From contig CAWFDF010000005.1 of the NCBI GenBank assembly GCA_963814585.1, forward strand, positions 1 through 55,808: a stretch of 55,808 nucleotides of DNA, in the 5' to 3' direction. The notes under the pieces are model-generated. The model searched no databases and was not told where the DNA came from. It saw nothing but the letters and a program-made list of their open reading frames with translations. The stretch's first letter is position 1. Every line of letters starts with the position of its first letter. Source of the stretch: an uncultured delta proteobacterium. GTDB lineage: Bacteria > Myxococcota > Myxococcia > Myxococcales > Anaeromyxobacteraceae. A program made the position numbers and the translations under genes. Below are positions 1 to 55,808 of the stretch, one piece after another.

Positions 1-36
1 TGGAGGCATGATTCGGCCACCCTGAGGAGAGCCCCC

Positions 37-1413
37 ATGCCCCCGCACCTTCGAGTCGTCCTCGCCGCCCTCGCCCTCGCCGTGACGCCCGCCCCTGCTC
101 CGGCCGCCTCCCCGGCGGCGGCCCCCAAGGCCTCCGACGAGGCCTTCGGCACGCGCCGCTACGAGGACTACGAGAAGCCACAGGCCTGCGCGGCGTGCCA
201 CGTCGACATCGCCCGACAGCACGAGCAGGCCATGATGTCCCAGAGCTTCACGCACCACTGGGACGAGATCGAGTACTTCGAGCTGGCCGTCCCGCACGCC
301 GAGAAGAACCCCAAGGTGGCCGGCGTCAAGGCCGGCTGCAATGGCTGCCACGCCCCCATCGCCTTCCTGGCCGGGGACACCCCGCCGCCCCGCCCGGAGA
401 AGAACTCCCGCGCCAACGAGGGCGTCAGCTGCGACCTGTGCCACACCATCACCGGCCGGGCCGGCGACGTCTCCTTCAACTTCAACTGGATCTCGGAGCC
501 GGGCCGCATGAAGCAGGGCAATCGCCCCGGCGCCGACAGCCCCTACCATCAGACCCGCGAGAACCCGTTCCTCAAGACCGCCGAGTTCTGCGGGACCTGC
601 CACAACGAGAAGGACCCCTGGGGGGTCTTCGTGAAGTCCACCCAGCTGGAGTGGCAGGAGGGGCCGTACGGCAAGGCCGGCATCCCCTGCCAGGCCTGCC
701 ACATGCCGCCAGCCCGCGGCCGCGCCGCCAAGATGGCCCCGGAGCGCGACGACGTGCGGCAGCACCTCTTCCACGGCGCCCACGACCCGGGGAAGCTGGC
801 CGGCGTCGCCGAGGTCCGGGTCCACCCCGAGGCGCGTGAGGTCGAGCCGGGGGATCCGGTCAAGATCACCGCCGTGGTGGTCAACGCCAAGGCCGGCCAC
901 CGCATCCCCTCCGGCTCGGCCGAGGAGCGGGTCCTCTGGCTCCACGTCGAGGCCCGGGACGCCAGCGGCAAGGTCCACCACCTGCGCGTCGAGAAGAAGG
1001 GCTTCCCTGGCGAGGCGTGGACCATCGCCGACTCCAAGGCCCTCGCCTACCAGGACATCGGCGACATCAAGGGGATCGCCGGCTTCGCCGGCCTGCCGCG
1101 CGACGGCGCCGTGCCGGACGGCGACCGCATCTTCCGCATGCCCTACTTCGACGAGAAGGGGCGCATGACCATCGCCCAGTGGAACACCGCGTCGCTCGGG
1201 ACCGACTACCGCCTGGCGCCGCTGCAGTCGGTCGCCGAGACCTTCACGCTCTCGCCGCGCCAGGACCTCCCGCCGGGCCTGGTCACCATCACCGCCACCG
1301 TCTGGTACTCGAGGCTGGTCTCCTCGGTGGCCGAGTTCATGAAGGTGCCGGCCGAGGAGTACCAGCCGGTGCTGATCAACACCCACGTCTCGACCTTCAC
1401 GGTCCTTCCGTAG
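37..1413 (+). CDS. Secreted pentaheme c-type cytochrome (c554-like heme region plus C-terminal beta-rich domain)
   Basis: Signal peptide; five CxxCH motifs (CAACH, CNGCH, CDLCH, CGTCH, CQACH); AGGAG RBS upstream. Confidence 0.85.
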   Translation: MPPHLRVVLAALALAVTPAPAPAASPAAAPKASDEAFGTRRYEDYEKPQACAACHVDIARQHEQAMMSQSFTHHWDEIEYFELAVPHAEKNPKVAGVKAGCNGCHAPIAFLAGDTPPPRPEKNSRANEGVSCDLCHTITGRAGDVSFNFNWISEPGRMKQGNRPGADSPYHQTRENPFLKTAEFCGTCHNEKDPWGVFVKSTQLEWQEGPYGKAGIPCQACHMPPARGRAAKMAPERDDVRQHLFHGAHDPGKLAGVAEVRVHPEAREVEPGDPVKITAVVVNAKAGHRIPSGSAEERVLWLHVEARDASGKVHHLRVEKKGFPGEAWTIADSKALAYQDIGDIKGIAGFAGLPRDGAVPDGDRIFRMPYFDEKGRMTIAQWNTASLGTDYRLAPLQSVAETFTLSPRQDLPPGLVTITATVWYSRLVSSVAEFMKVPAEEYQPVLINTHVSTFTVLP

Positions 1414-1430
1414 CCCCGGGGAGCCCCACC

Positions 1431-2609
1431 ATGCGCCTGCTCACCGCCGCCGTCTCCGCGTTCCTCGCCACCGCCACGCTGGCCCTGCTGGCCGCCCCCC
1501 TGGAGGCCGCCGCCATCCCGGCCTTCGCCCGGAAGTACCGGGTGAGCTGCACCACCTGCCATGCCCCGTTCCCGCGGCTCAAGCCCTACGGCGAGGAGTT
1601 CGCCGGCCGCGGCTTCGCCATGGAGCCCGGGCAGGAGCCGGCCCGCGCCGTCCTCGACGTCGGGGACGACCAGCTCCAGCTCCCCAGGGACTTCCCGCTG
1701 GCGGTCCGCCTCGACCTCTACGGCGAGTGGGCGCCGGACCGGGACCCGCAGGTGGACCTCCAGACGCCCTTCGTCTTCAAGGCGCTGATGGGCGGGCAGA
1801 TCGCCAAGGACGTCAGCTACTACACCTACTTCATCATCGAGAACGGCGGGGAGGCCATGGGCATCGAGGACGCCTGGGTCCAGTTCTCCTCGATCTTCGG
1901 GGCCCCGCTCGACCTGGTGGTGGGCCAGTTCCAGATCTGCGACCCCATCGTGAAGCGGGAGCTCCGGCTCACGCGGGAGGACTACGAGATCCTCCGGGTC
2001 AGGCCTGGCCTCTCGGTGAGCAACCTCACCTACGATCGTGGAGTCATCCTGGCCTGGCACGCCCCGGCCCAGGTGGACCTCCTGGCCATGCTGACCAACG
2101 GCAACGGCATCGGCCCGGGCACCGCCACGTTCGACGACGACCGCTACAAGACGGTGAGCCTCCGCGCCGCGGTCCCGCTGGGCCCGGTCCGTCTCGGGCT
2201 CTTCGGCTCGATGGGCAAGGCCCTGGGCGGCACGGCCGGCGAGGTGAACACCACCGTCTACTGGGGACCGGACCTGGCCGTGGAGCTCGGGGAGGACCTG
2301 ACCATCTCCGGCCAGTGGCTGTCGCGCCAGGACTCGAACGCCTTCTTCGACCCGGCCAGCGCCGCCGAGACCGTCACGCGGGGGGGCTGGCTGGAGGCGG
2401 TCTGGCTCCCAGGCGGGCCCAACGGCCCCGTCTCGATCGCCGTGCTCGGCAACAAGGTGGTCTCCGACGACCCGGCCGCGGAGCGGGAGTCGGCCGGCCT
2501 CCACGGCGGCTGGCTCCTCCGGCGCAATGTCCGGCTGGTGGCCGAGGCCCGCTACGACTGGCTGAGCGAGGAGGCGCGCTTCTCGCTCGGCACCGTGGTG
2601 GCCTTCTGA
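1431..2609 (+). CDS. Cyc2-like monoheme cytochrome-porin fusion (outer-membrane beta-barrel)
   Basis: ATG at 1431 after GGGGAG; signal peptide, then IPAFARKYRVSCTTCHAPFPRLKPYGEEFAGRGF (PxFAR[QK][TY]...CxxCH...PxL..G..F..G motif); amphipathic beta strands; C-terminal Phe. Confidence 0.75.
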   Translation: MRLLTAAVSAFLATATLALLAAPLEAAAIPAFARKYRVSCTTCHAPFPRLKPYGEEFAGRGFAMEPGQEPARAVLDVGDDQLQLPRDFPLAVRLDLYGEWAPDRDPQVDLQTPFVFKALMGGQIAKDVSYYTYFIIENGGEAMGIEDAWVQFSSIFGAPLDLVVGQFQICDPIVKRELRLTREDYEILRVRPGLSVSNLTYDRGVILAWHAPAQVDLLAMLTNGNGIGPGTATFDDDRYKTVSLRAAVPLGPVRLGLFGSMGKALGGTAGEVNTTVYWGPDLAVELGEDLTISGQWLSRQDSNAFFDPASAAETVTRGGWLEAVWLPGGPNGPVSIAVLGNKVVSDDPAAERESAGLHGGWLLRRNVRLVAEARYDWLSEEARFSLGTVVAF

Positions 2610-2753
2610 GGCCGCGGCCGGGACCGACCTCAAGCCGCTGACCCAGCAGCGGGGCCGCCGGCGCTGGGCGGCCGCGCCGGGGTGGGGACCGACCATCCAC
2701 CGTGGGTGAGCGGTCCTACCGTGGAGCGGACCCCGGTGCTAGCATCCCCGGCC

Positions 2754-4505
2754 ATGCTGCGCGAGGCCTTCCAGGACCTGAACCGGCTCCGCCAGATCGC
2801 GGCCGCGGTGGTCCGGCACGGCTTCGGTGCCTACCTCGCCCGCAGCCGGCTGGCCGAGCAGCTCGGTGGCGCCCCCCCGGCGAGCGGCGAGCCTGCGGGC
2901 GGAGAGCGCTCGACCGCGGCACGCTTCCGCGAGCTGCTCTCCGAGCTCGGGCCCACCTTCATCAAGCTGGGCCAGCTCCTCTCCTCCCGTCGCGACGTGC
3001 TGCCGGCCGAGTGGATCAGAGAGCTCGAGACGCTGCAGGACGACTGCCCGCCCCTGCCGCTCGCCGACGTTCGCCGGGCCCTCGAGCTCGGCCTCGGCCA
3101 GCCCATCGAGGCGGTCTTCGCCACGCTCGATCCCGAGCCGCTGGCCAGCGCCTCCATCGCCCAGGTCCACCGGGCCCGCACCCACGCCGGCGAGGACGTG
3201 GTGGTCAAGGTGCAGCGGCCCGACATCCGCTCGAGGATCGAGTCGGACCTGGCCCTCCTCTACTACCTCGCCAAGCTGCTGGAGGCGGTCGTCGAGGAGA
3301 CCGGCGTCTACACGCCGACCGCCGTCATCGAGGAGTTCGACCGGACCATCCACGAGGAGCTCGACTTCGAGCACGAGGCGAGCAACGCCCGCGCCATGCG
3401 CGCCGCCAACCAGGGCCGGGAGCAGATCGTCATCCCGCGCGTGCACGACGCCCTCTCCTCCAGCCGGGTGCTCACGCTCGACTACATCGAGGGGACGCGG
3501 CTCAACGACGTCACCGCCGAGGGCGGCTTCGACACCGAGCGGATCGCGCGGAGCATCATCGAGTCGGCCTTCCGCCAGCTCTTCGAGGACGGCCTGTTCC
3601 ACGGCGACCCGCACCCCGGCAACATCCTGGTCCAGCCGGGCCTGAAGCTGGCGCTGCTCGACTTCGGGCTGGTGGGGCGGCTCACCCGCGCCCAGCAGGA
3701 GCTGCTGGTCACGCTCATCGTGGCGGTGGCGCTGCGCGACGCCGAGTCGATGGCCCGCGTCCTCGACAAGATCGGGGGGCCCGACTCGCGCGCCTCGGTG
3801 GGCGGCCTCCGCGGCGACGTCGAGGGCGTCCTCGATCGGTACCTCGGGCTCCGGCTCGACCAGATCAGGACGGTCACGCTGCTGGGCGACCTGCTCGACC
3901 TGGCGGTGCGCCACAAGATCCGGGTCCCCAAGGAGTACGCCGTGCTGGCCAAGGCCGCCATGACGGTGGAGGGGATCATCCGCCGGCTCTACCCCAGGCT
4001 GGACATCCTCGAGGTCGGGCTCCCCTACGCCCGGGAGCTGCTGATGGCCCGGTTCAGGCCCGACGACGCCTCCGGCACCCTGATGCGGAGCCTGCTGCGC
4101 CTGCAGGGGCTGGCCGAGGACGTGCCCCACCAGCTCTCGCAGATCCTCGCCGATCTCGAGGGAGGCAAGCTCCGCTTCGACGTCCGCTCCGCCGACGTCG
4201 AGCGGATCGGAGAGCAGGTGAGGTCGGTCGGGACCCTGGTCTTCCTCGGGCTCATCGCCTCGGCGCTCACGGTGGGCGGGCTGGTGGTCGTGGCGGTCGG
4301 CCCCACACCGCTCCCCGGGCTGCTGGCGCTGGCTGCGGGCGCCCTGCTGGCGGGCTTCGCGCTCACGCTCCACCTCGCGCCCTTCCGGCTCCACAAGATC
4401 TCGATCCGGCGCCTCATCCCTCGCGAGCGGCCAGCACCGCCAGGCTCGCCAGCCACCAGAGCTCCAGCGCCGCCGCCGCCGTCGCCGACACCGCCGCCAG
4501 CATGA
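2754..4505 (+). CDS. ABC1/UbiB/AarF family atypical kinase
   Basis: LGPTFIKLGQLLS, ASASIAQVH, VVKVQRP, FHGDPHPGN and LLDFGLVG motifs; two C-terminal TM helices. Confidence 0.9.
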   Translation: MLREAFQDLNRLRQIAAAVVRHGFGAYLARSRLAEQLGGAPPASGEPAGGERSTAARFRELLSELGPTFIKLGQLLSSRRDVLPAEWIRELETLQDDCPPLPLADVRRALELGLGQPIEAVFATLDPEPLASASIAQVHRARTHAGEDVVVKVQRPDIRSRIESDLALLYYLAKLLEAVVEETGVYTPTAVIEEFDRTIHEELDFEHEASNARAMRAANQGREQIVIPRVHDALSSSRVLTLDYIEGTRLNDVTAEGGFDTERIARSIIESAFRQLFEDGLFHGDPHPGNILVQPGLKLALLDFGLVGRLTRAQQELLVTLIVAVALRDAESMARVLDKIGGPDSRASVGGLRGDVEGVLDRYLGLRLDQIRTVTLLGDLLDLAVRHKIRVPKEYAVLAKAAMTVEGIIRRLYPRLDILEVGLPYARELLMARFRPDDASGTLMRSLLRLQGLAEDVPHQLSQILADLEGGKLRFDVRSADVERIGEQVRSVGTLVFLGLIASALTVGGLVVVAVGPTPLPGLLALAAGALLAGFALTLHLAPFRLHKISIRRLIPRERPAPPGSPATRAPAPPPPSPTPPPA

Positions 4506-5313
4506 GCGCCGGACCGATCGTCACCGGGGCCGGCGCCCCGGTGGCGAAGCCGGTGGCCAGGCCGCCGACCGACTGGATCGCCGCGCTCGTCACCAGCGAG
4601 ACCAGGCCGATCCCGAGCAGCAGGGCCAGGGCGGCGGACGGCCGGGCCAGCACCCGGGTGGACGCCTGCACCACCGCCTCGACCGGGCCATCCCCGCGCA
4701 CCGCGGTCCGGACCAGCGCCGCGTCGGCGATCACCGACGTGAGCAGGGCCACCAGCAGGGCCAGCACCAGCGCCGCGGCCACCGCCGCGGCCAGCGCCAA
4801 GCGTCCGCTCCCCACCGCCACCACCGAGGTCCGAAGGACGGCCAGGACGGTGCCAGCCAGGACCAGCTGCCCGGTCCACTCGATCGCCAGCCCCAGCAGC
4901 GCGGTGGGCAGGAGGTGCACCAGGCCCCAGGCCACCCCGGCCGCGAAGCGCGGTCGGCGCTCCGCCTCCGACCCCATCGCCCCGGCCAGGACCGGCAGCG
5001 CCCCGGCCAGGTAGGCGATCCGGAGCAGCCAGCCGAGGAGCGCGGCCAGAGCCCCGAGCCCCGCCACCAGCGCCAGCGCTCGAGGCTGCGTGGCGACGTG
5101 GGCCATCCCTCGCCCCGGCGCCTCGAGCGAGTACGGTGCCAGCTCGAGCGCCGACCACGCCCCGCGCACCAGCAGGAGCAGCGCCACCGCCGCGGCCGGG
5201 AGCCAGAGGGCGCGCCGGAGCAGCGCCGTCGCCAGCCCGACCGCGACCAGCCAGCGCTCGCGCCCCAGGCCAGAGAGCCCCTGCCGCACCGCCTCGCCCA
5301 GCGTCGCCGACAT
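4414..5313 (-). CDS. Hypothetical multi-pass membrane protein
   Basis: Several hydrophobic helices and host-like codon usage; 3' end overlaps the convergent ABC1 gene by 92 bp. Confidence 0.65.
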   Translation of the reverse strand: MSATLGEAVRQGLSGLGRERWLVAVGLATALLRRALWLPAAAVALLLLVRGAWSALELAPYSLEAPGRGMAHVATQPRALALVAGLGALAALLGWLLRIAYLAGALPVLAGAMGSEAERRPRFAAGVAWGLVHLLPTALLGLAIEWTGQLVLAGTVLAVLRTSVVAVGSGRLALAAAVAAALVLALLVALLTSVIADAALVRTAVRGDGPVEAVVQASTRVLARPSAALALLLGIGLVSLVTSAAIQSVGGLATGFATGAPAPVTIGPALMLAAVSATAAAALELWWLASLAVLAAREG

Positions 5314-5397
5314 GCGGTCACGGTACCGGCCCGGGGCCGGGGCGGCAACGGAGCATCCGGCTCGCGCCGGCGCCCGGTGGAAGGAACTTGCGGCTGA

Positions 5398-5428
5398 CTG
5401 AACGCTGTGACAGGATACTCCTGTTCAG
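5398..5428 (+). promoter_or_regulatory. Putative LexA operator(s) upstream of lexA
   Basis: CTGAACGCTGTGACAG (CTG-N10-CAG, 5398-5413) and GGATACTCCTGTTCAG (5413-5428); both carry the GTTCAG half-site of the M. xanthus LexA box. Confidence 0.65.
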
Positions 5429-5436
5429 GAGGCGTC

Positions 5437-6126
5437 ATGACCGGATTGACCGACCGCCAGCTCGAGGTGCTGCGCTTCATCGCCCGTGAGATCGAGGAGC
5501 GGGGATACCCGCCCACCATCCGCGAGATCGGCGAGGCGCTCGACATCCGCTCCACCAACGGGGTCAACGACCACCTCAAGGCGCTGGAGCGGAAGGGCTT
5601 CCTCACCCGCGATCCGGTCAAGTCCCGCGCCCTCATCCCCACCGAGGCGGCCCGCGGGGTGCTCGGCGGCGGCTCGGCCTCCACGGGAGCCAAGGTGCTC
5701 CCCTTCCCGGCTGCCGCCCGATCCGGTTCACGCATGGTCGAGGTGCCCATCCTGGGACGGGTCGCCGCCGGCCAGCCCATCCTGGCCCAGGAGCGGGTCG
5801 AGGACACCGTCCAGATCGACTCGTTCCTGCTCGGGACCAACAAGAAGGTCTACGGGCTCAAGGTGCAGGGCGACTCGATGATCGGCGACGGCATCCTCCC
5901 TGGCGACTACGTCTTCGTGAAGAAGCAGCTCAACGCCGACGACGGTGAGATCGTGGTCGCCATGATCGACGACGAGGCGACGGTGAAGCGGATGTACCGG
6001 GAAGGGAAGCGGGTCCGCTTCCAGCCCTCCAATCCGCGCATGGCGCCCATCTACGTCGCCGAGGAGGACTTCCGCTCCACGATGATCCTGGGCGTGGTGG
6101 TCGGCGTGTACCGGAAGATGCACTGA
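5437..6126 (+). CDS. lexA: SOS repressor LexA
   Basis: LTDRQ...GYPPTIREIG wHTH; VAAG cleavage site; GDSM Ser and ATVKR Lys catalytic motifs; AGGAGG RBS. Confidence 0.97.
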   Translation: MTGLTDRQLEVLRFIAREIEERGYPPTIREIGEALDIRSTNGVNDHLKALERKGFLTRDPVKSRALIPTEAARGVLGGGSASTGAKVLPFPAAARSGSRMVEVPILGRVAAGQPILAQERVEDTVQIDSFLLGTNKKVYGLKVQGDSMIGDGILPGDYVFVKKQLNADDGEIVVAMIDDEATVKRMYREGKRVRFQPSNPRMAPIYVAEEDFRSTMILGVVVGVYRKMH

Positions 6127-6283
6127 CCGCCCGACGCAGGCCGGGATCACGCCACCCGGGGTATCAGGCGCGTCAGCCCGAGCCGAGGCGGGCGCACGAG
6201 GAGCGAGCAGCGCAGGCGTACTGCGGCCGTACGTCGAGCAGCGCAGCGACGAGTCCGCCCGACGCAGGCCGGGATCACGCGCC
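6127..6283. repeat. REP/REPIN-like palindromic intergenic element with a perfect 26-bp direct repeat
   Basis: CCGCCCGACGCAGGCCGGGATCACGC at 6127-6152 and 6255-6280; internal repeat CGAGCAGCGCAG around a CGTAC..GTACG palindrome; imperfect inverted ends at 6167 and 6283. Confidence 0.75.
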
Positions 6284-6288
6284 GTAGA

Positions 6289-7545
6289 TCAGCGGGTCTT
6301 GGCCTGGCGCACGTACCGATCCAGATCCTCGCGGTCGATGACCGAGAGGATCTCCACGGCATCCTGCCGTGCCTCGTCGCGCCGGTAGATGAGCCGGACG
6401 TCGGTGGCGACCCGGACGCGGTAGTAGCCCGGGAGGCCCCCCAGCGGCAGCGCGCGCAGGCTGGGGTGGCGGTGGTCCTGCGACAGCAGGAAGGCCTGCT
6501 TGACCGCGGCCCGCTGGATGCGCCGGTCCCAGCCGCGCAGCGAGTCATAGAACTCCTCGGTGAAGACCGGCAGCAGCCAGCTCGCGGGCGCCTCCTCGGG
6601 CTCTCCCTCGGGGTCTCCGGCCGGTACGGCCTGGCTGGGCGCCGCCGTCGTCCCACGCGCCTCGGCGGCCCGGAGCGCCTCCTCGAGCCGGGCCACCTGC
6701 TCGGCCAGCTTCTCGCCTCGTCCCTCGGCGGCGTGGCGCGCCGTCTCGGCCTCGCGCGCCGCGCCCCGGAGCCGCTGGAGCTCGGCCGCCTGGTCGGTGG
6801 CCCGGGACTGGGCCAGCTCGGCCTCGGCCCGGGCCCTGGCCTGCCGGGCCTGCTCCGCCTGGTCCCGGGCACGCGCCGCCTCGGCCACCGCCCGGGCGGC
6901 CTCGGCCCGCGCCTCCCTGACCTGGCCCTGCAGCTTGTCGCGGGCGTCGTCGGCCCTCCGGCGCACCTCCTCCTCCCGCGCCTCGGAGCGGGCCAGCTTC
7001 GCCTCGGCCAGCTGCAGCTTCCCGGAGAGATCGGCCGATCGATCGCTGCTGGCCCCGTCCGATGGGCCCCGGCCGGCCTCGCCCTCACCTGCACCTGAGG
7101 GCGCCGGCCCGTACCACTCCCTCGCCAGCTGCTCCAGCGCCGCCGCGCCCCGCCCCCGGATCTCGGGCTGCGGATCGGCCACCAGCCTCCAGAGCGCGAT
7201 GGCCAGGCCGTGGTCGGAGCCAGCCACCTCCAGCAGCTCGTCGGCGGCGACCGCGTCCAGCGTGCTGTGGGCGAAGGCCGGCTCCTTCAGCGCCCTCCGC
7301 ATCGCCTCCAGCACCGGCAGGCGCGACGCCGGCGACGCGCGCACCTCGTCGGCCAGGAGATCGCACCGCTCCACCTCGGAGAGCCCCGCGGTGCGGAAGC
7401 CCGGGGCCGAGAGCCGGAGCTCCTTCACCAGGGCCAGCGTCTCCTCGGGCAGGAGGGCGACGTACAGGAACGCCGAGAGCGCATCCCGCGAGAGCTCCTG
7501 CAGCGGGGCGTCGCCGGACGGCGCTGGGATAGGGTCTCCGCTCAC
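6289..7545 (-). CDS. Helical domain + coiled-coil + C-terminal RelE/ParE-like domain protein (418 aa)
   Basis: GTG start overlaps the upstream stop (GTGA); long Ala/Glu/Arg heptad region; C-terminus PVFTEEFYDSL..HPSLRALPL..YYRVRVATDVRLIY resembles the RelE fold. Confidence 0.75.
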   Translation of the reverse strand: MSGDPIPAPSGDAPLQELSRDALSAFLYVALLPEETLALVKELRLSAPGFRTAGLSEVERCDLLADEVRASPASRLPVLEAMRRALKEPAFAHSTLDAVAADELLEVAGSDHGLAIALWRLVADPQPEIRGRGAAALEQLAREWYGPAPSGAGEGEAGRGPSDGASSDRSADLSGKLQLAEAKLARSEAREEEVRRRADDARDKLQGQVREARAEAARAVAEAARARDQAEQARQARARAEAELAQSRATDQAAELQRLRGAAREAETARHAAEGRGEKLAEQVARLEEALRAAEARGTTAAPSQAVPAGDPEGEPEEAPASWLLPVFTEEFYDSLRGWDRRIQRAAVKQAFLLSQDHRHPSLRALPLGGLPGYYRVRVATDVRLIYRRDEARQDAVEILSVIDREDLDRYVRQAKTR

Positions 7546-8456
7546 CGGGCGGGGACCGCGCCCTCGCGGACCTCGGCCTTGAACTCGACACCCGACGGGA
7601 GTCTCCAGGCCTCGTCGATGGGGAGCGCCACGGTGAAGATGGCCGGTCGATCCTGCCCGGCGGCACCGCGAACGGCGGCGGTCAACTCCAGCTCGAGCGA
7701 GGTCGGCGGACGGGGCAGCAGCTCCAGCCACCAGGTCCCGAAGAGGATCGAGGGTGGCAGGTCGTCGGTGAAGCGCTCCGGGTCGGCGAGCTTGATGGCC
7801 GGCTCTCCGCCGCCCTGCATCCCGCCGAAGAGGTTCCCCTTGGCGTCGAGCAGCCGGACCGCCAGCTGCCGCAGCGACACGCCCAGGACGGTGCGGCTGG
7901 TCGTCTTCTCGCCCGAGCCCTCGCGCTCCAGGGTCCGCGGGACACCCCAGAGCGCGAAGTCGACGCGCAGCCCGGGGCCCCCACCGTCCGGGTTCGGTCC
8001 GGACTCCACGGCGAGGATGTCGAGCCGCAGCCCGCTGGCCACGGCCGAGACCACCGGCGCGTAGCGACCGCTCTTCACCAGCGCCACCCGACCGTCGGCG
8101 TACTGCTGGAACTCGGCGATGGCGGCGCGATCCCTGTCGGCCAGCTTCCCCCGCTTCTCCTCGCCGCCCGCCGCCGCGGCCGGCCGCGGGGGCTCCCTGG
8201 GGAAGCGGTTGCGGATGGCCGCGGTGGCGTCGAGGTACTGCCGCAGCAGCGCCGGCGCCTCCTGGCGCCACGCCTCGGGCGGCTGCGTCGGCATGGCCCG
8301 GGCCACGGCCGCCCTCTCGACGAACTCCCGCTTCACGCGCGCCCGCTCGAGCCGGGCCTCGAAGGCCTCGCCACGGGCCCGCCAGGCGTCGAGGAGGAAC
8401 ACCGCGGCCAGCAGCACCAGCCCGGCCGGGAGGGCGACGAAGAGGAGACGCTTCAT
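7542..8456 (-). CDS. Hypothetical protein with N-terminal membrane anchor
   Basis: MKRLLFVALPAGLVLLAAVFLL anchor; GAGG RBS; stop overlaps next start. Confidence 0.75.
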   Translation of the reverse strand: MKRLLFVALPAGLVLLAAVFLLDAWRARGEAFEARLERARVKREFVERAAVARAMPTQPPEAWRQEAPALLRQYLDATAAIRNRFPREPPRPAAAAGGEEKRGKLADRDRAAIAEFQQYADGRVALVKSGRYAPVVSAVASGLRLDILAVESGPNPDGGGPGLRVDFALWGVPRTLEREGSGEKTTSRTVLGVSLRQLAVRLLDAKGNLFGGMQGGGEPAIKLADPERFTDDLPPSILFGTWWLELLPRPPTSLELELTAAVRGAAGQDRPAIFTVALPIDEAWRLPSGVEFKAEVREGAVPAR

Positions 8457-8469
8457 GCGCGGACCTCGC

Positions 8470-9306
8470 TCACGTGGTGCCGCTGACCAGCGCCTCGACG
8501 CCCTTCAGGCCGCTGGCGTCGAAGTCGTAGACGTAGGCGCGGGCACGGCGCACCGGCTCGTCGGCGACGCGGGAGACCGATCCGGAGCAGAGGATCGGCG
8601 TGGGGTGGTTGGCGCCGGGCACGTCGACCCGGAAGGCGCAGTGCCGGTGGCCGTGGAGGACCGCGGCGACCGGCAGGTCGGCCACCAGCCGGATCACCTG
8701 GTCGGCGTCGGCGAGTGGCATCCTGGCGACGTGGGCGTCCGACGGGATCCGCTCGGGCGGCAGCACCACGTGGTGGTGGAAGGCCAGCACCGTGGCCTTC
8801 CCCTCCTTCTGGTGCTGGCGGCAGAGCTCCCGCGTGCTGCGCAGCTGGTCGGTGCCGAGCCGGCCGGCCGTCTGGTACGGGGACTCGCCGTGGCGGGCGC
8901 TGTCCAGCGCCACCACCACCACCTCGCCGAGCGCGACCACGTGCGGGTAGGTCGGCGCCGGGCGCCGCATGCCCTTCCCGTCGGCGCCGATGGAGCGCAG
9001 GAACCGGCCGGTGTCGACGGCGTCGGGCGTCCAGACGTCGTGGTTGCCCGGAACCACGGTGAGCTTCCCGGCGGCGGCCCACCACTTGAGCATGTCGGCG
9101 GCACGCTCGAACTCCCGCGCCTCGGCGGAGAGGGTCAGGTCGCCGGTCACCACCAGGTGATCGACCCCGACCTCCCGCAGGGCGTCGAGCAGCCCCTTGG
9201 CCAGCTTGGCCGAGTGACGGTCGCAGTCCTTGGCCGAGAACCCGTTGCGCGGGTACCGCCCGCGGTCGGCGAGGTGCAGGTCGCTGATGTGGCCGATGCG
9301 GACGAT
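8470..9306 (-). CDS. Calcineurin-like metallophosphoesterase (CpdA/Icc-like); apparent non-canonical start
   Basis: [22 protein letters not shown] and HGHRH motifs; the frame extends upstream of the listed ORF to ATC at 9306 behind GGGGAG. Confidence 0.85.
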
Positions 9307-9521
9307 GGCGGACTCCCCGGGGTGGTGCGAGCCCGAGGATGCTAACGGCCCCTTCCGGCTCGGTCAAACTGGTGACGACCGCCTGGCGCACGCCCCGAAT
9401 CGCCACGTGCCGCGGCCCGCTTGACATGTGCGGAACGAGCTACAAGTTGTTGCCTTGGGGGGCCGCCACCGGTATCCCTAGCCCGAGCAGTCCCAGGTGG
9501 GAAAGGCCGAAGGAGATCCAG

Positions 9522-12002
<2,481 letters not shown>

Positions 12003-12113
12003 CCTGAGGCCTGCGCTCGCGCGAGGCCAGCCCGCCACCGGGTGGCCCCACCCGGGCGCTCGTGTCATAGTCCGGCCTCGACGATCTGCCATGCCTGTCG
12101 TCATCCCGGCACC

Positions 12114-12129
12114 TGGCATGGGTCGTGCC
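12114..12129 (+). promoter_or_regulatory. Putative sigma54 -24/-12 promoter of the kinase operon
   Basis: TGGCATGGGTCGTGCC with GG-N10-GC spacing, about 20 nt before the GTG start. Confidence 0.55.
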
Positions 12130-12148
12130 ACCAAGTGGGGAACCGGCC

Positions 12149-13930
12149 GTGATCAGGACGTTGGGGCGTTACCAGCTGCTCGAGCAGGTCGGGAGCGGAG
12201 GCATGGCGGTCGTCTACCGGGGCCGCGACACCGCCCTCGAGCGCGAGGTGGCGGTCAAGCTCCTCCACCCTCACCTCGCGCAGGCCCCCGAGAGCCGCGC
12301 CCGCTTCTCGCGCGAGGCGCGCGCCGTCGCCCGCCTGGCCCACCCCGGCATCGTCGAGATCTACGACTACTCGGGAGACGGCGTCCTCGAGGCCTACCTG
12401 GTGACCGAGTTCATCCGGGGCAAGACCCTGCGGGTCTTCGCCGAGGGGATCGGCTTCACCCATCCGGAGGTCGGCCTGCTCATCGGCCGGGCGCTGGCCG
12501 ATGCGCTGGCCCACGCCCACGCCGCCGGCGTCATCCACCGCGATCTCAAGCCGGAGAACGTGATGGTGCAGGAGGGCGCTCGACCCGCGGTGAAGCTCAC
12601 CGACTTCGGAATCGCCCGCATCCTCGCTTCCGACGAGCGGATGACCATGACCGGCGCGCTGGTCGGATCGCCCAACCACATGGCCCCGGAGATCGTCGAG
12701 GGGAAGGAGGCCGACGAGCGCAGCGACCTGTTCTCGCTCGGCACCATCCTCTACTGGCTGGCCACCGGCCGCCTGCCCTTCGCCGCCGCGAACCCGACCG
12801 CCACGCTCCGCCGCGCCATCACCGGCGAGTTCGAGGACCCTCGCACCCTCGCCGAGCAGGTTTCCGGCCGGCTGGCCGCCCTGCTCACCCGGTGCCTCGC
12901 CCCCGACCCGGCCTCCCGGCCGGCCAGCGCCACCGAGGTCCGTGCCGCCCTCGACGAGATCCTCGCCGAGGTCGGGCTGGTGCGGCCCGACGAGGAGGTG
13001 CTCCGCCTTCTCGCCGACCCGGCCGCCTTCCTGGCCGAGTACCCGTCGCGCGCCGTGGCCGCCCTCGTCCAGCACGGCGAGGCGGCGCTTCGGGATGGTC
13101 ATGCCGCCCTGGCGCTGGGCTTCTTCGACCGGGTCCTGGCGCTCGATCCTGCCAACACGCTGGTGGCCGAGCGACTGCGGACGCTCTCCCGGCGGCGCCG
13201 CTGGCGCCGTGCCGCCTGGAGCGTGGGCGGCCTGGTGGCCGCCGTGGCGCTGGTGGCCTCGGGCTGGACCTGGTGGCCTCAGCGCCCACCTTCCCCCCCG
13301 GCCTCGGGTGGCGCCGATGCCGCCGCCACCGGCACCGAGACCGGCGGGGCGCTGGCGCCGGAGCGGCCAGCCCCTCCAGCCGCCGCGGACGCGCCGCCAC
13401 GGGTGCCGTCCCACGGGGTGCTGGAAGGCGGCGCGGCCCGGCCAGGATCGCAGGAGCCGGCGGTGGAGTGGCTGGTCCGGGTCCGCCCGTACGCCCAGCG
13501 CGCGCTCCTCGACGGGGTCGAGGTGCCAAGCGGTGACCAGGTGGTCCGGTTCGTCCTGTCGCCCGGGCGATCCCACACCATCCAGATCGAGCACGCCTGC
13601 TGCGTTCCCTTCCAGCGGGAGATCACCGCCAGGGAGGCCGCGGCGCAGGGAGAGCTGCGCGTGCCGCTCCAGCCGAGGCCAGCGCGGCTTCGCGTCGAGG
13701 GCGAGCCGACCACGCGGATCCTGCTCGACGGCCAGCTCGTCGGCACTGCCGGTGACTCCCAGCGCGCGCCGCTCCCGGTCGGCATCCCCTCCGGAGGGGA
13801 GACGCCCTACGAGGCCAGCGGCCGCCTCGTCCTCGAGCCGCCGACCGGTCCGGCGCGGACCGTCGTGGTGAAGCTCCGCGCCGGCGGGGAGCTGGTGGTC
13901 GCCGCGCCCACCGCCGAGGGGGCGCCGTGA
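12149..13930 (+). CDS. Membrane Hanks-type Ser/Thr protein kinase with extracytoplasmic PEGA-like domains
   Basis: GSGGMAVVY, VAVK, HRDLKPEN, DFG and APE motifs; TM helix; Pro-rich linker. Confidence 0.93.
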   Translation: MIRTLGRYQLLEQVGSGGMAVVYRGRDTALEREVAVKLLHPHLAQAPESRARFSREARAVARLAHPGIVEIYDYSGDGVLEAYLVTEFIRGKTLRVFAEGIGFTHPEVGLLIGRALADALAHAHAAGVIHRDLKPENVMVQEGARPAVKLTDFGIARILASDERMTMTGALVGSPNHMAPEIVEGKEADERSDLFSLGTILYWLATGRLPFAAANPTATLRRAITGEFEDPRTLAEQVSGRLAALLTRCLAPDPASRPASATEVRAALDEILAEVGLVRPDEEVLRLLADPAAFLAEYPSRAVAALVQHGEAALRDGHAALALGFFDRVLALDPANTLVAERLRTLSRRRRWRRAAWSVGGLVAAVALVASGWTWWPQRPPSPPASGGADAAATGTETGGALAPERPAPPAAADAPPRVPSHGVLEGGAARPGSQEPAVEWLVRVRPYAQRALLDGVEVPSGDQVVRFVLSPGRSHTIQIEHACCVPFQREITAREAAAQGELRVPLQPRPARLRVEGEPTTRILLDGQLVGTAGDSQRAPLPVGIPSGGETPYEASGRLVLEPPTGPARTVVVKLRAGGELVVAAPTAEGAP

Positions 13931-14784
13931 ACGCCTTCGTCCCCCTGCTGCTGGCCCTCGCCCTCGCCGCCCCGGCCGAGCTGAAGCGGGCCAAGGATCG
14001 CTTCGCCTTCGGCGCCTGGGCCGACTGCGCCGGGACCTTGATTCCCTTCCTGGCCCGCCACCCGGTCCTCACCGACGAGGAGGCGGTCGAGGCCTGGCGC
14101 CTTCTCGGCATCTCCGAGTACCACCTCGGCGATCAGGCGGCGGCCCGCACCGCCTTCGTCAACCTGCTCTCCTTCGATCCCGACTACGGCCTCGACCCGT
14201 TCCTGGTGCCGCCCCCCATCGTCGACTTCTTCGACAAGGTGAAGCGCGAGCACGAGCCGGATCTGGCGCCGCTCCGGGAGCGGAAGCGGGCCCTGCGGGA
14301 GCAGCAGCAGCTGGCCGAGGAGGCCAAGCGGCGGCTGCTCGCCGAGGAGCAGGCGCGCAGCGGACCGCCGACCAAGGTCATCAGGGTCCAGGAGCGGGTC
14401 TACCTGCTCAACTGGATCCCCTTCGGAGCCGGCCAGTTCCAGAACGGGGAGAAGAGCAAGGGGACGGCCCTCGCCATCAGCGAGCTGACGCTGGCGCTGA
14501 TCAACGTCGCCGCGCTCGTGGCCCACGGCCAGATCGCCGACGACCGCTCGCGGATGTGCACGTCCAGCCAGCCCAACTGCACCTCTCCCCCGTACACCGA
14601 CTCCGACCGGACGCTGCTGGGGCGGCTCGACACGGTGAAGTACGTCTCGGCCGGCCTGTTCTGGGGACTCTACGGCTACGGGGTCTGGGACGCCCACCGC
14701 CACTTCGTTCCCATCGTCGAGACCGAGGTGGGGCCGGGCGGCCTGCCGACCGGCGTGAAGGTCGGCCTGCAGGGGAGGTTCTAG
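13927..14784 (+). CDS. Exported TPR-like protein with C-terminal membrane region
   Basis: Signal peptide; helical repeat [32 protein letters not shown] motif; GTGA overlap with the kinase. Confidence 0.75.
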
Positions 14785-14785
14785 G

Positions 14786-16609
14786 GTGGCCACCTTGACC
14801 GTGCGGGGACCGAACGGGAGCGAGCGGCGGGTCACCCTGTCGCGCCGGATCACCAGCCTCGGACAGGCGCCCGAGAACGACATCGCCGTCTCCGACCCCG
14901 CCCTGCCGGCCACCGCGCTCCATCTCCACTTCGACGGACGCGATCACGACGTGGCGGTCCACGAGGGCGTGGCCATGACCGTCAATGGCCGCAAGCGAAC
15001 CACCTGGCGGCTCGCCCCCGGGGACCGGATCCGCATCGGCGCCACCGAGCTGCTCTTCGACCCCGGCCCCGCCACCCCGGCCCCGCCTCTTCCGGCTCCC
15101 ACCGGGCAGCGGCTGGTCGCCCTCGACACGCTGGTCCGCTTCTCCGAGCGCCTGCTCGGCGCCACCGACTTCAACCGGCTCCTCGACGAGCTCCTCGACG
15201 CCCTCGTCGAGGTCACCCAGGCCGACAAGGGCTTCCTCATCCTGATCGAGGAGGGCGCCATGACGGTCCGGGCCGCCCGCAACGTGGCCCGGGAGACCAT
15301 CGAGAGCGCGGTCAACCGCGTCTCCGACTCGATCGTCCGCCGGGTGGTCGAGACCGGGAAGCCGCTGGTGGTGGCCGACGCCCTCCATGACGCCGAGTGG
15401 TCGGGCTCCTCCTCGGTGGTGAACCTGAGGCTCTGCTCGGTGATGTGCGCCCCCCTGAAGCAGAAAGGGGAGGTCTTCGGCGTCATCTACCTGGGCAACG
15501 ACAGCGTGGTGTCCCTGTTCGACGAGCGGGCGCTCGAGCCCCTCACCGTGTTCGCCGCCCAGGCGTCGCTGCTGGTGCAGAACGCCCTGCTGCTCGACTC
15601 GCTCCGGCGCGAGAACGTGGCGCTGCGCGAGGCCGTCACCACCAAGCGCTATGGCGAGCTGGTCGGCTCCGGCGCCTCGATGCGCGAGGTCTTCCGGCGC
15701 ATCGAGAAGGTGGCCTCGACCGACATCTCGGTCCTCATCACCGGCGAGACCGGGACCGGGAAGGAGGTGGTGGCCCGGGAGCTCCACCGCCGATCGACGC
15801 GAGCCAGCGGGCCCTTCGTGGCCGTCAACTGCGGCGCCATCCCGGAGACGCTGCTGGAGTCGGAGCTCTTCGGCCATGCCAAGGGGGCCTTCACCGGCGC
15901 CGTGGCGGCGCGCATCGGGCGCTTCCAGGCGGCCGCGGGTGGCACCCTCTTCCTCGACGAGATCGCCGAGATGGCCCCTTCGCTCCAGGTCAAGCTGCTC
16001 CGGGCGCTGCAGGAGCGGATCGTGCTGCGGGTCGGCGAGAGCCGCCCCGAGCCGGTCGACATCCGGGTGGTGGCGGCCACCAACAAGGTCCTGGAGGAGG
16101 AGATCCGGCGCGGCGCCTTCCGGGAGGATCTCTACTACCGGCTCAACGTGGTGGCGATCCACCTGCCGCCGCTGCGCGAGCGTGGCGACGACGTGGTGAC
16201 GCTGGCGCGCTACTTCCTGCAGCAGTACGCCCGCGAGTTCGGCACGCGGGTGCGTGGCTTCACGCCCGGGGCGCTGGCGGCGATGCGTCGCCACGCCTGG
16301 CCCGGCAACGTCCGGGAGCTGGAGAACCGGGTGAAGACGGCGGTCGTGCTGGCCGACAAGGCGCTGGTCTCGGCGGAGGTCCTCGGCCTCGACGCGGAGG
16401 TGGTGGAGCCGGTCGCCCCGCTCACGCAGGCCACGCGGGAGTTCCAGAAGCGCTACGTGAACGAGGTGCTGGAGCGGAACCAGGGGAACAGGACCAAGAC
16501 CGCCAAGGACCTCGGCGTCGACCCACGCACCATCTTCCGCCACCTGGAGCGGATGGAGGCGGAGCGGCGCGGCGAGGTCTCCCCGCCGGACGCCGAGGAG
16601 ACGCCATGA
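14786..16609 (+). CDS. FHA-GAF sigma54 enhancer-binding protein with Fis-type HTH
   Basis: N-terminal FHA-like fold, [30 protein letters not shown]-terminal HTH. Confidence 0.93.
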
Positions 16610-17226
16610 GCCACCCCCTTCCAGGGCGCGGGGCCCTGGCGCTCCTGCTCGGCGCCGCCCTGGCCGGCTGCCCGATCCCCCAGGCCCTGCCCGAGTACCC
16701 GACCAGCGGCACCATCACCCCGCCGAGGATCCAGTCGGACCGGGTGACGCCCAGTGACACGCTCATCCTGGTCGACGCCGGCTGCGCGACCCCGCCCACG
16801 CCCGTCTTCACGCTCAGCGCCGGGCTGATCGACGAGAACACCTACGAGAAGGTCGAGGCCCGCTGGTTCGTCGACTACGACCCGGAGCGGGCCGCCAACG
16901 TCACCCCGGTGCTGCCGCCCCAGATCATCGATGGCCCCGCCGACGGCGTCACCATCGAGCGCCGCCTCGACGACTACCTCTTCCAGCCCTACGGGTTCGA
17001 CCCAGCCGGCGGCGAGCAGGCCTTCCGGGACGCTGGCGGGATCCACATCGTCGAGCTGGTGGTGTCCAACAACTTCGCGCCCGAGGCGGCGCCACCGGCC
17101 TCCAACCCGCGCCCCTGGCGCACGCCGCTCAAGACGGCAACCCAGACCTTCGAGACCCAGGTCTACCGCTGGGTCTTCCACTACGTGCCGACGGGCACGA
17201 CCGGCGCCCGCTGCCAGTACCCCTGA
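16606..17226 (+). CDS. Hypothetical lipoprotein
   Basis: ATGA overlap with the bEBP stop; lipobox LAGC. Confidence 0.75.
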
Positions 17227-17254
17227 GGGTCCGCCGGCGGCCCCGGCCACGGCG

Positions 17255-17791
17255 CTAGGGCTGCCCGCTGGCTCGCCGCCGGGCCAGCTCGATCGCCCGG
17301 GCGGCGGCGTTCGCCAGCTCGGCCTGCTCGACCGCGAAGCGGTTCACCTGCGCCCGGTAGGCCCTGTGGAGCGCCAGCACCGCATCCCGAGCCTGGGCCA
17401 GCTCCCGACGGCCGGCGAAGTCGCCGGGGGCGCCCTCGGAGCCGTCCAGCCGGCACCGCTCACCCAGGTCCTCGAGCCGCTGCTCCCATTCGACCGACCA
17501 GGCATTGAAGCGCGCCACCGCGTCGGTGGCGCCAATCTCGGCGCCGAGCCTCCAGGCCCGCTGGTTCAGGTCGCGGTGGAGCGCGTCGATCTCCTCGGCG
17601 CAGACGCGCGACACGGCGCGGGTCGGAAGTGCTCCCTTCGCAGGAGGACGGCTCCCCGAGATGTTCCTGCTGATGCTGGCCACCATGGCGCCTACGGCCA
17701 GCGCAATGGCCAGGAGGTAGGCGATCCACATGAAGGCGCGATATGGGCGGAGGCTCGGATCCCGCTGGAGCACCTGGCGAATCTGCCTCAA
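17255..17791 (-). CDS. Hypothetical single-TM helical protein
   Basis: TM segment followed by a helical domain with two Cys; start uncertain (TTG 17791 or ATG 17731). Confidence 0.65.
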   Translation of the reverse strand: MRQIRQVLQRDPSLRPYRAFMWIAYLLAIALAVGAMVASISRNISGSRPPAKGALPTRAVSRVCAEEIDALHRDLNQRAWRLGAEIGATDAVARFNAWSVEWEQRLEDLGERCRLDGSEGAPGDFAGRRELAQARDAVLALHRAYRAQVNRFAVEQAELANAAARAIELARRRASGQP

Positions 17792-17928
17792 GGCCGAGCG
17801 GGCGTCTACCCACTCGGCCCATTTCGATTCCGCAATGGGCGTTCATGACTGAAATGCACCTTCGCAGCGAGCCTGTCCGGGAGCCGTGCAAGCCCCCGTG
17901 ATCACGGGACACGTCGGCCAGGCGTGGA

Positions 17929-17944
17929 TGGCAAGCCACTTGCT
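17929..17944 (+). promoter_or_regulatory. Sigma54 promoter with no downstream + strand CDS
   Basis: TGGCAAGCCACTTGCT, near-consensus TGGCAC-N5-TTGCW; upstream palindrome CCCGTGATCACGGG (17895-17908) and CATTTC..GAAATG inverted pair (17820-17856). Confidence 0.75.
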
Positions 17945-17954
17945 ACCCATCACG

Positions 17955-18027
17955 TGCTGAAGGCTCTCTGGATCCGGTGGCGCTCCCCCCCCCTTGCGCT
18001 GCTGGAACCGAGGGCCTTCTTTCTCTT
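17955..18027 (+). ncRNA. Candidate Pxr-like small RNA (single long hairpin, C9 loop, U-tract)
   Basis: ~24-bp stem 17959-17983/17996-18019 with several G-U pairs; loop UCCCCCCCCCUU; followed by UUUCUCUU; begins ~12 nt after the sigma54 -12 element. Confidence 0.65.
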
Positions 18028-18044
18028 CCTGGTGCTCGAGCCGC

Positions 18045-19871
<1,827 letters not shown>

Positions 19872-20054
19872 GTCGTCTTCTAGCACGCGACCCCCACGCC
19901 GCCGCGGGCGCCCCCCACCTCACGTCCAAACGTATGGACTTCCAGCGCCCTGTCAGGGCCCTCGCTACCCCCGCCAATCACTCCTGCCACCTCGCCCGCG
20001 CGGGTGGGCCGGAGCGCTCGACCCAAAGACCGGGGAAAGGCCGGAGGCGTGGTC

Positions 20055-20927
20055 CTAGGGCGTGGCCTCGCCGGGGCTGCCGGTGCGATGAAGGACGGGC
20101 GTGAGGTGGGCGAGCCGGATCCGCTCGGGCGGGGTCCGCAGTCCGTGGACGACGCCGATCGCCTTCAGGGCCCGCAACCCCAGCCAGGAGAGGTCCAGCT
20201 CCCACCAGAACCATCCCTGGTTGGCCGTGGTCGGGTAGAAGTGGTGGTTGTTGTGCCAGCCTTCACCCATCGTGATGAGGGCGAGCGCGAAGCTGTTGCG
20301 GGACTCGTCACCCGTCTGGTAGCGCCGCCGGCCCATCACGTGGGCCAGCGAGTTGATGACGAAGGTGCCGTGCCAGAGCGCGGTGGTCGAGACGAAGAAG
20401 CCCCAGAGCAGGGCGGGCCAGCCGCCGGCCAGGTAGAGGCCGAAGGCGAGCGCTGCGGGCGGCACGGCGTGGTGGCGGTCCAGGAAGCGCAGCTCGGGGA
20501 ACTGGGCGAGGTCCCTGATGCGATCCAGCTTCGTGGCGTTGTGGCGCGTCGAGAGGAACCAGCCGACGTGGCTCCACCAGAAGCCTCGCTGCACGGGGGA
20601 ATGGATATCTTCGGGACCGTCGGAGTCGCGGTGGTGGTCCCGATGGTGGGCGGCCCACCAGAGGGCGCCCTTCTGCGCCGAGGCCCCCCCGACGAAGGCG
20701 AGGAGGAGCTGGAAGGCCCGGCTGGTCCGGTACGCCCGGTGGGCGAAGTAGCGGTGGTAGCCGGCGGTGATGCCGAACATGCGAACCACGTAGGCGGCGA
20801 CGGCGAGGCCGACCAGGCCGACGCTCGGCGGCGCGAGCCAGGGGGTCGCGAAGGCCACGAGGTGAATGGCGAGGAAGGGACTGGAGGCCAGCCAGTCGAT
20901 GCGGTCGGGATCGCGCCGGGAGGTCAT
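20055..20927 (-). CDS. Acyl-CoA (delta-9 type) fatty acid desaturase
   Basis: His boxes HRYFAH, HRDHH and GEGWHNNHH. Confidence 0.92.
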   Translation of the reverse strand: MTSRRDPDRIDWLASSPFLAIHLVAFATPWLAPPSVGLVGLAVAAYVVRMFGITAGYHRYFAHRAYRTSRAFQLLLAFVGGASAQKGALWWAAHHRDHHRDSDGPEDIHSPVQRGFWWSHVGWFLSTRHNATKLDRIRDLAQFPELRFLDRHHAVPPAALAFGLYLAGGWPALLWGFFVSTTALWHGTFVINSLAHVMGRRRYQTGDESRNSFALALITMGEGWHNNHHFYPTTANQGWFWWELDLSWLGLRALKAIGVVHGLRTPPERIRLAHLTPVLHRTGSPGEATP

Positions 20928-21197
20928 GCCCCCCTTTCTGCTCGCCGCGGGTCACGGGCGTGTCATGAGCCGCCGGACCGCTGGCGCCCGGCCGGGCAGG
21001 CCCGTCGTCGCCGGCCCGCCTGCCGGGCGGCCCGGGCCTGGGCCCGGGGCCGAGGCGGGAGGCGCCAGCCCGACGGGCCGGTCCGGCGCTTGCCGGCGCG
21101 CTTGAATGCGGTGCGGCATCGGGATAGGTACCGGGCTTCGCCCCGCGAGGGCTCTGGGTTATCTTGCGGCGCTCAGCACACACAGAAAGGGCATTCG

Positions 21198-21468
21198 ATG
21201 GCCAGCGCAACGGTGGGTGGGGTTCGGTGCCGGGTCACGGCGGACAAGGATTCTTGGGGACAGCTGGGCGGTCGCCGTCGTCCCGCCTGCCGGCTCCTCC
21301 CTCGCCCCGCGCATCGTCAAGCTCCAGGGGAACGACCGCTACGCCGTCATCAAGGGCGCCCTGACGACGCTCAAGAGCCGCGGCGAGATCGACGGCTTCG
21401 AGCTCGACCCGGCCCCGCCGGCCCCCGCGGTGCCGGAGCCCGCGGCGCCGAAGCCCGCGACCCCGTAG
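21198..21468 (+). CDS. Small hypothetical protein with a frameshift at ~21258
   Basis: ATG after AGAAAGGG; MASATVGGVRCRVTADKDSW continues in the +1 frame as DSWAVAVV...GEIDGFELD; TTGAAT-N17-TAGGTA promoter at 21102-21130. Confidence 0.5.
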
Positions 21469-21517
21469 TGCCGCGCCCCGGGGCTCCGGTCGCTCGACCC
21501 GCGCCCTGGTCTCCCAC

Positions 21518-22279
21518 CTACTCCGGGACCGGAGCGTCGAGCCCCGCGACCCGGACCACCGAGCCGGCCGGCAGCGCTGCCAGCAGCGCCTCCAGGGCGA
21601 GGGCCACGGCGGCCCGGTCGCGGGACTCCACCGTGACCTTGACCGCGTGATCGGCCTCGTCGAAGCGGGGGTAGCTTCCCACCTCCACGCCGGGGTGGGC
21701 GGCGGCCACCGCCGCCAGGGTCGGGGCCACCTGGTCCTCGAGCGCCGAGAGGAAGACGCAGGCCAGGTGGAACGGGGCCCCGACCAGGGCCGGGGCCAGG
21801 CGGTCGAACTGATAGCGCAGGAACCTGGGGACGCCGGGGAGCATGATCACGCCGTCGCAGACCAGCGTGGGGAACGCCGCGTCGCCCAGCAGCTCGGTCC
21901 CGGCTGGGACGTCGGCCATTCGCAGGCCGGCCTGGGGCATCTCGACGTTCCGGATCCGCCGGTGGATGGTCCGGTAGATCTCCACGAGCCGATCGTCACG
22001 CACCACGGTCCGGCCCAGGGCCGCGGCCACCGCCGCCACCGTCACGTCGTCGTGCGTCGGCCCGACGCCCCCCGAGGTGATGATCCACCCCACGCGCGGC
22101 CGATCCCGCAGCACCGCTTCGACAATCTCGTCCACCCGGTCACGGACGGTCTGGATCGAGCGCAGCTCGATCCCCAGGTCGTGCAGCCTCCCCGCCAGCC
22201 AGGGGCCGTTCTCGTCGACCACCTTGGCCGAGAGCACCTCGTTGCCGACGACCACCAGCGAGGCCGAGGGGGCTCGCAT
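21518..22279 (-). CDS. CinA-like molybdopterin-binding domain protein
   Basis: VVGNEVLS..DEN, SGGVGPTHDDVT, LPGVP and GSYP motifs; ATG overlaps the tmk stop. Confidence 0.88.
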   Translation of the reverse strand: MRAPSASLVVVGNEVLSAKVVDENGPWLAGRLHDLGIELRSIQTVRDRVDEIVEAVLRDRPRVGWIITSGGVGPTHDDVTVAAVAAALGRTVVRDDRLVEIYRTIHRRIRNVEMPQAGLRMADVPAGTELLGDAAFPTLVCDGVIMLPGVPRFLRYQFDRLAPALVGAPFHLACVFLSALEDQVAPTLAAVAAAHPGVEVGSYPRFDEADHAVKVTVESRDRAAVALALEALLAALPAGSVVRVAGLDAPVPE

Positions 22280-22935
22280 CAGGTCCTCCGTGCCGGCGAT
22301 CGCCCGGGCAGCGACTCCACCAGGCGCGCCACCTCTTCCGCCACGTCCACGGCTGGCCGCTCGCCGTCCAGCATCACGATGCGCTGGCCCCTGGCCTGCA
22401 GGGCCACCACGGCACGCTCGTAGCTCCGGGCCACCCGCCGCTGGAAGGCGTCCACCTCGTACAGCTCCGGCAGCGTCCCGGTACCGCGCCGCCGCCTCAG
22501 CGCCACCGCCGGTCGCACCCGCAGGAAGAGGGTCAGGTCCGGCGCCCTGGCCCTGCCGTTGATCAGCTCGACCCACGCCGCGTCCCGGGTGGTGAGCGAC
22601 TGGTACGCCAGCGAGGAGAGGGCGTACCGGTCGGAGATGACATCCTCCCCGTCGGCGAGCCGCGGCACCACCTCGGCGGAGAGGTGGTCGAGCCGGTCGG
22701 CGGCGAAGAGGAGCGCCAGCGAGTGGGGATCGAAGCCGTCCCCTTCCCCCCCGTTGACCCGCCTCCGCAGCACCTGCCTCAGCAGTGCGCCCACCGGCCC
22801 CCCCGACGGCTCCGCGGTGACATGCGCCCGCCGGCCCACGGCGCGGAGCCGCTCCCCGAGCATCCGGGCCTGGGTGGTGGTCCCCGCCCCGTCCAGCCCC
22901 TCCAGGACGATGAAGCGCCCCGTGACGCGGCTCAC
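22279..22935 (-). CDS. tmk: Thymidylate kinase
   Basis: FIVLEGLDGAGTTTQ, TAEP, LLFAADR and SDRY..SSLAYQ motifs. Confidence 0.9.
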   Translation of the reverse strand: MSRVTGRFIVLEGLDGAGTTTQARMLGERLRAVGRRAHVTAEPSGGPVGALLRQVLRRRVNGGEGDGFDPHSLALLFAADRLDHLSAEVVPRLADGEDVISDRYALSSLAYQSLTTRDAAWVELINGRARAPDLTLFLRVRPAVALRRRRGTGTLPELYEVDAFQRRVARSYERAVVALQARGQRIVMLDGERPAVDVAEEVARLVESLPGRSPARRT

Positions 22936-23297
22936 GTGTCCAGCTCCAGCTCCCGCCGGAGCACGAGCAGCCGCTCGAACTTCCGAGCCTCGATGGCGCG
23001 CAGCCGGGCGGCCCGCACCAGCTCGCGAGCCGTGAAGCCGATGAGCACGGCGGCCACCAGCAGCGCCGCCAGGAACCACAGGGGCAGGCCCGGCGGCGCC
23101 GGTGGCCTGTTCGCCGGCAGCCAGCCCCAGCGATCCCACGCCAGCTTGGCGGTGAGGCCGGTCGCGATGAAGGAGAAGAACGCCAGCACGCCGCCGGCCT
23201 GCACGTGGTCGACCGATCGGCGGGTGCCGATCTCCTCGGCGATCCGGTCATGCTCGGCCCGCAGCGCCAGGCGGCGGTCCTGTTCCTGCGTCCCCAT
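22932..23297 (-). CDS. Small two-TM hypothetical protein
   Basis: Two hydrophobic helices; translationally coupled between thrC and tmk. Confidence 0.7.
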   Translation of the reverse strand: MGTQEQDRRLALRAEHDRIAEEIGTRRSVDHVQAGGVLAFFSFIATGLTAKLAWDRWGWLPANRPPAPPGLPLWFLAALLVAAVLIGFTARELVRAARLRAIEARKFERLLVLRRELELDT

Positions 23298-23300
23298 CGA

Positions 23301-24689
23301 TCAGCCTCTCGTGGCGCGCCCGTGGCGGGCGGCGATGGCGTCCTGCACGGCGCCGAGCGTTGCGGCGACCCTCACCGCCGGGTTCCGGAGCGGCGACTGG
23401 ATCCCCGGCAGCGTCCCGTCATGGTACCCGACCTTGAAGTCGGAGAACTTGAGCCCGTGCGCCGTGGAGATGACCACCACCCGCTCGCCCGGCTTGATCG
23501 CCCCCCGGCTGGCCAGCTTCTCCAGCGCCGCCAGCGCCACGCCGGTGTGCGGGCAGGTGAAGAGGCCAGCCCGATCGGCTCGCGCCGCGGCGTCGGCCAG
23601 CTCCTGCTCGCTGGCCTGCTCCACGATGCCGTCGAGCGCCTGGAGCGCCCGCAGGGCGCGTCCCGCCGAGACCGGGGCCCCGATCTGGATGGCGGAGGCC
23701 AGCGTCTTCCTGGCCGCCACCGAAGGCACCGGGATGCCGGGCACCGCCCGGACCCCGGCCCCCGTGGTGGCGAGGTAGAGCGGGTTGGCCTGCTCGGCCT
23801 GGGCCACCACCAGCCTCGGCAGCCGATCGACGAGCCCCAGCGCCTTCATCATGGTGAAGCCCTTGCCCACCGCGCTGGCATTCCCGAGGTTGCCCCCCGG
23901 GATCACCACCCAGTCCGGCGCCGTCCAGCCCAGCTGCTGCGCGATCTCGATCGAGGCGGTCTTCTGGCCCTCGATGCGCAGCGAGTTCATGGAGTTGGCG
24001 AGGTAGATGTCGGGCGTCTCGGAGAGCGACTGCACCACCTTCATGCAGCCGTCGAAGTCGGTGTCGAGCTCCAGCACCAGCGCGCCGTTGGCGATGGGCT
24101 GGACCAGCTGCGCCGTGGAGATCTTGCCACGCGGCAAGAGCACCACGCTGGGGATGCCGGCCGAGGCGCAGTACGCCGACAGCGCCGCCGAGGTGTCGCC
24201 GGTCGAGGCGCAGGCCACGGCCCGAATCGGCCTCCCGCGCGCCCGCATCTCCTGCACCGCCGAGACCAGCACGGTCATCCCCAGGTCCTTGAAGGAGCCG
24301 GTGTGGGTGACGCCGCACTCCTTGACCCAGACGTCGCCGAGCCCGATCTCCCGGGCATAGCGATCGATCCGCAGCAGCGGGCTGCCCCCCTCGAACATCG
24401 AGACCACGTTGGCGTCGTCCAGCTGCGGGTAGACCCACTCCTTCTTGCCCCACACCCCCGACCCGAACGGCCACGGCCCGAGCTTGAAGCGGCCGTCGAA
24501 GAGCGACCGCCACTCGGCGGCGCTGCGTCGGCCGAGCGCGGCGAGGTCGTGCTCCACCTCGAGCAGGCCCCCGCACCTCGAGCAGCGGTAGATCACGTCG
24601 GTGAGCGGGGCCTGGAAGTCGCAACCCTCGCCGCAGCGGTAGCTGGCGGTGAAGGGCGGCGTCGGGGAGCTGGGGTGAGGAGGGGTCAT
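23301..24689 (-). CDS. thrC: Threonine synthase (plant-like subgroup)
   Basis: HTGSFKDLG PLP lysine, CASTGDTSAA, NSMNSLRIEGQKT, PGGNLGN. Confidence 0.93.
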   Translation of the reverse strand: MTPPHPSSPTPPFTASYRCGEGCDFQAPLTDVIYRCSRCGGLLEVEHDLAALGRRSAAEWRSLFDGRFKLGPWPFGSGVWGKKEWVYPQLDDANVVSMFEGGSPLLRIDRYAREIGLGDVWVKECGVTHTGSFKDLGMTVLVSAVQEMRARGRPIRAVACASTGDTSAALSAYCASAGIPSVVLLPRGKISTAQLVQPIANGALVLELDTDFDGCMKVVQSLSETPDIYLANSMNSLRIEGQKTASIEIAQQLGWTAPDWVVIPGGNLGNASAVGKGFTMMKALGLVDRLPRLVVAQAEQANPLYLATTGAGVRAVPGIPVPSVAARKTLASAIQIGAPVSAGRALRALQALDGIVEQASEQELADAAARADRAGLFTCPHTGVALAALEKLASRGAIKPGERVVVISTAHGLKFSDFKVGYHDGTLPGIQSPLRNPAVRVAATLGAVQDAIAARHGRATRG

Positions 24690-24745
24690 GGGTGGGTGGG
24701 CACTGTGCGACGCGAGACGGCGGGTTTCAAGGGAGGTGGGTCCGG

Positions 24746-25282
24746 TCACTCGACCTGGTTGCGGGCCCCACAGGCAGGACAGGTCGGGCGGGTGATGGGC
24801 GTGCCGCAGGAGCAGAAGCGCGGACCGGCCTCGGTCCCGGGCGGTGCGGTCCTGCGGGCCAGGGGCAGCTGGATGCCGCATCGGCCGCAGATCCGCTCGC
24901 CGGGACCGGCCGGCGTCCGGCAGTACCGGCAGACCGGGAAGAGCGGCAGCTCGGTCCGTGGATCTCCCGAGGCGGCCGCGGCGGTCGGCTCCAGCCCGGG
25001 GACCAGCTCCGCCACCGCGTCCACCGGCCCGGCCAGGGTCGGCTCCAGCTCCGGGATCGGATCCGGCCGGGCAGCGCCGGCGCCCACCTGCAGCGTCGGC
25101 TCCAGCTCGGCCAGCATCTCCACCGTCCCGACCGACGCCCCATCGCCCATCCCGGTCGTCTCCAGCCCCTCGAGCGGTGCCACCGTCAGGTCGGCCCGCC
25201 CCGGGACCCCCGGGCCGTGGCCGCAGACCTCGCACTCGCTCCCCTCGACCCGTGGGCTCTCGCAGACCGGGCAGGTGCTCAC
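24746..25282 (-). CDS. Multi-zinc-ribbon protein with central (E/G)LE(P/T)T repeats
   Basis: CPVC, CEVC, CRYC, CGRC, CSC and CPAC motifs; GTG start overlaps the aminotransferase stop. Confidence 0.75.
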   Translation of the reverse strand: MSTCPVCESPRVEGSECEVCGHGPGVPGRADLTVAPLEGLETTGMGDGASVGTVEMLAELEPTLQVGAGAARPDPIPELEPTLAGPVDAVAELVPGLEPTAAAASGDPRTELPLFPVCRYCRTPAGPGERICGRCGIQLPLARRTAPPGTEAGPRFCSCGTPITRPTCPACGARNQVE

Positions 25283-26658
25283 CGGCCCTCCGCGGCTCGC
25301 CGGGTGAAGCGAGCGTGGAACTCGCCCATCCGGCGGACCACCTCCTCGATCCGGTCGAGCGGGGGCAGGATGGTGGTCCGCAGGTGCCAGGTGCCGGCCC
25401 GCTGGCCGAAGCCGGTGCCGTCGACCACGCAGATGCCGGTCTCCTCGAGCAGCGCCATGCAGTAGTCGGAGTCCGTCAGGCCCGCCGGCAGCGTGAGCTG
25501 CGGGAAGGCGTACATGGCGCCGGCCACCGGCTGGCAGCGGATCCCGGGCACGGCGTTCAGCCCGCGCTCCACGATCCCGGCCTTCTGCGCCAGCGGTTCG
25601 AGCACGCCCCGCCTCTCCCGGGACCAGAGCTCGTAGGAGGCGTCGCCGGGCTTCGGCGGCCGGACCTGGAGGAAGAGCACCACCTGCCCCGCGGTGTTGG
25701 CGCACAGGGCGACCGACTGGAGCTTGGCCAGCTCGGCCTGCACGTCGCCCGGGACGTGGCGACACTCGACGTACCCGCCGCGGTGCCCGCACTCGCCGAG
25801 ATAGCCCTTCGACGTCGAGTGGAAGCTGAAGAGCGACACGTCGCTCCAGCCGAGCCGCGCCAGCACCCGGGCGAAGGAGACGAACCGGGCCCCGGCCCGG
25901 TAGACGTTGTCCTGGTAGACCTCGTCGGCCAGCACCGCCAGGTCATGGGCCCGGGCGAACTCGAGGACCAGCTCGACGTTCCGCTCGTCCAGCACGGCGC
26001 CGGTCGGGTTGCCCGGGTTGATGACCACGATGGCGCGCGGCCGGACCCCCCTGGCCACGGCCGCCGCGTGGGAGGCCTCCAGGGTGGCCCGGGAGAAGCC
26101 CCAGTCGGCGGCCTCGTCCAGCTCGTAGGGCACGGCCGCCCCCTCGTAGAGCGCGATGGTGGCCGAGTAGAGCGGGTACTGCGGGATGGGGATGAGGATG
26201 CCGTCCGCCGGGCCGGAGATCAGCATCCGCAGCACCGACTGCACCGCCTTGCTGGCGCCGTCGGTGAGGTAGATGGACTCGGGATCGGACTCGAGGCCGT
26301 CGCGCTCGGCGATGAAGGCCGCCACGGCCTCGCGGACGAAGCGGAACCCCTTGCTCTCGGTGTAGACCCCGAGACCGTGCTGGCTCCGCGCCGCGATGTG
26401 ACGGGCCACCTCCACCACGTCGGCCGGGAAGGTCGCGGCCGGCACGCGCTCGAGCAGCGCCGGGTACTCGGCCAACGCCAGCACCTGGCGCACCCAGGTG
26501 AGCGGCCGCTGGCCGAGCGACTGCGGGTTGCCGATGTTGCAGTAGATGATCTCGCGGCCCGACCGCTCCAGCTCGGCGGCGCGGGCCACGATGGGCCCAC
26601 GCACGGCGTAGGCGGTGGAGCGAACCTGCGGAGAGACGTCTTCCAGCTTGAGCGCCAT
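25279..26658 (-). CDS. Alanine aminotransferase (class I/II PLP, eukaryotic ALT-like)
   Basis: YAVRGPIV, CNIGNPQSLGQ, INPGNPTG, ADEVYQDN and SFHSTSKGYLGECGHRGGY motifs. Confidence 0.88.
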   Translation of the reverse strand: MALKLEDVSPQVRSTAYAVRGPIVARAAELERSGREIIYCNIGNPQSLGQRPLTWVRQVLALAEYPALLERVPAATFPADVVEVARHIAARSQHGLGVYTESKGFRFVREAVAAFIAERDGLESDPESIYLTDGASKAVQSVLRMLISGPADGILIPIPQYPLYSATIALYEGAAVPYELDEAADWGFSRATLEASHAAAVARGVRPRAIVVINPGNPTGAVLDERNVELVLEFARAHDLAVLADEVYQDNVYRAGARFVSFARVLARLGWSDVSLFSFHSTSKGYLGECGHRGGYVECRHVPGDVQAELAKLQSVALCANTAGQVVLFLQVRPPKPGDASYELWSRERRGVLEPLAQKAGIVERGLNAVPGIRCQPVAGAMYAFPQLTLPAGLTDSDYCMALLEETGICVVDGTGFGQRAGTWHLRTTILPPLDRIEEVVRRMGEFHARFTRRAAEGR

Positions 26659-26743
26659 TCGGCGAGGCCTCCGGGCGGCGGCGCGCGAACGTGCGCCGGG
26701 CCAGGCAGTCTAGCAGATCCGCCAGGAGCGCAGCCCGCCGCCC

Positions 26744-29287
26744 CTACCCCACCTGCGCCAGGGAGAGGCGCCCCGCCCACCGCGTCGCCAGCGCCCTGGC
26801 CGCGGCCCGGTGCTCGGGCGCGCCCAGGTCCGGATCGGCCTCGACCAGGGCAAAGGCCTCCTCCCGCGCCTCGTCGAGGATGGCCTCGTCCCGGTAGAGA
26901 TCGGCCACCTCCAGCAGCGCCTGGCCCGACTGGCGGGTCCCCAGCAGCTCCCCGGGCCCCCGCAGCTTCAGGTCGACCCGGGCCAGCTCGAAGCCGTCCT
27001 GGATCCGGCAGAGGGCATCCAGCCGCTCCCGGGCGTCCGGCCCGGCCTGGCGCAGCTGGGCCAGCAGGAGGCAGTGGCTCCTCGCCGCGCCGCGCCCGAC
27101 CCGGCCGCGCAGCTGGTGGAGCTGCGAGAGCCCGAACCGCTCGGCGTGCTCCACCACCATCACCGTCGCGTTGGGCACGTCGACCCCCACCTCGATGACG
27201 GTGGTGGCCACCAGCACCTTGAGCGCCCCGCGGCGGAAGTCCCCCATCACGGACTGCTTCTCCTCGGCCTTCATCCGGCCGTGGATCAGCCCGACGGCAT
27301 GGGGCGCCAGGGCCCTGGCCAGCTTCTCGGCCCCGGTGGTCGCGTCGGCCAGATCGGTCTTCTCGGACTCCTCCACCAGCGGGTAGACGACGTAGGCCTG
27401 CCGCCCCGCCTCCAGCTCGGCCTTCACGGCGTCGAGGACCTTCTTCCGCTGCGACTCCCCGAAGAGCCGCGTCTCCACCGGCGTGCGCCCGGGCGGGAGC
27501 TCGGTGATCTTCGACTGGTCGAGGTCGCCGTAGAAGGCGAGCGCCAGCGTCCTCGGGATGGGCGTGGCGGTCATCACCAGCACGTCCGGGCGCACCCCCT
27601 TCCCGATGAGCGAGGCCCGCTGCAGCACCCCGAACCGGTGCTGCTCGTCCACCACCACCAGCCCGAGCCGCTGGAAGGCGACCGACTCCTCGAGCAGGGC
27701 GTGGGTCCCCACGGCGATGCGGGCGCGGCCGGTGCGGATCGCCTCGCGCGCCTCCCTCTGGACGCCGCCGCGGGCCAGCGCCCCGACCATCGCCACCTCG
27801 ATGCCGCTCCCCTCCAGCCAGCGGCCCAGCGTGCCGACGTGCTGCTGGGCCAGGATCTCCGTCGGCGCCATGATGGCCGCCTGCCACCCCGCCCGGACCG
27901 CCAGGAGCGCCGCGGCGAAGGCCACCGCCGTCTTGCCGCTGCCCACGTCCCCCTGGAGCAGGCGGTTCATCGGCTCCGGCCGCCCCATGTCGCGGGCGAT
28001 CTCGCCGAGCACCTGGCGCTGGGACCCGGTGAGCTGGAACGGCACCCTCGCCACCGCCGCCGCCACCGCGGCCGGCCCGACGTCGAAGGCGATGCCGGCC
28101 GCCACCTTCACGCCCCTCCGCCGCCGCGCCAGCGCCAGCTGGAGGAAGAAGAACTCCTCGAAGACCAGCCGTCGCCAGGCCGGCGTGGCCCTGGCCGCCG
28201 CGGCCGCCAGGTCGGTGCCCGGGCCAGGGAAATGGGCCTGGCGGAGCGCCTCCCCTCGCCCCAGCAGGGCGCGCCTTCGCAGGACCGGCGTCGGCAGGTC
28301 CTCCGGGGCCCGGGGCGCCAGCTCGTCACAGAGCCGCTTCATCACCTTGCGCAGCGCCGGGTGCTGCCAGCCGGCCGGGCCCGGGTAGATGGGGACGATG
28401 CGTGAGAAGCTGGCCGAGTCACCCGGCTGGTGTCGCTCCAGCTCGGGGTTGGTCATCTGCCGCCGTCCGCCGAATCCCTCGCTCACCTTGCCCCAGCAGA
28501 GCAGCGTATCGCCTGGCTTGACCTGCTTCTCCTTCCAGGGCGGGGCATTGAAGAACACCAGGCCCAGCGGGGCGGAGCCATCCGTGACCGACACCTCCAG
28601 CATGGCGCGGCCGCTGCGCATCCGCTTCTGCCGGACCGACCGCACGGTCGCCAGCACGATCCCCTCCTCGCCCACCGGGAGCTCGACGATGCGGCGGACC
28701 GTGCTCCGGTCCTGGTACAGGCGCGGCCAGAACTCCAGCGCCTGACCCACCGTGAGCCGCCCTCGCTCCTCGAGCAACGCCCTCGGCGCGGGATGGAGGC
28801 CGGGCAGGGAGACCAGCGCCGTCTCGAGGGTGACGGCCTCGTCCCAGGGCGGCGGCGCCGGCGGGGCCGCCGCCGGAGGCGACGCCAGGTCCGGTGACCT
28901 CGGTGGTGCCGGGGCGGGGCGCCCCGGACCCTCGGGGGCTGGCTTCACGGTCGAGAGCCGCGCGGCGTCGGTCACCTCCTGGGGCACCTCGACGAGCGCC
29001 GACAGGTACCCGGCCACCCGGACCAGCGCGGCGCGTCGAGCCTCGCCGACCAGCGCGTCGAACCGCTCGGCCTCGGAGAGCAGTCCGCGCAGCGGCCCGT
29101 CCAGGGGGGCTCCGAGCGCCCTGGCCCTGGCCACGGCCTCGCGCAACGTGCCCGAGAAGCCGGCCAGCCGCGCCGCCCCGGCGAAGCCGTCCCTGACGGC
29201 GAAGCGCACCGGCGGCACCAGCGCCTGGAGCGCGCTGGCTGCGTCGGCGGGGGACGAGAGGGTCTTCGGCCCGGCGCGGGGGTCCAC
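26744..29287 (-). CDS. recG: ATP-dependent DNA helicase RecG with N-terminal extension
   Basis: LLQGDVGSGKT, DEQHRFGV, TATPIPRTL, QLHQLRGRVGR and RGPGE motifs. Confidence 0.96.
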   Translation of the reverse strand: MDPRAGPKTLSSPADAASALQALVPPVRFAVRDGFAGAARLAGFSGTLREAVARARALGAPLDGPLRGLLSEAERFDALVGEARRAALVRVAGYLSALVEVPQEVTDAARLSTVKPAPEGPGRPAPAPPRSPDLASPPAAAPPAPPPWDEAVTLETALVSLPGLHPAPRALLEERGRLTVGQALEFWPRLYQDRSTVRRIVELPVGEEGIVLATVRSVRQKRMRSGRAMLEVSVTDGSAPLGLVFFNAPPWKEKQVKPGDTLLCWGKVSEGFGGRRQMTNPELERHQPGDSASFSRIVPIYPGPAGWQHPALRKVMKRLCDELAPRAPEDLPTPVLRRRALLGRGEALRQAHFPGPGTDLAAAAARATPAWRRLVFEEFFFLQLALARRRRGVKVAAGIAFDVGPAAVAAAVARVPFQLTGSQRQVLGEIARDMGRPEPMNRLLQGDVGSGKTAVAFAAALLAVRAGWQAAIMAPTEILAQQHVGTLGRWLEGSGIEVAMVGALARGGVQREAREAIRTGRARIAVGTHALLEESVAFQRLGLVVVDEQHRFGVLQRASLIGKGVRPDVLVMTATPIPRTLALAFYGDLDQSKITELPPGRTPVETRLFGESQRKKVLDAVKAELEAGRQAYVVYPLVEESEKTDLADATTGAEKLARALAPHAVGLIHGRMKAEEKQSVMGDFRRGALKVLVATTVIEVGVDVPNATVMVVEHAERFGLSQLHQLRGRVGRGAARSHCLLLAQLRQAGPDARERLDALCRIQDGFELARVDLKLRGPGELLGTRQSGQALLEVADLYRDEAILDEAREEAFALVEADPDLGAPEHRAAARALATRWAGRLSLAQVG

Positions 29288-29305
29288 GCCGGCGAGCCTA
29301 GCCCA

Positions 29306-29806
29306 TCACTCCGACTCCGAGACCTCGTCCTCGATGAACTCGATCTGCTGGATCTCGTACTCGCGCGCCCCGCCCGGCGTCTGGACCGTGACGGCGTCGC
29401 CCTCGAACCGGCCGATCAGGGCGCGCGCGATGGGGGAGGTGACCGAGATCTTCCCCTGCTTCAGGTTGGCCTCCAGCTCGCCGACGATCCGGTAGCGGAC
29501 CTCGTCGCCGGAACTGGAGTCCTCCAGCCTCACCGTGGCGCCGAAGACCACCCGGTCGCCGGCGTGCTTGGTGACGTCGATCACCTCGGCCGACGCGATC
29601 CAGTGCTCCACCTGGAGGATGCGCCCCTCCACGTGCGACTGCTTCTCCTTGGCGGCGTGGTACTCGGCGTTCTCGGAGAGATCCCCGTGGGCACGGGCCT
29701 CGGCGATCTCCCTCACGATCTTGGGGCGCTCGACGGCCTTGAGCCGCTTCAGCTCGTCCTTCAGCCGGATCAGCCCTGACTTGGTCATCGGCACGCGGTC
29801 AGACAT
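29306..29806 (-). CDS. greA: Transcription elongation factor GreA
   Basis: HGDLSENAEYHAAKE; ISVTSPIARALIG. Confidence 0.97.
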   Translation of the reverse strand: MSDRVPMTKSGLIRLKDELKRLKAVERPKIVREIAEARAHGDLSENAEYHAAKEKQSHVEGRILQVEHWIASAEVIDVTKHAGDRVVFGATVRLEDSSSGDEVRYRIVGELEANLKQGKISVTSPIARALIGRFEGDAVTVQTPGGAREYEIQQIEFIEDEVSESE

Positions 29807-29821
29807 CGCTCGACCTCCCCG

Positions 29822-29861
29822 AAAAATGCGGGCGGCCGTCCCGGGGAGACCGGGCGGCCGC
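29822..29861 (-). terminator. Hairpin plus U-tract in the greA leader / after carB
   Basis: Minus-strand GCGGCCGCCCGG-TCTCC-CCGGGACGGCCGC followed by CCGCATTTTT, directly before the greA RBS. Confidence 0.55.
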
Positions 29862-29874
29862 GCTCACCGTCCAA

Positions 29875-29899
29875 TTCCTAGAGAACCCGGAAGCTCCTG

Positions 29900-29903
<4 letters not shown>
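29875..29903 (-). promoter_or_regulatory. Sigma70-type promoter for greA overlapping the carB stop
   Basis: TTGACA-N17-TAGGAA on the minus strand. Confidence 0.6.
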
Positions 29904-33145
<3,242 letters not shown>

Positions 33146-33202
33146 GGGCGCGGAACCTAGCACGAAACACGCGCCCTTTTCCGCCCCGGCGCGGGGGGCC
33201 GA

Positions 33203-33655
33203 TCAGCCCCCCAGCTTCCCCGCGGCGTCCTTCTGGCGGGCCGCCTGGACCGCCTCCAGCATCCGCCGGACCTTGGGGAAACGCTCCGCCATGGCCGTCA
33301 TGACCGGCGCCGGGAAGGTGAGCACCGAGACCGACGTCCGCGCCACCAGCACCCCGGGACGCGGCTCCCCGAGCACCCGCCCCTCTCCGTAGATGGCGTT
33401 GCGCTCGAGCGAGCCCACCTCGACCGCCACGCCGTCCCGGGAGAGCATCACCGCCGCGGTGCCGTCGCGGACCAGGTAGAGCCGCTCGTCCTCGCTGTCG
33501 GCCGCGATCAGCTCGCCGGGCTGGTAGTCCTCGACCTGGGCGAGCTGCAGCAGGTCCCGCCGGGCCTCGTCGTCGAGGAGCCGGAAGAGGACGTTGGACT
33601 CCACGAAGGCGGTGGCGGCGAGATCGCCCCAGACCTCTCGCGGCTGGCTCGGCAT
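33203..33655 (-). CDS. Standalone cyclic-nucleotide-binding domain protein
   Basis: LFRLLDD..YQPGELI..LYLVRDG..YGEGRVLGEPR cNMP-binding pattern. Confidence 0.8.
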   Translation of the reverse strand: MPSQPREVWGDLAATAFVESNVLFRLLDDEARRDLLQLAQVEDYQPGELIAADSEDERLYLVRDGTAAVMLSRDGVAVEVGSLERNAIYGEGRVLGEPRPGVLVARTSVSVLTFPAPVMTAMAERFPKVRRMLEAVQAARQKDAAGKLGG

Positions 33656-33729
33656 GGTGAAAACGCTACCACGCCCGACCGGCCCGGTGTCGACCGGTGA
33701 ATCGGCTCCGGCCCCGGGGGGCTGCCGGC

Positions 33730-34212
33730 TCAGCGGATCGACTTCTTGCGAAGCTCGGCCGCGACGTGGGGAGGCACCAGCCCGGTCACGTCGCCGCCGA
33801 AGGTGGCCACCTCGCGGACCAGCCTGGAGGAGACGTAGAAGTAATCCTCGCCGGTCATCACGAAGACCGACTCGAACTCGGGCAGCAGCTTCCGGTTCAT
33901 GTTGGCCAGCTGGAACTCGTAGTCGAAGTCGGACACCGCCCTCAGGCCCCGCAGCACGGTGTGGATCCCCCGGCGGCGGGCGTACTCGACCAGCAGGCCG
34001 TCGAAGGTGTCCACCTCGACGCGCGGATCCCCCTTCGCCGCCTCGAGGATGAAGGACTCCCGCTCGGCCACCGTGAAGAGCGGTGACTTCTGCGGGTTGT
34101 TGGCGACCGCGACCACCAGCCGGTCGAACAGGTTGAGGCCGCGCTGGATGATGGCGACGTGGCCGTTGGTGAGGGGGTCGAAGCTGCCGGGGTAGATGGC
34201 GATGCGGGCCAT
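33730..34212 (-). CDS. coaD: Phosphopantetheine adenylyltransferase
   Basis: [25 protein letters not shown]. Confidence 0.97.
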
Positions 34213-34230
34213 GGGTCCGCGGAGTATCGC

Positions 34231-34767
34231 TCACTCCCGGACGTAGATCGAGATCCCGGTCCCGCCGTACCGGCGCGTGTCGACCCGCGCCAGCGGACCG
34301 ACGCGCTCGGGAGGAGGCCGCTTCGAGTCGTGCTCCGCCACGGCCCGTCCGCCCGGGAGGAGCAGCGGCCCGGCCAGCGCCAGCCCGGCCTCCGGCCCCT
34401 CCCGGTAGGGCGGATCGACGAAGGCGAGCGCGAAGCCGGCCGGGATCCTCGCTACCTGGTCACCGGCCTTGCCGACGTGGATCTCGACACGATCCGTGAA
34501 GCCAAGGCCCTCGACGTTCCGGCGCAGCGTCTCGGCGGCCCGCCGGTCGGCCTCGACGCACACGGCGCGGGAGCAGCCCCGGGACAGCGCCTCGAGCGCC
34601 AGCGCCCCGGTGCCAGCGTAGAGGTCGAGCACCGCACCACCCTCGAAGAACTGGCCGAGCAGGTTGAAGACCGCGGCGCGGACCTTCTCGCTGGTGGGGC
34701 GGGTCGCCTGTCCCGCCGGGACCACCAGCCGCCGGCCCCTGGCGCTCCCGGCGACGATCCGGGTCAC
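34231..34767 (-). CDS. rsmD: 16S rRNA m2G966 methyltransferase
   Basis: RIVAGSARGRRL, TRPT, LDLYAGTGALALEALSRG and DPPY motifs; upstream of coaD. Confidence 0.93.
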   Translation of the reverse strand: MTRIVAGSARGRRLVVPAGQATRPTSEKVRAAVFNLLGQFFEGGAVLDLYAGTGALALEALSRGCSRAVCVEADRRAAETLRRNVEGLGFTDRVEIHVGKAGDQVARIPAGFALAFVDPPYREGPEAGLALAGPLLLPGGRAVAEHDSKRPPPERVGPLARVDTRRYGGTGISIYVRE

Positions 34768-35759
34768 GTCCCGGTCCCGCCCAGCGACTGCTGCAGGTGG
34801 CGCGTCACCAGCAGCGCGCTGCCCGTCGTCCCGAGGCGCTCGAGGAAGTCGAGCACCTCGCCGTAGGCCCGCGCCTCCAGCCGCGCCAGGTCGCCGCCGC
34901 CCAGCGCCGCCTCGGCCTGCGCCAGCGGCGCCGCGCGGCTCGTCTCCGCCCCCGCCATCCCGGCCACGTCGAGCGCCAGCAGGGCCACCTCGGCCGCGGC
35001 GCCTCCGTCGTCGCAACCGGCCACCGGTGAGCCCGCCAGGCTCCGCAGCAGCTCCGGCGTCACGGGTCCGCGCCGCAGCACGGGCGTGCCGGACAGGGCC
35101 GCACAGAGGGCGAGCAGCTCGCGGACCTGCCCCTGGACCGCCTCCCTGGTGGCCGGCGCGTCCAGCGACAGGCTGGCCACGTCGGGCCGCGCCTCGTTCC
35201 TGGACAGGTCTCCGAAGAGCACGCCAGCCTCCAGCGCCCCGCCGCGGGCCACCACGCAGTCGAGCCCCAGGCCGCTCTCCAGCGCCGGCGCCGCCACCCT
35301 GGCCAGCACCTCGGCCTGCTCCTCGGCCGGCACGGCGCCCAGGTCGACCGTGAGGTGCGTGAGGCCCGCGTCGGCGAGCGCCCACGCCTCCTTGAAGGCC
35401 GCCTCCACCTCGACATCGCCGGAGCCGGCCACCGCCACCTCGCCGGCCAGGAAGATCGGCAGTCCCGCGGCCACCTCGTCGGCCGCACGCACCACCGCCT
35501 CGAACCAGGGCTCGGGGGGCGATCCGGCCGGGAGCGCCAGGCCGAGGACGCTCAGCAGCTGCTTGGCCGCCACCAGCGCGGCGCGCGCCACGCCCGGCGT
35601 CGGCGCCCGGACCAGCGGGAGGGTGAGCCGTAGCACGGCGGCGGCCCGGATCAGGTCCTTGGAGGAGAGCGGACAGGCGGCGCTCCGCGGCTCCAGCCGC
35701 TCCACCACACGGGCCGGGCGAAAGGCGAGGGCGGGCGAGAGCACGTCCGATGATACCAT
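34764..35759 (-). CDS. Hypothetical alpha/beta protein, possibly a degenerate class II aldolase-like TIM barrel
   Basis: Coupled to rsmD; pattern resembles class II FBP aldolase but lacks the metal-binding His motifs. Confidence 0.5.
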   Translation of the reverse strand: MVSSDVLSPALAFRPARVVERLEPRSAACPLSSKDLIRAAAVLRLTLPLVRAPTPGVARAALVAAKQLLSVLGLALPAGSPPEPWFEAVVRAADEVAAGLPIFLAGEVAVAGSGDVEVEAAFKEAWALADAGLTHLTVDLGAVPAEEQAEVLARVAAPALESGLGLDCVVARGGALEAGVLFGDLSRNEARPDVASLSLDAPATREAVQGQVRELLALCAALSGTPVLRRGPVTPELLRSLAGSPVAGCDDGGAAAEVALLALDVAGMAGAETSRAAPLAQAEAALGGGDLARLEARAYGEVLDFLERLGTTGSALLVTRHLQQSLGGTGT

Positions 35760-35799
35760 GCTGGCCTGGCCGCCCCGCGGAGCGAGCCGGGGCGCGGCA

Positions 35800-36768
35800 C
35801 TAATGATCCTGCGGGCAGATCGCGTGGACGTGGGCGTAGCCGTCGGACTCGATCTGGATGGTGGTGTGGTCGATCCGGTAGCGATCGCAGAGCGCCTGCT
35901 TCACGGCCGTGAGGATCTCGTCGTTGCGTCCCAGCGCCTCGGACCTGATGACCACGTGGGAGGAGAGCGCGTAGAGGCCGCTGGAGATGGTCCAGAGGTG
36001 GAGGTCGTGGATGGCGGTGATGTCGGGCGACGCCGCCGCCATGGTGGCCTGCACCTCGGCGAGCTTCAGGTGCCTCGGCACCTCCTCCATCAGCACGCCG
36101 GTGATCTCGCGGATGAGACCGACCGTGCCCCAGAGGATGAGCGCGGCGATGGCCAGGGAGAGCGCCGGATCCAGCCAGGTCCAGCCTGGCCGGAGCCACA
36201 TGACCCCGGCCCCGGCCAGGATGGCCACCGACGAGACGGTGTCCGCGATCACGTGCAGGAAGGCCGAGCGGGCGTTGAGGCCGTGATCGTGGCGGAGGAC
36301 GCCGAGGATGGCCAGGTTGGCCGCCAGGCCCACCGCCGAGACCACCGCCATGAGCCCGAGGTCGATGGGGGGAGCGCCCTCCCGGAGCCGCTCGATGGCT
36401 TCCCAGCTGAGCCAGCCGGTCAGGAGCACCAGCCCGATCACGTTGAGCTGCGCCGCCAGCACCTCGGCCCGCCGGAAGCCGAAGGTGCGCCGCTCGTCCG
36501 GCCTCCGGCTGGCCACCCAGGCCGCCACCAGGGCCAGCGCCAGCGCCCCGGCGTCGGTCAGCATGTGCCCGGCGTCGGAGAGGAGCGCCAGCGATCCCGA
36601 CCACAGGCCGCCGATGGTCTCCGCCACCATGATGGTGGCGGTCAGCGCCAGCGACAGCCCGAGCCGCCGGACGCTCGATCCCGGGGCCGGTCCGTGGGCG
36701 TGCCCATGGGTCCGATGGTCGTGGTGATGATCACCAGGTCCATGGTCCTGGTGCGTGCCGCTCGACAT
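35800..36768 (-). CDS. Cation diffusion facilitator (CzcD/ZitB-like)
   Basis: His-rich N-terminus, SLALLSDAGHMLTD, HVIAD, HDLHLW and HTTIQIE motifs. Confidence 0.93.
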   Translation of the reverse strand: MSSGTHQDHGPGDHHHDHRTHGHAHGPAPGSSVRRLGLSLALTATIMVAETIGGLWSGSLALLSDAGHMLTDAGALALALVAAWVASRRPDERRTFGFRRAEVLAAQLNVIGLVLLTGWLSWEAIERLREGAPPIDLGLMAVVSAVGLAANLAILGVLRHDHGLNARSAFLHVIADTVSSVAILAGAGVMWLRPGWTWLDPALSLAIAALILWGTVGLIREITGVLMEEVPRHLKLAEVQATMAAASPDITAIHDLHLWTISSGLYALSSHVVIRSEALGRNDEILTAVKQALCDRYRIDHTTIQIESDGYAHVHAICPQDH

Positions 36769-36851
36769 CGTGCTTGAACCTCCGGGCTGGAGAGTCTACG
36801 TCAAAGGGGGAACGGGTGGCACGCGCCGCCCGCACGGGGGACCGCCGGGAG

Positions 36852-37748
36852 ATGAAGGACCAGTCGCACCTCACCGCGGCCCGGGACGGGACTCGCCTCC
36901 ACTGGAGCGCCGGCGGAACCGGCTCGCCCGCCGTGCTGCTGACCGACGGGATCGGCTGCGCCGGCTACATCTGGCGCTTCCTGCGCCCCGAGCTGGCCCG
37001 GCGCCACCGCGTCATCCACTGGAACTACCGAGGCCACGGCCAGAGCGAGGCCCCGGCCGACCCCGCCCGCGTCTCGCTCGCCGACTGCGTCGACGACCTG
37101 CTGGTGGTGCTGGACGCCGCTGGCGAGCAGCGGGTCGTCGTCGTGGGCCACTCGATGGGCGTGCAGGTGGCGCTGGAGACCCATCGGCTGCAGCCGGAGC
37201 GGGTGGCCGGCCTCGTCCTGGTCTGCGGCTCACCCGGCCGCGCGCTCGACGCCATCCACGACGTCCCGTTCGCGGCCGCGGCGCTCCCCTATGCCCAGGC
37301 CGCCGTGGCGCGCTTCCCCGGCATCTCCCGCCTCCTCTTCCGATCGATGGTCCCGACCGAGGTGGCGCTCAAGCTGGCGCTCACCTTCGAGGTGAACCAG
37401 AAGCTGGTGGCGCGCGAGGACCTGGTCCGGTACCTCGACGATCTGGCCGACGTCGATCCCTCGCTCTTCGTCAAGCTGCTGGCGTCGGCCGCCCAGAGCG
37501 ACGCCACCGACCACCTCCCCTCCATCGCCAAGCCGACCCTGATCATCGCCGGCGAGCAGGACGCCTTCACCCCCATGTGGCTCTCGGTGAAGATGCACGC
37601 CGCCATCCCCGGCAGCGAGCTGCTGGTGCTCCCCGGCGGCAGCCACGTCGGGCCGCTGGAGCACCCGGAGCTGTGCGCCCTGCGCATCGAGAAGTACTTC
37701 ACCGATCACTTCCGGGCCGGCGCCGGCCCCGGGGAGCCGGCGAGGTGA
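36852..37748 (+). CDS. Alpha/beta hydrolase
   Basis: NYRGHGQS, GHSMG nucleophile elbow, GEQD and SH catalytic residues. Confidence 0.9.
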   Translation: MKDQSHLTAARDGTRLHWSAGGTGSPAVLLTDGIGCAGYIWRFLRPELARRHRVIHWNYRGHGQSEAPADPARVSLADCVDDLLVVLDAAGEQRVVVVGHSMGVQVALETHRLQPERVAGLVLVCGSPGRALDAIHDVPFAAAALPYAQAAVARFPGISRLLFRSMVPTEVALKLALTFEVNQKLVAREDLVRYLDDLADVDPSLFVKLLASAAQSDATDHLPSIAKPTLIIAGEQDAFTPMWLSVKMHAAIPGSELLVLPGGSHVGPLEHPELCALRIEKYFTDHFRAGAGPGEPAR

Positions 37749-40654
37749 GGAGGCCCGGGCTCCTGGCGGCGCTCCTGGCGTGGCTGCTCCTCTGGCCCGC
37801 CGCGGCGCCGGCCCAGCCCTACGACCCGGGCTACCGCTGGCGCACCATCGAGACGCCGCATTTCCAGGTCCACTTCCACCAGGGCCTGGAGGTGCTGGCG
37901 CAGCGGGCCGCGCGAGAGGCCGAGCGGGCCCACGCCCGGCTGGCGCCCCGGCTCGGGTACTCGCCGGGCCAGCGGACCCAGCTGGTGCTCTCCGACGACA
38001 CCGACGCCGCCAACGGCTCGGCCACCCCCCTCCCCTACAACACCATCCGGATCTACGCGGTGCCTCCCGAGTCGGGCTCGGTGCTCAACGACGAGCGCGA
38101 CTGGCTCGAGGCGGTGATCACCCACGAGTACGTCCACATCCTCCATCTCGACAACATCGGGGGCCTCCCCGCGGTGGTGAACGCGATCTTCGGGAAGATC
38201 TGGCCACCCAACGCGCTCACGCCCGGCTGGATGGTCGAGGGGCTGGCGGTGGCGCACGAGGCCCCGGCCGGCAGCGGTGCCGGCCGGAACGACAGCGCCC
38301 TCTTCGACATGTACCTGCGGGCCCTGGTGGTCGAGCCGCCAGGCTTCCCGACCCTGGCGCAGGCCTCCAACCCGTACCTCGAGTGGCCCCGCGGCAACGT
38401 CTCCTATCTGCTGGGCGGCCGCTTCATGGCGTGGCTGGAGCGGCGCTCGGGTCCCGAGGCGATGCGCGGCTTCCTCGCCGACCAGGGATCCCGGATCTGG
38501 CCGTGGGCACCCTCCTGGGCCTCCGAGCGCTGGTTCGGCGCCGAGCTTCCGCCGCTCTGGGACCAGTTCACCGGCGAGCTGGCACGCCACTACGCCGCCC
38601 AGCTGGACGAGGTGCGGCGGCGGCCGGTGACGCGCCCGGCCCCATTGACCGAGCGCGGCGGGACCATCGAGCGGCCGCGCTGGCTGCCGGACGGGTCGGG
38701 GCTGGCCTACGTCGATCGGGGCCTCGACGAGCGAGCCGGGTTGCGCCGGGTCTCCCGCTCCGGGGAGGACCTGGGCCGGGGGCTGGTGGTGGACATGGAC
38801 GGCACCTTCGCGCTCCGCTCGGCACGACAGGCGATCGTGGCCAAGGGGCAGGTCTGGCGCGAGTTCCGCCTCTACACCGACCTCTACCTCGCCGATCTCG
38901 ACGCCGGCACGGACCTCCGTCTCACCGACGGTGAGCGGGCCACCGATCCGGCGCTCACGCCGGGCGGGCTCGACGTCGTCTACGTGGCGCAGGCGGGCGC
39001 CGGCCAGCAGTCGCTACGGCGGCGGCCGGTCGAGGGCGGACCGGCCGAGACGCTGCTCCAGCTCCCCGGCGTGCAGCTGTACGAGCCCGCCGTCTCGCCG
39101 GACGGGGCGCGGATCGCGCTGTCGGTCCAGCGGGAGGGCCGGCGCGACCTGGTCATCCTCGAGGCCGGCCAGGTGCGCGACGTCACCAGCGACGACGCGC
39201 TCGACCGCGCCCCGGCCTGGACGCCCGACGGCCGCTGGCTCCTCTTCTGCTCCGACCGGGGCGGCCTCTACAACCTCTACGCCTGGGAGGTGGCCACCGG
39301 CGCCATCCGGCAGGTGACCAACAGCGAGACCGGGGCGCTCGAGCCCGCCCCCTCTCCCGACGGTGCCACGCTGGCCTTCGTGACCTACTCGCGGCGCGGC
39401 CACGACCTGGCCTCCATCCCGTTCAATCCGGCCACCTGGCTCGACCCCATCCCGCCGCCGCCGGCCGTGGCGCCGCCGGTCCCGGCCCCTGGGGCCGACC
39501 TCGTGGAGCGACCCTACTCCGCGGCCGCGACCGTCCTGCCGACCTTCTGGCTTCCCATCCTCGGCTTCAGCGACGCCGGGAGCACCTTTGGCCTCTTCAC
39601 CTCGGGCTTCGACGTGCTGGCGCTCCACGCCTGGCAGGCCAGCGTCTCGGGCAGCACGCAGACGCAGGCCGTCGACTATGCGCTCTCCTACGTCGGCGGC
39701 TGGTCCTGGCCGGGCCTCGATCTCTACTCGACCCGGTACGTGACCTCCTCACCCGGGTATCCGGTGCGATGGGTCTCGGAGTGGACGCCGCTGGCCCTGG
39801 GCGCCACCTTCACCTTCACGCGCCTGGAGCGCCGGGCGGCCTTCCGCATCGGCTGGACGCCCACGCTCTTCGATTCGATCGAGGCGATTCCTCCGGCGAC
39901 CGGCTACCCGCCCGACCGGCTCTTCGCCGACGGCCTCCTCTCCGAGGCCGCCCTCTCCGCGGGCTACAGCGACACCCGCCGCTACGCCCACTCCATCTCC
40001 ACGGAGGAAGGGCGCGCCATCGCGCTCCGGCTGCGCTACGCCGGCGCCGCCACCGGCAGCGACTACGACCTCTGGCGGGCCCGCGCCTCGTGGGCGGAGT
40101 TCTCGCGCGTCCCGCTCACGCGCCACGTGGTGCTGGCGACCCGGCTCTCGGGCGCCATCGGCCACGGCTCGCTGGGCGGCTCCCCTCCGTTCTCGCTGGG
40201 CGGGATCCCCTCCACCGACTGGCTGGCGCTCACCACGCTGCAGTCCTTCTCTCCCTCGGATCAGCTGCGCGGCTACCCGGCCGGGATCTTCGCCGGCAAC
40301 GGCACCGTCTCCGGCAGCGTCGAGCTGCGCTTCCCCATCTTCGCCCCCGAACTCGGCCGCTCCACCTGGCCGATCTTCCTGCGGCGCGTCCACGGCGCGA
40401 TCTTCGCCGACGTGGGCGAGGCCTTCGTGCAGGGCACGGAGCGCGGCTACAGCGGCCCCGACTTCCACTGGGAGCGGCTGCGGGTCGGCGCCGGCGCGGA
40501 GCTGCGGCTGGAGACGGCGCTGGCCTACTGGCTGCTCACCGACGTCCGGCTCGGCGTGGCCCGCGGCCTCGGTAAGCCGCTCGCCGGCGTGGGCCCGACC
40601 GAGGATCCGTACGCCGTCTGGCAGTGGTACCTGGTGCTCGGCCCGTCGTTCTGA
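37745..40654 (+). CDS. Omp85-family outer-membrane protein with N-terminal HExxH metallopeptidase-like and TolB-like propeller domains
   Basis: Signal peptide, ETPHFQVHF, ITHEYVH..WMVEGLA, PD40 repeats (PAWTPDGR, SPDG), LRGYP, ELRFP, C-terminal Phe. Confidence 0.85.
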   Translation: MRRPGLLAALLAWLLLWPAAAPAQPYDPGYRWRTIETPHFQVHFHQGLEVLAQRAAREAERAHARLAPRLGYSPGQRTQLVLSDDTDAANGSATPLPYNTIRIYAVPPESGSVLNDERDWLEAVITHEYVHILHLDNIGGLPAVVNAIFGKIWPPNALTPGWMVEGLAVAHEAPAGSGAGRNDSALFDMYLRALVVEPPGFPTLAQASNPYLEWPRGNVSYLLGGRFMAWLERRSGPEAMRGFLADQGSRIWPWAPSWASERWFGAELPPLWDQFTGELARHYAAQLDEVRRRPVTRPAPLTERGGTIERPRWLPDGSGLAYVDRGLDERAGLRRVSRSGEDLGRGLVVDMDGTFALRSARQAIVAKGQVWREFRLYTDLYLADLDAGTDLRLTDGERATDPALTPGGLDVVYVAQAGAGQQSLRRRPVEGGPAETLLQLPGVQLYEPAVSPDGARIALSVQREGRRDLVILEAGQVRDVTSDDALDRAPAWTPDGRWLLFCSDRGGLYNLYAWEVATGAIRQVTNSETGALEPAPSPDGATLAFVTYSRRGHDLASIPFNPATWLDPIPPPPAVAPPVPAPGADLVERPYSAAATVLPTFWLPILGFSDAGSTFGLFTSGFDVLALHAWQASVSGSTQTQAVDYALSYVGGWSWPGLDLYSTRYVTSSPGYPVRWVSEWTPLALGATFTFTRLERRAAFRIGWTPTLFDSIEAIPPATGYPPDRLFADGLLSEAALSAGYSDTRRYAHSISTEEGRAIALRLRYAGAATGSDYDLWRARASWAEFSRVPLTRHVVLATRLSGAIGHGSLGGSPPFSLGGIPSTDWLALTTLQSFSPSDQLRGYPAGIFAGNGTVSGSVELRFPIFAPELGRSTWPIFLRRVHGAIFADVGEAFVQGTERGYSGPDFHWERLRVGAGAELRLETALAYWLLTDVRLGVARGLGKPLAGVGPTEDPYAVWQWYLVLGPSF

Positions 40655-40732
40655 CCGGCGCGACCGGCCGGAGCGGCGGCAGGACCGGCGGCTTGCAGGC
40701 CCGCTGGTCTGGTGATAGACAGGCGCGCCTTC

Positions 40733-40805
40733 GCCGACATAGCTCAGTTGGCAGAGCAGCTGATTCGTAATCAGCAGGTCCACGGTTCAAATCCGTGTGT
40801 CGGCT
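40733..40805 (+). tRNA. tRNA-Thr(CGT), CCA not encoded
   Basis: GCCGACA/TGTCGGC acceptor stem, AGCTCAGTTGGCAGAGC D-arm, GCTGA-TTCGTAA-TCAGC anticodon arm, GGTTCAAATCC T-arm. Confidence 0.97.
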
Positions 40806-40810
40806 TCGAG

Positions 40811-40850
40811 GAGACGGGCGACGGGTCTTCCCGGGCGCCCGTTTCCCCTT
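40811..40850. terminator. Hairpin between tRNA-Thr and the convergent ppx
   Basis: GAGACGGGCG..CGCCCGTTTC inverted repeat. Confidence 0.5.
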
Positions 40851-40876
40851 CCTGGGACGGGGCCTGGCGACGGCGC

Positions 40877-42379
40877 TCACCGCCGCGACGCCACCACCTC
40901 GAGCCGCCGCCCGAGCGCCTGGCGGAAGAAGGCCGCCTCGCGGGCCACGTCCCACAGCTCCAGGTCGAGGGCGGCGCGCGCCCGGGCGACCACCCGGACC
41001 CGGCCGTTCGGGACCGAGGCGCGCAGCGCCTGGACCGGCTGGGAATGGCTGCGATCCAGCGCGTCGGCCACCCGCAGCAGCGCCACCAGCCGGCGCAGCA
41101 GGCGGAGCTGGCCCGGAGCGAGCCCCTTCAGGTCCGGACGGCCGGCCTCGGGGGGCGACCGGCGGTGGTAGCGGGCCACCAGGGCCACCAGCTGCCGCTC
41201 CTGGTCGGAGAAGCCGGCCACGTCGGCGTTGGACACCAGGTAGAAGCTGTGGCGGTGGTGGCGCTGCGGGGAGACGGCGTGGCCCACGTCGTGGAGCAGC
41301 GCCGCCGCCTCGAGAAGACCTCGGGCCGAGGCCGGAAGCCCGTGCAGGCCCGCCAGCTGGTCGAAGAGCTCCAGCGCCAGCCGCGCCACCTGGCTGGCAT
41401 GGTGCTCGTCGAACCCGAAGCGCCGGCCGAGCGCCAGCACCGCCTGGGTCCGCCCCGCTGCCGCCGCCGCCGCCGCGGCCGGGGAGCGGCGGGCCAGGTC
41501 CAGCAGGACGCCGTTGCGCAACCCAGTGCTGACGGCGCTGATGGCCTCGAGCTTGAGGTGGCGCATGCAGGCCTCGAGGATGACGGCCCCCCCCACGATG
41601 ATCTCGGCGCGCTTCGGCTCGAACCGCCGCCGCCGCTCGGCGAGGCTCATGTCGGCCAGGTCGTCGACCATCCGCTCCAGCCGGCGCAGCGTGAGCCGCT
41701 TCGAGTCGGTGCCGGCCGACACGACGGCGTTGATGGTGCCGGACGAGCCGAGGGCCACGCGGGGGCCGGGAAGCCGCCTCGGGAGGGTCTCCCGGAAGGC
41801 CTCGGCGGCGTAGGAGCGCATCACCTCCAGCCGCTCCTCCGAGACCCGGCCTGAGGAGCCGAAGATCTCGGTGAACCGGACCGCGCCCACCGCCACCGAG
41901 TAGAGCGCGGTCGGCTTCTCGCCGACGCCGGCCACCACCTCGGTCGAGCCGCCGCCGATGTCGACGAGCAGCGAGCGCGCCGCCGGGGAGCGCCCCTCGA
42001 GCACGCCCAGGCCGATGAGCCGCGCCTCCTCGCGGCCGCTCACCACGTCGAGGTTGAGCCCCGCCTCCTCGCGAGCGCGCCGGACGATCTCGTCGCGGTT
42101 GCGCGACTCCCGGACCGCCGAGGTGGCCACCGCCCGCACCCGCGCCCGGTGGCGGCGGCACAGGGAGGCGTAGCGGCTCAGGGTCGAGATGAGCCGATTG
42201 GCCACCGGCTTGGCGATGGTGCCGCCGCCGCTGAAGACCCCCTCTCCGGGGCGCACCGGATCGCGCTCCTGGTGGAGCGTCTCCAGGGTGCCGTCCGGCA
42301 GCTGGCGGGCGATCTCGAGCCGGACCGCGTTGGTGCCCACGTCGATGGCGGCGAGGATCCGACCGTTTCCGTTCTTCAT
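40877..42379 (-). CDS. ppx: Exopolyphosphatase Ppx/GppA with HD domain
   Basis: AAIDVGTNAVRL, ATSAVRE, DIGGGSTE and LLHDVG motifs; divergent from ppk1. Confidence 0.93.
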   Translation of the reverse strand: MKNGNGRILAAIDVGTNAVRLEIARQLPDGTLETLHQERDPVRPGEGVFSGGGTIAKPVANRLISTLSRYASLCRRHRARVRAVATSAVRESRNRDEIVRRAREEAGLNLDVVSGREEARLIGLGVLEGRSPAARSLLVDIGGGSTEVVAGVGEKPTALYSVAVGAVRFTEIFGSSGRVSEERLEVMRSYAAEAFRETLPRRLPGPRVALGSSGTINAVVSAGTDSKRLTLRRLERMVDDLADMSLAERRRRFEPKRAEIIVGGAVILEACMRHLKLEAISAVSTGLRNGVLLDLARRSPAAAAAAAAGRTQAVLALGRRFGFDEHHASQVARLALELFDQLAGLHGLPASARGLLEAAALLHDVGHAVSPQRHHRHSFYLVSNADVAGFSDQERQLVALVARYHRRSPPEAGRPDLKGLAPGQLRLLRRLVALLRVADALDRSHSQPVQALRASVPNGRVRVVARARAALDLELWDVAREAAFFRQALGRRLEVVASRR

Positions 42380-42448
42380 CCGAGGCCACTCTAACCCCCC
42401 ACCCTGACTGGCGTTGGCGGCCCCGCTGCGGGGGGGGCGGCCTCGCCA

Positions 42449-42468
42449 GCGTCACACAATGGTCACGA
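42449..42468 (+). promoter_or_regulatory. Pho-box-like 11-bp direct repeat upstream of ppk1
   Basis: GTCAC at 42451 and 42462; GATACT -10-like element at 42488-42493. Confidence 0.55.
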
Positions 42469-42505
42469 GCGCGGCCGCGCCCCGGGCGATACTGGGGAGG
42501 CTTCC

Positions 42506-44710
42506 ATGTCCCTCGTCGATCAGAGCTCCGTCGCCGCCCCCGCCCCCCCCGCCGACGGCGGCACCCCTCGCCTGATCGAGCTCCACGATCCCTCGCTCTT
42601 CCTCAACCGCGAGCTCTCCTGGCTGGAGTTCGACGCCCGGGTCCTCGAGGAAGCCCAGGACGCCACCCTCCCGGTCCTGGAGCGGCTCAAGTTCCTCGGC
42701 ATCGTCTCCTCCAACCTCGACGAGTTCTTCATGGTCCGGGTGGCGGGGCTCAAGCAGAAGATCGCCGGCGGCGTGGCCGACGCGGCGGCCGACGGCCTGC
42801 TGCCGGCCGAGGTGCTGTCGGCCGTGGCCAGGCGGACCCACGCCCTGGTGAAGGACCAGGAGCGGACCTGGCTCGAGCAGATCCGGCCCGCGCTGGCCCG
42901 GGCCGGCCACCAGATCGTCGCCCCGGCGGACTTCACGGCCGGGCAGGCCGAGGCGGCGCGGCTGCGCTTCACGCAGGAGGTGCTCCCGGTCCTGACGCCG
43001 CTGGCCGTCGATCCGGGGCACCCCTTCCCGCAGCTTCGCAACAAGTCGCTCAACGTGGCGCTGATCCTGCGCCGCGCCGGGCGGAAGCGAAGGCGGGACA
43101 TGGAGGTGCTGCTGGCGGTGGTGCAGGTCCCCTCGGTGCTCCCCCGCCTCATCCCCCTGCCCTCCGAGTCCGGGGTCGAGCACGCCCTGCTCGACGAGGT
43201 GATTGCCGCCTACGCCGTCGATCTCTTCCCCGGCTTCTCGGTCCTGCACGCCGCCGGCTTCCGGGTGACGCGCAACTGGGACCTGGAGATCGACGAGGAG
43301 GAGTCGGAGGACCTGGTCTCCGCGGTGCAGGAGGAGCTGCGACGGCGCGATCGCGGCGCCGCGGTGCGCCTCGAGATCGCCGCCTCGGCGGCCGACCCCA
43401 TCGTCTCGGCGCTGGTGCGGGCGCTCAAGCTCGACGCCGCCGACGTCTACCGCAGCGCCGGCCCGCTCCAGGTCCAGGACCTGCTCCAGCTCGGCGACGC
43501 CGACCCGCGCCCCGAGCTTCGCCAGGAGCCGTGGGCGGCCATCCTTCCCAAGGCCTTCGAGGAAGGGACGCCGGTGCGCGAGGCGATCGCCGCCGGCGAG
43601 GTGCTGCTCCACCACCCCTACGAGGCCTTCGACCCGGTGGTCCGGTTCGTCGAGGAGGCGGCCGAGGATCCCGACGTCCTCGCCATCAAGCAGACCCTCT
43701 ACCGGACCAGCGGCGACAGCCCCTTCGTGCGCGCCCTGTCGCGGGCCGCCGAGAACGGCAAGCAGGTCACCGCCATCGTCGAGATCAAGGCGCGCTTCGA
43801 CGAGGCCAACAACATCGCCTGGGCGCGGCGTCTCGAGGAGTCGGGGGTCCACGTGGTCTACGGCCTGCTCGGCCTCAAGACCCACTGCAAGGTGGCGCTG
43901 GTGGTGAGGCGCGAGGGGGCCAGGCTCCGCCGCTACATCCACCTCGGCACCGGCAACTACAACCCGCAGACGGCCCGGGTCTACACCGATCTCTCCCTCT
44001 TCTCGGCCGCCCCCGACCTCGGCGAGGACGTGGCCAGCCTCTTCAACCTCCTCACCGGCTACGCCGAGCCGCCGCGCTGGAAGAAGCTGACCGTGGCCCC
44101 CTTCGGCCTGCTGGAGAAGGTGGTGGAGCTCATCGGCCGCGAGGCGGACCGGGCCCGGCGAGGCGAGCCCGCCCGCATCATCGCCAAGATGAACTCCCTG
44201 GTGGACGCCACCGTCATCCGGGCGCTCTACGCGGCGAGCCAGGCCGGCGTCGAGATCGACCTGCTGGTCCGCGGCATCTGCTGCCTGCGCCCCGGGGTCA
44301 CCGGCGTCTCGGAGCGGATCCGCGTCACCTCGGTGGTCGACCGGTTCCTCGAGCACGCCCGCGTCTTCGCCTTCGGCGCCGGGGAGAACCCCGAGTGCTT
44401 CCTCTCCAGCGCCGACTGGATGCCGCGGAACTTCCACTCGCGGATCGAGGTGATGTTCCCGGTCGAGGACCGGGCGCTCAAGGCCCGGCTGGTCGGCGAG
44501 ATCCTCGGGCTGCCGCTGCAGGACCAGGTCCGGGCCCGGCGGCTCCAGGCGGACGGCACCTACCGCCGCGCCGAGGGAGGCCCCGGCGCCCTTCGGAGCC
44601 AGCAGGCGCTCTGCGAGGCCGCGCAGGCCGGGCGCGGCGTGACGCGCCCGACCGTGTTGCGCCAGGCGCCGGCGCCGCGCCCCGAGTCGCCGACCGAGCG
44701 GGCCGGCTGA
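42506..44710 (+). CDS. ppk1: Polyphosphate kinase 1
   Basis: NRELSWLEF, LDEFFMVRVAG, IKQTLYRT, KTHCK, GTGNYN and SADWMPRN motifs. Confidence 0.97.
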   Translation: MSLVDQSSVAAPAPPADGGTPRLIELHDPSLFLNRELSWLEFDARVLEEAQDATLPVLERLKFLGIVSSNLDEFFMVRVAGLKQKIAGGVADAAADGLLPAEVLSAVARRTHALVKDQERTWLEQIRPALARAGHQIVAPADFTAGQAEAARLRFTQEVLPVLTPLAVDPGHPFPQLRNKSLNVALILRRAGRKRRRDMEVLLAVVQVPSVLPRLIPLPSESGVEHALLDEVIAAYAVDLFPGFSVLHAAGFRVTRNWDLEIDEEESEDLVSAVQEELRRRDRGAAVRLEIAASAADPIVSALVRALKLDAADVYRSAGPLQVQDLLQLGDADPRPELRQEPWAAILPKAFEEGTPVREAIAAGEVLLHHPYEAFDPVVRFVEEAAEDPDVLAIKQTLYRTSGDSPFVRALSRAAENGKQVTAIVEIKARFDEANNIAWARRLEESGVHVVYGLLGLKTHCKVALVVRREGARLRRYIHLGTGNYNPQTARVYTDLSLFSAAPDLGEDVASLFNLLTGYAEPPRWKKLTVAPFGLLEKVVELIGREADRARRGEPARIIAKMNSLVDATVIRALYAASQAGVEIDLLVRGICCLRPGVTGVSERIRVTSVVDRFLEHARVFAFGAGENPECFLSSADWMPRNFHSRIEVMFPVEDRALKARLVGEILGLPLQDQVRARRLQADGTYRRAEGGPGALRSQQALCEAAQAGRGVTRPTVLRQAPAPRPESPTERAG

Positions 44711-44765
44711 CGCCTCCCAGGGCCGGATCGGGATAGGCTGGCGCCTCCACCTGGATGGGCCCTTC

Positions 44766-45524
44766 ATGACTCCACCTCCATGGAAGACGGCGCTGGTCAC
44801 CGGCGCCTCCAGCGGTCTCGGCCGCGGCCTCTCGCTCTGGCTCACCCGGCGCGGGGTGCGGGTCTGGGCCGCGGCCCGGCGGACCGGCCAGCTCGACGCC
44901 CTCCTGGAGGAGGCCGGCCCGCTGCTGACCCCCCTGCGCATGGACGTCAGCCTGGCCGCCGACACCTTCGACCAGGTGCGGGCGCTCGACGGCGAGGCCG
45001 GCGGGCTCGACCTGGTCATCGCCAACGCCGGGGTCGGGGCGCGGACCGGCGTGTCCCGCCTCGACTTCGGGCTGGTCAACCAGATGGTCCAGGTGAACGT
45101 CGCCGGCGCCTCGGCGACCCTGTGCGGCGCGATCCCCGGCATGGTGGAGCGGAAGCGCGGCCACCTGGTGGGCGTCAGCAGCCTGGCCGGGCTCCTGGCC
45201 TTCCCGTCCAGCAGCGCCTACTGCGCCTCCAAGGCCTACCTGCGGATGTTCCTCGACGGCCTCCGCCTCGACCTCACCCGGCACGGCGTCGACGTCACCT
45301 CGCTCCACCCGGGCTACGTCAAGAGCGAGATGACCGACAGGAACGAGAAGGGAACGATGCCCTTCCTGCTCGAGACCGACGACGCCGTCGAGCGGATGGG
45401 CCAGGCGCTGCTGCGCCGCGAGAAGATGTTCGCCTTCCCCTGGCAGATCAGCACCGGGGTCCGGCTGGCGAGCGCGCTGCCGACGGGCTGGTGGGCGGCG
45501 CTGGCCGCCAGGAAGGGACGCTAG
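44766..45524 (+). CDS. Short-chain dehydrogenase/reductase
   Basis: TGASSGLG, NAG and YCASK motifs. Confidence 0.92.
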   Translation: MTPPPWKTALVTGASSGLGRGLSLWLTRRGVRVWAAARRTGQLDALLEEAGPLLTPLRMDVSLAADTFDQVRALDGEAGGLDLVIANAGVGARTGVSRLDFGLVNQMVQVNVAGASATLCGAIPGMVERKRGHLVGVSSLAGLLAFPSSSAYCASKAYLRMFLDGLRLDLTRHGVDVTSLHPGYVKSEMTDRNEKGTMPFLLETDDAVERMGQALLRREKMFAFPWQISTGVRLASALPTGWWAALAARKGR

Positions 45525-47161
45525 GCGTCGTCCCCGGTCACCGCGGCCAGCAGCTCCTCGCGCCGGCCCTGGAGCAACCGCGCCGCGGCCGGCAGCGTCC
45601 GCCACCAGGTCCAGCCGCCCAGCGCGCCCAGCCCGAGCCAGGCCGGTGCCAGCAGCCACCCCTCGTCCAGCTCGAGGGCCACCAGCACCGGCAGCGCGAA
45701 GAGGCCGGTCACGCCGGAGAAGATGATCATCCCCGCCAGCGCGGACAGGGCCGGCAGGCTCCCGCTGCGCTGCAGCCCGAGCGGGGCCACGCGTGGATTC
45801 CAGATCGCCACGGCGTTGCCGAGCCCGAGGAACCAGGGTGCGGCGCCCAGGTGCAGGGCCAGCGTCCCGGCCAGCGCCCATGGGGGCGGCAGGCCGCCGG
45901 CCGCCACCATGGCCAGCACCGAGGCCAGCTGGATGCCGAGCGCCAGCGCGGCGACGGCGAGGTTCTTGGCCAGCAGCACGCGCTCGAGGCGGACCGGAGC
46001 CAGGAAGTAGAGCCGCGCCCCGCCTCGCTCCCAGCCGAAGCCGTTGAGCCAGTAGGTCTGCGTGGCGAGGTGGACGTAGAGCGCCACGCCCAGCACCGGC
46101 AGGGCCCGCACCACCTCGCCGGCCTCGGCCGGGATGTACGGCCGCGCCTTCCAGGCGACCAGGCCGGCCACCGCAGGCAGGATGATGCCCAGGACCAGCG
46201 ACAGGGGGTGCCGGGCCAGGAACGTCACCTCGCGCTCCAGCAAGGCCCCCCCCGGTCCCGTCCAGAGCCGCCCGGCCAGGGCGCCCAGGCCGTCGCCGAC
46301 CTTGGCCGGCCCGCCACCGCCGCCGCCGCGAGCCTCGGCGAGCGCCAGGCGGAAGGCGGCCCAGCCGGCCGCGACCGTCGCGGCCGCCAGCGCCCCCATC
46401 CATGGCAACGCCCCCACCGCGTTGCCCTCGAAGAGCCGACGGGCGCCGCCGGCCGCCATCGCCCCGGGCCAGCCCAGCCACTGCACCGCCTTGAGGACCG
46501 ACAGGAGGTCGCGGAAGCCCGGGCGCTGCTGGTAGAGCCCGGCCAGGTACAGCGCCAGCCCCGAGCCCACCACGTAGACCAGCGCGAAGAGCACCGTCTT
46601 CAGGCGGGCCCGTCGCAGCACCCGGGCCCCGATCTCCTGGATCAGCGCCAGCCAGGCCAGCGTGGCCGCGGCGAAGAGGCCCATCAGCACCGCCAGCGGC
46701 ACCAGCCAGGCGCCGAAGCGGCCCAGGGCGGCACCGACGAAGCCACCGCCCAGCAGCACGCACCAGAACAGCGCCAGCGGGTCGCCCAGCAGCGCCGCCA
46801 CCTGCCCGTGGAGCCAGAGCGCTCCGGGCCTCAGCGGGTAGACCAGGTAGCGGCGCAGGTCGAGCGACTCCTGCTCCTGCATCGCCAGGGTCGCCGCGGT
46901 CCAGGCCTGCCAGATGCCGAGGAACATCGCGGTGACCGGGAGGCCAACCTGCATGGCGCCATGATGGGTGGCATGGGCCGCCCGGTAGGTGCCGGCGCCG
47001 ATCCCGAACGAAACCAGCAGGCCGATGGGGATGAGCAGGAGGTAGCCGATCACCTTGGCCACCAGCTCACCAATCCCCCGCCGCCCCAGCAGCCGGCGCC
47101 AGGTCAGCAGGAAGCGGAGCTCGGCGAAGGCCGCCAGCGGCGTGTCGCGCAGCGCCGTCAC
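45521..47161 (-). CDS. ABC exporter permease (ABC-2-like, about 12 TM)
   Basis: Multi-TM protein coupled to the ATPase gene. Confidence 0.8.
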   Translation of the reverse strand: MTALRDTPLAAFAELRFLLTWRRLLGRRGIGELVAKVIGYLLLIPIGLLVSFGIGAGTYRAAHATHHGAMQVGLPVTAMFLGIWQAWTAATLAMQEQESLDLRRYLVYPLRPGALWLHGQVAALLGDPLALFWCVLLGGGFVGAALGRFGAWLVPLAVLMGLFAAATLAWLALIQEIGARVLRRARLKTVLFALVYVVGSGLALYLAGLYQQRPGFRDLLSVLKAVQWLGWPGAMAAGGARRLFEGNAVGALPWMGALAAATVAAGWAAFRLALAEARGGGGGGPAKVGDGLGALAGRLWTGPGGALLEREVTFLARHPLSLVLGIILPAVAGLVAWKARPYIPAEAGEVVRALPVLGVALYVHLATQTYWLNGFGWERGGARLYFLAPVRLERVLLAKNLAVAALALGIQLASVLAMVAAGGLPPPWALAGTLALHLGAAPWFLGLGNAVAIWNPRVAPLGLQRSGSLPALSALAGMIIFSGVTGLFALPVLVALELDEGWLLAPAWLGLGALGGWTWWRTLPAAARLLQGRREELLAAVTGDDA

Positions 47162-47934
47162 GGGAGTCCCGTGCCCGCCTCGCCCAGCCAGGAGAGCCGC
47201 CGCTCCTTGACGTCCTCGCCGATGGTCCGGATGAAGACCTCCTCCAGCGTGCCGGCGCCTCGCACCTCCTCCAGCGTCCCCTGCGCCACCAGGCGGCCGT
47301 GCTGGATGATGCCGACGTGCGTGACCAGCCGCTCCACCACCTCCAGCACGTGGCTGGTCAGGAAGATGGTCATCTGCCCGCCCTGCACCAGCTGCTGCAG
47401 CATCCGGCGGATGCCGCTCACCGCCACGGCGTCGATTCCCTCGAAGGGCTCATCGAGGAAGAGCAGCCTCGGCCCGTGGATGAGGGCGCCGGCCAGCGCC
47501 AGCTTCTTCTTCATCCCGTGGCTGTAGTCGCCCACCTGCTTGCCGGCGTCGCCGGTCAGCTCCATGGCCACCAGCAGCTCGTCGGCGCGGCGCCGGGCCT
47601 CGGCCCGGGTCAGCCCGTAGAGCTGACCGTGCAGCCGCAGCTGCTCGACGCCGGTGAGCCGCTCGAAGAGCGAGAGGCCGTCCGGGACCACGCCCACCAG
47701 CCGCTTGACCTCGAGGGCCTGCTTCCCGTCCGCCAGGTCGTGGCCGAGCACCCGGGCGCGCCCGCTGCTGGGCGCCAGGAGGCCGGTGAGCAGCTTCATG
47801 GTGGTGGACTTGCCTGCGCCGTTGGGGCCGAGAAAGCCGTAGAACGCCCCCGAGGCCACCGCCAGCGAGAGGTCGGAGACGGCCGGCCTTCCGTCGAAGA
47901 TCCTGGTGAGCCCGTGCGTCTCGATGGCGAGCAT
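47158..47934 (-). CDS. ABC transporter ATP-binding protein
   Basis: GPNGAGKST, YSHGMKKK and LFLDEP motifs. Confidence 0.95.
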   Translation of the reverse strand: MLAIETHGLTRIFDGRPAVSDLSLAVASGAFYGFLGPNGAGKSTTMKLLTGLLAPSSGRARVLGHDLADGKQALEVKRLVGVVPDGLSLFERLTGVEQLRLHGQLYGLTRAEARRRADELLVAMELTGDAGKQVGDYSHGMKKKLALAGALIHGPRLLFLDEPFEGIDAVAVSGIRRMLQQLVQGGQMTIFLTSHVLEVVERLVTHVGIIQHGRLVAQGTLEEVRGAGTLEEVFIRTIGEDVKERRLSWLGEAGTGLP

Positions 47935-47993
47935 GGAGTGCTCCCGGTAGCACGGCGACCGGCGCGGCGCCACCCGGCGCGGCGGGCCCGGCG

Positions 47994-48368
47994 TCAGTGC
48001 AGCGATTCGAACGGGGCGCTGGCGGCCTCGAAGCGGACGAAGCGGATGCCCATCCCCTGCACGCCGACCGGCACGTCCGGCCCGTCGCTCCCGGGCGCAC
48101 GCCTTCCCACCAGGTGGCACACGTAGCGCACCTCGCCCACGGCGACGATGCCGCCACCCGACGGGCTGAAGTTCACCCGCACCTCGGAGCCGATGGGCTG
48201 CGTCACCGGCGTCTCGACGAACAGTCCGCCCGGGGAGATGTTGCGGGCGACGCCGTGCACGTCACCGCGCTCACCCTCGAGCCAGACCGCGAAGACCTTG
48301 TCGAGCCGCTCGGCGGCCCGGCGCTCGGCACCGGTGGACTCCTCGATCGGCTTGGTGCGCCAGAGCAT
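47994..48368 (-). CDS. Standalone PilZ-domain protein
   Basis: ERRAAER (RxxxR), NISPGG and GMGIRF motifs. Confidence 0.85.
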   Translation of the reverse strand: MLWRTKPIEESTGAERRAAERLDKVFAVWLEGERGDVHGVARNISPGGLFVETPVTQPIGSEVRVNFSPSGGGIVAVGEVRYVCHLVGRRAPGSDGPDVPVGVQGMGIRFVRFEAASAPFESLH

Positions 48369-48454
48369 GCGGCCTCCCCGTTTCGAGCAGGAGGCTACGA
48401 TGGTAGGTGGATGTAGGCAAGAAACCGACCTTGGCCTACCTCGGTCGGAGCTGC

Positions 48455-49988
<1,534 letters not shown>

Positions 49989-50060
49989 GGAACTCCCCTG
50001 GGCTCGGCGATGGGTCCTCGCCAGATCTAGACCCCCGGAGCCCCGGAGTGCGTATCTCCC

Positions 50061-50451
50061 TCACAGCCCCAGCGAGCAGCGCGATCGACCTCTCGTCGGC
50101 GGGCGGGAACTGGTACTGGTCCAGCTCCCTGGGCAGCACCCAGCGGTGGTCCTCGATCCGATCGTGGCGCGGCGTCCCCGAGATCAGGCGGCACCGGTAG
50201 ACGCAGAAGTCGATGTCGTACGCCTCGTAGGCGTGCTCGACGTGGATGACCCGATCCCCCGGCTCCACCACCAGCCCGACCAGCTCCAGCACCTCGCGCG
50301 CCACCGCCTCCTGGTCGGTCTCGCCCGGCTCGACGCGCCCGCCCGGGAACTCCCAGAGCAGCGGCAACGACGACCTGGCCGGCCGCTGGGTGATGAGGTA
50401 GCGCCCGTCCAGCTCGATCATCGCCCCGACCACCCGGATCTTCCGGCGCAT
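50061..50451 (-). CDS. MutT-like NUDIX hydrolase; one-base frameshift near the 3' end
   Basis: WEFPGGRVEPGETDQEAVARE Nudix box and FPPAD; the natural end is likely LLGL-stop at 50061. Confidence 0.85.
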
Positions 50452-50594
50452 CGATCGCCCTCCTGCGGTCATCGCCCCGGCCCGGGGCGCCCGCCATCTC
50501 CTGGGCGAGGATTTCATCGTAGAATCGCCGGGGCATGCCGTCCATCGCAGCCCCATCCGCCGGCTCTTCGCCAGGCCTGCCCGGGTGCCGCGCC

Positions 50595-51472
50595 GTGAGC
50601 CTTGACCCTCGGATCGGTCCGGTGCTGCTCGACGGTGCCATGGGGACGGCGCCTCCAGGCCGCCGGGCTCCGCCCGGGCGAGCTCGCCGGAGCGCTGGCT
50701 CGGCGAGCGGCCCGATGCCGTCCGTGCCGTCCATGCCTCGCATGCGGCCGCCGGCGCCAGCGTGATCCTCACCTGCACCTTCAACGCCTCGTCCCCACGG
50801 CTGGCGGCCGCGCTTCCGGGATCCTCGGCCGGACCACTCTGCGCCGCCGCGGTGGCGCTGGCGCGACAGGCCGCTCCCGGTGCGCGAGTCGCCGGCGCGC
50901 TCGGCCCGCTGGCGCTGGCGCGTCCGGGGGACGCCGCCCCGCCGGCCTCGCGCCTGCGCTCGCCGTTCCAGCGACCGCTGCACGCCCTGGCCGAGGCCGG
51001 GGCCGACCTGCTCTGGCTGGAGAGCCAGTACGACTGGCGCGAGGCCGCCGCGGCGCTGGCGGCGGCGGTCGACGTCGGCCTCCCCGTCGCGGTGACCTTC
51101 ACGCTGCAGGAGCGGGGTGGCCGCCTCGCCGCTCCGGACGGCACGCCGGCCGAGGCGTTCCTCTCCCGGGCGGCCCGCTTCACGGGCGGCGGCCCGCGCG
51201 GCGGGCGCGTGGTGGCGGTGGGCGTCAACTGCGTCCCGGCCGGCCCGGCCCTCGCGGCCCTGGCGGCCTGGGCGAGGACCACCCTGCCGGTGCCCTTCAT
51301 CGCCAAGCCGAGCCCCGGGCTGCCGGGCGCGGTGCTCTCACCCTCCGCCTTCGCCGAGGCGCTCGCCCCGGTCGTCGCGGCCGGCGCGCGGCTGGTGGGC
51401 GGGTGCTGCGGCGCCACCGCAGGCCACCTCGAGGCGCTCCGGGCGCGCCTCCGGTCGGGCGCGCCCCCCTAG
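50595..51472 (+). CDS. Homocysteine S-methyltransferase family protein; frameshifts in the 5' part
   Basis: LLDGAMGT, GVNC and VGGCCG motifs in different frames. Confidence 0.8.
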
Positions 51473-52302
51473 CGGGGAAGCGCGGCGCGGGGGTAGGAGC
51501 CGAGCAGGTGGAAGCGGTGGACCCGCTCCTTCACGCTCTCCAGCGCCTCCGCGCACGGGGCATCGAGCCGGTGTCCCTCGAAGTCGACGAAGAAGACGTA
51601 GTGGCCGAGCGCCTGCTTCATGGGGCGGCTCTCGATCTTGGAGAGGTTGATGCCGCGCGAGGCGAACTCGCCCATCACCTCGTAGAGCCCTCCGGGCCGG
51701 TCCCGATCCATCGTGAAGGCGATGCTGGTCCGGTCGCGGCCGGTGGGCGGCGCGTCCTGCCTCGCCACCAGCAGGAAGCGGGTGGTGTTCTCGTCCGAGT
51801 CCTGGATCGACTCGGCCAGGATGGCCAGGCCGTAGCGCCCGGCCGCGGCCCGCGAGCCGATGGCGGCGGCGCCCGCCAGCCCCTGGCTCACCTGGATGGC
51901 GGCATCGGCGGTCGAGTGCGTGGCCTCGAGCCGCGCGCCAGGGAGCCGCTCGCGCAGGAAGCGGGCGCACTGGCCGAGCGGCTGCGGGTGGGAGAGCACC
52001 CGGGTGACCTGCGCCAGCGTGGTCCCGGCCGGCGCCAGCAGCTGCTGCTCGACCGGCAGGAGCAGCTCGCGGAGGATCTGCAGCCCGGGCCGGTGGACCA
52101 GGAGGTCCAGGGTGGTCCCGATGGCCCCCTCGATGGAGTTCTCGACGGGCAGCAGCGCCCCGTCGGCCCCTCCGGCCAGCACCGCCTCCCAGGCGTCCGC
52201 GAAGGACGCGCAGGGCAGCGGCTCGTCCCCGGCGGCCAGCTCGCAGCTGGCGACGGCCTCCTCGCTGAAGGTGCCCGGGGGGCCCAGGTAGGCGATGCGC
52301 AT
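51469..52302 (-). CDS. pheA: Prephenate dehydratase
   Basis: YLGPPGTFSE, PVENSIEG, SHPQ, NTTRF and ACT-domain KIESRP motifs. Confidence 0.95.
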   Translation of the reverse strand: MRIAYLGPPGTFSEEAVASCELAAGDEPLPCASFADAWEAVLAGGADGALLPVENSIEGAIGTTLDLLVHRPGLQILRELLLPVEQQLLAPAGTTLAQVTRVLSHPQPLGQCARFLRERLPGARLEATHSTADAAIQVSQGLAGAAAIGSRAAAGRYGLAILAESIQDSDENTTRFLLVARQDAPPTGRDRTSIAFTMDRDRPGGLYEVMGEFASRGINLSKIESRPMKQALGHYVFFVDFEGHRLDAPCAEALESVKERVHRFHLLGSYPRAALPR

Positions 52303-52351
52303 CGGGGCTCGAGGATAGCAGAGCGCCGCTCGCCGCCGAAGCCAGGGGAGG

Positions 52352-53014
52352 TCAGCGCGACGCGCGGGCCTGCAGCGCGGCGACGAGCGGCGCGATCTGG
52401 CGCACCTCGGTGAGCAGGTGGTCGGCCAGCGGTGCGAGCGCCTCGCGGGTGGCCGCCCCCCAGCAGACGCCCACCGTGATGGTCCCGGCGCCCCGGCCGG
52501 CGGCGAGATCGTGCGGCGAGTCGCCGATCATGACCGCCTCTCCCGGCGTCCGATCCACCTGGCCGAGCGCATGGAAGACCGGCATCGGGTCGGGCTTGCT
52601 CCTCGCCACCGTGTCGGCCGCGACGATCACGTCCACCGGATCGCGCAGCCCGACGTGGCGCAGCGTCCGCTCGGCGCCGGCCTCGACCTTGGCGGTGACC
52701 ACGCCGATGGGGTGGCCGGCCGCCTTGAGCGCCCGGACCGCCTCGCCGGCGCCCGGGAACAGCCTGGTCATGGCGTCGTGGTGCTGCAACCAGACGGCCC
52801 GGTATCGCTGGTAGAGCGGCTCGACCCGCTCCGGCGAGGCGGCGAACTGGGCCAGCTGGGTGCGCAGCGGCGTGCCGATCCCGGCGATCCACTCGGCATC
52901 GGTCGGGCGGCGCGGCTCGCCCTCGAAGGCGTGCCGGACGCAGGAGAGGATGAAGGGGACGGTGTCGACGAGCGTGCCGTCGAGGTCAAAGAGGACGGCG
53001 AGCGGGCGGGGCAC
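52352..53014 (-). CDS. HAD-superfamily phosphatase (PpaX-like)
   Basis: FDLDGTLVDT, KPDP and IGDSPHD motifs. Confidence 0.92.
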   Translation of the reverse strand: MPRPLAVLFDLDGTLVDTVPFILSCVRHAFEGEPRRPTDAEWIAGIGTPLRTQLAQFAASPERVEPLYQRYRAVWLQHHDAMTRLFPGAGEAVRALKAAGHPIGVVTAKVEAGAERTLRHVGLRDPVDVIVAADTVARSKPDPMPVFHALGQVDRTPGEAVMIGDSPHDLAAGRGAGTITVGVCWGAATREALAPLADHLLTEVRQIAPLVAALQARASR

Positions 53015-53865
53015 CAGGTGAAGCTAGGCCGGCTCCCGGGGCCCTGGCAAGACGGCTCCGACGCTCCCCGGGCCGGGTCTCGGCGGACGGCTGGGGCACG
53101 GCGTCGGCCGCGCAGCGGAAGCCGGTCGCCTCGAACCGCTCCAGCGGGTGGTTGCGCCCGCGGAACCCGGCGGCCAGGAGCCCGTCGCGGCTGTCGCCCC
53201 AGGACCCTCCGCGGATGGTCCGCTCGCGCCAGTCCCCCGTCATGGTCCACTCCCGCACGTTGCCGGCCAGGTCGTGGAGGCCGTCGGGGCTGTCGCCGTC
53301 GAGGTGCGACGCCACCGGGCATGGCCCACCGCGCAGGCCCGCGCCCCAGTCGTTGCCCTGCCCGTCCCAGCAGGCCCTCTTCCCGGGTGAGGCGTCACCC
53401 CACGGGTAGCGGCTGCCCCGCGACTGCCCGCGGGCGGCCCACTCCCACTCCCCGTCCGTCGGCAGCCGCTTCCCCTGCCAGCGGCAGAAGGCGTCGGCGT
53501 CGATCCAGGAGACGCAGTTGATGGGGTGGCTGCCCTTGCCCGGTGAGCCGAACGTGGCGGCCTTGCCGCAGACCAGTTCATCGGCGCTGCAGGCGTTGGC
53601 CTGGACGCAGGCGGCGAAGCCGGAGGCGGTCACCTCGATGGCGTCGAGACAGAACCCGGCCACCTCGACCGTGGCGCTGCCGTCGGCCGGGGTGTACCGA
53701 CCGCCAGCGAGGGGCTGCATGCCCTCCGGACAGGACGGGCGCTGGAACGCGGACGCCGGCGCGATGCCGGCGTCCCTGGCCAGCGCCACGGGAGAGGCCA
53801 GCAGCGCGATCGACGCGGCGAGCGGCGCGACAGGCGCGCAGGAGTCGGGAAGCTTCGATTCGCAC
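52986..53865 (-). CDS. Formylglycine-generating-enzyme (SUMF1/EgtB) domain exported protein; ends uncertain, likely frameshifted
   Basis: EVT, HPINCVSW, KRLPTDGEWEWAARG, DLAGNVREW, RGGSW and GFRCA motifs; probable GTG start at 53865 is out of frame. Confidence 0.8.
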
Positions 53866-54004
53866 GGATCCTCGGGAAACCCGTGCCTAGCACGGCATCT
53901 CCGCCGATATCGATGTGAACCTCTGCCCACCTCCGCCCACTCTGGCTCCAGGATTTCGAGGCCGTCGTCACGGCGCATGGTTGCGTGCGGCGTCTTGATT
54001 CCGG

Positions 54005-54861
54005 TCAAGACGCCGGAGCCGGACGCGGACGGCGCACGTTGCCGGCCGGTCCAGACGACGCGCGCTCGTAGAACGCCAGGGCCGCGGCCGTCGCAATATC
54101 TCGAGCGAATCGGTGCCACGGGCCATCGGGACACGTACCCGGACGTCGCTGGCCCGCATTGCACTCTCGGTCAGATCAGGCCCCTCGGCGCCGACGAGAA
54201 TCGCCACCCGCTCTCCGGCACTGTCCGGCATCGCCCGCGCCAACGGTTCCGCTCCGCGGTCAGGAGTCATGCAAGCAGACGAAATCCCTTTTCCCGCAGC
54301 ATATTCAGGTCCCACGGCCACCGCTCGGCGCTCGCGAACGGTACCAAAAGGGCATGTCCCATCGAGACTCGCACCGCCCGGCGGTGAGCGGGTCGGCGCA
54401 GCCCTCCCGAAGATCACCGCGTCCACGCCGAGACCGGCGGCATTGCGGAAGATCGATCCGAGATTCTCGTGATCGTTGACGCCCTCGAGCACCGCGATCG
54501 TCCGGGCGTCTTCGATGACGTCGGCGGTCGAGAGTTCGGGCGGCCGACGCGCGGCCGCGAGCACACCTCGGTTGAGATGGAAGCCGACGCAGCTGGCCAT
54601 CACTTCGGCGGTGACCCGGTAGTAGGGAATGTCCACACCGGCCAGGTCGGCGTCGAGTTCGATGCGCGCCGCTCGGTCCCCAACAGCGCGTGTGCGTGGA
54701 AACGCGAGGCGAGCATCCGCGCCGCGACCAGCACACCCTCGGCGATCACCAGGCCTTTGCCGCTGGGCAGGTCCGGGCGACGGTCGACGGAGTTGAGGTC
54801 CCGGCAGTCCGTCCATCGGGTATCGGCCGGATCGCCGATATCAACTAACGTTGGCGTTCAC
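54005..54861 (-). pseudogene. Mycobacterial TrmH/SpoU RNA methyltransferase (Rv0881-like), multiple frameshifts
   Basis: RDLNSVDRRPDLPSGKGLVIAEGVL, GFHLNRGVLAAA, LEGVNDHENLGSIFRNAAGLG, VGAEGP, PMARGTDSL and AAALAFYER segments across frames. Confidence 0.85.
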
Positions 54862-54950
54862 GCGCTTTCATCGACGAGGGCCGTCATCAGGTCGGCCGCG
54901 AACACCGCCAAGGAGAGGTCACCGGCGAGTCGATTATCGACGTCTTTCAC
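54858..54950 (-). pseudogene. Internally deleted MarR regulator (Rv0880-like), 30 codons
   Basis: Reads VKDVDNRLAGDLSLAV-F-AADLMTALVDESA-stop, i.e. the N- and C-termini of Rv0880-type MarR joined in frame. Confidence 0.7.
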
Positions 54951-55044
54951 AGCGCAACAGTACGACAGCCGGCGTTGCGGCACGCGATAATTGGAATAAT
55001 TCTCGTCCACACATCGGGTCGAGATCGGTTACCTTCTGATAGCA

Positions 55045-55354
55045 ATGCCTTCCGAGTCAGTCGAGCCTGTCGAACCAACCCAGAGCGACGATGCGCTGGC
55101 TCGGCTCCGGCGATTCCCGAATTACCCCGCGCACTGCTCGAGCCGTGGCGTGTTATCGCCGTCGGCGCGGCGGCCTGGCTGGTGGTGACTGGTGCTCGCA
55201 TTCATCGTGCCCGCGTTGGAATTGCGGCGGCCGATTTCTGCGTTGCCGGTCTGGCCACCGGAGTGTCGGTACATCGATTTTGGCGGCAGTTCGGGAGGCT
55301 CGGCGCGGAGCGCGCGGCGCGCAATCCGGGCTCGGCTTCTCCCGCGAAGAGTGA
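55045..55354 (+). pseudogene. DUF2530 membrane protein (Rv0879c-like), frameshifted
   Basis: PELPRALLEPWRVIAVGAAAWLV, AFIVPAL, VAGLATGV and ARRGARGAQSGL in shifting frames. Confidence 0.75.
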
Positions 55355-55435
55355 CTCATGCCGGGCTGTGCAGCGACACGGTGCAGTAGCGAACTACCGC
55401 TCTCTAGGGGACTCACGCCCAGGGCGCTCGCCGAA

Positions 55436-55808
55436 TTAGCTCGGCTCGGCCTCGTCAACGAACTCCGCAGGCTCGACTGATTCGGTGGGCTCAACTGATT
55501 CGGTGGGCTCAACTGATTCGGTGGGCTCAGTAGATTCCGCAGACTCGACTGATTCGGTGGGCTCAACTGATTCGGTGGGCTCAACTGATTCGGTGGGCTC
55601 GCTAGATTCCGCAGGCTCAGCAGATTCGACTGGTTCAGCAGGCTCGACAACTTCAGCCACCGCGACGGGCTCGGCGGAGTCAGTGGGTGCCTCGGATTCA
55701 GCCACCGCGACGGGCTCCGGCTTCTGCGTGACATCGAGCACACCGTCATCGAAAGGATCGAAAAGCGGTGAGCCGGCACCAGCCGGCGCCGGGGTGTCGG
55801 AGCCCGAG
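55436..55808 (-). CDS. 3' part of a DUF3027 protein (Rv0877-like) with an acidic repeat tail; truncated by the window edge
   Basis: SDTPAPAGAGSPLFDPFDDGVLDV resembles the Rv0877-type C-terminus; convergent with DUF2530 as in mycobacteria. Confidence 0.7.
   Translation of the reverse strand, partial: SGSDTPAPAGAGSPLFDPFDDGVLDVTQKPEPVAVAESEAPTDSAEPVAVAEVVEPAEPVESAEPAESSEPTESVEPTESVEPTESVESAESTEPTESVEPTESVEPTESVEPAEFVDEAEPS
55470..55631. repeat. Coding 18-bp tandem repeat (PTESVE) with a duplicated 72-bp higher-order unit
   Basis: GGCTCAACTGATTCGGTG units at 55470, 55488, 55506, 55542, 55560 and 55578, with variant units at 55524, 55596 and 55614. Confidence 0.9.

Follow-up and report, generated by a model that had tools for sequence, protein, structure and literature searches.

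The presence of a near-consensus sigma54 promoter that points at no protein gene raises the question of what this promoter transcribes. It lies between gene X and mutL in the window, the whole 55,808-nucleotide stretch of DNA from an uncultured member of the Anaeromyxobacteraceae analysed here, and the original prediction, made from the letters alone, held that it drives a minimal single-hairpin relative or analogue of Pxr. Pxr, a brake on fruiting-body development that is processed into long and short forms, is the best-known sRNA for which a recent myxobacterial origin, linked to the gating of multicellular development, has been proposed (PMC5684412); its emergence has been placed in or near the Myxococcaceae (PMC11928866). 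In the accessible portions of the Pxr literature, to which all citations here refer, neither its direct targets nor the binding site of PxrR is settled. On the evidence set out below, the site is very probably the gene for a regulatory RNA of ~70 bases, a one-hairpin relative of Pxr.

The features of the cassette are collected in Table 1. As predicted, no co-oriented protein gene lies 3' of the sigma54 box, mutL being convergent and gene X divergent. A stem of about 24 bp had been expected about 12 nt behind the box; the hairpin is there, but the actual gap is 14 nt and the stem has 23 pairs. Four of these are G-U pairs, in keeping with the several foreseen, and the poly-C loop and the U-rich tail were recovered as well. 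The claim that the G-U pairs work on the + strand RNA only was also borne out: the + strand gave z = -5.4 and -5.7, with 0 of 200 shuffles equally stable, versus z = +0.3 and -0.6 on the - strand, where no U run stands behind the stem. Judging from the position of the box, transcription would start near 17955, and the RNA would consist of a single hairpin and its U tail, with the mutL stop 25 nt from the hairpin. The strict sigma54 box occurs 52 times in the 4.3-Mb genome, and the paired palindromes (at most one mismatch each) occur once, 107 nt before the window box, a combination that goes beyond chance. A terminator scan of the window, limited to loops of up to 8 nt, made no call, and a Rfam scan of 17000-19000 returned nothing above threshold and no Pxr at E<=10. 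Three RNA runs of the same study yielded 0 contigs on 17200-18400, and no RNA holder was found for 16600-19900, which carries no weight either way. There is little doubt, in our judgement, that a real transcribed RNA is made from this site.

Table 1. Features of the cassette and of its flanks, with positions in the window.
Feature	Position	Strand	Remarks
Gene X	17255-17791	-	178 aa, no Pfam family; divergent neighbour, flanks cassette
Enhancer palindrome 1, putative PxrR site	17822-17835	strandless	TT[T/G]CA-N4-TG[A/C]AA; 107 nt upstream of the -24 box
Enhancer palindrome 2	17841-17854	strandless	19 nt downstream of palindrome 1
Perfect 14-bp palindrome	17895-17908		enhancer-promoter interval; partly kept, only within the genus
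sigma54 -24/-12 promoter	17929-17944	+	TGGC-N7-TTGCT; sequence motif only
Hairpin, RNA body and probably its own terminator stem	17959-18019	+	23 pairs, arranged 10+2+11
Loop U-C9-UU, putative pairing seed	17984-17995	+	12 nt
U-rich tail, putative 3' end	18020-18027	+	6 U in 8 nt
mutL	18045-19886	-	convergent neighbour; Pfam MutL_C, DNA_mis_repair

On the other side of gene X, the window carries at 9339-17226 (+) an operon-like array of lon, a Ser/Thr kinase, a TPR protein, an FHA-GAF sigma54 activator and a putative lipoprotein. In those family loci that were checked, the last two retain their place next to gene X and mutL.

Conservation of the interval between gene X and mutL was examined in 24 family loci retrieved via gene X, 23 of which extended to mutL. 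The strict box and hairpin are present in 14 of the 23 and a diverged form in one (L013); in the remaining eight the gap measures 28-109 nt and the entire cassette is absent. Alignment of the region downstream of mutL, which had been suggested as a check, therefore showed the box, the hairpin base and the C run conserved in 15 of 23 related loci. The elements TGGC and TTGCT are invariant in 14 of 14 aligned mutL-side copies, as are the hairpin base and the C run, and the latter is invariant in all three alignments (A1, A2 and A3). In 15 copies the outer 10 bp of the mutL-side stem are 98% paired versus 29-61% when slid, and four of these pairs show changes on both sides; the compensatory changes in A2 split two groups and hence may represent few events. 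The mutL-side copies of other genera share with the window copy the GAAG...CUUC-U base, the length and the promoter spacing. Among copies of the genus, the spacers drift, but enhancer halves, box, stem and C run stay conserved. Most close relatives have a tail of seven to eight U, and that of the window copy is weaker than in its closest relatives. Outside the window's family, none of 19 loci examined had a mutL-side copy.

These observations bear on a simpler account, in which the hairpin does no more than terminate or insulate the transcript of the convergent mutL, or gives rise to RNA antisense to the mutL 3' end. The hairpin stands close enough, 25 nt past the mutL stop, and the imperfect U tail of the window copy would permit read-through into mutL. 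However, the - strand, which carries the mutL transcript, folds no better than shuffles and has no U run behind the stem, so that it does not qualify as an intrinsic terminator; in 8 of 23 relatives no hairpin stands at the end of mutL; the same type of cassette is found at the pxrR locus and in places that have no mutL; and promoter, enhancer and hairpin come and go together. We consider this account very improbable.

The gap between gene X and mutL holds other conserved elements. In genera g4, g7, g8 and g9, an ORF of ~50 aa with two Cys runs divergently from the RNA cassette (L013, L018, L019, L021, L053, L055, L060, L176, L177, L178, L179, L182, L183, L185 and L202) and persists even where the RNA and enhancer have been lost. 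A sigma54-like box ~12 nt before its GTG suggests that this ORF is probably leaderless. In genera g6-g10 (e.g., L018, L021, L023, L013 and L194), the C-loop hairpin of the mutL-side copies is followed by a second long hairpin, which in G018 has its own C10 loop; as the first hairpin of genus g8 has no U tail, the RNA there probably comprises two hairpins. In L022 (G002:C5:742740-743263) a frameshift splits gene X.

The enhancer connects the window RNA with Pxr. Both palindromes are present in 15 of 15 mutL-side copies at about -108 and -89 from the box, the first between -105 and -111. The motif written from these copies matches 16 of 16 Rfam-positive Pxr loci, at -110/-91 in 13 and -100/-81 in three, and also three of four sub-threshold Pxr loci. 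The reverse test used matrices trained only on Pxr promoters and on palindromes detected de novo upstream of Pxr; the RNA itself did not enter into them. This model ranked 17929 of the window first in 4.3 Mb (38.9 bits); the next row (22.8 bits) was the same enhancer with a poor box, and the next independent locus was C4:429063, part of a second copy of the cassette beside pxrR. In the accessible text of PMC5684412, pxr is said to have an 'upstream enhancer binding region', for which no motif is given. From the sequence comparison we infer that the palindrome pair is the binding site for PxrR.

The second copy lies in the window's own genome at G000:C4:428906-429162 (L081:4407-4663, +), with the RNA part at C4:429089-429162. 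It is preceded by the gene for a PAS-GAF histidine kinase (pxrK) and by pxrR, and consists of enhancer, sigma54 box and C8-loop hairpin, behind which stand a small receiver gene and the convergent nuoN. All pxr genes described in the available part of PMC5568312 are located between nla19/pxrR and an NADH dehydrogenase gene. The sister copy occupies this position instead of the window copy, which is found between gene X and mutL, and on gene order it is the positional orthologue of Pxr. The original prediction, which had neither the enhancer nor the second copy, assigned the window RNA to a different locus, 3' of mutL; this description falls short, as that RNA is the paralogue of the same-genome copy at Pxr's position.

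The regulator tells a similar story. A search of the genome with PxrR from a Pxr locus found one clear orthologue (58.5% versus 46.9% for the next protein). Searched back, its best match was the gene just before Pxr in three of five genomes of f6, the family that we take to be the Myxococcaceae since it holds Pxr; the other two have no PxrR orthologue, and their Pxr-like remnants have no enhancer. A tree built with FastTree covered 41 activator cores, of which 33 came from RNA loci and eight were other activators of this genome, used as outgroup. The PxrR proteins form one clade with a support of 0.999 and a shared helix, TTLWRK; in this clade f6 is nested beside f5, with f1, f3 and f21 outside these two. 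The FHA-GAF sigma54 activator of the window (14786-16609) was set aside as the driver, because its helix is unlike that of PxrR, it falls outside the PxrR clade, and it is retained where the cassette has been lost. Four loci in small genomes of Pxr's family (L049, L261, L262 and L263) carry Pxr-like remnants without the enhancer, and G046 and G055 have no PxrR orthologue, so Pxr may be rewired or decaying in such genomes.

At the 30 pxrR loci of the window's family, the cassette stands directly behind the gene in 24, 1.7 kb away in one, and is absent from five. In many pxrR-side relatives the sequence of the hairpin tip is nearly the same as at the tip of Pxr stem-loop 1 from early-branching f6 genomes. 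In an unfitted alignment of pxrR-side RNAs, 10 of 20 pairs change on both sides, and pairing is 97% versus 35-53% when slid. A few bases behind the pxrR-side RNA lies the stand-alone receiver-domain gene (L081:4666-5052, +), as in most relatives (L084-L110); it is missing jointly with that RNA in G005 and G009. Read-through from the promoter of the RNA may transcribe it, in an arrangement like that of pxrA behind pxr. Tandem copies, each with its own sigma54 box, follow pxrR in L258 (five; G168) and L134 (three; G045).

Does the RNA itself share its origin with Pxr stem-loop 1? Covariance models without promoters were built from 15 mutL-side RNAs (R1), from 20 pxrR-side RNAs (R2), and from 53 rows, one of them probably junk, with no Pxr in training (R3); the E-values of all three are rough. 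R1 matches 23 of 23 complete pxrR-side hairpins (E 1e-10 to 7e-3); its matches in this genome are two, the copy it was trained on and the pxrR-side one (E 8.7e-4). Against Pxr stem-loop 1 it gave no significant match (best E 0.11). R2 matches nine of nine Pxr stem-loop 1 sequences (E 9e-8 to 0.019) and nine mutL-side copies of other genera (E 7e-8 to 5e-4), and misses four of six mutL-side copies of g1, the genus of the window, and five of five of genus g8. The window copy scores 17.3 bits with R2 (E 0.06), second to an unrelated match of 17.8 bits in the window. R3 matches 36 of 43 f6 genomes, at Pxr's coordinates wherever comparable; in its fitted alignment, which leans towards the model, 19 of 20 pairs have two-sided changes. 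Profiles of hairpin 1, tests of low power, do not rank the window copy. A descent of the window stem from the second hairpin of other genera, to which it bears a likeness by eye, was not supported (6.2 versus 4.3 bits), in a low-power test in which >27,000 genome positions score as well.

Owing to these weak direct scores, the window copy is tied to Pxr by way of its position, its enhancer, its promoter spacing and the other genera's mutL-side copies. It shares position, enhancer, spacing and hairpin base with the other mutL-side copies; these match the pxrR-side copies, and the latter match Pxr, so that the window copy stands in this chain as a diverged member. A PxrR-controlled RNA could instead have arisen separately at the mutL locus and come to resemble stem-loop 1 by convergence, as the weak scores of the window copy would allow (R2 17.3 bits, E 0.06) and as a C run in a GC-rich hairpin, being low in information, would make easy. 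Such an origin is distinctly unlikely, as the copies of other genera in the same position match the pxrR-side model with E down to 7e-8 and have the same base, length and promoter spacing as the window copy, and as the mutL-side and pxrR-side copies show reciprocal loss. Common descent with Pxr stem-loop 1 is, on the sequence comparisons, highly likely. The choice between relative and analogue that the original prediction had left open tips towards the relative, on account of the Pxr-type enhancer palindromes, the sister copy at Pxr's syntenic position and the RNA-only models that reach stem-loop 1.

The gain and loss of the two copies was followed in 71 family genomes, of which eight have no PxrR match, ten have a missing or cut locus, and 53 are assessable. 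Both copies are present in 21 of these 53, the mutL-side copy only in 18 and the pxrR-side copy only in 14, and no genome lacks both (0 versus 4.8 expected); the Fisher p of 0.002 for this deficit is overstated, because kin are not independent. Presence was assigned by eye and R3 in G115 and G102 (mutL side) and in G137 (pxrR side, where the contig end cuts), the degenerate mutL-side copy of G145 was counted as absent, and one spurious row of G024 was dropped. In four of the eight genomes with no PxrR match (G007, G021, G085 and G128; 96-99% complete), pxrKR is cleanly deleted, and the gene before pxrK, which reads as selB from its translation, abuts nuoN; all four also have no mutL-side cassette, and three belong to one genus. 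G127 and G138 have a mutL-side cassette and no PxrR match; both are incomplete at the pxrR locus, which is apparently unassembled. G119 and G129 are uninformative.

These patterns can be read in another way, namely that the window copy is what remains of a gene duplication, now in decay and without function. The copy has been lost in many lineages, 14 of 53 genomes keep the pxrR-side copy alone, a degenerate copy is visible in G145, and the U tail in the window is weaker than in the closest relatives. Against this reading, which we find hardly credible, stand the 18 of 53 genomes that keep the mutL-side copy alone, and the conservation within the genus of enhancer halves, box, stem and C run amid drifting spacers.

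With the Rfam model of Pxr (RF01812), 16 of 101 genomes of the order score above the cut-off, and every one of them is in family f6. Running it had been proposed as a check of the window RNA, and that check came out negative, the gathering score of 80 bits being reached neither in the window, nor in this genome (no match at E<=1), nor in 10 related loci. R2 matches 80 of 141 genomes of the order in eight of nine families: f1 30/38, f2 0/1, f3 3/9, f4 10/13, f5 4/4, f6 10/39, f7 1/1, f8 20/34 and f9 1/1. Inspection of 33 R2 matches showed a sigma54 box at -26 to -30 in 31 and at least two palindromes in 25. Weak R3 matches in G085 and G128 and second matches in G061 and G020, without promoter and enhancer, were rejected. 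Outside the order, R3 matched nine of 86 genomes: one match is a full pxrK-pxrR cassette (G183), five are C-loop hairpins without palindromes, and three are false, with no C loop. The cassette in G183 (L250, family f21), with pxrK, pxrR, enhancer, sigma54 box and hairpin, lies in an AT-rich stretch; its PxrR is 69% identical and sits at the base of the PxrR clade. It may push the origin outside the order, unless transfer or contamination is responsible. In family f12 (L249, L251 and L256), two tandem C-loop hairpins, each with a U tail, occur without palindromes beside a sigma54 activator that is not PxrR.

An exact pattern searched in 185,579 genomes gave 90 matches in 87 stretches, 64 of which have box, palindrome and stable fold; none of the 20 records titled as other phyla or classes has these, and seven stretches carry no titles. 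Five cultured Anaeromyxobacter records carry the full pattern, among them A. oryzae, A. soli, A. terrae and A. oryzisoli. Since such hairpins occur in these records, we take f1, the window's family, to be the Anaeromyxobacteraceae. Anaeromyxobacter belongs to the old Cystobacterineae and is not known to fruit. By themselves, the copies in f1 are compatible with Pxr having arisen at the base of the Cystobacterineae; they do bear on the origin of Pxr within the Myxococcaceae proposed in PMC11928866. In the part of the Pxr literature covered, neither Pxr-like RNAs of Anaeromyxobacter nor the palindrome are mentioned.

A mechanism may be proposed from these parts. The PAS-GAF kinase PxrK would phosphorylate PxrR, which would bind the palindromes and open the sigma54 promoter. 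An RNA of ~70 nt (about 17955-18027) would then be made, with its stem and U run acting as terminator; the length of the stem would protect the RNA and expose the C loop. This loop would pair, Hfq-free, with G runs at or near ribosome-binding sites and so lower translation, and the two copies would back each other up. Synthesis of Pxr in M. xanthus requires PxrR (PMC10217877), and a C-to-A change in the loop of stem-loop 1 abolishes Pxr function without affecting accumulation (PMC5684412). TRIC-seq found Pxr contacts near the SD of several mRNAs (bioRxiv 10.1101/2025.09.11.675593), and 6C RNA needs no chaperone for the pairing of its C loops with mRNAs (PMC6486639). As there is no gene behind the window copy, it is not a leader, and an action in trans is favoured. 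We regard it as likely that the window encodes a PxrR/sigma54-driven, self-terminating paralogue of an old one-hairpin Pxr whose C loop pairs with G-rich mRNA. It counts against this explanation that Pxr accumulation requires stem-loop 3 (PMC5684412), and the window RNA has none.

Candidate targets were sought in a rough gene set of 3544 calls. In this set, 52 genes have a run of at least six G in the last 25 nt before the start. Such runs are about twice as common just upstream of starts as further upstream (47 versus 18-30 per bin), an excess that SD bias explains. At G7-ATG sites of three relatives (the first 30 of 90, 37 and 87 matches), nine usable orthologues were found here, one with a run of at least six G, and no shared target emerged. 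As no conserved target was found, a role as a protein decoy stays in play, in which the RNA, driven by PxrR and sigma54 as before, would titrate a poly-C-binding protein (Rho, KH or cold-shock protein) through its C loop rather than pair with mRNA. We rate this as unlikely, given that Pxr is in contact with sites near the SD of several mRNAs and that 6C RNA uses its C loops for direct pairing, in the two reports just cited, and given that the target search covered only the first 30 matches in each of three genomes. Action by mRNA pairing, argued largely by analogy, appears quite likely.

The window RNA shares with Pxr (RF01812; Myxococcus xanthus and kin, where PxrK/PxrR are SpdS/SpdR) a sigma54 promoter and paired upstream palindromes, and it has a C run in the loop as well, U-C9-UU against C7 in Pxr stem-loop 1. 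However, Pxr has three hairpins in ~108 nt and stands beside pxrR, whereas the window copy has one hairpin in ~70 nt with a diverged stem, stands alone beside mutL far from pxrR, and contains neither stem-loop 2 nor stem-loop 3 with its conserved 8-bp core. It does have what defines the one-hairpin family, the enhancer pair and box followed 12-14 nt behind by GAAG...C-loop...CUUC-U. Since it fails the RF01812 score and is without the three hairpins and the stem-loop 3 core, we class it as a Pxr variant and not as a member of RF01812. The tandem pxr paralogues of Cystobacter (PMC5568312), which have two long stem-loops, are likewise duplicated, with their own sigma54 promoters and a long first stem, but they keep stem-loop 3 and are in tandem at the pxrR locus, in contrast to the dispersed, single-hairpin window copy. 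The closest functional model is 6C RNA of Actinobacteria (PMC6486639), with C-rich loops, Hfq-free mRNA pairing and a GC-rich host; it is an analogue from another phylum with another architecture and no shared promoter or regulator, and the window has no Rfam match to it. The ar14/cuckoo RNAs of Alphaproteobacteria (RF02344) also have hairpins with pyrimidine-rich loops, but several of them, and with loops CCUCCUCCC rather than pure C runs; the RF02344 model scores 14.5 bits in the window and 27.9 bits in a relative, against a gathering score of 58.8.

The window RNA thus represents a variant of the known Pxr system and no new class. The family points to a greater age and a wider distribution of Pxr and its switch than the three-hairpin form described to date would indicate. 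We lean towards a history in which a one-hairpin C-loop RNA, wired to PxrK/PxrR by way of the conserved palindromes, predates the diversification of the Myxococcales and had a basic role, Pxr arose by the addition of hairpins, with the two-hairpin forms as visible intermediates, and the window gene is a dispersed backup. If this is true, the palindromes offer a candidate PxrR binding motif, and the window RNA is a minimal Pxr supplied by nature, in which the C loop can be studied apart from stem-loops 2 and 3. Targets could be sought by comparison across the dozens of divergent copies and the natural losses, and the cultured Anaeromyxobacter hosts would allow one to ask what the circuit did before, or apart from, fruiting bodies. 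At the pxrR locus of family f3, L248, L260 and L235 carry two-hairpin forms whose second hairpin has a C loop; its stems resemble by eye those of Pxr stem-loop 3, and these RNAs are possible intermediates towards Pxr.
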